Of a DNA stretch of 64,000 nt, positions 1 through 64,000 are shown one piece after another. The notes under the pieces were generated by a model. That model saw only the letters and a program-made list of their open reading frames with translations, searched no databases and was not told where the DNA came from. The translations under genes and the position numbers were made by a program. How positions within the stretch are numbered: the first letter of the stretch is position 1; every line of letters begins with the position of its first letter. Origin of the DNA: Lama glama (lineage: Eukaryota); assembly GCA_028534125.1 (NCBI GenBank), contig CM052816.1, positions 90,646,001 through 90,710,000 on the forward strand, in the 5' to 3' direction.

Positions 1-1678
1 TGTCTTTTCTTTTCACTAAGATAACTCCACACATTCTTTTAAGTCTTCATATCCATTCAGATGGCTTTTTAATCCACTCAAAACATTTATAACTAACTGA
101 ACTGTAAAGTGATGAAAATTTCCATTTAATCCTGATTTCCATTTAAAAGGGCTTACCCTCCCTTCTGAGGTTTATTGTGTCTTAATCTCATTCATTTCAC
201 ATGTATTGTCCCTGTAATTGAAATATAGCTTGAAATATTTGTCAGTCTGGTCTGGAATTACCTCCTCATAAAGAAGCAAGATGGAGCAAAGAAAGCAAAT
301 GAATCCAGCCAACTTAAGAGAAGAGAAGATAACACATCTTACAGGGAAATAAAATACTAGGCATAATAAACACCAGACAGTGCAGGACATTTTTCTGAAA
401 GGAACATTTTTAATATACAGTAAAAGGCCTTTCCTTGGTGCTATAAGACGTCAGATGAACTCTGGCTAAATATGTAGGTGTTAGATCTGTTTTCACTCAT
501 CTTAGATTTATTCCTGGAGATCATTGTTTGTAATGTTGAGTCTAATTCTTACTCTATCATTAAATGTTGAGAACTGCTCAAAGGTTTAAGTTTTGTTCAA
601 ATCTAAAATGCAGTTGAAAAAAACAAGGTTTTGAGACTCTGTCTTTTTAAATCACTTTACTTTCAGAGCTGAGGGAAACCACGTGACTCAAGCGTACACA
701 GCCACAACCAGTGGCTGTCACTGAGCAATCCATATCAGTCAATGACAGCAGGCTTCTCCCAGCCAGAACATTCTTTGTAATACTGTACCCAAGATGCCAC
801 TACCAATTAGATCTCACCCCAAGACTGATAGGTAATTGTCATCGCCAATGTAGTCCAGTTCCTCATTTTACAAATTGGGAAGCCATGAGGTTCAGGCATC
901 TTCCCAAGGGCTAAGCGTGATTCTCATCGATTTAATGCCTTGTCTACTTCTGTTTTCCAAATACCAGTTTATCCAGAAACCAAAGTCTGATGGGAGTCAC
1001 CATTCTTGCAAAAGGAATTCATGTGCAAACTAAACATTTATCAAGAGCCTATTAAATGCCAGGAACTGTTCTGAGGAGTAGAATTCAGCAATGAACAAGG
1101 CGGACGAGGTTCTTGTGGACACAAGGGATTAAAAACTTTGGAAAATTTTATTGCGATGGAAAGCAGAAAAATGCAGCATTAGCTAGAGAGCATTTGGGAT
1201 TAAGGAAAGGGCTTTTTTGTTGGTTTTTTTTTTTTTTGATGTCAGCTATTGGAGCATGTGTATGTGCGAGAGGGAGGAAGACTGAGAATATAGGGGAGGG
1301 GGGGTAATTACAGGTGCAGGGTCCTTGAGCCTTTGACAGGGAAAGAGGTATTGGATCCAGAGAATAAGACAGGGAAGAGCTGACCTACAGCAGCTCACAT
1401 AAAGCAGGAGGAGTGATCGAGAAGACGGCACACATGCCCATAGGATATTAGGTTAACAGGTTATAAAAGGGGGTCACATTTCCAAATTTTAACTTACAAA
1501 CGCAAGTCTTTATCCTTTAAAACGTAAGCACCAGGAGGGCAGAGATTCTTGTCCATTTCATTAACGGTCGTGAGTTGAGTACCTAGGACACCGCTTGGTA
1601 CACACTGGGAGGTCAAAAAATACTTATCGAAGGAAAAGTACTGCAGAGCACCTGTTTTGCCAAGTCTGGTTTTCCAAG

Positions 1679-1729
1679 TGACCACAAGGTGGCAGGCTTG
1701 TACAAGAAAACACTGCCACCTGGTTGGCT
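1679..1729. promoter_or_regulatory. Pair of convergent CTCF-like motifs
   Basis: TGACCACAAGGTGGCAGGC (+, 1679-1697) and AGCCAACCAGGTGGCAGTG (-, 1711-1729). Confidence 0.45.
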
Positions 1730-2379
1730 ACTTGCCGTAGTGTGATAAATGCTAGACCCAGAGAAGGGGTGACTTTTTAATGAACATTCTAATGAATTAG
1801 AAAACAATTTCTAGCATGGGGGGTATGTACTTATGTGTCTTGATAAGTATTTGCTTGACAGAAAAGACTATGCAACAGGAGAAAGGAAATAAAATGCAAA
1901 GACTGGCTAGGTACCCAAGAGTTTAAAATACGCTGCTGGTGATGTGAAATTATTTCCTCTTAAAACAATAACGCTGCCTCAGCTATGTCACACATTTGGT
2001 AAGTTTCAGAGTCACGTGATGAATGTGAACCATTACAGAATTCCCCAAAGTGAAATGGGATCCTCTTTGAGACCACCTAAGCTGTCTGAAATCTAGATTT
2101 TTAGAACCTGAATTTAATTTGTAGAAATAACATCAGATTGGCCCTTTTGTAAGGAAATCTCTTGGTGTTAGCCCTTAAAGATAATATCTTCACTTTTTTT
2201 TTCCCCTTTCCCAACTACCTCTTGAAATAAAAACATGCAGGTGAAAATTAGTTCTTTCTCTGTTTTAAAAAAAAGTGGCATATGAGGTTTGATTTTAACA
2301 CTTCTGCCTTATTAAGTCCTTGACATTATGTTTTGGTTTGGTTTTGCTGGTTTCGTTTTGTCTGCAGTGGGTTGTATTA

Positions 2380-3223
2380 CTCAAAATATTTGCTGCTCTT
2401 CTGGATGCAAGATGGTACTTCCCCCCTGGCTGATATCAGATTTGGCCACATGATTTGAGATGTGTCTCCAGGAAATAGAATAAAACCTCCCTGACACAGG
2501 GAGGTCAGGAGGGGCCATGGGACTTACTTTGGCCATTGAATGGAGGGGAGAAGTGACTGTGAACAGAAGTTTTAAGAACCAGCTCATCCTGTCCCGTCAC
2601 CTGAGACGACAACATCCACCCAGAGGCTGCTCTGCCTTCTGGGTCCCAGGGATACAGCCCCACGATGGACACGTCATGTGAATAAAACATAAATATGTGC
2701 TGTCATAGTCCTCTGAGATCTAGGGGCTCCTTTTTATTGCAGGATAACTTTTTGTTGTTGTTGTTGTTCTTAGTGGAGCTGTTTATTGTTGATATGAAAC
2801 GTCCCACTTAAGCCAACAATTAGAAAATTTTGAATAACAGGGCATAATAAAATGTCTTGATTGGCTAAAACACTTCTTGAAAATATATGCTTAAGTTTTT
2901 GGTGTCTTTGAAATAATATATCAGAACATTTGTAGCATCTGAGCACAACTTAGAATACATTTACAACATTATTTGAAAGACTTATTTACTGATTTTAAGC
3001 AATTTCTTTCTTATGCATTTCAAATGTTTAATAGAAAATCAGTTATTCAAAGTGACATTTCAAATATATATACAATATATAAGATGTATAATATATAAGA
3101 AAAGAAAGTAAACATGCAACCAAATTTTCAGAAATCTGAATTAATTTCTTAGATGGCCATCAAGTTTTTCATCATTATAGATTTCAGTATTGCAGGATAA
3201 CTTAATCTAAATTGACTGATACA
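2380..3223 (+). mobile_element. MLT1-type MaLR LTR, split by the 2751-3187 insertion
   Basis: Typical MLT1 3' end (aataaaacat...ctctgagatctagggg...tattgcaggataac) resumes after the insert as ttaatctaaattgactgataca. Confidence 0.65.
2751..3187 (-). other. Orphan retroposed polyadenylated 3' end (5'-truncated mRNA 3'UTR retrocopy or orphan L1 3' transduction)
   Basis: Perfect 16-bp direct repeat TATTGCAGGATAACTT at 2735-2750 and 3188-3203; A/(AAC)n tail on the minus strand at ~2749-2771; minus-strand AATAAA at 2782-2787; interrupts the 3' end of an MLT1 LTR. Confidence 0.85.
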
Positions 3224-4559
3224 AAATCGTATCTGGTGGTTGTCAGAATAAGTAAACAAATATCTATAAAATGCTTAGCCCTGGGTATGATGTATATTAA
3301 GCAATAGATGAAGTTATTAGAATCATTGATCGTTTCCATTCATTCATTTGACCTGCAATATTCATGATAAAAAAAAGTAGGCTTTATCTCACTTGCATTA
3401 GAAGGTATTGGCATCATTTGTTTAAAATGAGATTTAGAGTCCAGTAAAGAGACTCAGACGTCCGCCACGTGGAGAGCGACGGAAAGTGTGGACGAGTAAG
3501 TGCCATCATGGGATGGACGGCATGTACTCGAGAGTAGTCACTGAGTAACCGGTGCTAATTCCCCTGGCGCTGGCACTCTGCCTTTACCGCCTCTTTACTC
3601 AGAAGGTACACATTTCTTTGACTGTTAAGTACATCCAATCAAAACCAGTTACTTAACCTAAGGTATTCTGATGTTTAAAGTCCATTCCATTAAATAATTT
3701 TGTTCTCTCCACTTACGTCCTTGGCATCAAGAAAAGGGAAGCACATGCTCCCCCTACTGGTCCTAGGGCAGAGTAACAGAGTGAAGTCTATTTGGTGCAA
3801 AATTAGAATTATTTTTACACCTCATTGATGTGTCTGGAAGAATGCATTCTAATGTTCCAAAGAGTACAAACTGACTTTCAAGTTGGTAACCGCTTAGTGT
3901 TCTTAACAAGGCTTTCAACATTAGCTTGTTAACAGCCAGCATCCTGAGTCATGTAGATTCTGACCCGCAGCTCCTGCTAATTCTGTCAACCCAGGTCAAG
4001 CATCACAGTTCCACAATTCACAACAGTACTTCTTCAAGTGGTCCCTTTAATGAAAAAGAAAACGGTTTAAACTGTAATTCTTTGGAAGACTTGGAGGTGG
4101 CAGATCCCCAAAGGCAGAGGGGCAGTGTGGGGGGTTGGAGGAGGGATGAAAGTCCCTGTGTAGAATGAATGTACCCCCCGATCCCCCCACCAACCATTCA
4201 TCCGACGCAACCACCTCTAAACCACCGACCCCCAGCCCTGACTGGAAACACGCTCTAGAACTCCAAGAGGCCCCAGCCTGATCGTTACTGGTGAGTGCAG
4301 AAACGTGAGGCACAGACCTGAAAGCGGGCACATGAACTGAGAGTCAGCCCAATGATGGTAGAATTCTCAGCCCATTTTCTATAACCGGATGCCAGAAACA
4401 CTTCCCAGAGCTCAGTGCCTGTATTTTCCTGCCGCCAGAAAGTACCCTCCAACCCCATAGAAGATTGGAGGCTTCTCTGGAGAAATGGCTTCCTAATGAA
4501 AAGGCACAGCCAAAATTTTAGTTTGACAGCATTGTGAAGCCCACTTGCACACAGCTCCA

Positions 4560-5110
4560 CTCACAGACAGCTGGAAGCCGCCCAGACCTCCTTCAGCGGG
4601 TGAATAAAGGAACACGCTATGGCACGTCCATGCCCTGCAGTACTGCTGAGGGATCAAAAGGACAATTACTGATACATGAACACCGTAGATGATTCTCTGA
4701 TTGCACTGAGTGAAAAAAGCCCATCCCCAAAGGCTGTATATGGCACAAGTCCATTTATATATCATTCCTTGAATTTAAAAATTATGAAAATAGAGAACAT
4801 ATTAGTGTTTGTCAGGGGTCCAGGAAGGGGTGGGGAGATGGCAGGAAGTGGGCGTGACCACAGAAGGGCCACCTGAGGGACCCTGAGGTGATGGAGACGT
4901 TCTGCATCTTGACTGTCTCAGTGTCGACATTCTGGTTGCATTATTGTGCTATGGTTTTGGAAGAGGTTACCATTGGGGGAAACTGGGTAAAGGGTACATG
5001 GGATTTCTTTGTATTTTTCTTACAGCTGCATGTAAGCCTACAATTTTCTCAAAATAAAAAGCTTAATTTAAAAAATTAAAAAATTTAAAAAATAATAATT
5101 TAAAAAAAGA
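4560..5110 (+). mobile_element. Old L1 (L1MB/L1MC-like) 3' UTR fragment with A-rich tail
   Basis: ccttcagcgggtgaataaa...gttaccattgggggaaactgggtaaagggtacatgggat...caaaataaaaagc followed by an A-rich tail. Confidence 0.8.
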
Positions 5111-5274
5111 AACAGGCTGGCTGGTTCAACAAGGGAGAGCATTTGTCATTACACTGCCTGGCGAATACAACTACTGAGCATGAAGCACAGTAATACTATG
5201 AGTTTTATGACTATATCATTCCTTGTTTGTCCCTAGACAAGTATATTCTGCTTAAAATCTTATTTTCAGGGTTG

Positions 5275-5355
5275 GGGGTAGGGTATAGCTTAGTGGTAGA
5301 GTGTGTGCTTAGCATGCACAAGGTCCCAGTTTCAATCCCCAGTTACCTCCATCAA

Positions 5356-5394
<39 letters not shown>

Positions 5395-5464
5395 ACAAAC
5401 CTAATTACCTCCCCCTCCCCCAAAAAATCACTTAAAAAAAGAAAGAAAGAAAAGTTAAAAAAAA
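5275..5464 (+). mobile_element. tRNA-derived SINE, camelid Vic-1-like (long form)
   Basis: A box tagcttagtggtagag, degenerate B box gtttcaatccc, (AAAT)n, cctaattacctcccc tail block and A-rich end; aaaatctt on both flanks. Confidence 0.85.
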
Positions 5465-6221
5465 TCTTTTTTGGGGGGGTCACATAGAGTTATAGACCTA
5501 GGAGTACTTTATTGATGCTCTTAGCCCAAAGGAATAATTTAAGGTTCTGAGAACTCAGTCTTTTCCCATTTTTGACGTGCTCTCAACTAATTGGAAGTTT
5601 AAGTTGTAAATGCATGAATAATAGTTAAGAGTCCTGTGGTTCTCAGCATGCCCCTGGCGGGGTTCTAAGAACTTTACCCATATTTTCCTCATTTAATCCT
5701 CACCAAAATCCAGTTGTACCCATTTTATACCCATGGTCATACCCATTTCACAGATGAGGAAATCAAGGCCCAGAAAAGATTAACAACTTGCACATCATTG
5801 ATTGGGAAAGCTGGGTTCCAGCCCAAGAAGTCAAGCTCCAAACCACACTCCAACTGCTATAAGAGTGTAATCAGGGTAACTACTCACAAATACGTTTACA
5901 TGATGCATATTTCCTTTTAAGATGCCAAACCATTCAACTCCATATGAGTATTCCAGGCTTTTGCTCCAAAACTTATGGATTCGAAAATAAACTAATTTAT
6001 TTTCTGTTGACTGGGAGAGAGAAGCTGAAGCCTGCAATTCTAGACACAGTTCATAAATTGACACATACAAAGTATGATTAGAATACACAAATGACTGAGG
6101 TCGATGACCTAAAAGGTATAGCAAAACGCTGAAAGTTGAAAATTTACATTAAATACGGAAATAGTGAATGACTAGCACTGTACAGGAAGTGTGTCAAACA
6201 TAGGCTTAGAATATTGGGGAC

Positions 6222-6665
6222 TATATTTGTTTCTGTAACTACTGTAACAAATGACCGCAAACTTGGTGGCTTAAAACAATAGAAAGGCATTCTCTCCCAG
6301 TCCTGGAGGCCAGAAGTGCAAAATCAAGGTGTTGGCAGAGCCCCATGAAGGCTCTAGAGGAGAATCCTTTCCTTGTCTCTTCCGGCCTCTGGGAGCTGCC
6401 AGCATTCCCTGGCCTGTGGCAGTAACTCTCCAGTCTCTGCCTTCATCTTCACATCACCTTCTCCGTGTGTCTCTCCCTTGTGTGTCTTTTATAAGGACGC
6501 TTGTCATTGGATTTAGAATCCAGTGAGATAATCCAAGACAGTCTTCCCATTGGAAGACCCTTAACTTAATTAGATCTGCAAAGTCCACTTTTCCAAAAAA
6601 AAAAAAAGGTAGCGTTCATATGTCCCAGGGATTAGGACGTGCACATTTCTTTTGGGGAGGGTAGG
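6222..6665 (-). mobile_element. MLT1 (A/B/C-like) MaLR LTR
   Basis: ctgtaacaaatgaccgcaaacttggtggcttaaaacaa...ggaggccagaagtgcaaaatcaagg...ttataaggac motifs. Confidence 0.8.
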
Positions 6666-6679
6666 AAGCGGGAATCACT

Positions 6680-7060
6680 TAACTGAGATATCATCAAAAC
6701 CAACAAATTGAGTTAAATAGTTGCAATACACAACTAATTCAAAGCTTGGGAACATAAGACAAGGCGAACGGGAAGATACACAGCCAACAAAAATGTAAGA
6801 GTACACAGTGCCCAGATTCTCAAATTGCACAGAATAGGAAAACGCATCAATGGTGCAGGTGTTCACTGGCCACTGGACGCTAGGATACTGTAGACCATCC
6901 AGAACAATACATGGGAAAAGGAAACTAAGTTTGGAAAAAAAATTACAATTAGATATTTGTAAAATGATGGCTTTAAAGAAAGAACAAGAAGATTAAGCAT
7001 GGATAAGAGAAAGCTTGGCGTATAAAATAACAGATCCAAGCCCAGCAAGCAACGGCTGCC
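6680..7060 (+). mobile_element. Old L1 ORF1-region fragment
   Basis: A-rich, degraded L1 ORF1-like sequence (gatggctttaaagaaagaac...agatccaag). Confidence 0.45.
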
Positions 7061-9030
7061 AGGAAAGCCTCTGATGTTGGCTTTTCTTCAGCTCACAGGT
7101 ACTAGTAGGTAAAGGACATACATCTCAGGGGGTGGGGGTGAGGGATGAGAGTAAGTGTCAGAAGACCCCAGCCCAGGCACCCGCCGTCTGGAGGTGGGCG
7201 GTGGTCAAGGCTGCAGTGTCAGGCGGGGTGCAGCGTATGGGGTAGGGCCCGCCTCTCCAGAGAGTATTTTGGCGAATTTCTGCTTGTCTTTAGCCTCTTT
7301 TAGGTGAATTAGTGACTGTGTAATATGGGGAAGTTAAGCTATGTGATTTTAGGTCCATTTGGCTCTAAACTGATGTAAATCTGTGAATTTCCTTTTTGAG
7401 AGTGAGCATTCCTACAGGTAAGAGTGCCATGTTCAGGGATGCTTTGGCCCTGAAAATGGGTCCTGAATTCTAATTTCAAAGAAATCGCATAGTGGAGGTG
7501 TTCTCCAAATCATGCCAGAGAGTCTCAGAATTCGGGGCAAAGTTCCCACCCCATCCCCAAAAGCCAGTCCACAGACACACATTTATTAGTCTTTTTAAGA
7601 GCAAACCAGTGAAGGACAGGACACAAACCTTTGCTTCCCTTATGTATTTATAAATGAAAAAATTTATAATGCAAATGCCCTCCTTAAAAAACTTATGTAC
7701 AAATCACAACATTACAGATAACCTTTTTTTTGTTTCTTTTGCTTCACATGGAGAACTAAGAGACTCAATTCATTTCAAGAGACCTAAGTATGAGTATTCC
7801 AAGGAAATATTACAAATTGGAAACATCTTGGATTTTTACAAATATATTTCAATACATAAATTTGTATGCATGCTTTAAACAAACAGTATATTTCAAGAAT
7901 GAGAAAGTCTAAAGAAAAGGTATGACCAGCACCAGCATTTAAGTTTTCTGATTTTAATGACAGTCCGACAGAGCGTTAGTAACCATGCTGCCCTGAAATA
8001 TGTAATACACATACACACAGATGTAACATACAAAAAACACATCTTCCCCTGGAAGAAACCTCCTTCTATAATCTATAAAGTCTTATCTTTTGTATTAAAT
8101 TAAACTGTCATTTCTTTTATAAACTAATGTTGATAGTAGCTGTTTAATTCTCACTTTTAATGACTTTGGCTGGGGAATGATTTTTTTAATTAGCCATCTT
8201 TTTTTAATCTCCCATGTACAACTTTCTTTCCTATTTGGCTTGTTTGTAAAATCTCAACGTCTGGGCATCTCTGTGATACCTTTACAATTACTTTACACAA
8301 GCCTTGAGAACTCCCCAAATCTGTTTCCTGTATGGGACAATCCTTACTTGAATCCTTTGATTTTTCTGCCAGGCTGTCTCCTGGAAGCTACAGATCAAGG
8401 AAGTGAAGCCAGCGCCTTCACCTCCACCCCAATTACGGACCAGAAGGAGAGGGAGTACGCAGGGCAGCCGCAGATCCGAGTCTTAGCTGAGTAAATGGGG
8501 ATAAAGTCACAGGCAGAACATCTTTAAGCAAAGCAGCAAGAAAGTCACCTTTATCTGGGGACCTGCTGTTTCCTCGCCATGCACTTTGTCACAAGCCCTC
8601 TGGCAAAAACAGAGGTTAGACTCTGGCTAAACGGATTCATATCTTTATCCTGCTTTTAAAATTGTTTAGCCATGATAATCTCAGTTTTAAAGCCCCAGTA
8701 TAGCCGTTTTTTTTCAGCATTTTACTTCTCTAGATCCATATATCATGTACCAGCCACAGGTCAGAAGACCTTATGGTCATTTCCTTTGGTGCCTGTTTCC
8801 TTACACCTCCCCTCTCCCGCCTCTGCCCTCTTTCCTGAACTAGGAAGAGGGGACTTGTAGAGAATTTCATGTGAACAACTAGAGGATTACACATATCCAC
8901 GATCTGGTCATGTATTGAACTGAACTTTAGTAAGAGAAGAAAAAAGAAACAAAACACAAACCCACTTTAGAGAACAAGTTTGTTCAAAATGCATTCCTAG
9001 TGGTCAACCGTGAGAACCTGGTTATAAAAG

Positions 9031-9049
9031 TAGCCACTAGGGGGCAGTG
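9031..9049 (+). promoter_or_regulatory. Strong CTCF motif
   Basis: TAGCCACTAGGGGGCAGTG matches the CTCF core consensus at essentially all informative positions; lies in apparently non-repetitive DNA. Confidence 0.65.
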
Positions 9050-9984
9050 CAGTCAAAGCAGACAGAAATGAACTCCAAAGCTCTCATCAACTTGGACCAA
9101 CCCGAGCCATTGCGTTAATACTGTCAAAAGTGAATTATCTTCACAAAATGAGAGGCCATCATTTTCACATTTTTGTTGAAGAAAAAAAATTTTTTTCTGG
9201 CAGCAGAAGCTACAAAGTAGCTGACTCTTGGCATCCAGAATTGGCCTTGTGCTAAGGTTAATGTACATGACCCTTCAGGGGAATGTGAACCCAGAGGGTC
9301 AGGGCAGAGGTAACAGGCGGGTCTTGTAATTGTCACACTGCACGTGCGCTGCTCTGCTGAAAACATCCTCCCGCCTCCCCACTCCTCTCCCCCAGCCCCG
9401 GCACCCCTGCTGATAGTCGTCGACAAGAAAATTTAGGGGACTCGGAGGAGCCTTAAAATAAGATTCAGGAGTAGAAGGCATTTAATTTCATAACGCATCT
9501 GAGATCACCAGCTGACTCCAGCTGGGCGAGGGCATAATGCCGACCGAGATGAGGTCCTTTGCCACCCACAGAAGGTCAAGAATGGCTTCTTTGGGGCTGC
9601 AGCAAATGGATCCAAGGAAAATAGAATGCAAGAGACCAGGAACACGTGTTCTGACCCATTTTTCGAAAAACATTCGACTTGCATTTAACTAACTCCTTTT
9701 TTAGAAAACATTTGATTTATTTGTTAAACTAAACATAACTTCTTTGGACTGAGAGTTGAAGAACCATTCAGGCCAGGGGGAGGGCAGGATGGAGCCCAGG
9801 AAAGAAGCTACAGCGGAGACACTGCACAGACTCGTACGGCGCAGTTCAGGTTCCTGGGCTACAGCTCGGACCCTGGGCTTCCTGCCCGCCCCGTGAGGCA
9901 CCCTGAGACGCCTTACCCACACTCAGAAGCGACCAGTGCCTCATCACCTGGGCAAAGGAAAGATCTATTTTTAACTTGGTCAGT

Positions 9985-10450
9985 GTTGTAGGTTGAATTA
10001 TCCCCCCATCTCAAATATATATATATATATATATTGACATCCTAGCCTCCCAATACATGTGAATATGACTTTATTTGGAAAGAAGTTCCTTGCCAATGTC
10101 ATCAAATTAACATGAAGTCATTCGTTTGCACCCTAAACTAGTATGACTGTTGTCCTTGTGAGAAGAGCAGATTTCACACAGAGACACGCAGAGAGAATGT
10201 TACATGATCTAAGACGCAAAGCGGGGCGATGATACACCCACAGTCAAGGACATTGAGGACTGCCGACAGCTCTCAGTGGCTGGGAGAGAAGGATGGACCG
10301 GACCCTCCCTCAAAGCCTGTGGAAGAAACCAGCCCTGTCCACACCTGGGTCCCAGATTCCCACATCCAGCATGGTAAGAAAATCAACGTCTGTTGTTTTC
10401 AGCCACCTTGTTGGTGGCACTTTGTTACTGCATCCCTGGGAAACTGATTA
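9985..10450 (+). mobile_element. MLT1 (B/C-like) MaLR LTR
   Basis: tgttgtaggttgaattatcccccc...ttatttggaa...ctgttgttttcagccacc...ggaaactgattac. Confidence 0.8.
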
Positions 10451-10964
10451 CTTATGACCAAACTCAGCAACAATAGGATGGGGTTCTGGGAACGGCAATG
10501 GAGAAAGAGTTAACTGCCTAAGGAGAAGGATTTAGAGAATTTTTCCTGTGCTTTCTCCCTTTCTCTTCTTTTCCCCCTGTCTACCCAACCTCAGTATTCC
10601 ACATTTTAATTAAATATAAAGCATTATTTTTATTCCTCTTTAGATGTACAACTCTCAGTGCTTTCCAAGGATGTGTCTATTTTTTTTTCCTGGTACATTT
10701 TATAGTTCTCTTCAAATACCTAAAAATTTCACAGACCAGATGGCATTTTTAAAGCACTTTGCTCCTTTGAGTTGCTCAAAGTATTTGCCATAAATGTCCC
10801 CTTATTCTTCATGACATCTTAAAGGAGGAGGGTTTTTCTTTTTAATGAGCAGTTATTTTAAAGCTCTGGAAACACAGAGCCAAGTTAAGCATTGGGTCCT
10901 AAATCACATAATGTTTCAGTGAATGAACAGGGTTTGAGAGATGGATCTCCCAACTCCCTGTATA

Positions 10965-11290
10965 CGGTAGTTTCCCCTAATCCAAGGTTTCACTTTCCGT
11001 GGTTTCAGTTACTCATGGTCAACTGAGGTCCAAAAATACCAAAAGGAAAATTCCAGAAATAAGCAATTCATAAATCTTAAATTATGCACCATTCTGAACA
11101 GCATGATGAAATCTCACGCTGTCCCACTCAGTCCTGCAAGGGACATGAATCATCCTGTTGTCCAAGGTAGCTGCCCGTTAGATAGGAAAAAACAGACTAT
11201 ACACAGAGCGTATTGCCATCTGCGGTTTCAGGCATCCCCTGGGGGTCTTGGAACATATCCCTGTGGATGAGGGGCGAGGGGAGGCTACTG
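10965..11290 (+). mobile_element. MER44A-like non-autonomous Tigger (TcMar) DNA transposon
   Basis: Degenerate TIRs cggtagtttcccctaatcc and ggatgagggg...ctactg; internal ggaaaattccagaaataagcaattcataa. Confidence 0.8.
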
Positions 11291-11983
11291 CGGTCTCTTT
11301 TCCATATAGTACAGTCATTTTTTTATTCTTCATTATCCACCTATAAGAGGAGAGTGGATAAAGCCTCCAAAATCACTCAAGAGTTGTCTTTTGGGTACGT
11401 TTTCTGTATTTTGGATAGAAATGTCTGATGCTGTGGGAATTCATAAAACCTCAAGCCATAAGGCACAAGTAAATTGTCATGTTCTAATTTCCCAGTATCC
11501 ACCAGCGTTTCTTCTCCCTTCCTCCCCGTTCCATCCTGAGAAGGGGGCCACTCCACCTCCCGGAATAACGGGAAAGAACAAGCGCAGGAGGAGCTAAACC
11601 TTCTCCCCATCCTTCCTGGCTCCACACGTCCCTGGGACAGGAAGGTCGTTGGCTTGCTGGCTCTGTGAGCCAAGGTGCTTCAGGATGCCTTAGTAAGCCC
11701 TCAGCCACCCCATTCTGCCTCCCAAAGAGGAGTGGCATCTTACAGGTCTGGCCCACACTAGCACAGAACCCTTATCCTTACTGTGACTCCACAGGACTGA
11801 GACAGACTGGAATTTCCAAAAGTACCAAAGAAAAATTCAAGAGAAGTCAAAGACAGTCATGGAAGCACAGAAACACAGCCGGGTTTGTCCCAGGGCTCAG
11901 AGGTCCTGTCCCTTCCCTCACCTGGGCTCATCCACTGACTTCAGATGGGGCTCACCTCCTCCTCCTCCTCCTTGTGTCTCAGC

Positions 11984-11994
11984 TGCTGAGTCAT
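11984..11994 (-). promoter_or_regulatory. Perfect NF-E2/NRF2/BACH-sMAF (ARE) motif
   Basis: TGCTGAGTCAT (ATGACTCAGCA on the minus strand) in apparently unique sequence. Confidence 0.35.
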
Positions 11995-14900
11995 TCTCAT
12001 GTGAAAAGTGCCCTCGCTCCTTCCTGCCAGGCCAGTGTCCTAGACGACTCATCCCCTGGGGTCAAGGCCATTCCTGGCCTGAGGCCTCATCTCCAGAGGA
12101 GAGGGTGAGCATCTTCACGTAGAGTGGTTTAGCTCCCAGTTGATTCTTATAATGGAGGAATTATGCAAATACAACCATAGAACAAACACCACATTCATAC
12201 AAGATGAAACACATCCACATCACAGCCTGCGTAGGTTGCAGGGAAAGTAACCATCTGACCAAGGCTGAAAGGTTCAAGCTAGTGACACAGAAAGCCAAGG
12301 ACATGATGGGGAAGAAGGCAGTGGCTTTGGCAGTGAAGAGGACAGGGCATTGTCGTTAGAAAGTGGGATAGGCGTGTGGCATAGACGCCTGCCCCGAGTT
12401 AAAGACGGCCTGGAGGGGAAGGCTTGTGTAGTTGCGAAGAACACTGATGCTTCCCCAGGTGATGGTGGGATTTGGGAAAGCAAGCAGCAGCCAATAGGAG
12501 AATAGTTCACAAGAGCATTGAGGTATGCCAGAAATGTGCCCATCACCTTGCGTAAATTTCACTTCACCCTCAGGACACCCTGTGCTATGGGAGGTACTGT
12601 TATCTCCATTTTATAGAAGAGCTCAACACCTTCAGTCACTTGGCCAAAGTCATACAAAAGCGGAAATTAGAGTCCAAGTCAGCAGATGTTACACCTAGGG
12701 TCTTGACACTATATAGGTACACACACACACTCAGTCACATCTTCATCGAATTTGGGAGATGGGTGGGAGCAGTCACCAGGAGATCCCAAAGGGGACAGCA
12801 AGGAGGAAAGGGAGAAGGGTCACACAATGTCAAGGACTCAAGAGACAGGGGATATTTTCCAAAAAAGCAGGAAGAGTAATGGATTGCAAGTGATCGGGGG
12901 CATTGGCGTAACACTGGATCCCCAGCTGAGATGATGGAATGTGGAAAAGTGGAATAAACCCAGATTTCAGTTAAGGTTAACATCCTTTGACGACTCTGAG
13001 GATGCAGGAGAAATTATCCACCTTGTAACAAGGACCCTGGCAGCACAGTGGGAAGAGTTGGCACAGGAGCCGAAGAGGAGCCGGAAGTCCACGGGAAAGA
13101 CCCACAGAGCAGCAGGGAGCAAAGGAGACAGATTACCAGAGGGGCCAGCACTTGGGTGATCCCTGGAGATGACAGACTGGCAGGCAGGATGGGTCTTGCC
13201 AGTGTCCAGGAGCCCTGCCAGCGTCCAGTTGTCTCCAGTCGTCTGAGCCCCCAGGGCACTGGCGCACATGGTCAGCGGGGTGCCGCCCCACGTGGAAGGG
13301 AATCTTTGGGGCCACAGATGCGGTGGAAAAGGAAGGACTCTGCTCCGCCAGCTGACGGCTGGGAGCTGCCAGTCCCACAGGAGGAGAATTAGCTTCTCTA
13401 GGAAGCTTACCCTGGCGTGATAGAGGGAAGGTAAAATAATCTGCCTAATATATATTCCTTTTTCCACTGGAAAATCTGAAATAGAGAACAATTTGTCGTA
13501 AAGTGTGGCTGTACCTTCTGCTCATCTGGAAGGCGTGGGACCAGGAGTGACGCAAAAAAAAAAAAAAAAGCAAGCCCTGTAATTATGATAATTAAGACCC
13601 TAAAACTGAAGCCCTCTCTTCTCGCCCCCAGGTAGAGCCCGAGATGTAGTGGTCACATGACAATCTCGGCCTCACTGGATTTAGTCCATTTTCCTAATCT
13701 TCCAGGCATGTTTCTATTTGGAAACCGTCTCAGCCAGCCACTGACGGTACGTCATAGGCTTTCTCGACCGTCTTGTACTCCTGCCATCTCTGACCCCTCC
13801 TGGGGCTGGATCATGTTGAAATCACATTTTGAGTGTGTTTCAAGTTCCAGGGAAACTTTTTTTTTAAGTCTCCTTAAAAAACAGGTTAGAACTAAATAGA
13901 GTTCGTGCTTCTGTTTAGCTCTCCTTGAAGGCTCTCGCAAGCTGAGAACAGCCCAATACTAGGACCATGATCATTTCTCTTGGCCCCCGTTTTCTTTCTC
14001 TTTTTCCTTTCTTCTTTAAGTAAGGAACGTTTTAAATGTGCACAACAGCGTGGAGGAAATAATGATGACGCCCTATATATCCATCCCTCACCTTCAACAA
14101 TCTTCAGCTCATTTTGGCCACTATGTTCAGTAGAGAATGTTCCTAAAACAAAACGAAACAAAAAAAAAAAAAAACAAAAAACAAACCAGAAAGAAAGAGA
14201 AACAAAAACGCATCAAAATATTGCACACAGTTTGTAGTGCACTCCCACATCTCCTCTCACGTTGGAACCCAGATTGAAATAGTTCTCAGCACAAATTACA
14301 TACAATCTGTTTTTGCAAACTCTTCCTAGATTGTTAATTTCATGCAGATTTCAGGGAAATCGTAATGTTAGAAGATTTAGGAGCCTCCTTAAAAAGGAAT
14401 TTATCTCATGTCACTTACTATTCTGAATATGATTCTAAAATAAAACTGATTCTTGATGCCAAGCTCACATTTCACTTGTGAGGGATTTTAACCACATGCA
14501 GCAAATTCCAGTAAGAAGCTTTAAAACTTTCCCAGCTAAAGAAATGCTGGTAGTGGCAGGATTGGGGCGGGAGTAGGAAGGAGTGGGGGTGCAAATAACG
14601 TTTGATTTCTGAAAATTCCAGCCAAGTCATGCAAGTTTACGTTTCAGACTGTTGAAAAAGTCCACAGGAGGTCATTTTACGGTGAGTCAATGGAGACTGC
14701 TCTGAAGGGAGTCAGCCTAGTCTTGAGTAGGGACAAGACGTTGATCTGCTTATTGAAGAGTTTTTCAAAGGTAGCTTGTGACTTCCTTCTTTCTGTCTTT
14801 TTTTAAATACCTTTTTTGTATGATTTATTTTATTATACAGTATGATTCCTGTATAGTAAACTACACATATTTCAGATGTACAATTTGATGAATTTTGATA

Positions 14901-15371
14901 GATATATATATATATACTGATGAAATCACCACCACAGTCAAGATGGTCAACATTTCCGTCTTTCTGACTTTTTAAAGAGCGTGGCCTTATTTTTCAAAAG
15001 AGAATTTATATCATCAGTACTAGCAGTCACACGGTCACGCTTCTGTTTTCTGTTAGCAGGTAAAAGTGAGAAGGAAAACTATGAGCAGTAGGTACCCATT
15101 CTAGCTCAGGATCTAGCCATGCTGATTATTTCCAGAGTCACTGGAAAGCTCCCATTGTGGGATTCAGTGAACTCACATGCCTGCCCTCAGATACTGACCA
15201 TGTCTACGTAGCATGCAAACAATAGGTTTGGCATGAAATAGACCAGGGTCTGAAGTCTTGGCCAGAGGCATCTCCACGTCCACATGTATTCCTCCCTGGG
15301 ACAAAATGCTTAAGGCAGATATGTCTCCAAAAGGAATGTGGTCCCACAGAGGAGGGTGGAATGCAGAGCTT

Positions 15372-15372
<1 letters not shown>

Positions 15373-15404
<32 letters not shown>

Positions 15405-15417
15405 CGCACGCACACGC
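15373..15417. repeat. (CA)n/(CACG)n microsatellite
   Basis: Directly visible dinucleotide run. Confidence 0.95.
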
Positions 15418-17654
15418 TACACAAATAGAAATAAGAAGGCTCATTCTCTTGGCCGTGAATGCTCTGGCAGGCTCCTCGTCATCAGACATCCTGGAATGGA
15501 AGTTTCCTCGTGGACTCCGGAGAGGGCTGTATCCACTTGGGACAACTTGTGGCTTTCCTGTCCATCAGCGGAGGTGCCAAAGGAAAGACCACCCTCCAGA
15601 GAGTTAGTGGCCTGGGTTTGGTTTGCACCCTGTCAGGGATTTAAGTTTCAGGACCTAATTTCTTCCGCTTTGCCTTTAGGGGAGGAAGTGAACCAGATGA
15701 TTTCTGAAGATCTAAAGGCAGCTCTAAATGCACAGCGAGCTGTGAACAGGGACCAGAGCTCCACACCTGCCCACATCCAGCCATAGCTCCGCACATCCAA
15801 GCTGTGTATCCGCGGGAATGTCACTTGATTTCTTCTGTAAACTAGAGAGAGGAATACCTATGTCACAGGTTTCTGTAAGGACTGGATTCTTGAAACATAA
15901 TCCCAGTACCCTCCTTCCTAAAAGGCTATGATTTCAAATATCAAGGAGTCTGGGAAGTTTGCCTTTCTGGAACACAACTAGATAATTTAGTCCAAATTAT
16001 TTCCCATTCTTATTACTCATAGTAGCATGAAAATTGTGCAAATCTCAGACAGTATTACGGAAAGATACTAATGAGCTCAAAGTACAGCATAGTTCGTGTC
16101 TTACATGAGATAGTTCACATTTTTCCCCCTAATTTGTTCCAAGTCACTCAGAAATAAAAGAAATGATATGCGTTAAAGCCAGCTGGGAAAGTGAAGTCTT
16201 GACCCAGTTTACATTGCTAATTAAATTAAGGTTTCCAGCAGATCAAGGACAAAGAACTGGGTTCAACGACATACTTCTTTTGATCTCCAGATTTTTTTAC
16301 TTCAAAGATTAACCAGTGGGATCACATAGGCTGCTGGTGGCCCCTCCTTTCCCTACGAGGGGCTGATGGTGAGAGAACTTCTGAGGGTCTGCTTCAGAGC
16401 AGTGGACGCCTGCATGACTGGCCCTGCCCAAGCCAGTCCTGGTGTGAGGTGTCTTGGAAGAAAATAAAGGAGTTGGAAGATGTGGATTCAAGGGGCTTGC
16501 ATCTGCCACTTACCCACATCCCATGAGAAAGTCACTTGACCTCCATCTTTGTGAAATGGGACAATAGAACCACCTATTTATCTCCGAGATTTGATATAAA
16601 GATTATTTTGGGTCTTTGGACCCAACAAATACTGACATAAGATTAAGAAATAGAACCCCACTGGCAGGATCCTACAGCAGTTTCTTTTTTTTCATTCCCA
16701 AGAAGAGGTTTTCCACCATTGTCTCTCTGGTGCTTTTCGTAGTAGGTGCTTGACAAGTCTCTGCTGAATGAGCAAAGGGACAAATGAACAGAGAGGTGAG
16801 GGAGGGACCAGGGACTCTCGGCCACTTAGATTTTCTCTTCCCTCCTCGCGGCTCCTTGATGCATCTGCCACTGCAGCCCTGGTTCTGCTTAATCCTGGGA
16901 TGTATTAAAAAAGAAAAACCAAGGTAGGGGGGAGTGGGGAGAAGGGCTGGGGGAGAAGGCAGGGCTACCCAGCAGCAGGGAGGGGAAGAGGACAGCTCTG
17001 GGGACACAAGGGGATTCCTGTGACACCTGCAAATGGGAACTTGCTCTGTCCCAGCTCAATGTGTCACACACTGCCATGGACAAGAATCTCCCTTTAAGTC
17101 CATGTTGACCTCTGATTGAATGGATTGAACATGTATACGTTTCCAGATTTTCATCAGCCTAGAGAGACAAACAGCCCACTCACTAGTGAAATGCAACTTT
17201 GTCAGCCTGGGTTCTTAGTCACTAAATAGGGCTTGGGAGACTGAGAAACCCAGACGTTGACTCCACTATGAGAGCATAATGAACAGACTTTAAGAATAAA
17301 CACTGCAGCCCTTTTTTGGGGAGGTCTCAAGTCTCCCTATCTCTCTGAGTTTCTCTTTTCCTCATCACTTTTGGACAAACTTCATTTATCAGAATCAGAG
17401 ATAGCGGCGGGTGCTGAGAAGCGGAGCTTTGCTGTGACACCAGCCCAGGGTCAGGCATGAGTGGAATCTCCCTGTGAGTGTCTCTATCTAGATATTTCGA
17501 CATCAGCGCTCCCAAGCCTCAGGTGGGTTCTTCCTCTCTCAGTTCGGGGTGGTTACCTAATCCACGTCCGCTGTGAATCGGCCCTTGGTGGAGGCGTGAC
17601 TCAGTGGACAAGCATGGTCAGGAACTCCAGATGAAGAGCCACTCAAAGATACAG

Positions 17655-18400
17655 TACCAGTTAGGATGCTTTAGGCTGCAAGTCAGGGGACATTCAACCT
17701 AAAGTGGCCTAAACCTTGTACACCACAAGCTGACACAACATTGTACACTGACTACACTTCAATAAAAGAGAATAAAAAAGAATAAAAATCAAGTGGCTTA
17801 AACCCAAGGATGTGCATTTATCTCATAGATGAAGAAGTTTAGAAATGGATGGTTCCAAGGGTAAGCAGGTCTCTTGGTTCTAGAAAGGCAGTATAGTGGG
17901 GCAGTGGAGGGCACAGCTCTGCCATCAGTGTCCCTGGGTTCAAGTCCCAGCTTTGGTAGCTTCTTGGTTGTGGGACTTTTGCCAGGTGAACTTCTCTGAG
18001 CTTCAGTTCTCTCCTCTGAAAAATTGGAGGTAACTTAACACCTCTCTCCCAGGGGTCTTGCTAGCATTAAATTAGTTAATATATATAAACTGATTGGCCA
18101 GGGTGTGGCATGTAATGGGCACTATTAATGTTAGTTCTTATCATCTTTATTTATTAAATTCATCCCCTCGTCACAAGAGGGTTCCCAAGGCACCAGCTTC
18201 ATATTGCCCATGACAAGATACAGGATGGGGGGAAAGTGTGGGAGGGGGACAAGGCAGGGGAAGAGAATGACAGGAGCTTCCTAGAGCATCTCTCTCCTTT
18301 AGCGAGGAGAAAAGTCTTTCCTAGATATACTCATCCCTTTGCACTGGAGCCTGTAAGTCAGGATTGGGCCACGTGGCGATGTCTGGCAATATCTGTCAAA
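17655..18400 (-). mobile_element. Old MLT1 (J/K-like) LTR fragments interleaved with a MIR (~17890-18140) and a mini-L1
   Basis: cagttaggatgctttaggctgcaag...aagtggcttaaac MLT1 end; MIR core gggttcaagtcccagct...tctgagcttcagttctctcctctgaaaa. Confidence 0.55.
17716..17790 (+). mobile_element. Very short 5'-truncated L1 3' end (~75 bp)
   Basis: tgtacaccacaagctgacacaacattgtacactgactacacttcaataaaa plus A-rich tail; 14-bp TSD AAGTGGC(C/T)TAAACC at 17702-17715 and 17791-17804. Confidence 0.85.
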
Positions 18401-18429
18401 AAGAACAGGGATCGTCATGGTTTGGAGTC

Positions 18430-18634
18430 TTTGCACAATCTGATATGGTAGCCATTAGGTACATGAAGCAAGTTAGAGTTAAATTATGATGAATTAAAAT
18501 TATAAATTCAGGTGCTCACTCACACAAGCCAGGTTTCAAGGACTCAGTAGTCTCCTGAGGCCAGTGGTCTCTGTAAGGGAAGTGCAGATACAGATGGCTT
18601 CCATTCTCACAGAAAGTTCTTTTGCACAGCCCTG
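18430..18634. mobile_element. MER3-like hAT-Charlie DNA transposon
   Basis: gatatggtagccattaggtacatg...tttcaaggactcagtag...cagaaagttcttttgcacagc. Confidence 0.7.
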
Positions 18635-19364
18635 GAACCAGAGTTCATGCATGAGGAACCCACCTTCCCCAAGCACATTTTCCCTTGGTTTCTTAACAGC
18701 TTCAGGGCTCTGTTCACAAGGAAGAAGTGGAGGTGAAGATTGGGCTGGTAAACGATGACAAAGGAGGAACAGGAGGGAGGGTACACCAGAGCCCAGCTAT
18801 TGGATGCGGTGGAAATTGGAATTATCAGAAAGTATTTGCTAGACCACCACCTGAGCAGTTTCAGATTCCAAAGGACAAAAATGAACCTCCAGCTCACCTA
18901 CAGCCCCCAACCTGGTGTTACAACAATACTCTGCAAATCAGCACACTGATGTTGGCTATATTTATGATTGTCACGTAAATTGGGGTAATAACCATTTTCC
19001 ACTTTGCATAATCACGGTGAGGCACAACAGACAATATGACAAAGCTGGCAGGAAAGTTCTCCCTATCTACCTGCAAAACACAGCAATGGGCTCATCCTTG
19101 ACTTGTCCCAGGGGACTTGGGCAGCAGAGAAAGTCCTCAGAGCTCCTCTAAGCATTTGAGAAGGTGTGAGTTGACTGCAGCAGGAATGAAGTTGGAGTAA
19201 TAATAATAACAACTGATATGCAGTTATACTTAAGTATATGCCAGGCATTTACCTAAGGTCAGGAAGTGGCAGAGTAGAATTTGCATGCAGTTGTTCTGCT
19301 GCAAAGCCCAGGCACTCTGCCACACTTTCTCCCCCAAACTCTAGATGACTAAGCTCTTCTGCGT

Positions 19365-19770
19365 GATAGTGCTCGAATTCCGAGGTGCATCAGAATCATC
19401 CAGACAACTTGCTGAAACACAGCTCTCTGGGCCAGTAGCATGCCAGAGTGGGTTCCTCAATCAGCTCGAGAGAGCTGATTGCCTGTATCTCTTTCCAACT
19501 CAATAGCAATGCATTCTGTGACATCACTTTGGTAACGTGAAATCAGTCATAGTGGGAGAATTTAAATCATGGGAATCAGCAAACTCTCAGGCATATCTTC
19601 CCCTGGTGAGCCAGTTGTTAAACTTTTATCAGCACACCATTGGCAAGTCCCCATCCGCAGAGTCTCTGATTCAGTAAACTTGAGATGGGCCCTGAGAATT
19701 TACATTTCTAATAAGTTCCCAGGTGATGCCGTTTCTACTGGTCCAGGGACCACACACTGAGAATTGCTTC
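19365..19770. mobile_element. MER5A-like hAT-Charlie element interrupted by MER63
   Basis: tgcatcagaatcatccag before the insert; agagtctctgattcagta...tttctaataagttcccaggtgatgc...gaccacacactgagaa after it. Confidence 0.8.
19433..19642. mobile_element. MER63-like hAT-Blackjack element
   Basis: Degenerate TIRs cagtagcatgccag and tcagcacaccattg; internal gtgacatcactttggtaacgtgaaatcag. Confidence 0.7.
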
Positions 19771-20061
19771 AGAGAGCCCTGAAATGGACAACAGTTTCTT
19801 GTCCTGATATAAGCCATCATGGACGTAAGAATCCTGGTAGTCTCAGCAAGGAATGTTGGCTGTAGATAACCCTACATCAAATTGCTACTAGTAAGAGCTA
19901 ATATTTATGGAGTGTTGACTGTAGGCAGCCAATGTCCTAGTCACACTGTACATTAACTCATTTAATCCTCCCAACAACCGTAGACAGCAGGTTCTATTAG
20001 TATGGGTGAGGACGAAACACAAAGCAGTCAAATGACTTGCTCAAGGTTGTACAAGGAGTAA

Positions 20062-21476
20062 GTGGAGAAAATACTAAAATCAGCAAGAGAAAAGCAACAA
20101 ATAATATACATAACATACAAGGCAACTCCCATAAGGTTATCAGCGGATTCTTCAGCAGAAACTCTACAGGCCAGAAGGGAGTGGCATGATATATTTAAAG
20201 TGATGAAAGGGAAAAACTTCTTACAACCAAGATTACTCTATCCAGCAAGGTTCTCATTCAGATTTGATGGAGAAATCAAAAGCTTCACAGGTAAACAAAA
20301 GCTAAACGAATTCAGCATCACCAATTCAGCTTTACAACAAATGTTAAAGGAACTTCTCTAGTCATCAAACCACAAGAAAAGAGAACAAAAACAAGAAAGA
20401 GAAAAAAAGAACTACAAAACAAATCCAAATTAATTAACAAAATGGCAATAAGAATACATGTATCGATAATTACCTTAAATGAAAATGGATTAAACACTCC
20501 AACCAAAAGAGATAGACTGGCCGAATGGATACAGAAAAACAACACCCATATATATGCTATCTACAAGAGACCCACTTCAGAGCTAGAGACACAAGCAGAT
20601 TGAAAGTGAGGGGATAGAAGAAAATATTCCATGCAAAGAGAAACCAAAAGAAAGCTGGAGTAGCAATACTTATATGAGACAACATCAACTTTAAAATAAA
20701 GACTGTTACAAGAGACAAAGATAATACATAATGCTCAAGGGATCAATCCAAGAAGATGATATGACAATTATAAATATATATATATATGCACCTAACATAG
20801 GGGCACCTCAAGATAAAAGGCAATTGTTAACAGACATAAAAGGAGAAATTGACAGTAACGCAATAATGTGGGGGGGACCTTAACACCCCCCTTACATCAA
20901 TGGACAGATCATCCAGACAGAAAATCAGTGAGGAAACACAGGCCTTAACTGACACATATGAGGTTAGAAATCAACTACAACGGAAAAAAAAAAACTGCTA
21001 ACACGTGGAGGCTGAACAATATGCTACTAAACAACTAGTGGATCATGAAGAAATCAAAGAGGAAATCAAAGAGGAAATCAAAAAATACTTGAGACAGATG
21101 AAAACGAAAACACAACAATCCAAAACCTTTGGGATGCGGCAAAAGCAGTTCTGAGGGGTGTCTGTGGTGATGAGGGCCTGCCTCAGGAAACAGGAGGGGT
21201 CTCAAATGGACACCCTTACCTTACCCCTGGGCCAGCTGGGAAAAGAAGAATGAACAGAACCCGGAGTTGGTAGAAGCGGGGAACTCATGGAGATCAGAGC
21301 AGAAATGGATGAAATGGAGACTAAAGGAGTAATAGAAAAGATCAATGGAACTAGGGGCTGGTTCTTTGAAATGATAAACAAAATTGATGAAACTTTGGTC
21401 AGGTTCATCAAGAAACAAACGGAGAGGACTCAGCTCAATAAAGTTGGAAGAGGAAAGGGAGAGATCACAGCTGGGT
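20062..21476 (+). mobile_element. L1 internal fragment (ORF1 C-terminus to ORF2 endonuclease/linker), truncated at both ends, internally deleted, 3' part A-to-G hypermutated
   Basis: ORF1: EKILKSAREKQ...PIRLSADSSAETLQARREWHDIFKVMK...LYPARFSF. ORF2: ITLNENGLNTPTKR, LQETHF, IYAPN, IEKINGTRGWFFE. No poly(A); abuts a MIR on the left. Confidence 0.95.
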
Positions 21477-22042
21477 AACAACGAATCGTAACTAGCCATG
21501 CAGAGACACCACGTGCAGTGACCACATGAAGGTGTGCTGGCTGCCTGCCCAGCTAAGAGTCCAGCCAACAGCTAAGCTCAACTACCAGACGTGTGTGAAG
21601 ATGCAACCAGGTGACCGCAGCCTCCGGGTACCAGCACACCCCAGCTGAGGTCCCAGCTCAGAATACACAATGTTAGGGCTTTTTTTTTTTTTTTATCTCA
21701 ATGGTTCTTTTCTATTTATAATTTCAGACTTTCACAAAATGTACAAAAAATTCCATAAATTTGTTTTCCTTGAACTGCTTTTTGCCATGGTAGGTAGATC
21801 ATTAAACACAACATTTACTCTTATAAACGAGATTTTCTAATCATCTGGAACATTGACACTTACTTCAACTGGCAGTGTCTTTTTATTTTGACTAAATATA
21901 TTAATGTTCCTCTGAATGGTATTGATAAATGGTCCAGAAGAGAAACTCATTGAAGTAAAAGTAATATTTATTCATGGTGATCAGCTAAATTGTTTGCCTA
22001 ATTTAAGAAAACTACTGCACAAAACTCTCAATCTGACATGAG

Positions 22043-22542
22043 NNNNNNNNNNNNNNNNNNNNNNNNNNNNNNNNNNNNNNNNNNNNNNNNNNNNNNNNNN
22101 NNNNNNNNNNNNNNNNNNNNNNNNNNNNNNNNNNNNNNNNNNNNNNNNNNNNNNNNNNNNNNNNNNNNNNNNNNNNNNNNNNNNNNNNNNNNNNNNNNNN
22201 NNNNNNNNNNNNNNNNNNNNNNNNNNNNNNNNNNNNNNNNNNNNNNNNNNNNNNNNNNNNNNNNNNNNNNNNNNNNNNNNNNNNNNNNNNNNNNNNNNNN
22301 NNNNNNNNNNNNNNNNNNNNNNNNNNNNNNNNNNNNNNNNNNNNNNNNNNNNNNNNNNNNNNNNNNNNNNNNNNNNNNNNNNNNNNNNNNNNNNNNNNNN
22401 NNNNNNNNNNNNNNNNNNNNNNNNNNNNNNNNNNNNNNNNNNNNNNNNNNNNNNNNNNNNNNNNNNNNNNNNNNNNNNNNNNNNNNNNNNNNNNNNNNNN
22501 NNNNNNNNNNNNNNNNNNNNNNNNNNNNNNNNNNNNNNNNNN
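22043..22542. other. Assembly gap (500 N)
   Basis: Exactly 500 N; the round length suggests a scaffolding placeholder of unknown true size. Confidence 0.99.
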
Positions 22543-22731
22543 TAAGTCAATGCCTCCCAAACTTGCCTTCCTGTCGGAATCACCTGGGTGACTTTAAATA
22601 TTAAATAGTAGGTATTAATAGTCCCCATCCCAGAGCCAGAAAAAGGGCCAGAGAATCTGAATTTTAATAAATGCTTAAGATCCTTCAAGTCTGGGGAAAG
22701 GCTGACTTCAAATTAAAATCACCCAGAGGCT

Positions 22732-22978
22732 ATGCAGAGACGCCACATGGAGTGACCACATGAAGGTGGTCATGCCTGCCCAGCTAAAGTTCCAGCCAAC
22801 AGATAGGTTCGATTGCCAGATGTGTGTGAAGATGCTCCCGGGTGCCCTCAGCCTCCGGGTACCAGCACACCCCAGCTGAGGTCCCGGATGTCGTGGAACA
22901 GAGACAAGTTATCCCCTTTTTGCCCTGTCCGAATTTCCGGACCAATAGCCTCCAGGAGCCCAATAAATTTGTTTAATG
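22732..22978 (+). mobile_element. MLT1-type LTR 3' half (partial second copy at 21498-21656)
   Basis: ccagatgtgtgtgaagatg...cccagctgaggtcccggatgtcgtggaacagagacaag...tgccctgtccgaatttcc...aataaa. Confidence 0.7.
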
Positions 22979-23187
22979 TTTTTAAAAAAAATCATCTGGG
23001 GAACTTCTAAAAATGTTAGAGCTTAAGTTCTGTCCCCAGGACATCCTGATTTATTCAGTCTAGAGTAGGATCTGGTATTCATTTTTCCCCTACTTTTTTT
23101 AAATAAAGATTTTAAACATCAAGAAGAGTTAAGAGAATAATACGTGGAACTCTGTGAACCCATCACAGTTGTGAATATTTTGTAGTA

Positions 23188-23252
23188 TGGTAGGTAGATA
23201 GGTAGATAGGTAGATAGATAGATAGATAAGATAGATAGACAGACAGACAGAC
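23188..23252. repeat. Compound (TAGG/TAGA/CAGA)n tetranucleotide repeat
   Basis: Directly visible. Confidence 0.9.
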
Positions 23253-25205
23253 ATAATAGATAAAACACAGATATACAAATAGATACGTATAGCTGATCTA
23301 TTTGAAAATAATTTGAAGACGTGACATTTTACCTGTAAGTACTTACGCATGGAACTATCCAAAAATAAGGGCCTTATCCTCCATAAACAATACCATTATC
23401 ATGTCCAAGAAAATACAGCAATTCCATATCTAGTCTGTACTCAAATCTCAATTGTCTCAAAAATCTCATTTTTTGCTCTTTTTTCAAACCAGAAGCCAAT
23501 CAGTTTTCATGCATTGCATTTGCTTGTTCAGAGTCTTTAGTCTAGTGTTCTTCTATTTATTTATTTTAAAAATTGTGTTGACTTTTTAAAGCAACCATGT
23601 CTTCTAGCACATTCTGCTACCTGTTGGTCTGATCGTGTCTTGAGGGCATTATTTAACTGACACATCTCTTCCCAGGTCCTGAGCTGAAATCTAAATGTAA
23701 AGAGCCGATTCAGATCAAGCTTTGGGGCGAGTGTCACTCACAGGAGGTGGGTATTGACATCCCACCAAGCGGCACCTATAGAGTCAGGTTGTTATGCCAT
23801 TAGTGATCCTGACCTTGGCTGATGATTACCCCTCCATTAAAACTCATTTTCCTATTTGCAAATAGCACGGAATCTGTGAGGTGGTATTCTGGCACGTGAA
23901 TGTCCTGTTTCCCCAACAAAACTCCATTTTGCAGCTTTAACATCCATTGATGACTCTTGCCTGAAAGAATTACTGGGACTTTGCAAAATGATCTTCTTTT
24001 TTTTTTTTTTTTTTCAGCTTTGTATTAGGGCATCATCCATGCCCAAGATCACGCTTTTTTCTGTATGATTTTGTGGGTCTTGAAAAATGTATGTATATTT
24101 TCAGGCAACTGCCACAACCACTGAGATACAGAATATTTCTACCACCCACCAGTAATTCCCCTACATCCTGTTCTGTGCAGTCAACCCCCGACCCTGGCCC
24201 TTGTCAATCACTAATCTGTTTTCTGCCCCTTTAGATTTGCCTTTTCCAAAATGTCACATACATGGAACTGACACTGGGTCGCCTTTTAAGTATGGCTTTT
24301 CTTTCACTTAACAAAATGTGTTTGAGACCCATCCATGCTGTTCACGTATCAGCAGTCCCTTCCTGTTTATTGCTGAGCAGAATCCCACTGCAGGGGTGCA
24401 CGGCCATCTGTTGAGCCATCCCAAGGTGAGGGACGTTTGGGTTGTTCACAGTTTGAGGCAATTGCGAACAAAGCCGTACAAACATTCTCACCCAGGCCTT
24501 TGGGGGAACTTGAGTTTTCATTCCACTTGGGTAAATGCTTAGGAATAGGATTTCCAGGTTTTTTAGTAAGTGTATGTTTAACCTTATAAGAAAATGCTAA
24601 ACTCTCTTCCACAGTGGCTGTGCTATCTTACATCTCACTCATGCTGGGAGTTATACGGTCATTTTTAAAATTCTGTCATCATTTATACTTCTTAACTGAC
24701 ACTCTCCCATCGGGGAGGGGAAATACTATCTCATCAACTTGAGATGAACTGTATCTGTTATCATAAAAGCATACTAAATGCTAATTCTTTTTGCTTAATT
24801 ACCAGTTTTTAGAGTAAAGAGTTTTCATAGGCATCACCTCTAATTGTAGCAAGATTTTCTTTTTCATTCCTCTCTCTTTTCTGTAACTATGGACTTCTGA
24901 ATTCTTACTTATTCCATATTTTACAATCAACAAGATTTATCATTCTTTTTAATGCTCAAAGTGCCCCAAGTTTGCCTAATGGAAATGTAATTGAGTTGGT
25001 CCTTTGAGCTCTGGATGACTTCATTAACCTTTGACACCTTTTTCCTTTCTCAGCAATAAGATTCCCATTCTCGCCTTGAACCAGGCCTTGGACCAGACAT
25101 TTCTCCAAAAGGACCAAATTCTTGAAATGATAGTTAGAAACCAGGTAGGCAGTAGCCTTCTTGTGGCGACTGGGATGTCCTCATATTTAGGTTGTTTCAA
25201 TGGAA

Positions 25206-25222
25206 ACACACACGCACACGTG

Positions 25223-25251
<29 letters not shown>
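25206..25251. repeat. (CA)n microsatellite just upstream of the KARS1 retrocopy
   Basis: Directly visible. Confidence 0.95.
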
Positions 25252-25253
<2 letters not shown>

Positions 25254-25274
25254 TAAATCAAGAAAGAAGGTATC

Positions 25275-27409
25275 GCGTCTGGCCCTCGGGGAAGATGGCC
25301 TCTGTGCAGGCTGCTGAAGTCAAAGGAGATGGCGGAGAGCCGAAACTGAGCAAAAAGTGGTGCTAGTCAGTAGTTCCATGGTGTCCTGCATGCTGACATA
25401 AGCTGCTGTAAGGCCTGTTAGGGGGTCCCTGCGCCAAACCTGCGGGGCACAGTGGGGGCAGAGGGAGCTGCGCCTGCATCGGCTTGCTCCTTTGACAGTG
25501 ATTCAGAAGGACCAGCCACTTTCGGATAAAAGAAGTGCACTAAGCTAAAGAGATGCCTGGAAGCTGAGAAGAAAATAGCAGAGAAGGAGGCCAAGCAGAA
25601 GGAGTTCAGTGAGAAACGGCTAAGCCAGGCCACTGCTGCTGCCACCAACTATGCCGCTGACACTGATGCGGGTGCAGAGGAGAAGAGCCTGGCCCCAAAT
25701 CATACTACAAGATCTGCAGCCAAGGGGTCCAACAAATGAAAGTCAGTGAGGACGTCCCAAACCCACACCAGTTCCATGTAGACATCTTGCTCACTCATTT
25801 CATCCAAGAATACAGTCACCTGCAGCCTGGGGACCACCTGATTGACATCACCTTAAAGGCGGCAGGTAGGATCCGTGCCAAAAGAGCTGCTGGGGAAAAG
25901 CTCATCTTCAACAACCTTCAAGGAGAGGGGGTGAAGTTGTAAGTCATGGCCAACTCCAGGAATTATAAGTCAGAAGAAGAATTTATTCATATCAGCAACA
26001 AACTGCTCTGGGGAGACAGTTGGTGTCCAGGGCAATCCTGGGGAAACCAAGAAGAGTGAACTGAGCATCATTTCCGGGGAGAGCACACTGCTGACTCCAT
26101 GCTTGCACATGGTACCTATCTTCACTTTGGCCTCAAAGGCAAGGAAACACGGTTTCATCAGAGATACTTGGACTTGATCCTGAATGACTTCGTGAGGCAG
26201 AAATTTATCATCCACTCTAAGAACGTCACATATATAAGAAGTTTCTTGGACGAGCTGGACTTCCGGAGATTGAAATTCCCATGATGAACATCATCCCTGG
26301 GGGAGCTGTGGCCAAGCCCTTCATCACCCATCACAACGAGCTGGGTGCGAATTGCCCCAGAGCTTTACCGTAAGGGGCTGGTGGTCGGCGGCATTGACCA
26401 GGTTTAGGAAATTGGATGCCAGTTCCAGAACGAAGGAATTGATCTGACCCACAATGTGAATTGTACATGGCCTATGCAGACTACCGTGATTGCATGGAAA
26501 TCACAGAGAAGATGATTACAGGGGTGGAGTAGCACATTACAGGCAGCTACAGGGCCACCTATCGTCCAGATTGCCTGGGGGCCGAGCATTAACTTCACCC
26601 CACCCTTCCGGAAAATCAGCATGGTAGAAAAGCTTGAGAAAGCCCTGGACATGAAGTTGCCAGAAACTAACCTCTGTGAAACTGAAGAAACTTGCAAAAT
26701 TCTTGATGATATCTGTGTGGCAAAAGCTGTTGCGTGCCTGCAACCTCGGACCACAGCCAGGCTCCCTGATAAGCTTGTCGGGGAGTTCTTGAAAGTGACA
26801 TTCATCTGTCCTACATTCATCTGTGATCACCCGCAGATAACGAGCCCTCTGGTCAAATGGCCCCGCTCTAAAGAAGGTCTGACTGAATGCTCTGAGCTAT
26901 TTGTCATGAAGAAGGAAATACGCAGTGCCTACACTGAGCTGAATGACCCCATGCAACAGCGGCAGCTTTTTGAAGAACAGGCCAAGGCCAAAGCTGCTGG
27001 GGGCGATGAGGCCATGTTCAGAGATGAAACCTTCTGACTGCCCTGGAATACAGGCTGCCCCCCATGGATGGCTGGGGTACGGGCATCAGCTGCCATCACC
27101 ATGCTTCTCCCAGACTCCAGTAACATGAAGGAAATGCTTCTGTCTCCTGCCCTGAAACCCGAAGACAAGAAGGAGAGTGTCACGACCACTGACACATTGG
27201 AAAGCAGAGCTGCCGGCACTTCTGTCCAGAAAACAATTGCAAGTCCTGCGACTCTGGCGTCTTCGCGTTTCTGCAAAAACTCAAGGGCTGGGAGGGGGTT
27301 CCTGTGTGTGTTACTATCTGTTTGACTTACCACAGTCTAGTCCAGCCCTCAGAAAAGAGAAGAATTTTACTCCTTGTTACTAAATAAACCATTTGTCTCA
27401 AAAAAAAAA
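25275..27409 (+). pseudogene. KARS1: Processed (retrotransposed) pseudogene of lysyl-tRNA synthetase, full length, mitochondrial-type splice form
   Basis: Intronless and colinear with LysRS: MASVQAAEVKGDGGEPKLSK (ATG 25295), [16 protein letters not shown] (ATG 25390), [115 protein letters not shown]. Many stops, frameshifts and small deletions; the native stop position reads CAG (27227-27229). AATAAA at 27383-27388, poly(A) at 27400-27409, TSD AAAGAAG(G/A)TATC at 25263-25274 and 27407-27418. Confidence 0.97.
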
Positions 27410-28084
27410 GAAGATATCTACATACATATAAATCATGAATTCATACCAATATTTCCTGTTAAAATTTAGCCTTCTCAACCTTTTATTACTTTTTAACTTG
27501 TATCTCTTTTCCCTTTCACTAAACATTAATTAAAATGAACATATTTACTAAATTGCTTTATCTCATCACACAAATAAGAGAGTATCAAAATCACAGCTAC
27601 TACTAATTAAACTGTTGAGGAAAGTTTACGATTTCTCTGCAATTCCTTCTAACCTTACATTACCTCCTGCTAAGTATGTCTAGTCAGAGTACTGAGTTCA
27701 AAAGTCACTTGGAATAATTCTTTCCCTGGGTGGTTATGTTCCAACCTGATACCCAGTTAGGTGTATTTGTTCCCATTTGTCTTCCATTTTATGGCCTGGC
27801 CTCAGTATATTTTTAAAAGCTCCCAGGGGATTCCACGTGCAGCTGCAGGTCGAGAGGCTCTGACTCGGTTGTTAATTCTCTCTTCCCTTTCCCTCCCCCG
27901 AAACAGCTCCTCTCCCGTTTTCTTTTATTGAAATCCCACCTTTCCTTGATGGCTCGCTTCCTTGATCCCATTAGTCAGTGGTACCAGCTCCCCTCTCTGG
28001 AACACTATAGCCTTTTGGCCATTCCTGATAGGACTTTAATGAAGGTACAGATTTAAAGTTCTAGCTTGTATGATAGTCCTTGTG

Positions 28085-28262
28085 CTAAGGGTCAGCAAAC
28101 TTTGGCTCTAAATGGTCAAATAGTACATCTTGTAGACTTTGCAAGTCATGGGCATCTCTGTCACATGCTCTTCTTGTCTGTAATCCTTCGTATTCTTAGC
28201 TAGCAAGACCAACAGAAACGGGCAGTGCCTTGAGATTTGGCCCTTGGGTAGTTTGCCAACAC
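28085..28262. mobile_element. MER58A-like hAT-Charlie element
   Basis: TIR-like agggtcagcaaact ... gtagtttgccaac. Confidence 0.7.
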
Positions 28263-28915
28263 ATCCTTATGTCATTTTCTTCTTTCACGTATCACGGAGA
28301 CAGGAAAAGTCTTACTCGTCCCTGTGCGCCTCACTTACAGCAGAGCACGTGGGAAGGGATGCTCACTCAATGTCTGCTAAATTCATGAATATACAATGTC
28401 GTTATGTGGCTTACTTACGAGAGTTTGTTATTAATGCAGAAAATTGAGTTCTACAGAACTATAAAAACACTACATATAAACAGAGAGCACTGATCACAGG
28501 CAGTCCCATCCTATGTGTTCAGTCCTTTGCCAAGTCTTCTTTGAAGGGTGAGGGGAGGTTGGTGGCGGTGTGGAGGTGCTGATTGTCATGGACGTGGAGG
28601 TTCTCAGGACTAAACACAAGTGGCCAGGAGAAGAGTTAACAGCTGCCAATGTACAGGAACAGACAAGACAGCAGAGGTGGGAGTAATTCAATCTCCCTCC
28701 TGGTAACCCCAGAAGTGGCTCCCAGTGCCCGTGAAGGTGAGACCTCCCCTCTCCAGGGGAAGATGCTGACAAGATGAGACGCAGCTCTGGCTTTCAGAAG
28801 CCTGCCTCCGTTTTCATTTATGCCTGAAAGAGGAACAGAGATTGATACCGTCTGGAAGAGAATGGAAACAGACCCAGAGCTCCTGTCTAGCTCTTGCACG
28901 CTCCGAGTGTGTTAG

Positions 28916-29472
28916 TGAGACAGGGAGGAAGGGGACAGGGCACAGCCATTCAAGGAATGACACAGCAGTTAACACCAAGATAGCAGAAGATTCAGCTCTC
29001 AATAGGCCTTGAGGCCCAAGATGGCAGGAGATTTGACTTCTAGTAGACCTTGAGCTTCATTATACGTTCATTGTAATATATTAGCTGCTCAATGGCACTC
29101 CCACAGGTGCCATGACAGTGCTGAGGCTGACCATAAAAGATCAAAAAGTAGGTAGTGGTCCAATTCCTGGGAACCCCCACCCTTTCCTCAAAGTAATGGG
29201 AATAATCCTCCCACTTATTAACATATGAAGCTTCCGAGACCATAAAACTGACAGCTCCCACACCTCGCAGCCTCTCTTCCAAGTGAAACAGCCGCCCTCT
29301 GGCTGTGGAAAACGTATCCCTCTGAATGAATCTACTTTTACTCAACCGTGGCTCACCCTTGAATTCTTTCCTGTGCGAAGCCAAGGACCCTCACTTGGCG
29401 AGATGTGTCCCAGGGATTCAGCGCAGACCTAGGGTATGGCCATCCTCTCACCCCACGTTTTTTCTTGTGTCA
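28916..29472 (+). mobile_element. Intact ERV1 solo LTR, MER41-like
   Basis: Begins TGAGACA and ends TGTGTCA; 4-bp TSD TTAG at 28912-28915 and 29473-29476; MER41-like blocks ccatgacagt, ttgaattctttcctgtgcgaagccaaggaccc. Confidence 0.85.
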
Positions 29473-31649
29473 TTAGGACTAAAGAAGAAAATATGGGGCA
29501 GGACTAAGTCTGAAGGACACTGTTGTGCCAAGATTTCCACCTCAATGCCTTCCTGAAACAGCCCCTTAGTGCAGAATACTAATTTTACTCGTAAAGGGAA
29601 AAAAACCTGGAAATGCTTTTTAAAAATCTGTTGTCTTGTGTTCTGGGAAGTTCCTACCGACACTCGATTTCCGCTTGTGACTTGAATCCTCGTATCAGGT
29701 GATGTTACTTCCTACAGCCAGGACCTCCAACCTAAGCAGCTTACATCTCACATTAAAAAGTAGATGTCTTTGTGGTTGCTGCCAAAGAATTTAGGAGTCC
29801 ATTTGAAGTGTTATCATTCTAAGAAAATATATTTCCATACGCAGTTGGGATGAAAACTGTATGAAATCCCTTTAAAACAAGGTGCTTTGTAATAACGATG
29901 TTTGAAGCTACAATTCTGTTTCTTCCCTTAGCCTGTCTTATCTTAAGCCATATGTTGCTGTAAATTAAAAGAAAGGGGCATTTAAACCAAATGGTTTCTC
30001 TGAATAGCATTAATCCCGTCAAGAGCAGTTTGTGACAAAAACTAAAACAAAAGTTGTGCCTTTTAAGCACAACAAACGTAAACATCTGAACTATTTCTGC
30101 TGTCTCTTAAATATTAAGACGTAACACATTTGTGATATTTGTTGACATTTGTTATACTTCTGATGAACAATTAGCCTGCAAGAATATTAACAGGAAATTC
30201 CATTCATGAGATAAGCAGCTGTTCCTGCAAAGCTTCAGCCAGATCATGGGACCAAAAATCTTCTTTATGCAACTGCTATTTGTTGAATAGTCAGCATTCC
30301 TTACGTATCCAAAAGGAGATGCTTTTGAGAATAACTTTTAAAGCTAATTTTGACTCAATATTTCCTAAGGAAAAAAATAAGTTTTATGATTAATTTGGAC
30401 TCAGGCTTGCAGTTTGTAAACTGTGAGGGTTTAATAGTGTCCTTAATCACCATGTAAATTTCAACAACTCACTCCAGTAATTTCCAACATGTAATGCAGA
30501 ATCATGACGCCAGTCTTAAGGTCCCTAATTCCACAGTGCAGCCGAGGGCATTCTTATTTCATTCTTGAAGCAAAAGGCTAAGAGTGCCTACCATTATGTG
30601 AAATGCTGTCTTTTTCAAAAATGTGACTCTCTTCCAGCGATTAAAACGTTTAACGTCACGGTCACATTGCAACATTAATTTAGCATCCTCTAAATTGCTA
30701 GGAATGCGTCTCCAAAAGACCAGGAGGAAAAGGACTGCTAAGCAGGTAGATTACATGTTGTCACAGACTTGAGGACAGTTCTGTGGAAGTGCTAGAAAGG
30801 CAACACATTCTTCACTGAGGGGCAAGGGTTTTATCAAAGATTCACTCACAAATCATCAATCACCAAATCCTGAGCACCATTCCCATTAGCCACGTCCTCT
30901 TTATCCCAGCGGTTTCAGCTCCTCCTCTTTTCTACCCCATGATGGACAAAAAGGGAAATCCGGTGGAGGTGGGGGTTATTTTAAAGTAAGAGCAAAAGGC
31001 CATCACTGTGTTCCTTTCAGGAAAACAGTTCTGAGCAGGCATTCCTAATCTGTGAGCACTTACTTACAAGTTATACACACGTGCCACTCTGAAGTAGTGC
31101 ATTAAGTAGCAGTAGAATTTAGTGTCTTCTTTTTTCAAATAAAAGAGTGTACATCTGCAGCCAATTTTCTTCTAATATTTTCTCGCATACTTTTCAGTGT
31201 ACAAGCCTCCTCTGCAACTTGTGAGACCAATGCTGAAAACAGACACCAGAGCAAACTTTCTGAAATGATGTCAGATCGTAATTAAGACCCTTCCTGAAGT
31301 CCTGCGATTTTATGGTCCTTAGCTTTTACTTTAAAATAAACCCAAAGCCGTTCTGGATTTCCTTTTTGGCTCCCTGTAGCCTCAGATCTGGCTCTAAAGA
31401 TAAACAGGTATCTACTCAGATAAGCAGACCCCACATGTCTCCATCCTCACCCTCATCTCCCCACCCCCCCCACCCCAGCCCTCTGCTCCAGCCCTGCTGA
31501 ACTTTGGGCAGCAAAGGAGTTAAGACAGAAAAGGCGGCAGTTCCTGACTGCCAGATGCCAAGTTATTTTCCAGTTGAGAACACCCCTGAGGTTTGATTGG
31601 CCAGAAGTCTGAACTACAACTTTTGAGGATGATTAAGAAGTTCCCTTTC

Positions 31650-31945
31650 ACTGAAGGTGGCCAAGAGGTACGAACTTCCAGTTATGAGATTAAATAAGTC
31701 CTGGGGATGTAGTGGACAGCATGGTGACTGTCGTTAATGGTCCTGTATTGTACATTTGAAAGTTGCTAGGAGAGTAATCTTTAAAGTTCTCTACATAGGG
31801 AAAATTTTTTGTAACTATGTGTGGTGATGGATGTTAATTAAACTAATTGTGGTCATCATTTTGCAATTTAAACATACACCAAAATCATTATGTTAAACTG
31901 ACACAATGTTGTATGTCAATTATATCTCAACCAAATATATATACA
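31650..31945 (+). mobile_element. L1MA9-like 3' end
   Basis: aagaggtacgaacttccagttatgagattaaataagtcctggggatgt...gtatgtcaattatatctcaa. Confidence 0.8.
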
Positions 31946-32171
31946 AATAATCATAATAGTACGTGCCTCTTTTAAGAATTCTTAAATCCTGGAGAGTCAG
32001 GTGAGTCCTGCTATTTGACAGATGGGACGTGGGCCCACGCATCTTCTAACTGGTTCCAACTGGTTATAACTATAAACTGTAAATCCAAAAGGTAATCCCA
32101 ACATATACCCCAAGACCTTCACTATTCCCCATCATTCACATGATTTCAACCAGCTTCTCTCAAATTTAATA

Positions 32172-32470
32172 GGATTGAATATATACAACAGATAAACAGA
32201 AAGGACCTCCTGTATAGTACAGGGAATTATATTCAACATCTTGTAATAACCTGTAATGGGAAAGAATCTGAAATAGAATATGTATATGTATATGTATATG
32301 TATAACTGAATCACTTTGCTGTACACCTGAAACTAGCACAACATTGTAAACCAACTGTATTTCGAAAGAAAGGAAGAAAGCAAGAAAGCAAGAAAGCAAG
32401 AAAGGAAGAAAGCAAGAAAGCAAGAAAGCAAGAAAGCAAGAAAGAAAGAAAGAAAGGGAGGAAGGAAGGA
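32172..32470 (+). mobile_element. Cetartiodactyl-type L1 3' end with tail expanded into (AAGAAAGC)n/(GAAA)n
   Basis: gacctcctgtatagtacagggaattatattcaa...tataactgaatcactttgctgtacacctgaaactagcacaacattgtaaaccaact, then a purine microsatellite at ~32364-32470. Confidence 0.88.
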
Positions 32471-33557
32471 AAATACTCTTAGGGAGAAGATGAGGCTCTG
32501 AGGGTGTAATTTGGAAGCAAACTACCAGAAGGTAGTTCAACAGCTTTGCTTATTTAGTGGAAGAGAATTAGATGGATGCGGGGGGCGGGGGCAGGAAAGG
32601 CAGGTGGGGAAGGAGAGAAGGGAGGCAGAGAACAGAAAGAGATCTCAGCAGAACAGTGGAGGAATGGAATTAGAGTTGGTGGAAATGCCCAAGAAATGTT
32701 TTGCAGACCAGGGGAGTGGATTATTCACTTTTAAATTAATTGCTCCCTGGCCCTGCAATGCAACCTTCCTTGTCATCAAGTCACCAACAGAAATCTACTG
32801 CACACAGCTGCATCGTATATTGCATTTTAATGGAAGGAGCAAATAATCCAAGGTTGTGGCCCATGTTTGGGTTGATTCCAAGGAAAAGATAAAGGAACAG
32901 CTGCAAGACGCAGAGAGGAGAACACAAATTCAGCAGAAGCTGGACCCTGAAAGCAGAGGTGACGAGGACTGTGACACCAGGACTGGAGAGAAGTTTTGGC
33001 AACAGGGCTGAACTTCCTCGTAGGTGGGGAGTTTGAGCAGATCTGAGCCAGATCTAAGAAGGGCAGGGAGGCTAGCCCAGCTGAGATCTGCTTTACTCAG
33101 ATATGTGACCCCATGGTGTCTGCAATCTTTGAGAGCCTAAACTAAGAACTCCACAGGGACAGGAGGATAAGGCATTCATTTTCTCCCAGCAGAGCAAAGT
33201 GCCTGCTTCACAAGAGGTAATGGAAGAATATTAATACACTACTTTACAGCTTCTAATAAGTACTGAGAAGTTATTTATCATAGTTGGTGGCCTAAGATTC
33301 TGCGATTGCTAACCTAAACGATTTATTATCTAAAGGCCCTCCAGGTTCTTAAATTTATTATATAATAAGAGTATATTATAGCATTATATTTACATTATTA
33401 AACTTTTTTCCTGGGATTAAAACGTTCTTTTATGGTATCAAGCAGTGTGCCACTCCCTTGAGATCCCCATCATTCTTCAGAGTAGTAATAAACATCCTGA
33501 AGAAGTTTGGGTCCCAGGTACCTACCAGGGCCAGAAGATGACCAGTCCTGTAGGGAC

Positions 33558-33966
33558 TGTCACGGGCTGAATTGTGTTCCTGCCCCCTCCAACCCCCAAA
33601 TTCATACATTGAAGTCCTAACTGCCAGTACTTGAGGATAAGATGGTTTGGGGAGATAGGGCCATTAAAGAGGTAATGAAGGTAACACAAGGTCGTATGGG
33701 TGGACCCTAATCCAATCTTACCTCTGTTCTCATAAGAAGAGGAAATTCAGATCCAAACTTGCGTGAACACAGAGCAAAGACCACGCGAAGACACAGCCCA
33801 GAGCTGGCCATCTGCAAGCCAGGGAGAGAAGCCTCAGAAGAAACCAGCCCTGCCAGCGCCTTGGCCTTGGACTTCTAGCCTCCAGATCTGTGAGAAAATC
33901 AAGTTCTGTGGTTTGAGCCCCCCAGTCCATGGTATTGTGTTATGGCCGTCCTAGAGAATGAATCCA
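33558..33966 (+). mobile_element. Complete MLT1 (A0/B-like) solo LTR
   Basis: TG...CA ends; 5-bp flanks GGGAC/GGGAT; ccttggacttctagcctccagatctgtgagaaaatc motif. Confidence 0.85.
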
Positions 33967-34651
33967 GGGATCAAATTTTCCTAACTGCAAATTTGGAGAT
34001 GTGGCCTGTCAAGTACAAGAGATTTATAGAATCAAGTAACTGGAATATCCTCTATTTGAAACCCAGCCACACCTAATCCGTGGTCCCACTTCCGAAGAGG
34101 ACGTGACTTAATCCTAGAGAACTATTTCTCCTCAATTCTTTACAAAAGAGAGTTCTACTACCACCACTGGAAATGTACCAAGTCCCAATTTTGAAAATGA
34201 GGCTTTCCCACCATGCATCATTTTGACGCCATTTAAAAACCAAACCAAACCTAATTTAGAGAGAATTAGGGGCAGAAATCCATGGACTTTTTGTCCTTAG
34301 CATATAAGTGTGGACTAAATGGTTATAAGCACACGTTGTTCTACTTTTAGGCAAGAGGAAACCTAAGAACCCTGAATGCCTTCAAGAAGACAAATCCTGT
34401 AAGAGAAATAGCATAGACCAGCATTTGCAGACTCTGAGGCCAACCAACAGCATAATTAGCAAACACTGGGGGGCAGAGGTGGAAAGAGATGATTTTAAAC
34501 TAAATATTTTTTAAGATCCAACTCAAGGAATAACTTGGAATCTGTTAACTGTAGTTGATACAGTGCATATTAAACACAATGCCCATTTTCTCCTTTAGAG
34601 CTAGAATTAAAAATCAAATCTCTTATTAATATGCCCAACACAAAAATACCC

Positions 34652-34687
34652 ATATATATTTTATATATATACGTACATATATATGTA

Positions 34688-34738
<51 letters not shown>
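34652..34738. repeat. Compound (TA)n(TG)n(TA)n microsatellite
   Basis: Directly visible. Confidence 0.95.
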
Positions 34739-34812
34739 TTAAAATTCCATTAGATCCAAAGAAAATAATGCAACAAGTACAATCCTTATCAAATGCAAGC
34801 CAGGTGTGAATT

Positions 34813-34935
34813 GGGGTGGGGGGAGGTAGGTAGATAGGTTTACTTATGTATTTTTTTAATGGAGATACTGGGGATTGAACCCAGAACCTCATGCATGGTA
34901 GACACACACTCTACCTCTGAGCTACACCCTCCTCC
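34813..34935 (-). mobile_element. tRNA-derived SINE, Vic-1-like
   Basis: Reverse complement of the same SINE head (ggggattgaaccc...ctctacctctgagctacaccc); TSD CCAGGTGTGA(A/G)TT at 34800-34812 and 34936-34948. Confidence 0.85.
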
Positions 34936-35699
34936 CCAGGTGTGAGTTTTTTCTTAACCTTTTGCCAGAAAACTTCAGACTTACAGACTATATTATAAAG
35001 CTGCATCTCCAGTCTCTCCACAGGCTACAGAAATATAGCTAAATAACAAAGAAAATGAAATCATAAATGTTTCTGAAGGACATACAATTATTTGACAAAG
35101 TGTAACCAAATTACAAAATTGCTCAATTCACAAGAGCCAATGAAGACAATGAGGAAAAACAAGCCAGAGAAAAAGAAATTGTATCAACTGTTCTTAAGCA
35201 GACGAGGAGGGGAAACCCATGTTAAATCCTTGAAAAGTTTTACCCAGAAAAACCTGTGTGTTTACAAAGGTGGGAAGGTAGCTGGTAGCCTCCATTCCCT
35301 GGGAACAGTACCAAAACAGAAAGATGAGTGGGTAAAATGTTGGGAGCAATTCTCCCTAATCCGCCCCTTCCCCATTTAAAGGAAAGCCAGCCCAAGGGAA
35401 CAGGTAGTGTGTCCCTGGGGACATGAGTGGAATGTTTCCCTGGAACATGAATTTCAACCTCTCTGCCCACTGCCACTCACCCACAGGGACTATAAAGAGA
35501 AAAAAGAATGTGCATGAAAGCCCGTAATTGTCTCTACTAACAAATAGGGGTTCCTAAGGATGAAAGACAAAAGAGAAATAAGACAAAAAGCAAAGAGATT
35601 GCAGGGGTGCAAAGCATGAGGTGGCACAGACGCCTCACTGAAAATCCTCACCCTCTCTTCAGGTTAAAATTGCCATCAAGAGGGAGATGAAAGAGGCTC

Positions 35700-35875
35700 C
35701 ACTCCTCACTAGCTGTGTGACGTTGGGCAGGTTACTTAACATCTCTCAGCATCAGTTTCCTCATCTGTAAAATGGGAATTCTGATACCTACGAACAAAGA
35801 TACAATGAGTTAATATATAGAAAGTACTTAGAAAAGTGCAGGGCACATAATGAACACTATGTGAGTGTTTACTAT
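35700..35875 (+). mobile_element. MIR SINE (representative; others at about 830-915, 5680-5840, 12540-12700, 19890-20066, 52240-52400, 53690-53900, 59090-59370, 63520-63700)
   Basis: MIR core ctagctgtgtgacgttgggcaggttacttaacatctctcagcatcagtttcctcatctgtaaaatggg. Confidence 0.85.
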
Positions 35876-36599
35876 TACTATTATTATTATTATTATTATT
35901 ACTATTATTGTCAAAGTCCATAAACCTTCCTTCTCTTTTTCTCCTCTGGCTGGGATGGGTGTGGGAGGACCCATCATGGACCACCTAAGCTCCAGCACTG
36001 ATTGCCCCTGTCTGTCCATGACTGTGTACTTAAGCAGCCCCGGGAGGAGATTTATTTGAGGGATCCCCACTGCCAACACCAGTCATCAACTCCTCTTTCA
36101 GTAGCCAACTGTGTTTTGGTCATTTCTAAACAGTCTGTTTCTGTCCTTCCTGCTCTGGCGTCTTGCAAGAACATCACCACCCTAAGCCAGCTCCTTCTAG
36201 TCATACCCCTGCATAATTTGCCACTGGAGTGTGGTACATCAAAGCACCACAAAACTTCTGTCTTCACTTTCTGCTTTAGATACATTAGCATCCCGACCCA
36301 ACCTGTGCCTGTGTCTTTTCCTTCATTCCTTCTGAATTAACGCAGCAATCTTGCATGTGTAAATTTCACACATTACAGTTTTCATCTTCTTTTTAGCCTT
36401 CTTCTCCATTCCTGTGATTCTTAAGAACAAAGAATAGGAAAACAGCTCAAAAATAATGCCATGATGTAGCACACTGTGCTCATTGTGCACCCTTTTGTGA
36501 ACAAGTTTCCTAAAGTTGTGCAGTCTGCCACCTGAACAACCTTATGCAGCAACTCTGCTGACATGATTTCTCACGGACTGTAATATGGTACATTGGAAG

Positions 36600-39100
36600 T
36601 ACAGTAGAGAGACTGCTCAACTCTGTTTGGGAAGATTCAGGGAAAGGTGCTCAAAACAAGCAGTCGTTGACCTGGACTTTGAGGCATAAGTAGGGATTCT
36701 CCATTCTTCCAAAGGTCTGGGGAGGGTGTTGTAGGTAGAAGTGTGTAAAAAGGCATCGAAAAGTAAAACAGTGCAACTCCCTAGTATTACAAGATTAGCA
36801 AGGACTGGGGAACATCTAGAGCAGAGGGGATAATGGGAGGCACAGCTGGAGGTGAAGCCGAAGATACAATCCTGTGGGGACCTGCATGCTACGCCAAAAC
36901 ATTTGAGAGTGTGAGCAGCCTGGGGGGAGGCAGTTACACAGGATCAGACTTGTGCCTCAGAAAGATCTCCATAGCAGTGTAAATGCCTGACGGGCTGGGC
37001 TGACCCGCTGGGCTGACCCGCGAGACCTTTTGGAAGCTCTCATCATAGTCCACGATCTACAGATGAGTATCAATACTGATTAATGCAGAGATTCCAAAAA
37101 CATGTAAGAGATCCAGTAGACAAGCCATATTGCCTAATTCAGATAGAGAGCAAAATGAAGGATATTAGGATAAACATCAGAACCCTAACCTTGGTAACTG
37201 AGTAAAGGATAGTACTTTTTACCAGTTCTGAAAGATTAGAGGAAAAGTAGTTCTGAAAGGATTGAAATAAGTTGAGTTAGAAGAACTCTTGAGGCATGCA
37301 GAAAAATATACCGAATGACCAGCTGGTATTCTGGGTCTGGAGTTCAAGAAAAAGATCTGTATTTGATTTCAACGTCATTAGAAAAGATGAAAGCTTGTGA
37401 AAATAAGAAGTAGAGATGGCTACTGTGGGTTGTTGTATGAACTTTGTGAAGGAAAATAAACAAAATGCAAGACTTTGTAAAGGAAAATAGACAAAATGCA
37501 AGATGGAGGAGGATATTTTTTCCTGCTGAAGCTTGAAAATATAAATGGATGCAAGAGACAAGAAATAGGCAAGAAGGAAGACTGAAATACGAGAACGATG
37601 GAATCACTGGGACCAGATCAGGGAAGGCACGTGATGAAGAGCACAGTTGAGAGGGTTCTTCTAGAACAGAGACCCTTCTGGAACTCCAAGCTCACTCAGG
37701 TGTAGGTTGGAAAATGAGGGCCCTCATATCTAGAAACTCGAGTTTCTCCAGAAAATAGGAAATCAGTCATTCATTAGTTGCCATTTTTTCAATAAAGATT
37801 TTCTGAGCAGCTGCTAAGTACCCTGGCACCACAAGCATAATCTTGGTTCTCTTAGAGCTTACAGTCTGATGGAGTGGCAGGCATTAATCCAAAATTCCAA
37901 CAAGTAAATGTAAAATCGCAAGTGTGGCACATGCTGTGAGGATTTGCATGGTGCAGTAAGAGTTCAAAGCAAAAGAAATTGACCTACTAAGGTATCAACA
38001 AAGCCATCTTTGCTAGGATAACGCAAGTAGGACGTGCCACTTGAGGAAGAGAGATGACTCCAATCCACAAGTTGGAGTAAACTAGAGAAAAAATAGAAGG
38101 AAATTTCAGCATCCACAAAAGTCCAGTGAAAGTGTTGGGTATTGGAAGAACCACAGTGAAAAGACAGGCAATGTGGCTAGAGCAGAAAAAGTGAGGTAGG
38201 ACATGAGGAAAGGTCAAGCTGGAGACAGAACAGGCAAGACCTTGTAGGACACATCAGGAAGGCAGTCCGCAAAGTCCTGGGAAGCCGTTGCGGAATTTTC
38301 AGAGGGGCTGGAGGCAGAGGGAACAAGATCACATTTGCGTTTCATGAAGTTGATGTTGGCTGTAGCCCAGAGAACAGAAGAGTCAGGAGAGGATAAAATG
38401 GACCCATTTCTGTAACCCTGGGAAGAAATGACTATAGCTCAAAACAGGTGGGCGTGGTGAAAACTGAGAGTTGATGTCAAGAGATATGTATGAAGTGAAA
38501 TTCCATAAGACAAGGTGACAGAGTGTTGAGGTTTTGGATTTCCAGTCGGTGCCAAAATGAGGTACACTGCAGATGGGCTGGATTTGGGGGAACAATCATG
38601 AGTTTACTTCTAGATGTACTGATTTTAATGTGTCTTTGAGACATTCAAGATAGACTGCCAGACAAAGGGGTCTGGATCCCAAAGGAGAAGTCTAATCTGT
38701 AGATATAAAGTGTTGGCATCACTAGAGTCACCTTGTTTATTGAAAGATTATAGAAGAAAGGCGAGGGCCCCAGACAGAATTCTGAGGAGCTCAGACATTC
38801 AGTGGATGCATAGAAGATGGTGAGACGGTGCAGAGAAAGCAGAACTGGCCAGAAAGATTAGAAGAAAATGAAGATAATTTTGTGGCATGAGAAATAAGAG
38901 ATGAGAACATTCTAGAAGATATCTAAGAATGTTGCTAGGAAGAAAGACGGGAGTAGAAATGTCCACTGAGTTGACACAGAATTTGGTCATGGAGCCAGAA
39001 ATTACATGGAGGCAGAGTGAGAAATGAGCGAAAGAAGAGGAAAAAGGAGGTAGTAAATAGGGACCATTTGACCAAGAAAGCTGGCTGAGTCAGCAGTGGA
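36600..39100 (-). mobile_element. Degraded L2 LINE fragments
   Basis: Long purine-rich tract with L2-type phrases (atgagtttacttctagatgtactga...gagacattcaag; cttggttctcttagagcttacagtct). Confidence 0.65.
37441..37502. repeat. 31-bp tandem duplication (two units, two mismatches)
   Basis: actttgtgaaggaaaataaacaaaatgcaag followed by actttgtaaaggaaaatagacaaaatgcaag. Confidence 0.9.
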
Positions 39101-40528
39101 GAACCAGAAGGATAAAGGCTGAGAAGATGCCTTGAGGAAAGAGGGAAAATTTAGCCGAGCCGCTGAGTGTTATTAAAGACAGGGCTGACCTAGAACAAGT
39201 AAATATAATGAACTGGGGAGACAGACTTCCATTAATTTGTGGTGGCACCAGTGTGCCTGGGTCGGCAATTCTTTCTTGCTATTATAGGCTGAACTTAGAT
39301 GGGAAATACCAAATTGTGGTTGCAAAAGAAAAAGAAAAAAGAAGAAGAAAACAACAGCAAGGAGACAATGAAGTTGAGAGGCTGGAGAGAAAGCAGCTCA
39401 AATTGTCCTTGGGACCCAGGATCCATATGGAAGGAATTGTGGTAGCAGGAAGCTGATCATTCAGCCAAGAATGAATGAGTCAAGGAATTAGGGACCTCAA
39501 TAGGGACAAGAGCCATGTTTAGGGGAAAGGCAGCATCAAGAGAGCTGAACTGGTAGATGAAGTGGTGCTCTCATCCTTATATCTATGCCCCCTTCTCTGG
39601 CTAGACTATTACTTGCTTTTGGTTCTGTACATTTCGGGCCAGAACATCAAGCAGTTAATGTCCACTAGAAGCAGGCCTCAGCCAAGGGCTGATGGGAATT
39701 GGTGAATCACTGCCCAGCTCCTTTTCCCTTCCTCCAGGTAGGATAACTCTGAGGGATGTTCTGCTTCCTTTTCCTCCTTGTCTCAGTCACCCCTCTCCCC
39801 TGCTGGGATTACCTCCCAATAAACTACTTTTACTGGAATCTGTCTTCAGGGTTTACTTCTTGGGAGATTCAAACCAAAACATTTAGGCTATTGCTGTTGG
39901 AGTTTTCAGAGGTGACACTGTTTGGCAGTAAAAAGGTACAGGGTGTGCTAGTGAAAGAGGGATGCTGAAATGTAGTTGGGGGTAAAGGCACTGATTCTGA
40001 GACCAAGAAGCCTTAGAGGTCACCATGTCCGGGGTTAGCCACATGGATGTCAAATCGACCCTATACGTAGATGGTGACCCAGAGAAGACCATGAACCAAG
40101 TACCAAGGTGTTCTATAATGTGGGAGAAAGATCAGAAGACCAGTAGATGACAGTGATCCACAGGGGTACAGGGTGGATTAGGTGGATGGCATGACCCAAA
40201 ACAAAGAGGATTTCTACCCGAGGGAAAAGGAGTAATAGCCAGGCACAGGAAAGGGGATTGAGGACAGTGTTGACACCCTCTTTCAGATAAAAGATACTAT
40301 AGACTATAGGAGAGAGAGCAGAACCCACTTATTCAAGTAAAATTGTCCCTATGGGAGGACAACAGATTAGTCTACAATGGGCTGAAGATATAAAGAAATT
40401 CTTTGCAACAGCAAAACCAGGAGGTTCCAGAAGCACAATTGAAAGGTTTTGGATGGAGGTCAACAGGAAGGTCCATAGAGAAGGGTATGCATTTGGGGGA
40501 GAAACATCAACCAGAGGTTGTGTATTTT

Positions 40529-40998
40529 TTGCTTGTTCATTTTGAACCTATAATTTATTTTTTTGTATTGAAGTATAGTTGATGTATAATATTATATAAA
40601 TTATAGGTGTAAGATAAAGTGATTCACAATTTTTAATGGTTATACTCCATTTATAGTTATTATAAAATGATGGCTCTATTTCCCATGTTGTACAATATAT
40701 CCTTGAACTTATCTTATACCCAACAGTTTGTACCTCACTCCACCACCCCATACCTCCCCCTTTCCTCTCCCCAGTGGTAATCACTAGTTTGTTCTCTATG
40801 TCTATGAGTTTGCTACTTTTTTTTGTTACATTCACTAGTTTGGTGTATTTTTTTAGATTCCACTTATAAATTATATCATACAGTATTTGTCTTTCTCTGT
40901 CTGACCTATGTCACTTAGCATAATGCCCTCCAAGTCCATCTATGTTGCTGCAAATGGCAACATTTACTTCTTTTTATGGCTGAGTAATATTCCATTGC

Positions 40999-41030
<32 letters not shown>

Positions 41031-41200
41031 CACATCTTCTTTATCCATTTGTCTACTGATGGACACTTAGGTTGCTTCCATAGCTTGGCTATGGTAAATA
41101 AGGCTACCGAGCACATTGGAGTGCATGTGTCTTTTCAAATTAGGGTTTTGGGGGTTTTTTTGGAAATATATCCAGGGGTGGAATTGCTGGGTCAAACAGT
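40529..41200 (-). mobile_element. 5'-truncated L1 3' end with TSD and a short 3'-transduced tag
   Basis: tattgaagtatagttgat...cacttagcataatgccctccaagtccatc...ggaattgctgggtca; perfect 15-bp TSD GAGGTTGTGTATTTT at 40514-40528 and 41201-41215. Confidence 0.9.
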
Positions 41201-41562
41201 GAGGTTGTGTATTTTGAGCAGTGCCCTGGAGTGAAACTCTCCAACCATCTTCTAAGGCAGCACCTGGGAACCTGAGGCCCATGGTCACATGACCCGTGTG
41301 TGGTGGAACTGGAGACACTGAACCAGGCAGTCTGGCTCTAGAGGCCGGGCTGTCTCTAGCCACTATTCCTTGCTTGCCCTGAGTTTCAGGGCTCCAAAGA
41401 CTCCCTCAAAGGCAGGAGCAGGAATTTATGCTTACATCATGCAATACTTTAAAACAGATGGTGCACAATACGTAATTGTGTGGAAATATGCAAAATAATG
41501 AAACAGTCAAATACAACCAGCCCATTTTCAGGTACATGGTCTTTATCTCCTCCTCCTCCTCC

Positions 41563-42800
41563 TTTTTTTTAAAAACTGAAGTATAGTTGATTTACAATGT
41601 TGTGTTAGTTCCTAGTATACAGCACAATGATTCATTTTATATATATGTATTCTTTTTCGTATTTCTTTTCATTATAGGTTATTACAAGCTTTTGAATATA
41701 GTTCCCTGTGCTATACAGTAGGACCTTGTTGTTTATCTATTCTATATGTAGTAGTTTATATCTGTTAATCCCAAACTCCTAATTTATCCCTCTCCCCATT
41801 TCTCTTTGGTAACCTAAGCTTGTTTTCTATCTCTGTCTTTTTGTTTTGTAAATAAGTTCATTTGCATTATTTTTTTAGATTCCACAGATAAATGATGTCA
41901 TAAGATATTTGTCTTTCTCTGTCTGACTTACTTCACTTAGTATGATAAACTCTAAGTCCATCCATGTTGCTACAAATGGCATTATTTCATTCTTTTTTAT
42001 GACTGAGTAATGCACAGTAATGACTGTGGTATATATATGTGTGTATATATATATACACACATATATATACACACACACACACACACCCCCCACAACTTCT
42101 TTATCCAGTCATCTGTCGATGGACATTCAGGTTGTTTCCATGTCTTGGCTATTGTAAATAATGCCGCTATTTTGTCTTTTTAAATAATAGTTTTCTCCAG
42201 ATACATGCCCGGGAGTGGGAGTGCTGGATCTTAGGGTAAGTCTATGTTTAGTTTTTTAAGGAACCTACATACTGTTCTCCATAGTGACTGCACCAAATTA
42301 CATCCCCACCAGCAGTGCAGGAGGGTCCCTTTTCTCCACAGCCTCTCCAGGATTTTTCATTTGTGGACTTTTGAATGATCACCATTCTGACTGGTGTGAG
42401 GTGAGATCTCATTGTAGTTTTGCATTTCTCTGATAATTAGCAATATTGAGCGTCTTTTCCTGTGCCTGTTGGCCATCTGCATGCCTTCATTGGAGAACTG
42501 TCCCTTTAGGTCTTCTGCCCATTTTGGATGGGGTTGTTTGTTGCTTTGTTGTTGTTGTTGTTGACACTGAGTTGATTGAGCTGTTTGTATATTCCGGAGG
42601 TTAAGCCCTTGCCGTTTGCAAATATTTTCTCCCCGTTCCGTAGGTTGTCTTTTCATTTTGTTTATGGTTTTTTTTTTTACTGTGCATTAGCATAAAAGTT
42701 TAATTAGGTCTCATTTGTTTATTTTTGCTTTTATTTCTATTGCCTGGGTAGACTGACCTAGGAAAACATTGCTACCATTTACATCAGAGAATGTTTTGCC
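41563..42800 (-). mobile_element. 5'-truncated L1 (ORF2 C-terminus plus 3' UTR), cetartiodactyl type
   Basis: Minus-strand peptides MKRQPTE...KWAEDL...MQMANRH and IKKNEIMPFVATWMDLEFIILSEVSQTEKDKY; T-rich tail at the left end. Confidence 0.93.
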
Positions 42801-44488
42801 TTTCTTCTCATTCCTTTTAAATTCAGACTTCCTTACCACCACCTCTACCCTATCAAAGTAAATAGAATTTAGCATCCAAAAGGCTGACGTTAAAAGGATT
42901 ATTACTATCTTTCCAGGGCTTGTTTCAAAAAGGAGTCTGCTGTGCAGCCAGCCACTCCTGTGTTGGGTTCAGTCCATGTTCCTTGATACATCACAGAAGT
43001 CAGTGTAGAACATTTTAATCTAATAATCTCCTGCATGGGAGGAAGCAAGACTCTTGGAGAGATGGGATGAGTCCCATGGTGGGCCCGGCAGTGTTTAGGA
43101 CAGACATTCCCTTGCCTCCCCAGGAATGAAAGCTCATGCCCCCAGCTTCTGTCTGGGCCCAGACTCCCAATGTGTGGCCCCCACAAGGACTGCCACGGCT
43201 AAAAGGAGATTCTTCACTCAGGGTGACATCCCCTTCTTGCAATACCCGCATCCAGTGACTGATTCACGAGAGTTATAAAGGCCGAGACCCTTGCCCCAAG
43301 ATGTGTCAACTCTGAGGGCCACCTTGTTTTGTTTTCAGAGCTCCTGGAGGGATGGGTCAGCGCCTTAGTCAGGCTGCATCCCAGCTCAGCTTCCCTCACT
43401 TAATCCTGTGTCCTCCCTCCCTTTTGTACAGGTGTCCATGTCAAAAACTCCCCCGAATAAACACCCTTCAGGTAATCTCCATCACTGAGTTCCGAGGAGC
43501 CACAAATGATATGGCTCCTGAAAAAGTAAAACTTCAAGAAGTCTGATTTGATTCTGCAAAACTGGTTGATAGAAAATATAATGCCATTTGCTAGGTATTC
43601 AAAGGGGGAGGGGAAAAGGCCTGTACTCTCTCCCAAGGACTTGGAATTGAACTCCCATCTCACATTTTCTCAGAAGAAGAAATAATCTGAAGACTCGAGA
43701 TACAGTATGATTAGAATTCATCAGACTCAGATTTTAGCCTCCATCCTGACTTTTGCGGGGATAAACAGCTTCATCGTCTTGGGTCTCAATGTGCTCATAT
43801 AATTAGATGATTCCTTAGGTACCTGGTCCCACTAACAGGATAACACCGGCTGCCATTGTTTGAAAATATATCATATTCTGACATCCTGAAATTCTAAGAC
43901 ATGATTCATCGCTTCTCAGAAGGTTAAAACATCATCTCAAACAGAACTATTTTGTTGGGGAATATAAAGACATGTTCTAAACCATAAAATTTAGACCCTT
44001 AAAACCTTTTTCACCTCAAGCTACCTTCAAATATAAATACAGGTTGTCTCTAATTTTTAAACAAGTTGTGCTATAAAACTTTGTAATTCAAAATCCATTT
44101 CCCCCATGGAACCAAGAGTATAAGTGAAGGTTAGTTCTGTTCAGTAAAAATATTTCTGTATGCCAATCACATGTCAGACCCCAGGCACAAAGAGGTTGCA
44201 GTGGGAAATTTCCCAAGTCAGAGCACAGAAGCCTATTCAATTTGTAAAGGATTCTAGAGACTTCTAGCCATCACTTGTAATAATTTTTTTTTTACTAAGG
44301 AAAAGTCATCTTCTTAGTCAGAACTTTGGAAATCAGAAACTCATTTCTCTTCCACCCTTGTAGTGAATAGGGAAGGTCAGTAGATGCTTCCAGAAAGCCG
44401 AAACTTGCTTAATAGAAAACGCAGCCCAACATGTTTATTACCACACAAGATTAAAAAGGACAGCTGAAAATTGTGTTTCCAACTTCAG

Positions 44489-45366
44489 TGATGGGTTTGG
44501 GGTTGTCTTCTCATATCACCACGATATCACCAAGCAATCTTCAAACACCAGCTGGCTGTCCAGCAATTCAACTCAATTCTGACACTCTCCATCAGGAGAC
44601 ACTGTCAGATCCCACAGGTTAAGGGCTCAGTCCCACAGGACTGCCCCCACTTCAGGCACCAAAAGCAAGTCCAGATCATCACCGGGGCTTCTGATTGACC
44701 AGCTGTAGATCAGAGGTTCCAACAACCCCCTCCTCGCGTTCAATTAATTTGGTAGTGCAGCTTACAGAACTCAGAGACACATTTTACTTACTAGATCGTC
44801 GGTTTACTATAAAAGGATACAATTCAGGAACAACCAGATGGAAGAGATGCACGGGACAAAACAAGGGGAAAGGACTCAGAGCTTCCATGATGTCTCAACA
44901 ACTCAGAAGCTCTCTGAGCCCCATCTTTTTGGATTTTTATGGAGCCTTCTTTATAGGCATGATTGATCAAATCATTGGCCATTGATGATGGATTCAACAT
45001 CTAGTCCTTCTGCCCTCCTCAGAAATCAGGGTGGGAGAGAAAGTTCCAACCCATTATTCATGGTTAGTTTTTCTGGCAACCAGCCCCCATCCTTATGTGC
45101 TCTCCAAAACTTACCTTATTAACGTAAACCCAGTTGTGCTGGAAAGGGGCTTATTATGAATAATAAGACACCCATGTTACCCTTATGGCACTGAAATGAT
45201 TTCACAAACTGAGGGAAAGAGGCCAAATAGGATGACAAAAGATACTTTCTTTGCTCCTATCACTCAGGAAATTCCAAGGGTTTTGGGAGCTATGAACCAG
45301 GAACCCTGGATGAAGACCAAATATACATAAGAAATGTATTTCTTCTTATAAATCACAGTATCAGCA
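44489..45366 (-). mobile_element. MER21-like LTR
   Basis: caattcaactcaattctgacact...cagatcccacaggttaagggctcagtcccacaggactgcccc...ggaaattccaagggttttgggagc...aaatcacagtatca. Confidence 0.8.
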
Positions 45367-45549
45367 GAAACATAAGAGTATTTTCCAAGTTATCATCAAC
45401 AGATGCTTCCAAGGGGTCCGCAGTTGTATGTTTGGGTAACAGTAAGTTTTAACAGGTGTACTTGCTGGAGAACTCATCAAGTGCCTCCATGTATTCTCTT
45501 TTATATCTCTAAAAGGTGAAAACTGTAGGAAGCCATTTCTCGAGTTTTT

Positions 45550-45657
45550 TGGTTTGGTTTTGTTTTCTTTTATTTTTAAATGGAGGCACTGAGGATTGAA
45601 CCCAGGACCGCATGCATGGTAAGCACACACTCTACCACTGAGCTATACCCTATCCCC
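45550..45657 (-). mobile_element. tRNA-derived SINE, Vic-1-like (short form)
   Basis: gaggattgaacccagg...ctctaccactgagctatacccta with a T-rich tail; degenerate TSD tttct(cg/aa)agtttttt. Confidence 0.85.
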
Positions 45658-45717
45658 AGTTTCTAAAGTTTTTTGACTACAGAGCCATTCTGTGCTCAGT
45701 ATTTCTCTCAGAGCTGA

Positions 45718-45830
45718 GAGTGGGCTAGCTCTCTTGATTTCCCCAGGACTGGGGGCCATTCCTAGGCTGCATGAACTTTCAGGACTGAAACTGGGACAGT
45801 TCTGGAAAAACCAGGACAGCTGGTCCCCCA
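45718..45830. mobile_element. MER94-like hAT-Blackjack element
   Basis: actttcaggactgaaactgggacagttctggaaaaaccaggacagctggtcccc. Confidence 0.6.
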
Positions 45831-48399
45831 GCCTAAAGAAGCCCTACACACAGCCTGGAGGATATTGCTCAAGGTCAGTAACTTTGGGGAGCTTGGGATC
45901 AAGAAAAAAAGGGTTGTTGCCCCCATGAAGGCAGAAGGGCTGGAACCTGCTACTCCATCCCTGCGACCCCGCTTCTACCGCCAGTTCCTCTGTATGAGCT
46001 GATCTCAGTCAAGTGTCCAGACCTTAAACTAGACAGTAGTGGGCCTGGAATTGCCCTGTGTTGTAATACTGAGGAGTCTACGTAAGAAGGAAATCCATGC
46101 TCTATCTCCAGATAAACTGAAGCTTAAGAAATCTGTGACCCACCCAAAGTTCTGAAAGAAGAATGCTAGAGTCAGAAACCAGTGTTAAATGAGGAGAAGC
46201 TCTGATTTCCCCAGTTCACTTCCACCTGCTATGACGATTGAAATAGCTAGAAGAAAACAAAAGGCCAAGGTAGGTCACAATTCTGTCTCAACCAGCTCGA
46301 GGAGGTGCGAGCCCTACACCCCTGCTTAGCTTGTTCTAAAGAACATCTCCCTATAAATTGGAACAACTGGACAGTTGAACCCGAAAGAGATTCCACGGCG
46401 GGCCCCCACATTCATGTACCTTTCATGCTATCATGTCTGGAACGTCATTTGAATACATTTGCAGCAAGAGCATCCTTAGATTGTAGCTTGCATCCTCCAG
46501 CAGGGGCTTCCTAACTGTGTGTGGATTTTGTGAATCGCAGGCCAGCAGGGCTCTCCCTGGCGTCTGTGGGTGCGTGCACGCCCGCCCCGTCCCAGAGGGA
46601 ACTCGGGCTCTGTGTACGGACAGCAAAGACCGCAATTTACATTCAGGACCCAGGACAAAGCCCTCCACACGGTAGGCGCGCAATAAACGTTTTCCCAAAT
46701 GAATGCAGCTGCATACTTCATTCTGGGGCTCTCGTAGCTGTTTATATGACCACGTGACCAGCTACCTAAAACAGACTAAAACGGGGGAAGCACAGACAGA
46801 TCCAAAAAGGGTGCTGGATCATTGGATCCTGTGTTCCCTGTTTGTGGCCAAAACAGAAGTCCTTTAGTTGCTGTGGGGATCCCAGGATCCCAGAGACACT
46901 CTTTGTGAAAAATCCCCCCAAAGGAGCAATTACACCAGCACCCCTAACAGCCTCCCACTTCACTTTTTGCAGAAGCCTGCATCCTAAATTCACCTTGTTT
47001 GTTTTTCAAAACCTTGAAATAGAGGATGCCATCACCCACAGCAGTTTCCCACAGAGATCTGTGTCATGCCTGGGTCATAGGTCAGAGAGGAGGCCCTTGA
47101 CTCGGGGCTCCCGGGGCTCTCTCCCAAAGAAGGGTGGTGTCACTCTAAGTGATGAATTTGGGGGGAAAACGTTTGCTGGAGGAAGTGTGTTGCACAATCG
47201 TTAGGTCAGGATGCAGAATCTATCACAAGCATTCCATCGTCTGCTTATTTTAATGCCTCTAAACAGTGAGAAGTTAAAATTTGGGGTAACAAGGCGTGCT
47301 CATTACTTTGAATAAGTAGTGTTTTACACAGGCTGACCAAGGGCTTTTGGCAAGCAGCCAGTAGCCGAAAAGACATAAACACAAGTAGACTGAGAATAAT
47401 TTTCATTTTATTTCCACTCGGATGTATAACTAACTATTTCCACTGATGTTTGTTATTCTCAAGAGGCATCTATAAAGCCATAGAGTTCCACGGGGGTTAC
47501 GTTTAGTGAGAAGTCATTAGTCATGACTCAGCTGGTCAGAAGAGTAAGACAACTTAAAATAAGGGTCAGAATAACATTTACCAAAAGAGCAAAAATGAGG
47601 AAAAAAGAGCATCTCATAATCCGACAGGTTACTTTTAATGACTTTATTGACTCTCTAATTCGCTGTGAGATTTTGCTCAGTTCTCTTGTTAAAGGGTCAG
47701 CATGAAAGAGTGTTTTTTTCAATGGGAGACTCTGGGATATTTATTAAAAGGTCACACACACACAGAGCGATTGCTGTCCTCCCATTAACATGCAGTAGAT
47801 TGGCACAAGTATCTCATGTGTTTCTTGTGAAACTGGCTTTTCGGCTGGCTTTTCAAAATACGTCTCAGTCCAGGTTGTTCTATGACAGGGAGAGTAACGC
47901 TGTCCATGTGGAAATATTCTCTACGCCGGCCAAAATAAATCATTTTAAAATTCCAAAGAAGAGGGTGACATATTTTTCATCTTTGCCTCCAGGTTTGATG
48001 AAAATTAAAAGCAGACTTTATGAGGAGATACTACAGTTTCCTAACGAGGGCAAAAGCATTTACAGTGACAACAGACCCTTGGGAAGTTCTTGCACTTTGT
48101 GAAACAATGGTTAGGGTGGAATTTATCTTTCTGCACTTCACGTGTTTAAAAACAGCTGTTTTCTGTTTGGGGGTTTTATTTTTGAAAGAAACTTACCCCC
48201 CCCAAATTTCTTGCCAGTCATAATGGCTTTTGTCCATGCCATTTGGGAAATGCAATTGTGATTTTCCGATTTATCCATTTATTACAAATATCATAAAACA
48301 AATGAGGCACTTATGCCCAACATTACTGCTGTCTGGTGGAAAAATGACTCTAACTTTCATATTCTGGCATAGGGACCAATCCCCTAAAATACTCCTTTT

Positions 48400-48556
48400 G
48401 TAGGGGAGGGTACAGCTCAAGTGGTAGAGCACATGTTTAGGATATATGAGCTCCTTGGCTCAAGCCCCAGTACCTCCTCCAAAGCTAAAAATAAATAAAT
48501 AACCCTAATTACCTCCCTCCCTCACCCCCCCAAAAAAATTTAAAAATAAAATAAAA
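48400..48556 (+). mobile_element. tRNA-derived SINE, Vic-1-like (long form)
   Basis: ggggagggtacagctcaagtggtagagc head; perfect 15-bp TSD TAAAATACTCCTTTT at 48385-48399 and 48557-48571. Confidence 0.88.
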
Positions 48557-49094
48557 TAAAATACTCCTTTTAATTACTGTCCAAAAACACAGAAAATGTT
48601 TAGAATGATTTCTCTTTAGCTGAATGAGAGAGAATTACCTTTCATTTTAAATTACTTAACCATGTCTGCAGTCATGTGTTTGAACAGGTAGTAGATGAGG
48701 CTATGGGCTAAAGTCTATTTCTTCTTTCTTGAGACTTTGAGCTTTTCTCTGCCTTTAGAGCTGATTTTCATTAAGACACTTCAAGAAACCAGATGTCACA
48801 ATGTTTCGTTAAGGGTTGGAAAATTTCAAGGGTTTGTTTTTGTAGTTGCTTTGCTTTGGACCCTGAAAAATACAAGCCTTTGTGACACTCGATGTGGTTC
48901 CTAAGAAAAATGCAGCAAAACAACAACAAAGCTTGCCCCACCCGTGAGGTTTGAGTTACAATATTTAAAAAAAAAAAAATCAAAGACTTCAAGTTCAAAT
49001 TAGAAAGCAAATAACTCATATACACGTGATTGCATTAAAAAGAAGTTTAATTGAATTAGGCAAACTAAAGAGACATCAATTAAGATGGTGATCT

Positions 49095-49645
49095 GTCCTC
49101 AGTCAAACGTTTGCTGCAGAGCAAATTATCTCAAAATGGAGTGCCATCTAAGCCCAGTTCTTTATTTAGTTCACAAGGACATGGGTCAGTAATTTGGTTT
49201 GGGCTCAGCTGGGTGATTCTTCTGTGTTCTCTGCTACAGTCACACATGTATCTGTGATCAGCTGTTGGTTTGAGGTTGGTGGGTGGGTCCTCTGGAGGCT
49301 GGCTCTCCCCCGCTCGCCTCATTCACATGTCTGGCAGTTGGCTGGTTTTTGACTGGGGCACCATGGTTGTCTTCCACGTGGCATCTCATCTTGCAGGCGG
49401 TTAGCTCCGGCTGGCATAGGAAGAGAGAGCGCGCAAAAGTTGCAAGGCCTCTTGAGTCTTAGGATCAGAACTGACACAGATTATTTCCACCGCATGCTGT
49501 TGATCAAAGAAAGTCACAAGTTCAGCTCAGACTCAAGAGATGGAGAAACAGACTTCCCCTCTTGATGGGAGGATACACGTTCACACAGCAAGGGCACAGA
49601 TGCAGGGAGGGACAGAATTTGTGGCCATTTTTACACTCCACCACA
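49095..49645 (-). mobile_element. MLT1 (F/H-like) LTR
   Basis: tttattagttcac...gggctcagctggg...cattcacatgtctggcagttggctg...cccctcttgatgggagga. Confidence 0.75.
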
Positions 49646-51526
49646 CTATCAAACTGCTAGTTTAAACTCAAGGAGAACCAGCAGAACTTAGAATGTTTAG
49701 AATCATGATTAGAATCATGGAGTATGTACCTAAACGTGGAATTGCTGGGTCATATGCCTATAGTTTTGATAGCAGAAAACAAGGCTTTAGAAGATACGAT
49801 TTGCACTAGTTCATTCACTGCCATCTCCTAAGGCCAGAGACCAGTCTACACTTTTCTTTGCATCGTCAGCGCCCAACACAGTGCCTGGCACCTAACAGGA
49901 GTTCAAGTAGTGTTGTCCTGGAAAGAGATTGTTGTATGACGTACTAATGTGTAGGATGGGAGGGGAGATTGTAACAAAATAGCTTTGTGTCTTGAGATGC
50001 AAATCTCCTGGTCCATTGTAAGCTGTAGTAAAAAAATCACATGTTTATATATCCTGCATTATAATGGTCACACACACCGCACACACAGCATATATGTCAT
50101 AGGAAAGCACTTTATTAAATTCATATGCACACATTGTGAGCGCTTACTGTGAACACATTGTGAGAATTATCACTTAATCCTCCTACATGTGAATTTCCAC
50201 TTCTGGACAGATCAATTTCTTGCCAGACATGGGGCAGGACTTCCCTCCTTGCACACCTTTATATGCTTTTTCTCTACTTTTGCCACATGGTTTCATCACT
50301 TTAAAGAGCAGGAGAACCGAAGGTACAACTGTAAGTGTTGCTTCCTACTTAGCATTTTTTTCAAATGTTTATAAAACGTAAAAGCCATTCTTTGCCCACA
50401 AGGTGGTACAAAAACCAGAAGAGGGCCAGATGCGACCCACGGCAGTGCCTTCCAGACGTCTGCGTGTATCACACTGTACCGTTAAGTGTTATAATTCGAG
50501 AATGAATTTTAATTATATTTTAATGAAAAGGCTGACCCTGTGCGTTTTCATAGACAGGAAATACATGTCATAAATGCTTCTTAGGAATGTGGGCATCTGG
50601 AGCACAAAGTGTAAATGCCTGTGATGGTAGACGATTACAGATGCTGTCAAGGTGTCTCTTGATTCTGGAGTTCTAGAAACAGAAATAAAAAAATGAAAAA
50701 CAATTACGTGCCGCTCGGTGAACTTAGACAAAGAAGGAAGGAGACAGGTGACTCAGAGTGGAGACAGGAGGATGAGTTCCAGGAGATGGGACAGAAGTAA
50801 AGAAAAGTAGACAGAAACACGCAGGGGCAGATTTAACTGGAAGTTTAACCATAGGATGGAGCTGGAGAACAGAAGCCAGAAGAAAGGGGCTCCAGGAACG
50901 GATGGACTTGATAAACATCCCAGCTTTCGGTGAGAAAATACCAGCTTGCGCTGAAAATGAGAAAATGGTCTGACGTCTTACACTAATTTTTACATTCTTG
51001 GCCTAGGGTGAGATTCAAACAGCAGTCCTACTGGCCTGGAAGAGATCTTCAAAAGCACATCTTGATGGTATCGTTTTGTTTTTGCTTTCCTTCAAACCTC
51101 TCGAGGCCAACTCCCATTCTCTCTTTGTAGCCCCCTGAAAACGCTGGTCGCTGTGGCTTTTGATCACAGTTACAGATGTGAAATCCCTCCTCTTTAATTC
51201 AAGTCCAAGTCCACTAATTTTGTCCTCTGCGAAACTGACGAAAAGCTGGGGCATGTTCCCCGCATTAGGACCTGCCATGCACCTAACGATTATCACTAAG
51301 CCTCCCTCAGCCTGCTTGTCTCCGGGCCAAACGATCCCGACCTTCTGAGCCTTTTTAGCACAAAACTAATCGTCATCCTTTGCAACATTTTTGTGCCTCT
51401 GGTTTCTTCACATCCTTTCTTTAACAACAGGGACGAAAAAACAAACAAAAAATGTTTTCTAGGAAAGTTTGGACTGAGGTGGAACACTTAGAGGAAAAAC
51501 ATGGGACGAACAAGAAGGATTCCTTA

Positions 51527-51621
51527 GGGGAGGGTCAGCACTCAGTGGCAGAGCGCACACTTAGCATGCATGAGTCATGTGGGTTCAATCCCCAGCACTG
51601 CCAGTAAAAAGGAAAAAAATA
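51527..51621 (+). mobile_element. tRNA-derived SINE, Vic-1-like (short form)
   Basis: ggggagggtcagcactcagtggcagagcg...gggttcaatccccagc with an A tail; TSD aagga(t/g)tcctta. Confidence 0.85.
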
Positions 51622-53017
51622 AAGGAGTCCTTAAACCGTTCCTGTTTCTCTTCCCACATCTCAGTATCATGATGACTTTCTCTCACAGAACTGGATCATT
51701 TCTGAGGAATACTCACTTCGTAAACTGAGTCCACCCCACCCGGGCCATTTTGCCACCAAACGTGTTCCCATAATAATCCCAACAGCAGCAGTGACAGTGG
51801 TGCCTCCTTTGTTGCGCATCCTGACCCTGAGCAGTAGGTCAGTCGTGACCCACATTTCACAGGGAAGGATGCCACTTGGAGAGGTTCTGGAACTGGCTGA
51901 GATGATCCCTCTCCTGCGCGGTGAAGTCTGCAGCTGGATCCCTGGTTTCCACTCTTGAGCTACTCCCAGTGTTGTATTCCCTTCTCGGCGTCTATCTGTG
52001 GATTGTAACTAATGTTATCTCTTTTCGTAGCTATTTGCTTAATTCGTGTCCCTCAGCATATATGTCCTTCAACAACATGCCTGATTTATCAAAGTCATTT
52101 CCAACTGTATGCCGGCTCTCCATCTGGAGAATTGGCAGCTCCATCTAAGTAAGTAACATCTGCAGTTATCTTTTCATTATCTTCATTCCTACCATAAAAG
52201 CTTAAAAGTTGAAACTTTAAATTACGGATGTTAAAGGCAATAAGAGCTAACACTGTATTCTAGACACTGTTGTGGGCACGTTATATACCTTAACCCTCTC
52301 TGCAGCCCCAAGAGGTGGACATTCTTTTTCCTTCTAACGTTACAGATTGAGGCACAGAGAGGGTGAGTAACGTGCCCAAGGTCACTCAGCTGGAAAGTTG
52401 GCCCCGTATCTTTACAAGTTGCCTTAGATTCACAAAATGTTCTATGTGTATCTTGTTGCCAATTCTCTTTTAAACAATACCTTTCTAATCAGGAATTTTA
52501 GGGGGGGAAATTGGATCTTTTACCAAATGTAATTTGCCCATTTTTCTGCTAGTGGTAATTTAGGTTTCTAACCTTTTGTTACTTGGAGGAAAAAACGTAT
52601 CTCTAAAATTATTGTTTGCATTGTTTCAAGATATATATACAGGAGGAGGAGGACTAGCAAGAGCCTGCCAAGCATCGAAGTCAGGGTAATGGTTACCTAG
52701 GAGGTAGGGCTTGCGAAGGAGATGCACAAAGCTTCAATCATATTTGTAATTTGTTTTCTTAGGCTTGGTGATGGTCATATGCATCTGTTTTTTACATTAT
52801 TCTTTACCTCTTTTTGAATGTTTAAATTTATACAATTTTAAAAAGAGATGGAGAAGGAAATTAAATAGAAATAAATATAATATAGTAGAAAAACTGCTGA
52901 TAGCCTGGGGATCTGACTTCTAGACCTTTTCTACAACAAACCAGCATCTGATAGCGATCAAGCTGCTCCTTCCAGACCCCTTCCCTCAACTATGAATGGA
53001 AAGCATTTCACTAGAAC

Positions 53018-53216
53018 TGAGGTTGGCAAACTACAGCCCCTGTTTTTGTAAATAAAGTTTTATTGGAACACGGCCAAGACCATTTGTCTACCTGTTGTCC
53101 ATGGCTGCTTTTATCCCAAGGTAGCAGAGCCGAGCATTTGCAACAAAGGCTGTGTGACCTGCAGAGTCTCAAGGATTTGCTGTCTGGGGCTTTACAGAGA
53201 ACGTTTGCTGACCCCT
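53018..53216. mobile_element. MER58B-like hAT-Charlie element
   Basis: gaggttggcaaactacagccc...tttttgtaaataaagttttattggaacac...gtttgctgacccct. Confidence 0.8.
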
Positions 53217-54804
53217 ACAGCAGAAAATCATCTCCTTCAGCTCGAAGATTTGACCATCCCAGGATAAGCAGGATAGCCAAGGCTTTTGCACCAATGGTGG
53301 ACCGTGGACACCAGCCTTCTGCACAGACAAATCACTTTAAATAAGCTCATAAATTCAGATAAGATTGAAGAAACTTCAGGACTTTGGAGTCACACAGCAA
53401 AACCCTTCAATATCGTTCTGGGAGGGTACGAGCAGGCACACACCTCTTCCCCTGAATTGAGAGAAGGCAAGTCCATAGGCATCAAGCACAGATTCTCACA
53501 GTGTCGGGGTGGGGTGTGTCGTACAAGGTGCAAGCAGTTACACTTTGCTTTGCGGGTTTTACGGGGATGTTTTAGAATATGAGGATTTGGTCTTTGAATA
53601 GTTCCTCTTGTGAATAGAGGACTTATTTCTCTGTTCAGAGCAAGTCTCTCACTGAAAGAGCAGTACACACTCATGGTCAGGATCAGGAATTCAAGAGTCA
53701 GATGGCAAAGACTAGAATTGTGGCGTACGCCCTTTCTGCCTGTGCATCTTGGGCAGTTTATGTAATCTCACTAATTCTCAGTTTCCTCATCTGTGAAATG
53801 GAACCATGCCAGTATGGACCTCATTTAGTTGTTATGAGGACTAAATAGTATAATTCACAGTACATCACTGGGGATTATTACTAAATAAATGTTAGCCAAT
53901 ATTAACCAGACATGTTGAGGACACAACACAAATTCTGAGACGGGCTTAAAAGCACAGGAACTGGCATCCGCTTTCAGGACTAACAAAAGCCCTAGGAGAA
54001 GCATGGAAGATAGGAGGCCATTATAACATATCTGTAGCCGCTGGGACATAGGAGGCAAAGTTTCCTCAAGGCTACTGCATGGCGGTGGCATCCAGGAGAC
54101 ACAAAAAGAAAGCATGGATGGCATCCCCAAATGGACCCCTTCATCCGAAAGGGTTTGGACAGTTCCTGACCGGTCCATCAGGAGGAACACAAGGATCTCT
54201 TCCTGCCTTCACAAGTTTAACACGAAATAGTGACATTGACACACAGCCCACAAGCAGCCTTGGAATGAAAATAAGCACAAACGGAGGACATCACATAAAG
54301 TGTTCACAGTGGGACTTGGGGCAAGTTCCTGAGCCTCCCCAGGCCTCCACTTTTTCACAGGACGTCACTGTCCAGCAGACATATCATATGAGCTGCATGG
54401 ATCATGTTCAATTTTCTAGTCGCATGACAGAAAATCAAAAGTAAGGTGTTTGTTAGGTACCATACTGGATTATGTTATTTATGACACACATAGCTCTTAG
54501 AAAACCACCGATCCTAACAGTACATTTTAGGGATGGGGTCAATGGGAAGGATGAAAGCTATATGTCATCAGTCCATATATGAAAATCTAAACCACGCCAG
54601 TAATTGGTATTTTATCTTGCCATATAGTAAAAGGGTAAGAATTTAAACTCAGAATCCAGGAGGGCTTCTAAGAGCCCTCAAAGAGGCTAAGGATTAGATT
54701 GATGAATGTGACTTTCAGCTGAAGAGACTGAGTTGGTTCTCCTTAAAAAGGGGGCTATTAGGTTTTCTTTGATTTCTTTTATGAGCATTTTGTAATCTAG
54801 CAAA

Positions 54805-55450
54805 AATCCTAAACAAGAATGTTCCTAGCAGTGCTATTCATAACAGCCAAAATGCAGAAATAACTCAGAAGTCCTTCAATGGGTGAGTGGTTAAACAAAG
54901 TGTGGTATAGACACACCATGGGATACAGCTCAGCACTGAAACAAATGAACTTTTGAGACATGCAACAATTTGGATAGCGCTCAAGGGAAATAGGCTGAGT
55001 GAAAAAGTTCATCTCCGAAGGTTACAGATCGTAGGAGTCTGTTTACACGACATTTTCAAAATAGCAAAATCATGGAGATAGAGAACAGGTTAATGGTTGC
55101 CACAAGGAAGAGATTGGTGGAGAAGTTGGGTGTCAGGTATAAAGGGGTAGCGGGTGGAAGTCTTTTGGTAATGGCACAATTCTGTATTCCGACTACACAC
55201 ACATGCACATGCGGTAAAATTGCATTGAACTTTATACACACACATGCATACACACACACACGAATGTTTGTAAAGCTGAATAAAGCTCTATGAATTGTAC
55301 CAACGTCAGTTCCCTGGTTTTGCTAGTTTACTGTGGTTACGTAAGATGTAACCATGGTGGGGAGGCTAGGTGATGCGTTCACGGGATGTCTCTGTTTATT
55401 TTACTTGCAACTTCCTACAAACCTAGAGTTATTTCATTTTTTAATAAAGT
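54805..55450 (+). mobile_element. L1MC-like 3' end
   Basis: aagaatgttcctagcagtgctattcataacagccaaaa...ggagatagagaacaggttaatggttgcc...ttgcaacttcct. Confidence 0.8.
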
Positions 55451-56050
55451 ACACGCAGAAAGAAAATATCTTTAGGGAAAGCAAGAGCTGCTTGGCAAAG
55501 CCGGACCCTGCCAATAGTGACTCCAGTAGCAACGCGGAGAACGGGCTTGACAGAAGCCCAGTGAAAAAGCAGATAAGCACTGAGCATCAGTTTCTTAAAT
55601 CCAGAAATCAACGAAGGGGTGCAAGGAGAGAAATGACTGGTTTTGTGCAAACTCAAACAAAACAGATTCCAGACCTCTGTGCTCCAGCTACAGGAGTTTA
55701 TTACGTTCCAAATCCATAAAGGATGGTTTACGACCTGAATGAGCCAAGTTGTCTGCTGTTCATCAAAGGATGATGCAACACCTAATTTTAAAAGCCCACA
55801 GTTATGAAACCTATACAACGTGATTGTTTTTCTGCTTTCGTTAAGAGACAAATTACAATTAATCTGTTTCTTTTTAGGCGCTCTATTCTTACATCATGTA
55901 TGTTAAAACATTGCTTTTTAATTTGTGTTTTCCTTTTCCTAATGGTAAAACATTCATAAATTTGAGGCTTAAATATTAGTCTCATTAAAACTAAACCCTG
56001 AAACTGCACAAGTTGGCAGAGTTTGCATTTCTTTTGACCTGTACACTTTG

Positions 56051-56069
56051 TGACCACTAGAGGGCTTCT
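56051..56069 (+). promoter_or_regulatory. CTCF-like motif
   Basis: TGACCACTAGAGGGCTTCT; core CCACTAGAGGGC intact, 3' flank suboptimal. Confidence 0.4.
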
Positions 56070-59000
56070 TTCGTTCATGGTAGTGAAAACCATGTCTTCC
56101 ATTTGGAATTTACAAACTTCTCACAAGGGGGAAAAAAAGAGTTGAAAACCCAGAGCCCCGTCCAAATACCAAGACTTGAGTGACTCTACAGTTTTGAAAA
56201 ACATGGAATTTACTGAAGAACCTCTGTGGTATATACTTCAAAGCTTGGTTTCCTATTTTTAAACTTGGCATTCTACCTGATGGAAGCTAGCCAGCCACTT
56301 ACAAAGCACGTTCATGATTTCATTTCCCAGTTGGTGAATGAAGCAGAGCCAAGCACCGTCTTTATTTTTGTTCATTTTATTATTAACATATCGAGCTCAG
56401 CATACTGCCGTGGTTCAGTAAGCCTTCTGCCACCAGTGGCCCCTTATTCATTATTTAAGATAATTCTGTCCTGCTCGAAAATGGATTTCCCTAAGTAAAC
56501 CCCCACGCCCATGCCAACCCCTGTTTATAGATTTCAGTCCATTTGATGGTAAAGGACGTGTTTGGGAAGAAGGGCTCATATTGCTCCTGGGATGGAGCCC
56601 AAAGTTTTAGAAGAGGGTTTAGAGTCCAGGTTTCTAGAACACTGGAAGAGGAAGCTACTTTTAAGGGATTTGTAGACTTTGAAGCATGTTCTTGCTTTTA
56701 GGATTTGACCAGCTCATCCTCAACCCTGCCTACGGCTGCCTTCACCTCAGATATGCCGCTCCTAAAGTTTAGGTCCCATTCCTCTGTTATTTGACTACCA
56801 ATGACAGCTCATAGAGTGAAAACTCGATACCCCGCTAAGCCAGAAGTTGTCATCATTAATTGATTCATCGCTCAATTTACAGAGCTCGCTGCATTACCTA
56901 TCAAAGTTTTGCAAAGCACGTGCACGAAATAAAGGGTATGTCTTTCTCGCTAATCATCAGCCCCAAGGTTTTCTGGTGAACCAAACTGAAAGAGGTTTCC
57001 ATCAAAACAATTTTCTTCTTAACTTGAAAAGAATTTTTTTTTCTTCAACAGAAATTAAAACTGAGAACCAAATCAATGAATATTCTCCACCTGTATCTTT
57101 TTTTTAGGGTGGAGCCATATGAGCCGTCCCTGCCCCTGGGTTCCCCTTCTCTGTGAGAATGTGGCAGCAGCCTTCTCCGTGTCTGGCCTTGCTCTGCCTC
57201 CCGAGGCCAAGAGAGAGGAAGGCATGAGGAGGGTTGGGACGGAGGCCGGGGCTGAGCCTTGCCTGGAGGGGAGCAGAGAGAGGCTGGTTCACTTCCAACA
57301 CTGCCCCCATCTTATGCGCTGGGAGTTAAGGCAGTCAGATGGGCCTCCGGGAAACATGACCAAGATTTGCTTTGGAGAAGCAAGGTCAGGTTTAAAAAGC
57401 ACATTTCCTAAAAGCAAACTCTGTGGCCTGTGCAAAGGACACCCAACTAGCACTTCGAGCTCCAGGTTTGAGGCCCTCATCCCTCTGCCATCCCGGTTCT
57501 GTGACCTGACCTCTTGGCCATATACCAGTTGCTCGCTGTTTGAAATAAAGCAAGCACACTGCGTTACCTTGGCTATGTAATTTCTAAAGCTCATCTGTTA
57601 CTAACTTCAATCTAAGACGCAGTTTGTAATAGGCACAGCCCAATAAGCATTGGGTCTTCCTGGAAAAACAGCGCCCTTAAGTCAAATTCTTTGCCCATGG
57701 GATTCGAAGGAGTCGTGTGTGCTAAGGACGAAGCTGAGTCTCACTAGAATCTACAGGATGTGACTTTTTTTGAAGCGTCAGGATATGACTAACATAAATC
57801 CACTGGGCACTCCCAGAGGCACACAGTTTGAGAGATGAGCCCAGAAGGAGCAGAGTTCTGATGTTTGGCATTTCCAAGGGAACGTTCAAGTTCCCCAGCC
57901 AGGTTCAGTCCCTGTAAGTGAGGAAGGTGGGAGCTTGTTTCCCAGCTTGGCCTGACTTTCATGGGGATTTGATGAGCATGTTTGTTTTGCGTGTTCCTGT
58001 GTGTGGTATGTGATTTCTTTCCGCTTACTGAGTCCGTGGTGAAATGAAAAAATACCAGCCATTGAAGCACCTGCTGCAGGGGCGCTGAACACTGTGTAAG
58101 CCACGTCTTCGGGCATAAAATCAGATCCCCGTGGGCCAGACCTGCAGCTGCACAGAGTGCCGTGAGGATGCTGGGGCCCTCTGGTGCGTGGCTTTCTCCA
58201 CCGGCCCTGTCCCCCGAGCCAAGGCCTCGCACGGTGGGAAGAGAGGGCCGCGGGGGTATCAATCACGCCATTCTGGACTGCTTGCTTTCCTTCCTTAAAG
58301 TCTACAGGACCTTTTTTGTTTGGGGCCATTTGTGCTTATAGTTGCCTAGCCAACCTTCTGAAGAGCTGTTGCCAGGGTTGGAATCGACGGGGAGGGAAGC
58401 GGGGCCAGGGCTTGTGCACAGCGAAGAGGAGGCCGGGCAGCAGGATGAACGCATCCCTGTCCGAACAGCAGGGGTCCCTTTGGGCCCCTTCAGGTAACAG
58501 ACAGTCAGGATGGGAACGTCCCCAAGGTCACCTGAGGGACCACATGACAGTCCGATGCCGGATCCCAACATTTCCCTAAAAGGTATTTAAATGGAGAAAG
58601 TAATCATTATTTCTTCCTAGGGGGGCTCCACTTTGCAAGAGAAACGTCCATTTTTACCTTGAGAGATTCTTTAATAGGCACAGGGAAGTGAAAGGGTTTG
58701 CCAAAGATGACAGAAAGTCTACTAGAAATTCAAGTGTTTTTACCTTTTCACCTGCTTCATTTTTTCACAAAAGGCGTCTGATTTCTTTGCAATAGTTCGT
58801 AGCTTGTCATGTTCTTGGGATTTATTTTCTTATTGGATCTAGAGTTTGCTGGGCTTGGGAGAAAAGCGGCTCAGGGAATTTTTCAGACTCTACTTAGGGT
58901 TATTAATTCTCATGAAGAAAAATATTTACTTAAAGAACTGATTCATTATATTGTAACCTTGTGAATAAATATACCAGGGGCCTGAGTATGAGCAGGAAGT

Positions 59001-59659
59001 ATGGAGAATTAGTCATGAACAGGGTCAGAAGGAGGCGGGGCTGGCAGTTACTAAGCAACTCGTGTTGATAGACATTGTTTTAGTCCTAAGCACAGATAAG
59101 TCCTGTGTCTCCATTTTATAGATGTGGAAGCTGAGGCCTGGAGATAGTAAGTGAACCATTTTGAATTCATACAGATAATAACACAAGAGATCAAGGACAG
59201 GAGCATAGGTTGGACTAAGGAAAAGATTTTTCTGCTCCACACACTATGATGGAAAGAAAACTGGATGTGGGGTGAGTGACTTAGTCTGAGTTAAACTCAG
59301 TTCTGAACCGGTTGATTGTATGACTTTAGGGAAGATTGCTTGATTCATCTGGGTCTCAGTTTCTTGAAAGATTAAGGTCCTTAACTTCAGGCAAGGTGCA
59401 AACCACCACCTCTTTGGATAAATAACATCTATTTTGCCCACTTTGGTAATACAAACCAACCAAAGATGTTTCAACAGTTCCTAAGAACTGATCCCCCACC
59501 CATACACTCACCTGCCCCATGTCCCCATGTCAATGCTGGAGGGGAGGGGAGACCACAGGACACGGGATCTGGTCAGGGGCAAACTAAGATCTAACAGGGA
59601 GCACGTGTGCTTGGATAGAAATCATTGCCAAAATATCTCATCTCAAACATTGTCCACTT

Positions 59660-59915
59660 ATTAATGAATTGAGGCATAATTCAAATATCGTGAAATGCAC
59701 ACATCTGTATTTCAGTGGGATTTGACAGTCACATACACGCATGTAAACCACCACTCTGATCAAGTTCTAAAACCTTTTCAACACCCCAGCAAGTTCCCTC
59801 ATGCCCCTCTCTAGTCAAATCCAACCCCTCCTTACCCAAGAAAGCAACCACTGTTAGGTCACCATGGATTTGTTGTATCATTTGTTAGAACTGCATACAT
59901 GCTGAATCGTACATG
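59660..59915 (-). mobile_element. Old L1 3' end fragment
   Basis: ttgaggcataattcaaata...atgtaaaccaccac...caaccactgtt. Confidence 0.65.
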
Positions 59916-62131
59916 TGAATCCGTTTTCACTCCAGGAGGTAGCTGGCAGGGCCTGCTGACCGTGGATTGAGGGATGCAAGTCCGTGAGATGGGAGAGTGA
60001 AGGCCGGAGGGGATGTCGGGGTTTGGTTCTTGCTTCCAGGAAGGTTATACATTCTTATAAACAGAATCTGGTTCTTTTACAGAGTCTCACCATACCGTGC
60101 ACAGATGACTTTCTCAATATATATTAACTCGGTGATATCTGTACACCTTCTGTGCTCACGTGTTCATTTATACATTCATTCCAACAGAAATTTATTCTTG
60201 TCCAGCTATGTGTGTCTGAGACTCTAGGCAGTGGGATCGTTTATAAATAAGATGCACAGAGTTGGTGCAACAAACAATAAATGCCCCCCACGGAACGTAC
60301 GGGATCCTTTGTGAAGGCGGTAGGTATAATGAAGAAATGAACCGGGGCCGTGGAGCCCTGGCTTCACCCGGGGCTGGCTGAGGAGCTGGTTTCGCGTCTC
60401 ACTTAACCCGCGGCCAGTTGCAAGAGGCAGGATTAATATTGCTCCGCCAGCTGAAACATGAACCAGGATTCGAGCCTCAGGGCCACGTTTGTTACCCATC
60501 ACGTTCTTCATTCATGGCCCAGTGTGCCAAGCTCAGTTTGATACTGTGACAACACAAAAATGCATGAGGCAAATGGGGCGTGGGAGTTCACTCCTTAGGA
60601 GTTACTGGTCTCTGGCAAGTCTCTGCTTTTAAAAAATCTACAATCGCTTTCACTGTTGACATCGTGCATTGAAACAAAAAACCGAGTGCATCTAATCCGC
60701 ATATGGATATGTTTTCATGAGTCACGCCTCAAGCCGCTTGGAATCGGGCTGACCGCACTGCTTGTAGGGACCTGTGAGGGAACCGCTCTGCTGGACAAAA
60801 GCAAGAAGACTTCATTCTTGTGATGTTTCAGACACCTCCCGGGTCTCTTGGTCAGTTTCCTGTCAGCAGAGGCTTAAGAAAATAAACTGCACGCTGGAAG
60901 GCGTACTTTGGGGATTTTGACAGTTCCTCAAAAACACGGCTTAAAGTGTCTCAAGCTAATAAAACCAACACCCAACTCTCTCTCCCTCCCTCCCTTTCTC
61001 TCTCTTTTTCTCTCTCTCTCAGGGTTAACCACGTAGCTACTAGGGGGACAAAAGCTTGCAGCTGTGCTCCACGATGGCTGTGTGATATCATGGGACAGGA
61101 CAGGACCAGAACAATCGATTCCTCTTTGGCCAGAACTTTCCCATTAGTGGGTATCAGAAACGTCCAGGCTCTGATTGCAGAATAAGTAAACAGGACATAA
61201 TGGGTTTTCAATAAATGCTGCCGAGCCAGACTCCAAGTCTGTTCGGAGAGGTTTATTTGACACGCAGGACCAGCCAGGGGAATTGAGGACAGAAAGGTGA
61301 AAAGAGTTGATGTTCACCAATGAAGGTGGGGTGGGTTGTGACTACACCCGCAGCTGAAGGAGGCGAGACTCTTTCTATGGGGATGACCCGAGAATCTGTA
61401 ACCATATCTTCATCCCAAATATCCTGGATTCACCATCAGAATAATGAGACCATTCAAGGGAGAAGGACTTAAGAGACATTTTGGACTCCGTTTTTCCTGT
61501 TTATTTGTTTTTTTTTTTAAGGAAAAACAAAAAACAACCTGAAGCTGACAGAGCAGAGTTTAAAATCCCACATTGACCGAATCCGAATTTGACCCCAGAT
61601 CATTTTCCAGCCAGCTCTGATCCTTCCCTTGTCTCCCATGTACACAGCCATAAGGACAAGTGGAAAGCATGTGGTGTCGAGCAACCTAAAGAGATGTCTA
61701 TGTTCTAATAGACTGAAATTGGTTTTAATCATTTCTTTCTGCTTTAACCAGAAATCAATTAATTCACCTGTACATTATTTTGAACTTAGACTTTTTTAAG
61801 ACATTGAAGGGTGAGCAACTGAGAAAAAGAGAGAGACTTCAGTCTTAGATGAAACTTAGATGAAACTCCTCCTCTATAGCCTGGACCAGCTCCAGAACAG
61901 ACAGACCCTGGGAACCCTTGGTCGGCCTCTCGTTTCCTGGGCATTCGCCCTCCTCTAACAAGTTAATAAAATAATCCACAAAGGGCTGACACATTTGGAA
62001 TCCAACCCAACATTTTCTCCCTAGTGCTGTGGTGTCCTGGGTCACATCCCCGAGGGGCCAAGCCTGAGACCAGTGTCCCAGTGCTTGTGGTTTATTGGGG
62101 GAAGGCTCATCAGGAGGAACAGGTAAGGGAG

Positions 62132-62415
62132 TGTATTAGTGTCCTAGAGCTGCTGTAACAAAGCAGCACAGACCGGGCAGCTTAGACAACAGAGGCCAGA
62201 AGTCCAAGATCAAGGCGTTGGCAGCTGTGGCTTCTCCTGAGGCCTCACCCCTTGGCTTGCAGACGGCCTCCCTCTTCCTGCCTCTCCTCTAGGTCACCCC
62301 TCTGTCTTGCACATCCCTGGTGTCCCTGGCGTGTCCCAATCTCCTTGTCTTATAAGGACGCCAGTCAGATTGGATTAGGGCCCCATCTTAGCGACCTCAT
62401 TTTAACTTAATTTCC
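62132..62415 (-). mobile_element. MLT1 (B/C-like) LTR fragment inside an older ERVL-type LTR
   Basis: tgtattagtgtcctagagctgctgtaacaaag...ggccagaagtccaagatcaagg...ttataaggacgccagtcagattggattagggccc. Confidence 0.8.
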
Positions 62416-63812
62416 ACATCACCCAAACCACAGAGTGGTCCCACCTGAAAGTGAGGAGGCGGCTCTTCTCATCACCATCTCTGTTGGTTCGCTGGCCAGC
62501 CCCCCATGTGTGTCTGGTGGGGAGGGGTCTTGGAGTATCAAGAGCATTTCTTTGGAGAGGATCACTCAGGTGACCGCTCAAGCAATTATGCAGCGGGGGG
62601 CAGGGGCAGCACTCTCATACAAAGCGCGCCCAGGTGGGGTACCAACATCACCCTGACACAAGCCTTCCAGGGCTCTGCTGTCTATTCCAGAAGCCCACCA
62701 GTCGTCTGTCTCCATTGGTTAAAGCCCACTCTTCCAGGTTCCACACGGGACATGAGAGGACTGCTGGGGCGGGGGACAGACTGGGGAGGGAATGAGAGTG
62801 TATGAGCTGTTCTTCCCCTCAGCACATGGCACCACCATTGAGCCAGTTGCCCAGGCCCGAATCCTTAGCTTCTGGTCAACCACGGAGTGTCCCTGAGAGT
62901 CTAGCCCTACCTCTTCCTTAGCTTTCAAATCCATCTTCTCTCCGTTCTCAGGGCCATGGCCCCAGTCCAAATCCCCATGACTAAGGAGTCTCTTCTCAGA
63001 TCTCAGCCTCTAATCTAAACCCCATGCATTTCTCCCACTACAGCCAAGTACGAGCCATTCACCTCCTCACGCGGCACCTCGTGACGGCTTCCTCAGACTA
63101 CAGGGATAACAGCCACTCTTGAATGGGACTGCAGGGCCTTCCCCAGTGTACTGCTGCCTCCTGCCTCAAACCATCCCTCCCCCAACTTGTTCTTAACATC
63201 TCAGCCACATTCAGCTTCTTTTCATCCTTCCACCTGTGACATCCTCAGTTCTCAGCAGGCTGTTTGCGCTACACACTCTGCAGCCACCCCCACCCCGCCT
63301 GCAGACACATCCCGTGTAACACTTGTTCTGGGCAGCCCTGCCTGACCTCCATGGTTAGTTGGTTGCCTCTGCTGTGTTTTTATTTGCTCTGGCAATGACA
63401 GCACTTAATTTCAACTTCAAACCAGTGTTTGGTGGCCCGTGGGGACTGCCACCATTCTGAAGACAGGATGGGAATCTTCCTTGTTAGTCATTATTCCCCC
63501 AACCCGTGTCCCTGCTCAGCCACCTCATAGTGTGTGACCTAGGGCAACTTTAACTTTTCTGCGCCTCAGTTTCCTTATTTGTAAAAATGAGAAAATATAA
63601 CACAACATTCCTCGTAGTTTGGAGGAGAAAATGACTGAATATATGTGTGCTAGGTGGTGCTTAGAACAGTGTTTGGTGTGTAGCAAGTACATGTAAGCGT
63701 TGGCTTCTATGATTTCTACTGCGGGCAGACATAGTAGTCGAAGGAGTATCTCCAACACTGAGTAGAGGACTGAGCACATGCACTGGAAGATAAGAAAAAC
63801 TAAAGGTGTTAG

Positions 63813-64000
63813 TGTTACCAAGTCCAAACTCATCCTGTTCGCTGCATGACAGGCTAGTAAATCGGGAGACGAGGTGTTGGGGCACGGAATAGCGACGTTA
63901 TTTGAGAAGCCGGCAGACCGAGAAGATGGCAGACTAATGTCCTGGAGAACCATGTTACCCAAGTCAGAATTCAGGCTTCTTTTATACTAAAAAGGGGAGG
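63813..64000 (-). mobile_element. ERV1-type LTR end, running off the window
   Basis: tgttaccaagtccaaactc...gagacgaggtgttggggcacggaatagcgac...gaagatggcagactaatgtc...tcttttatac. Confidence 0.7.

What the first reader, a model, noticed from the sequence alone, without database searches (positions are those of the whole stretch)
21150..21476. L1 segment with dense strand-specific A-to-G hypermutation: a possible genomic fossil of ADAR-hyperedited RNA
Seen: the L1 is normally A-rich up to ~21150, then abruptly becomes G-rich while staying colinear with ORF2. It translates as VVMRACLRKQEGSQMDTLTLPLGQLGKEE*TEPGVGRSGELMEIRAEMDEMETKGVIEKINGTRGWFFE...NKVGRGKGEITAG. Knowledge (L1 ORF2 recalled from memory): [69 protein letters not shown]...NKIRNEKGEITTD. 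Most replacements (I>M, I>V, Y>C, K>R/E/G, N>D, S>G, E>G, T>A, D>G) are A>G codon changes. T residues are largely untouched, TA and AA contexts are hit and A after G is mostly spared, matching the known ADAR 5'-neighbour preference. GCA>GTG and CAA>TGA fit A>G followed by CpG decay. Inference: an inosine-rich L1 transcript was reverse-transcribed into the germline. The element ends right at the edited tract with no poly(A), as if the RNA had been cut or primed there (speculative). This is the opposite direction to the well-known APOBEC3 G>A editing of retroelements.
Basis: partly seen in the sequence, partly recalled or inferred. Interest (0 to 1): 0.8.

Follow-up and report, generated by a model that had tools for sequence, protein, structure and literature searches.

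The report
A-to-G hypermutated L1 retrotransposon fragment
One old L1 retrotransposon copy has about a third of the adenines in its last 320 bases changed to guanine on the coding strand only, which is most simply read as a rare inherited trace of RNA editing by ADAR before the element was copied into the genome.

Summary
I compared the L1 fragment (window 20064-21494, + strand) with a column-majority reference from 35 paralogues in the same genome. It shows A>G at 51 of 167 adenines in 21150-21476, against 21 of 494 upstream (p=4e-18). T>C is 4 of 57 there, and changes at non-A sites stay at background (19 of 160). The onset is sharp at 21158. A weaker zone (16 of 178) runs from 20763 to 21157. 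No other copy comes close: the best genomic match to the tract is 77% identical, and the highest A>G count among the 35 paralogues is 18. The 5' neighbour order is T>A>C~G and the 3' trend is G-highest, as published for ADAR. gBGC, an L1 subfamily difference and APOBEC editing all fail their tests. Twenty public runs from 9 studies and 4 organism labels hold 72-90% of the sampled words of the stretch. The best reading (about 0.65) is that an ADAR-hyperedited L1 RNA was reverse-transcribed and fixed in the germline. Polymerase error and in-situ DNA-strand deamination next to the 3' breakpoint are not excluded. I found no report of such an L1 fossil in the searchable literature.

The parts
20064..21494 (+). 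5'- and 3'-truncated L1 fragment, running from the end of ORF1 to about residue 300 of ORF2. It has no poly(A).
   Evidence: BLAST and MAFFT against 58 paralogous loci. Pfam PF17490 at 20062-20358, E=1.5e-22. The 3' limit of 21476-21494 comes from the alignment.
20064..20762 (+). L1 zone with background substitution only
   Evidence: A>G 5/317, T>C 6/128, non-A changes 34/366
20763..21157 (+). Intermediate zone with mildly raised A>G
   Evidence: A>G 16/178, highest after T (6/29). T>C 3/66, non-A changes 17/198.
20956..20957 (+). Site of a 182-base deletion relative to the paralogues. It is not bounded by GT..AG.
   Evidence: 182 majority columns are missing here. Boundaries are shown. In one search every scored match broke at this point in the query (1-558 and 558-750); none was contiguous across it.
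21158..21476 (+). Strand-specific A>G hypermutated tract
   Evidence: A>G 51/166, T>C 4/55, non-A changes 19/153. 50-base bins read 13/25, 8/25, 9/29, 8/28, 3/23, 7/29. Adjacent changed sites form runs of 2 (six), 3 (three) and 4 (one).
21477..21494 (+). Probable last bases of the L1, after a deletion of about 10 bases. The match is weak.
   Evidence: By-eye comparison with the paralogue continuation printed: about 11 of 17 positions agree. This is inference.
21495..21685 (+). 5'-truncated LTR-like repeat ('LTR1') that abuts the L1. It shows no A>G excess.
   Evidence: 84% identical to 22729-22885. Differences counted LTR2>LTR1: A>G 2, G>A 8, T>C 5, C>T 2.
22729..22885 (+). Second copy of the same LTR-like repeat ('LTR2'), used as the comparator for LTR1
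22043..22542 (.). Assembly gap of 500 N between the two LTR-like copies

Best explanation
A sense-strand L1 RNA was double-stranded over at least the stretch that is now 21158-21494, with looser pairing back to about 20763. An ADAR enzyme deaminated 30-50% of its adenosines to inosine. The L1 reverse transcriptase read inosine as G, and the 5'-truncated cDNA was integrated in the germline tens of millions of years ago. The copy then aged like its relatives.

Shown here: the strand-specific, A-only, clustered change; its sharp 5' border; its context preference; and normal background divergence.

Inferred: the enzyme, the dsRNA partner, and that the change happened before integration.

The missing 3' part and poly(A) come either from a later deletion that joined the L1 to the neighbouring LTR-like repeat, or from an endonuclease-independent, internally primed insertion at a DNA break. 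These two cannot be told apart here.
For: 1. A>G is 51/167 in the tract against 21/494 upstream (p=4.5e-18). T>C is 4/57, G>A 4/56, C>T 5/47.
2. Non-A divergence is alike across the three zones (34/366, 17/198, 19/153). The tract therefore has the same age and lineage as the rest of the element.
3. The density (31% overall, 13/25 in the first 50-base bin) and the runs of up to 4 adjacent changed As fit promiscuous deamination of a long duplex. The expected density for ADAR is from my own knowledge.
4. The 5' neighbour order is T 13/23 > A 28/82 > C 4/20 ~ G 6/32 (chi-square p=0.016). The 3' trend is G 14/36 > C 6/18 ~ A 27/85 > T 4/18, not significant. Published hyper-editing shows G depleted upstream and enriched downstream (PMC4365171, passages). 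The weak zone shows the same preference for 5' T (6/29).
5. The copy is a singleton. The best genomic match to the tract is 77%, the 35 paralogues reach at most 18 A>G per 327 columns, and 1405 control pairs reach at most 32 per 300 bp.
6. Two of 22 ancestral CA dinucleotides now read TG and one reads CG. That is what old A>G changes followed by CpG decay would leave.
7. Twenty runs from 9 studies and 4 organism labels hold 0.72-0.90 of 87 sampled words of 20900-21720. If the tract's words (about 39% of the stretch) were all missing, the share could not exceed about 0.61. That limit is my inference.
8. There is precedent. ADAR-linked A-to-G hyperediting fixed through reverse transcription is reported for RAV-1, avian leukosis virus and HTLV-2/STLV-3 (PMC8586724, passages).
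Against: - No dsRNA partner can be shown. There is no long inverted repeat in a 3.5-kb paralogue or around the locus.
- Depletion of 5' G alone is not significant (6/32 against 45/125, p=0.09), and the 3' preference is not significant (p=0.67).
- The W-A context (41/105 against 10/52, p=0.018) is also the context of polymerase eta errors (recalled).
- A>C plus A>T is mildly raised in the tract (10/166 against 9/495, p=0.012). Pure A-to-I editing does not predict this. Secondary mutation of the new Gs explains only part of it.
- Cell-culture studies found no editing of L1 RNA, and found ADAR1/ADAR2 restriction of L1 to be editing-independent (PMC5224506 and PMC8677026, passages).
- The tract abuts a rearrangement junction, so its confinement to the L1 does not prove a pre-integration origin.
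Confidence: 0.65

Rival explanations
1. Polymerase error. One version is that the L1 reverse transcriptase, copying under a skewed dNTP pool, put dC opposite template A. The other is that an error-prone DNA polymerase such as pol eta, filling a gap on this strand, produced WA>WG changes.
For: The changed As prefer a 5' T or A (41/105 against 10/52, p=0.018), which is also the pol eta WA context (recalled). A>C plus A>T is slightly raised (10/166 against 9/495), as a polymerase would give. The tract lies next to a breakpoint, where repair synthesis is plausible.
Against: 31% of As are changed, and 52% in one 50-base bin, with runs of 3-4 adjacent changes. That is far above known misincorporation rates and would require repeated mismatch extension (from knowledge). 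51 of 61 changes at A are A>G, whereas pol eta spectra carry a larger share of A>T and A>C (recalled). The 5' border is sharp and the level is plateau-like. An error caused by the dNTP pool should affect the whole cDNA, yet 20064-20762 reads 5/317.
Confidence: 0.12
2. In-place deamination of the DNA. After insertion, the + strand of this L1 was held in a DNA:RNA hybrid with an antisense RNA, in an R-loop or at a resected double-strand break. An ADAR then deaminated deoxyadenosines in the DNA strand. The break was later joined to the LTR-like repeat, deleting the rest of the L1.
For: The tract ends at a rearrangement junction with no poly(A). At a resected left-hand end, the + strand is the strand that would be exposed (inference). 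ADARs deaminate dA in DNA/RNA hybrids in vitro with their usual context preferences (PMC5389660, abstract). ADAR activity at DNA:RNA hybrids at breaks is reported (PMC8448848, title and listing only).
Against: A>G is highest at the far edge from the junction (13/25 at 21164-21213) and lower near it (3/23, 7/29). It then drops abruptly rather than decaying with distance. The other side of the junction shows no matching T>C cluster (LTR2>LTR1: T>C 5, C>T 2). As far as I know and could find, heritable DNA editing by ADAR has never been shown in vivo. A retroelement passes through RNA in any case, which makes RNA editing the cheaper assumption.
Confidence: 0.08
3. GC-biased gene conversion, or a local weak-to-strong mutation bias.
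For: The tract is GC-richer than the rest of the L1 (0.40-0.52 against 0.27-0.39). Another copy, L007, shows that such bias occurs in this genome.
Against: T>C is 4/57 against A>G 51/167 (p=2.8e-4). G>A and C>T are not depressed (4/56, 5/47). L007, the gBGC-like example, shows both A>G 72/905 and T>C 58/415 with low G>A 15/317 and C>T 17/360. That is a different pattern.
Confidence: 0.02
4. The tract belongs to another L1 lineage or subfamily, or to a mosaic or converted copy, whose consensus carries these Gs.
For: None beyond the raised divergence of the tract from the paralogues (72-77% against 80-86% upstream).
Against: The best non-self match in the genome is 77% (40 scored of 1505 candidates). 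Non-A divergence equals that of the rest of the element. Paralogues carry G at the changed sites at mean frequency 0.039, maximum 0.39.
Confidence: 0.02
5. An assembly or sequencing artefact.
For: The assembly is fragmented (1,072,352 contigs). A 500-N gap lies 570 bases downstream. The read pile-up could not be made.
Against: Twenty runs from 9 studies under 4 organism labels hold 0.72-0.90 of the sampled 31-letter words. CA>TG changes in the tract look like old CpG decay after the A>G change. I know of no sequencing error mode that gives A>G on one strand in one 320-base block.
Confidence: 0.03

Closest known systems
ADAR-linked A-to-G hyperediting of retroviral genomes (RAV-1, avian leukosis virus, HTLV-2/STLV-3; as summarised in PMC8586724, passages read)
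   Same: Clustered A>G on the genomic-sense strand of a reverse-transcribing element. The edits are made on RNA and become DNA through reverse transcription. Depletion of 5' G is used as the hallmark.
   Different: Those are exogenous retroviruses in infected cells or tumours. This is a non-LTR L1 copy fixed in the germline. It is old (7% diverged from its family majority), 3'-truncated and lacks poly(A).
APOBEC3 G-to-A edited retroelement fossils (Knisbacher and Levanon, PMC4866542, passages read; Carmi et al. 2011 not held)
   Same: A single genomic copy of a retroelement carries a dense, strand-specific cluster of one transition relative to its family. It is detected by pairwise and consensus comparison.
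   Different: The direction is opposite (A>G, not G>A) and the substrate is different (dsRNA, not single-stranded cDNA). In that ERV survey, clusters of all mismatch types other than G>A and C>T were 1,680-fold rarer than G>A.
Hyper-edited RNA clusters in transcriptomes (Porath et al. 2014, PMC4365171, passages read)
   Same: [quoted passage not shown]
   Different: Those are differences between RNA and its own DNA and are not inherited. Here the Gs are in the genome.
Endonuclease-independent or internally primed L1 insertions at DNA breaks (recalled from the L1 literature; not read here)
   Same: A 3'-truncated L1 with no poly(A) and no visible target-site duplication, and possible short homology at the 3' junction (inference).
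   Different: Not tested. A later deletion gives the same anatomy, and no empty site was available for comparison.
GC-biased gene conversion tracts
   Same: A local rise in G+C within an old repeat.
   Different: gBGC raises A>G and T>C together and lowers G>A and C>T, as seen in locus L007. Here only A>G on one strand is raised.

Membership tests
ADAR hyper-editing footprint | Clustered A>G on one strand only, with the complementary T>C at background | tested here: met
   A>G 51/167 against T>C 4/57 in 21150-21476 (p=2.8e-4). Upstream A>G is 21/494.
ADAR hyper-editing footprint | A high fraction of adenosines changed within a bounded stretch, as for a long duplex | tested here: met
   31% overall and 13/25 in the first bin. 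The 5' border is sharp at 21158. The expected 30-50% range is recalled, not from a call.
ADAR hyper-editing footprint | 5' neighbour preference with G depleted | tested here: inconclusive
   The rank order is T 13/23 > A 28/82 > C 4/20 ~ G 6/32 and the four-way test gives p=0.016. G versus non-G alone gives p=0.09. CpG decay may also lower the count after C.
ADAR hyper-editing footprint | 3' neighbour G enriched | tested here: inconclusive
   G 14/36, C 6/18, A 27/85, T 4/18. The direction is right but p=0.67.
ADAR hyper-editing footprint | A complementary sequence able to form dsRNA with the edited stretch | not testable with these tools
   The source locus and any trans partner are unknown. 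No long inverted repeat was found in a 3.5-kb paralogue or in window 19000-22040.
ADAR hyper-editing footprint | The change arose on RNA, before integration | not testable with these tools
   The adjoining LTR-like repeat is not hypermutated (A>G 2, G>A 8). A later deletion could have created that junction, so this is not decisive. Outgroup genomes are not on hand.
APOBEC3-edited retroelement | Clustered G>A on the sense strand | tested here: not met
   G>A is 4/56 in the tract against 9/175 upstream.
GC-biased gene conversion tract | All weak-to-strong changes raised on both strands, and strong-to-weak changes lowered | tested here: not met
   T>C 4/57, T>G 0, A>C 6/167. C>T 5/47 and G>A 4/56 are not lowered. 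L007 serves as the contrast.
L1 (LINE-1) retrotransposon copy | Colinear homology to ORF1 and ORF2 of genomic L1 copies | tested here: met
   PF17490 at E=1.5e-22. Alignment to 58 paralogous loci spans 20064-21476.
L1 (LINE-1) retrotransposon copy | Hallmarks of target-primed insertion: 3' end with poly(A), and a target-site duplication | tested here: not met
   The L1 stops in ORF2 at about 21494 and abuts an LTR-like repeat. There is no poly(A) there and no duplication was seen at the two junctions.

The most novel reading that the evidence does not exclude
The Gs were written into DNA in place. In this reading the + strand of an already inserted L1 sat in a DNA:RNA hybrid at a resected break or R-loop, and an ADAR deaminated its deoxyadenosines. 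The break was then repaired by joining to the neighbouring LTR-like repeat. This would be the first heritable trace of ADAR acting on genomic DNA. A milder novel reading is more likely (about 0.2): hyper-editing and the 3' truncation are causally linked, with the inosine-rich duplex RNA cut and then used as template for an endonuclease-independent insertion at a break.
Probability: 0.07. Interest if true: 0.9.

Novelty: new variant of a known kind. Interest (0 to 1): 0.62.

Why it matters
Host deaminases are known to leave fossils in genomes, but the documented ones are APOBEC G>A tracts. Whether ADAR editing of retrotransposon RNA ever becomes heritable sequence is an open point. A 2016 review says such roles have 'not yet been determined' for Alu (PMC4982230). 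Cell-culture work found no editing of L1 RNA (PMC5224506 and PMC8677026). A survey of ERVs found non-G>A clusters to be vanishingly rare (PMC4866542). One clear A>G-hypermutated L1 copy shows that the route RNA editing, then reverse transcription, then germline probably exists for L1. It also supplies a concrete signature for a genome-wide screen: sense strand only, T>A>C~G context, plateau with a sharp edge. If the change arose in place instead, it would point to a new germline mutational process.

Tried and rejected
Support for the assembly therefore rests on shared words only.
2. Splicing as the cause of the 182-base gap at 20956/7: the missing segment is not bounded by GT..AG. I rejected this and treat it as an ordinary deletion.
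3. Spread of the hypermutation into the adjoining LTR-like repeat: not seen (A>G 2 against G>A 8).
4. A cis inverted repeat as the dsRNA partner: the only pairs found are 29-30 nt at 70-72% complementarity. There is no other L1 of this region in the 64-kb window.
5. A search for further hypermutated copies among the fetched loci. L008, L027, L030 and L002 gave high A>G counts only where every substitution type was high, so those stretches are misaligned or foreign. L007 is weak-to-strong on both strands. L005 has a mild one-strand cluster. The sample is small (28-55 loci). It was also picked by similarity, which works against finding edited copies.
6. Literature. Seven completed full-text searches found no paper that describes a germline L1 copy with an ADAR-type A>G cluster. 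Carmi et al. 2011 is not held and subscription journals are not covered, so a prior report cannot be excluded. An endogenous mouse Mtv61 with A>G excess was reported as lacking the ADAR context (PMC12548423).
7. Earlier findings of this scan held nothing relevant.
8. The names MIR-like for 19940-20063 and MaLR/MLT1-like for the LTR copies are recalled resemblances. No tool here tested them.

Full report
WHAT IS THERE

Window 20064-21494 (+ strand) is a fragment of an L1 retrotransposon. The frame at 20062-20358 matches the L1 ORF1 dsRBD-like domain (Pfam PF17490, E=1.5e-22). The DNA is colinear with hundreds of L1 copies in the same 2.35-Gb genome. It runs from the end of ORF1 to about residue 300 of ORF2.

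The fragment lacks 182 bases at 20956/7 relative to its relatives. That gap is not bounded by GT..AG, and every scored match broke at this point in the query.

The fragment has no poly(A). L1 homology is clear to 21476 and weak to about 21494. From 21495 the sequence is a 5'-truncated LTR-like repeat, 84% identical to a second copy at 22729-22885. A 500-N gap lies between the two copies.

CHECKING THE OBSERVATION

I fetched paralogues in two ways: by similarity to the tract and, to avoid bias, by similarity to the upstream part 20400-21149. I aligned 35 that span the region and used their column majority as the ancestral state, inside scripts only.

Results:
- 20064-20956: 63 changes in 869 aligned sites. 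A>G 13/402, T>C 7/163.
- 21150-21476: 80 changes in 327 sites, of which 51 are A>G (51/167 adenines).
- In the tract, T>C is 4/57, C>T 5/47, G>A 4/56. All changes at non-A sites total 19/160, the same as elsewhere.
- A>G inside versus outside gives p=4.5e-18. A>G versus T>C inside the tract gives p=2.8e-4.

Change-point fitting gives three zones:
- 20064-20762: 5/317.
- 20763-21157: 16/178.
- 21158-21476: 51/166.

Within the tract the level is highest at its 5' edge (13/25) and lower near the 3' junction (3/23, 7/29).

CONTROLS

Treating each of the 35 paralogues in turn as the test sequence, the largest A>G count in 327 columns is 5-18. The window copy has 51.

In an all-against-all comparison of 55 loci, the 25 strongest single-type clusters all involve the window copy (45-50 per 300 bases). 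Among 1405 pairs without it the maximum is 32 and the 99.9th percentile is 27.

The best non-self match to the tract anywhere in the genome is 77% identical (40 scored of 1505 candidates). Paralogues carry G at the changed sites at a mean frequency of only 0.039. The G-rich version is therefore a singleton, not a subfamily.

CONTEXT OF THE CHANGED SITES

Changed fractions by ancestral 5' neighbour are T 13/23, A 28/82, C 4/20 and G 6/32 (chi-square p=0.016). G versus non-G alone gives p=0.09. By 3' neighbour they are G 14/36, C 6/18, A 27/85 and T 4/18, which is not significant.

The weak zone shows the same preference for 5' T (6/29, against 6/79, 2/40 and 2/26).

This is the direction published for ADAR hyper-editing: G depleted upstream and enriched downstream (PMC4365171, passages).

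Adjacent changed sites occur in runs of two (six runs), three (three runs) and four (one run).

Of 22 ancestral CA dinucleotides in the tract, two now read TG and one reads CG.

IS THE ASSEMBLY RIGHT?

Twenty public runs from 9 studies under 4 coded organism labels hold 0.72-0.90 of 87 sampled 31-letter words of 20900-21720. The tract is about 39% of that stretch, so a share above about 0.61 requires tract words to be present. That limit is my inference. One of the holders may be the assembly's own sample.

WHAT IT MOST LIKELY IS

The pattern has these features:
- Only adenines are affected, and only on the L1 sense strand.
- About a third of them are changed, in a bounded block.
- The context preference is ADAR-like.
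- Background divergence is normal.

The known process that produces this in a reverse-transcribing element is ADAR deamination of a double-stranded stretch of the sense RNA. Inosine is then read as G by reverse transcriptase. The same has been described for exogenous retroviruses (RAV-1, avian leukosis virus, HTLV-2/STLV-3; PMC8586724, passages). I give this reading about 0.65.

The divergence of the unaffected part (7.2% from the family majority, within the 5-11% shown by most paralogues; one, L030, reached 15.8%) places the insertion in the period when this L1 family was active. That is tens of millions of years ago, using recalled mammalian substitution rates.

WHAT SPEAKS AGAINST IT, AND THE RIVALS

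No dsRNA partner can be shown.

The preference for a 5' T or A (41/105 against 10/52) is also that of polymerase eta (recalled). A>C plus A>T is mildly raised in the tract (10/166 against 9/495, p=0.012). A polymerase-error origin therefore keeps about 0.12. The density, the runs of adjacent changes, the 84% share of A>G among changes at A, and the untouched upstream cDNA all argue against it.

Cell-culture studies saw no editing of L1 RNA (PMC5224506 and PMC8677026, passages). Such events must be rare.

The tract ends at a rearrangement junction, so the lack of hypermutation in the adjoining LTR-like repeat (A>G 2, G>A 8) does not prove a pre-integration origin. If a later deletion created the junction, an in-place process on the L1 would look the same. 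ADARs can deaminate dA in DNA/RNA hybrids in vitro (PMC5389660, abstract). I keep in-place DNA-strand editing at about 0.08. The profile argues against it: the level peaks away from the junction and ends abruptly, and there is no mirror T>C cluster across the junction.

Three rivals fail the tests above:
- gBGC. Locus L007 shows what a weak-to-strong bias on both strands looks like here: A>G 72/905, T>C 58/415, G>A 15/317, C>T 17/360.
- A subfamily difference.
- APOBEC editing.

THE 3' END

Three features fit an endonuclease-independent, internally primed insertion at a break: the L1 stops in ORF2, there is no poly(A), and there is a hint of short shared sequence between the L1 continuation and the LTR-like repeat at the junction (by eye). 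They fit a later deletion equally well.

NOVELTY

In the searchable library I found no description of a germline L1 copy with an ADAR-type A>G cluster.
- A 2016 review states that roles of ADAR editing in Alu evolution were undetermined (PMC4982230, passage).
- A vertebrate-wide ERV survey found clusters of all mismatch types other than G>A and C>T to be 1,680-fold rarer than G>A (PMC4866542, passage).
- An endogenous Mtv with A>G excess lacked the ADAR context (PMC12548423, passage).
- Carmi et al. 2011 and subscription journals could not be read, so prior mention cannot be excluded.

I rate this a new variant of a known kind (deaminase-hypermutated retroelement fossils), with interest 0.62. 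The phenomenon is clean and rare and opens a simple genome-wide test. The enzyme is inferred, and the mechanism is an expected extension of known biology.

SCAN FOR MORE CASES

Among the 28-55 fetched copies, only L005 (G000:C36:7720196-7723569, L1 on the minus strand) shows a mild one-strand cluster. It reads A>G 12/92 over 200 bases with T>C 0/40 and none after G (0/40), and lies inside an otherwise ordinary L1. This is suggestive only. The sample was chosen by similarity, which disfavours edited copies.

Noticed in passing
L005 (= L038; G000:C36:7720196-7723569, L1 on the minus strand), about 1.6-1.8 kb into the extracted sense sequence: A second L1 copy has a mild one-strand A>G cluster: 12/92 adenines over 200 bases (16/138 in the best 300 columns), T>C 0/40, and no changed A after G (0/40). 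It is not next to any breakpoint. It may be a lightly edited copy.
   Followed up: partly
L007 (G000:C13:3911199-3914564, L1 on the minus strand): This copy shows weak-to-strong bias on both strands over about 2 kb: A>G 72/905, T>C 58/415, G>A 15/317, C>T 17/360. The pattern is gBGC-like and served as the contrast case.
   Followed up: partly
window 21495-21685 and 22729-22885: Two direct copies of an LTR-like repeat, 84% identical and about 1.2 kb apart, are the only two matches scored by the genome search (which skips very common words and scores only the best candidates). They may be the two LTRs of one old element, or a local duplication. The first copy lacks its 5' part. Their resemblance to MaLR/MLT1 is recalled and not tested.
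   Followed up: partly
window 22043-22542: A 500-N assembly gap lies between the two LTR-like copies.
   Followed up: no
window 21048-21083: A 12-base unit stands three times in tandem inside the L1. The alignment shows an 11-column insertion here relative to the paralogues.
   Followed up: no
L044 and L045 (G000:C972358:1153528-1157078 and 739364-742914); L049 and L054 (contigs C982347 and C983037, 676 bases each): These pairs of loci have identical substitution statistics or identical match coordinates. They are probably segmental or assembly duplicates.
   Followed up: no
window 19940-20063: The sequence just upstream of the L1 resembles an old MIR-type SINE (recalled, not tested). It is cut off at the L1 junction, and no continuation was seen downstream of the L1.
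   Followed up: no
window 23190-23260: A GATA/TAGA-type microsatellite.
   Followed up: no
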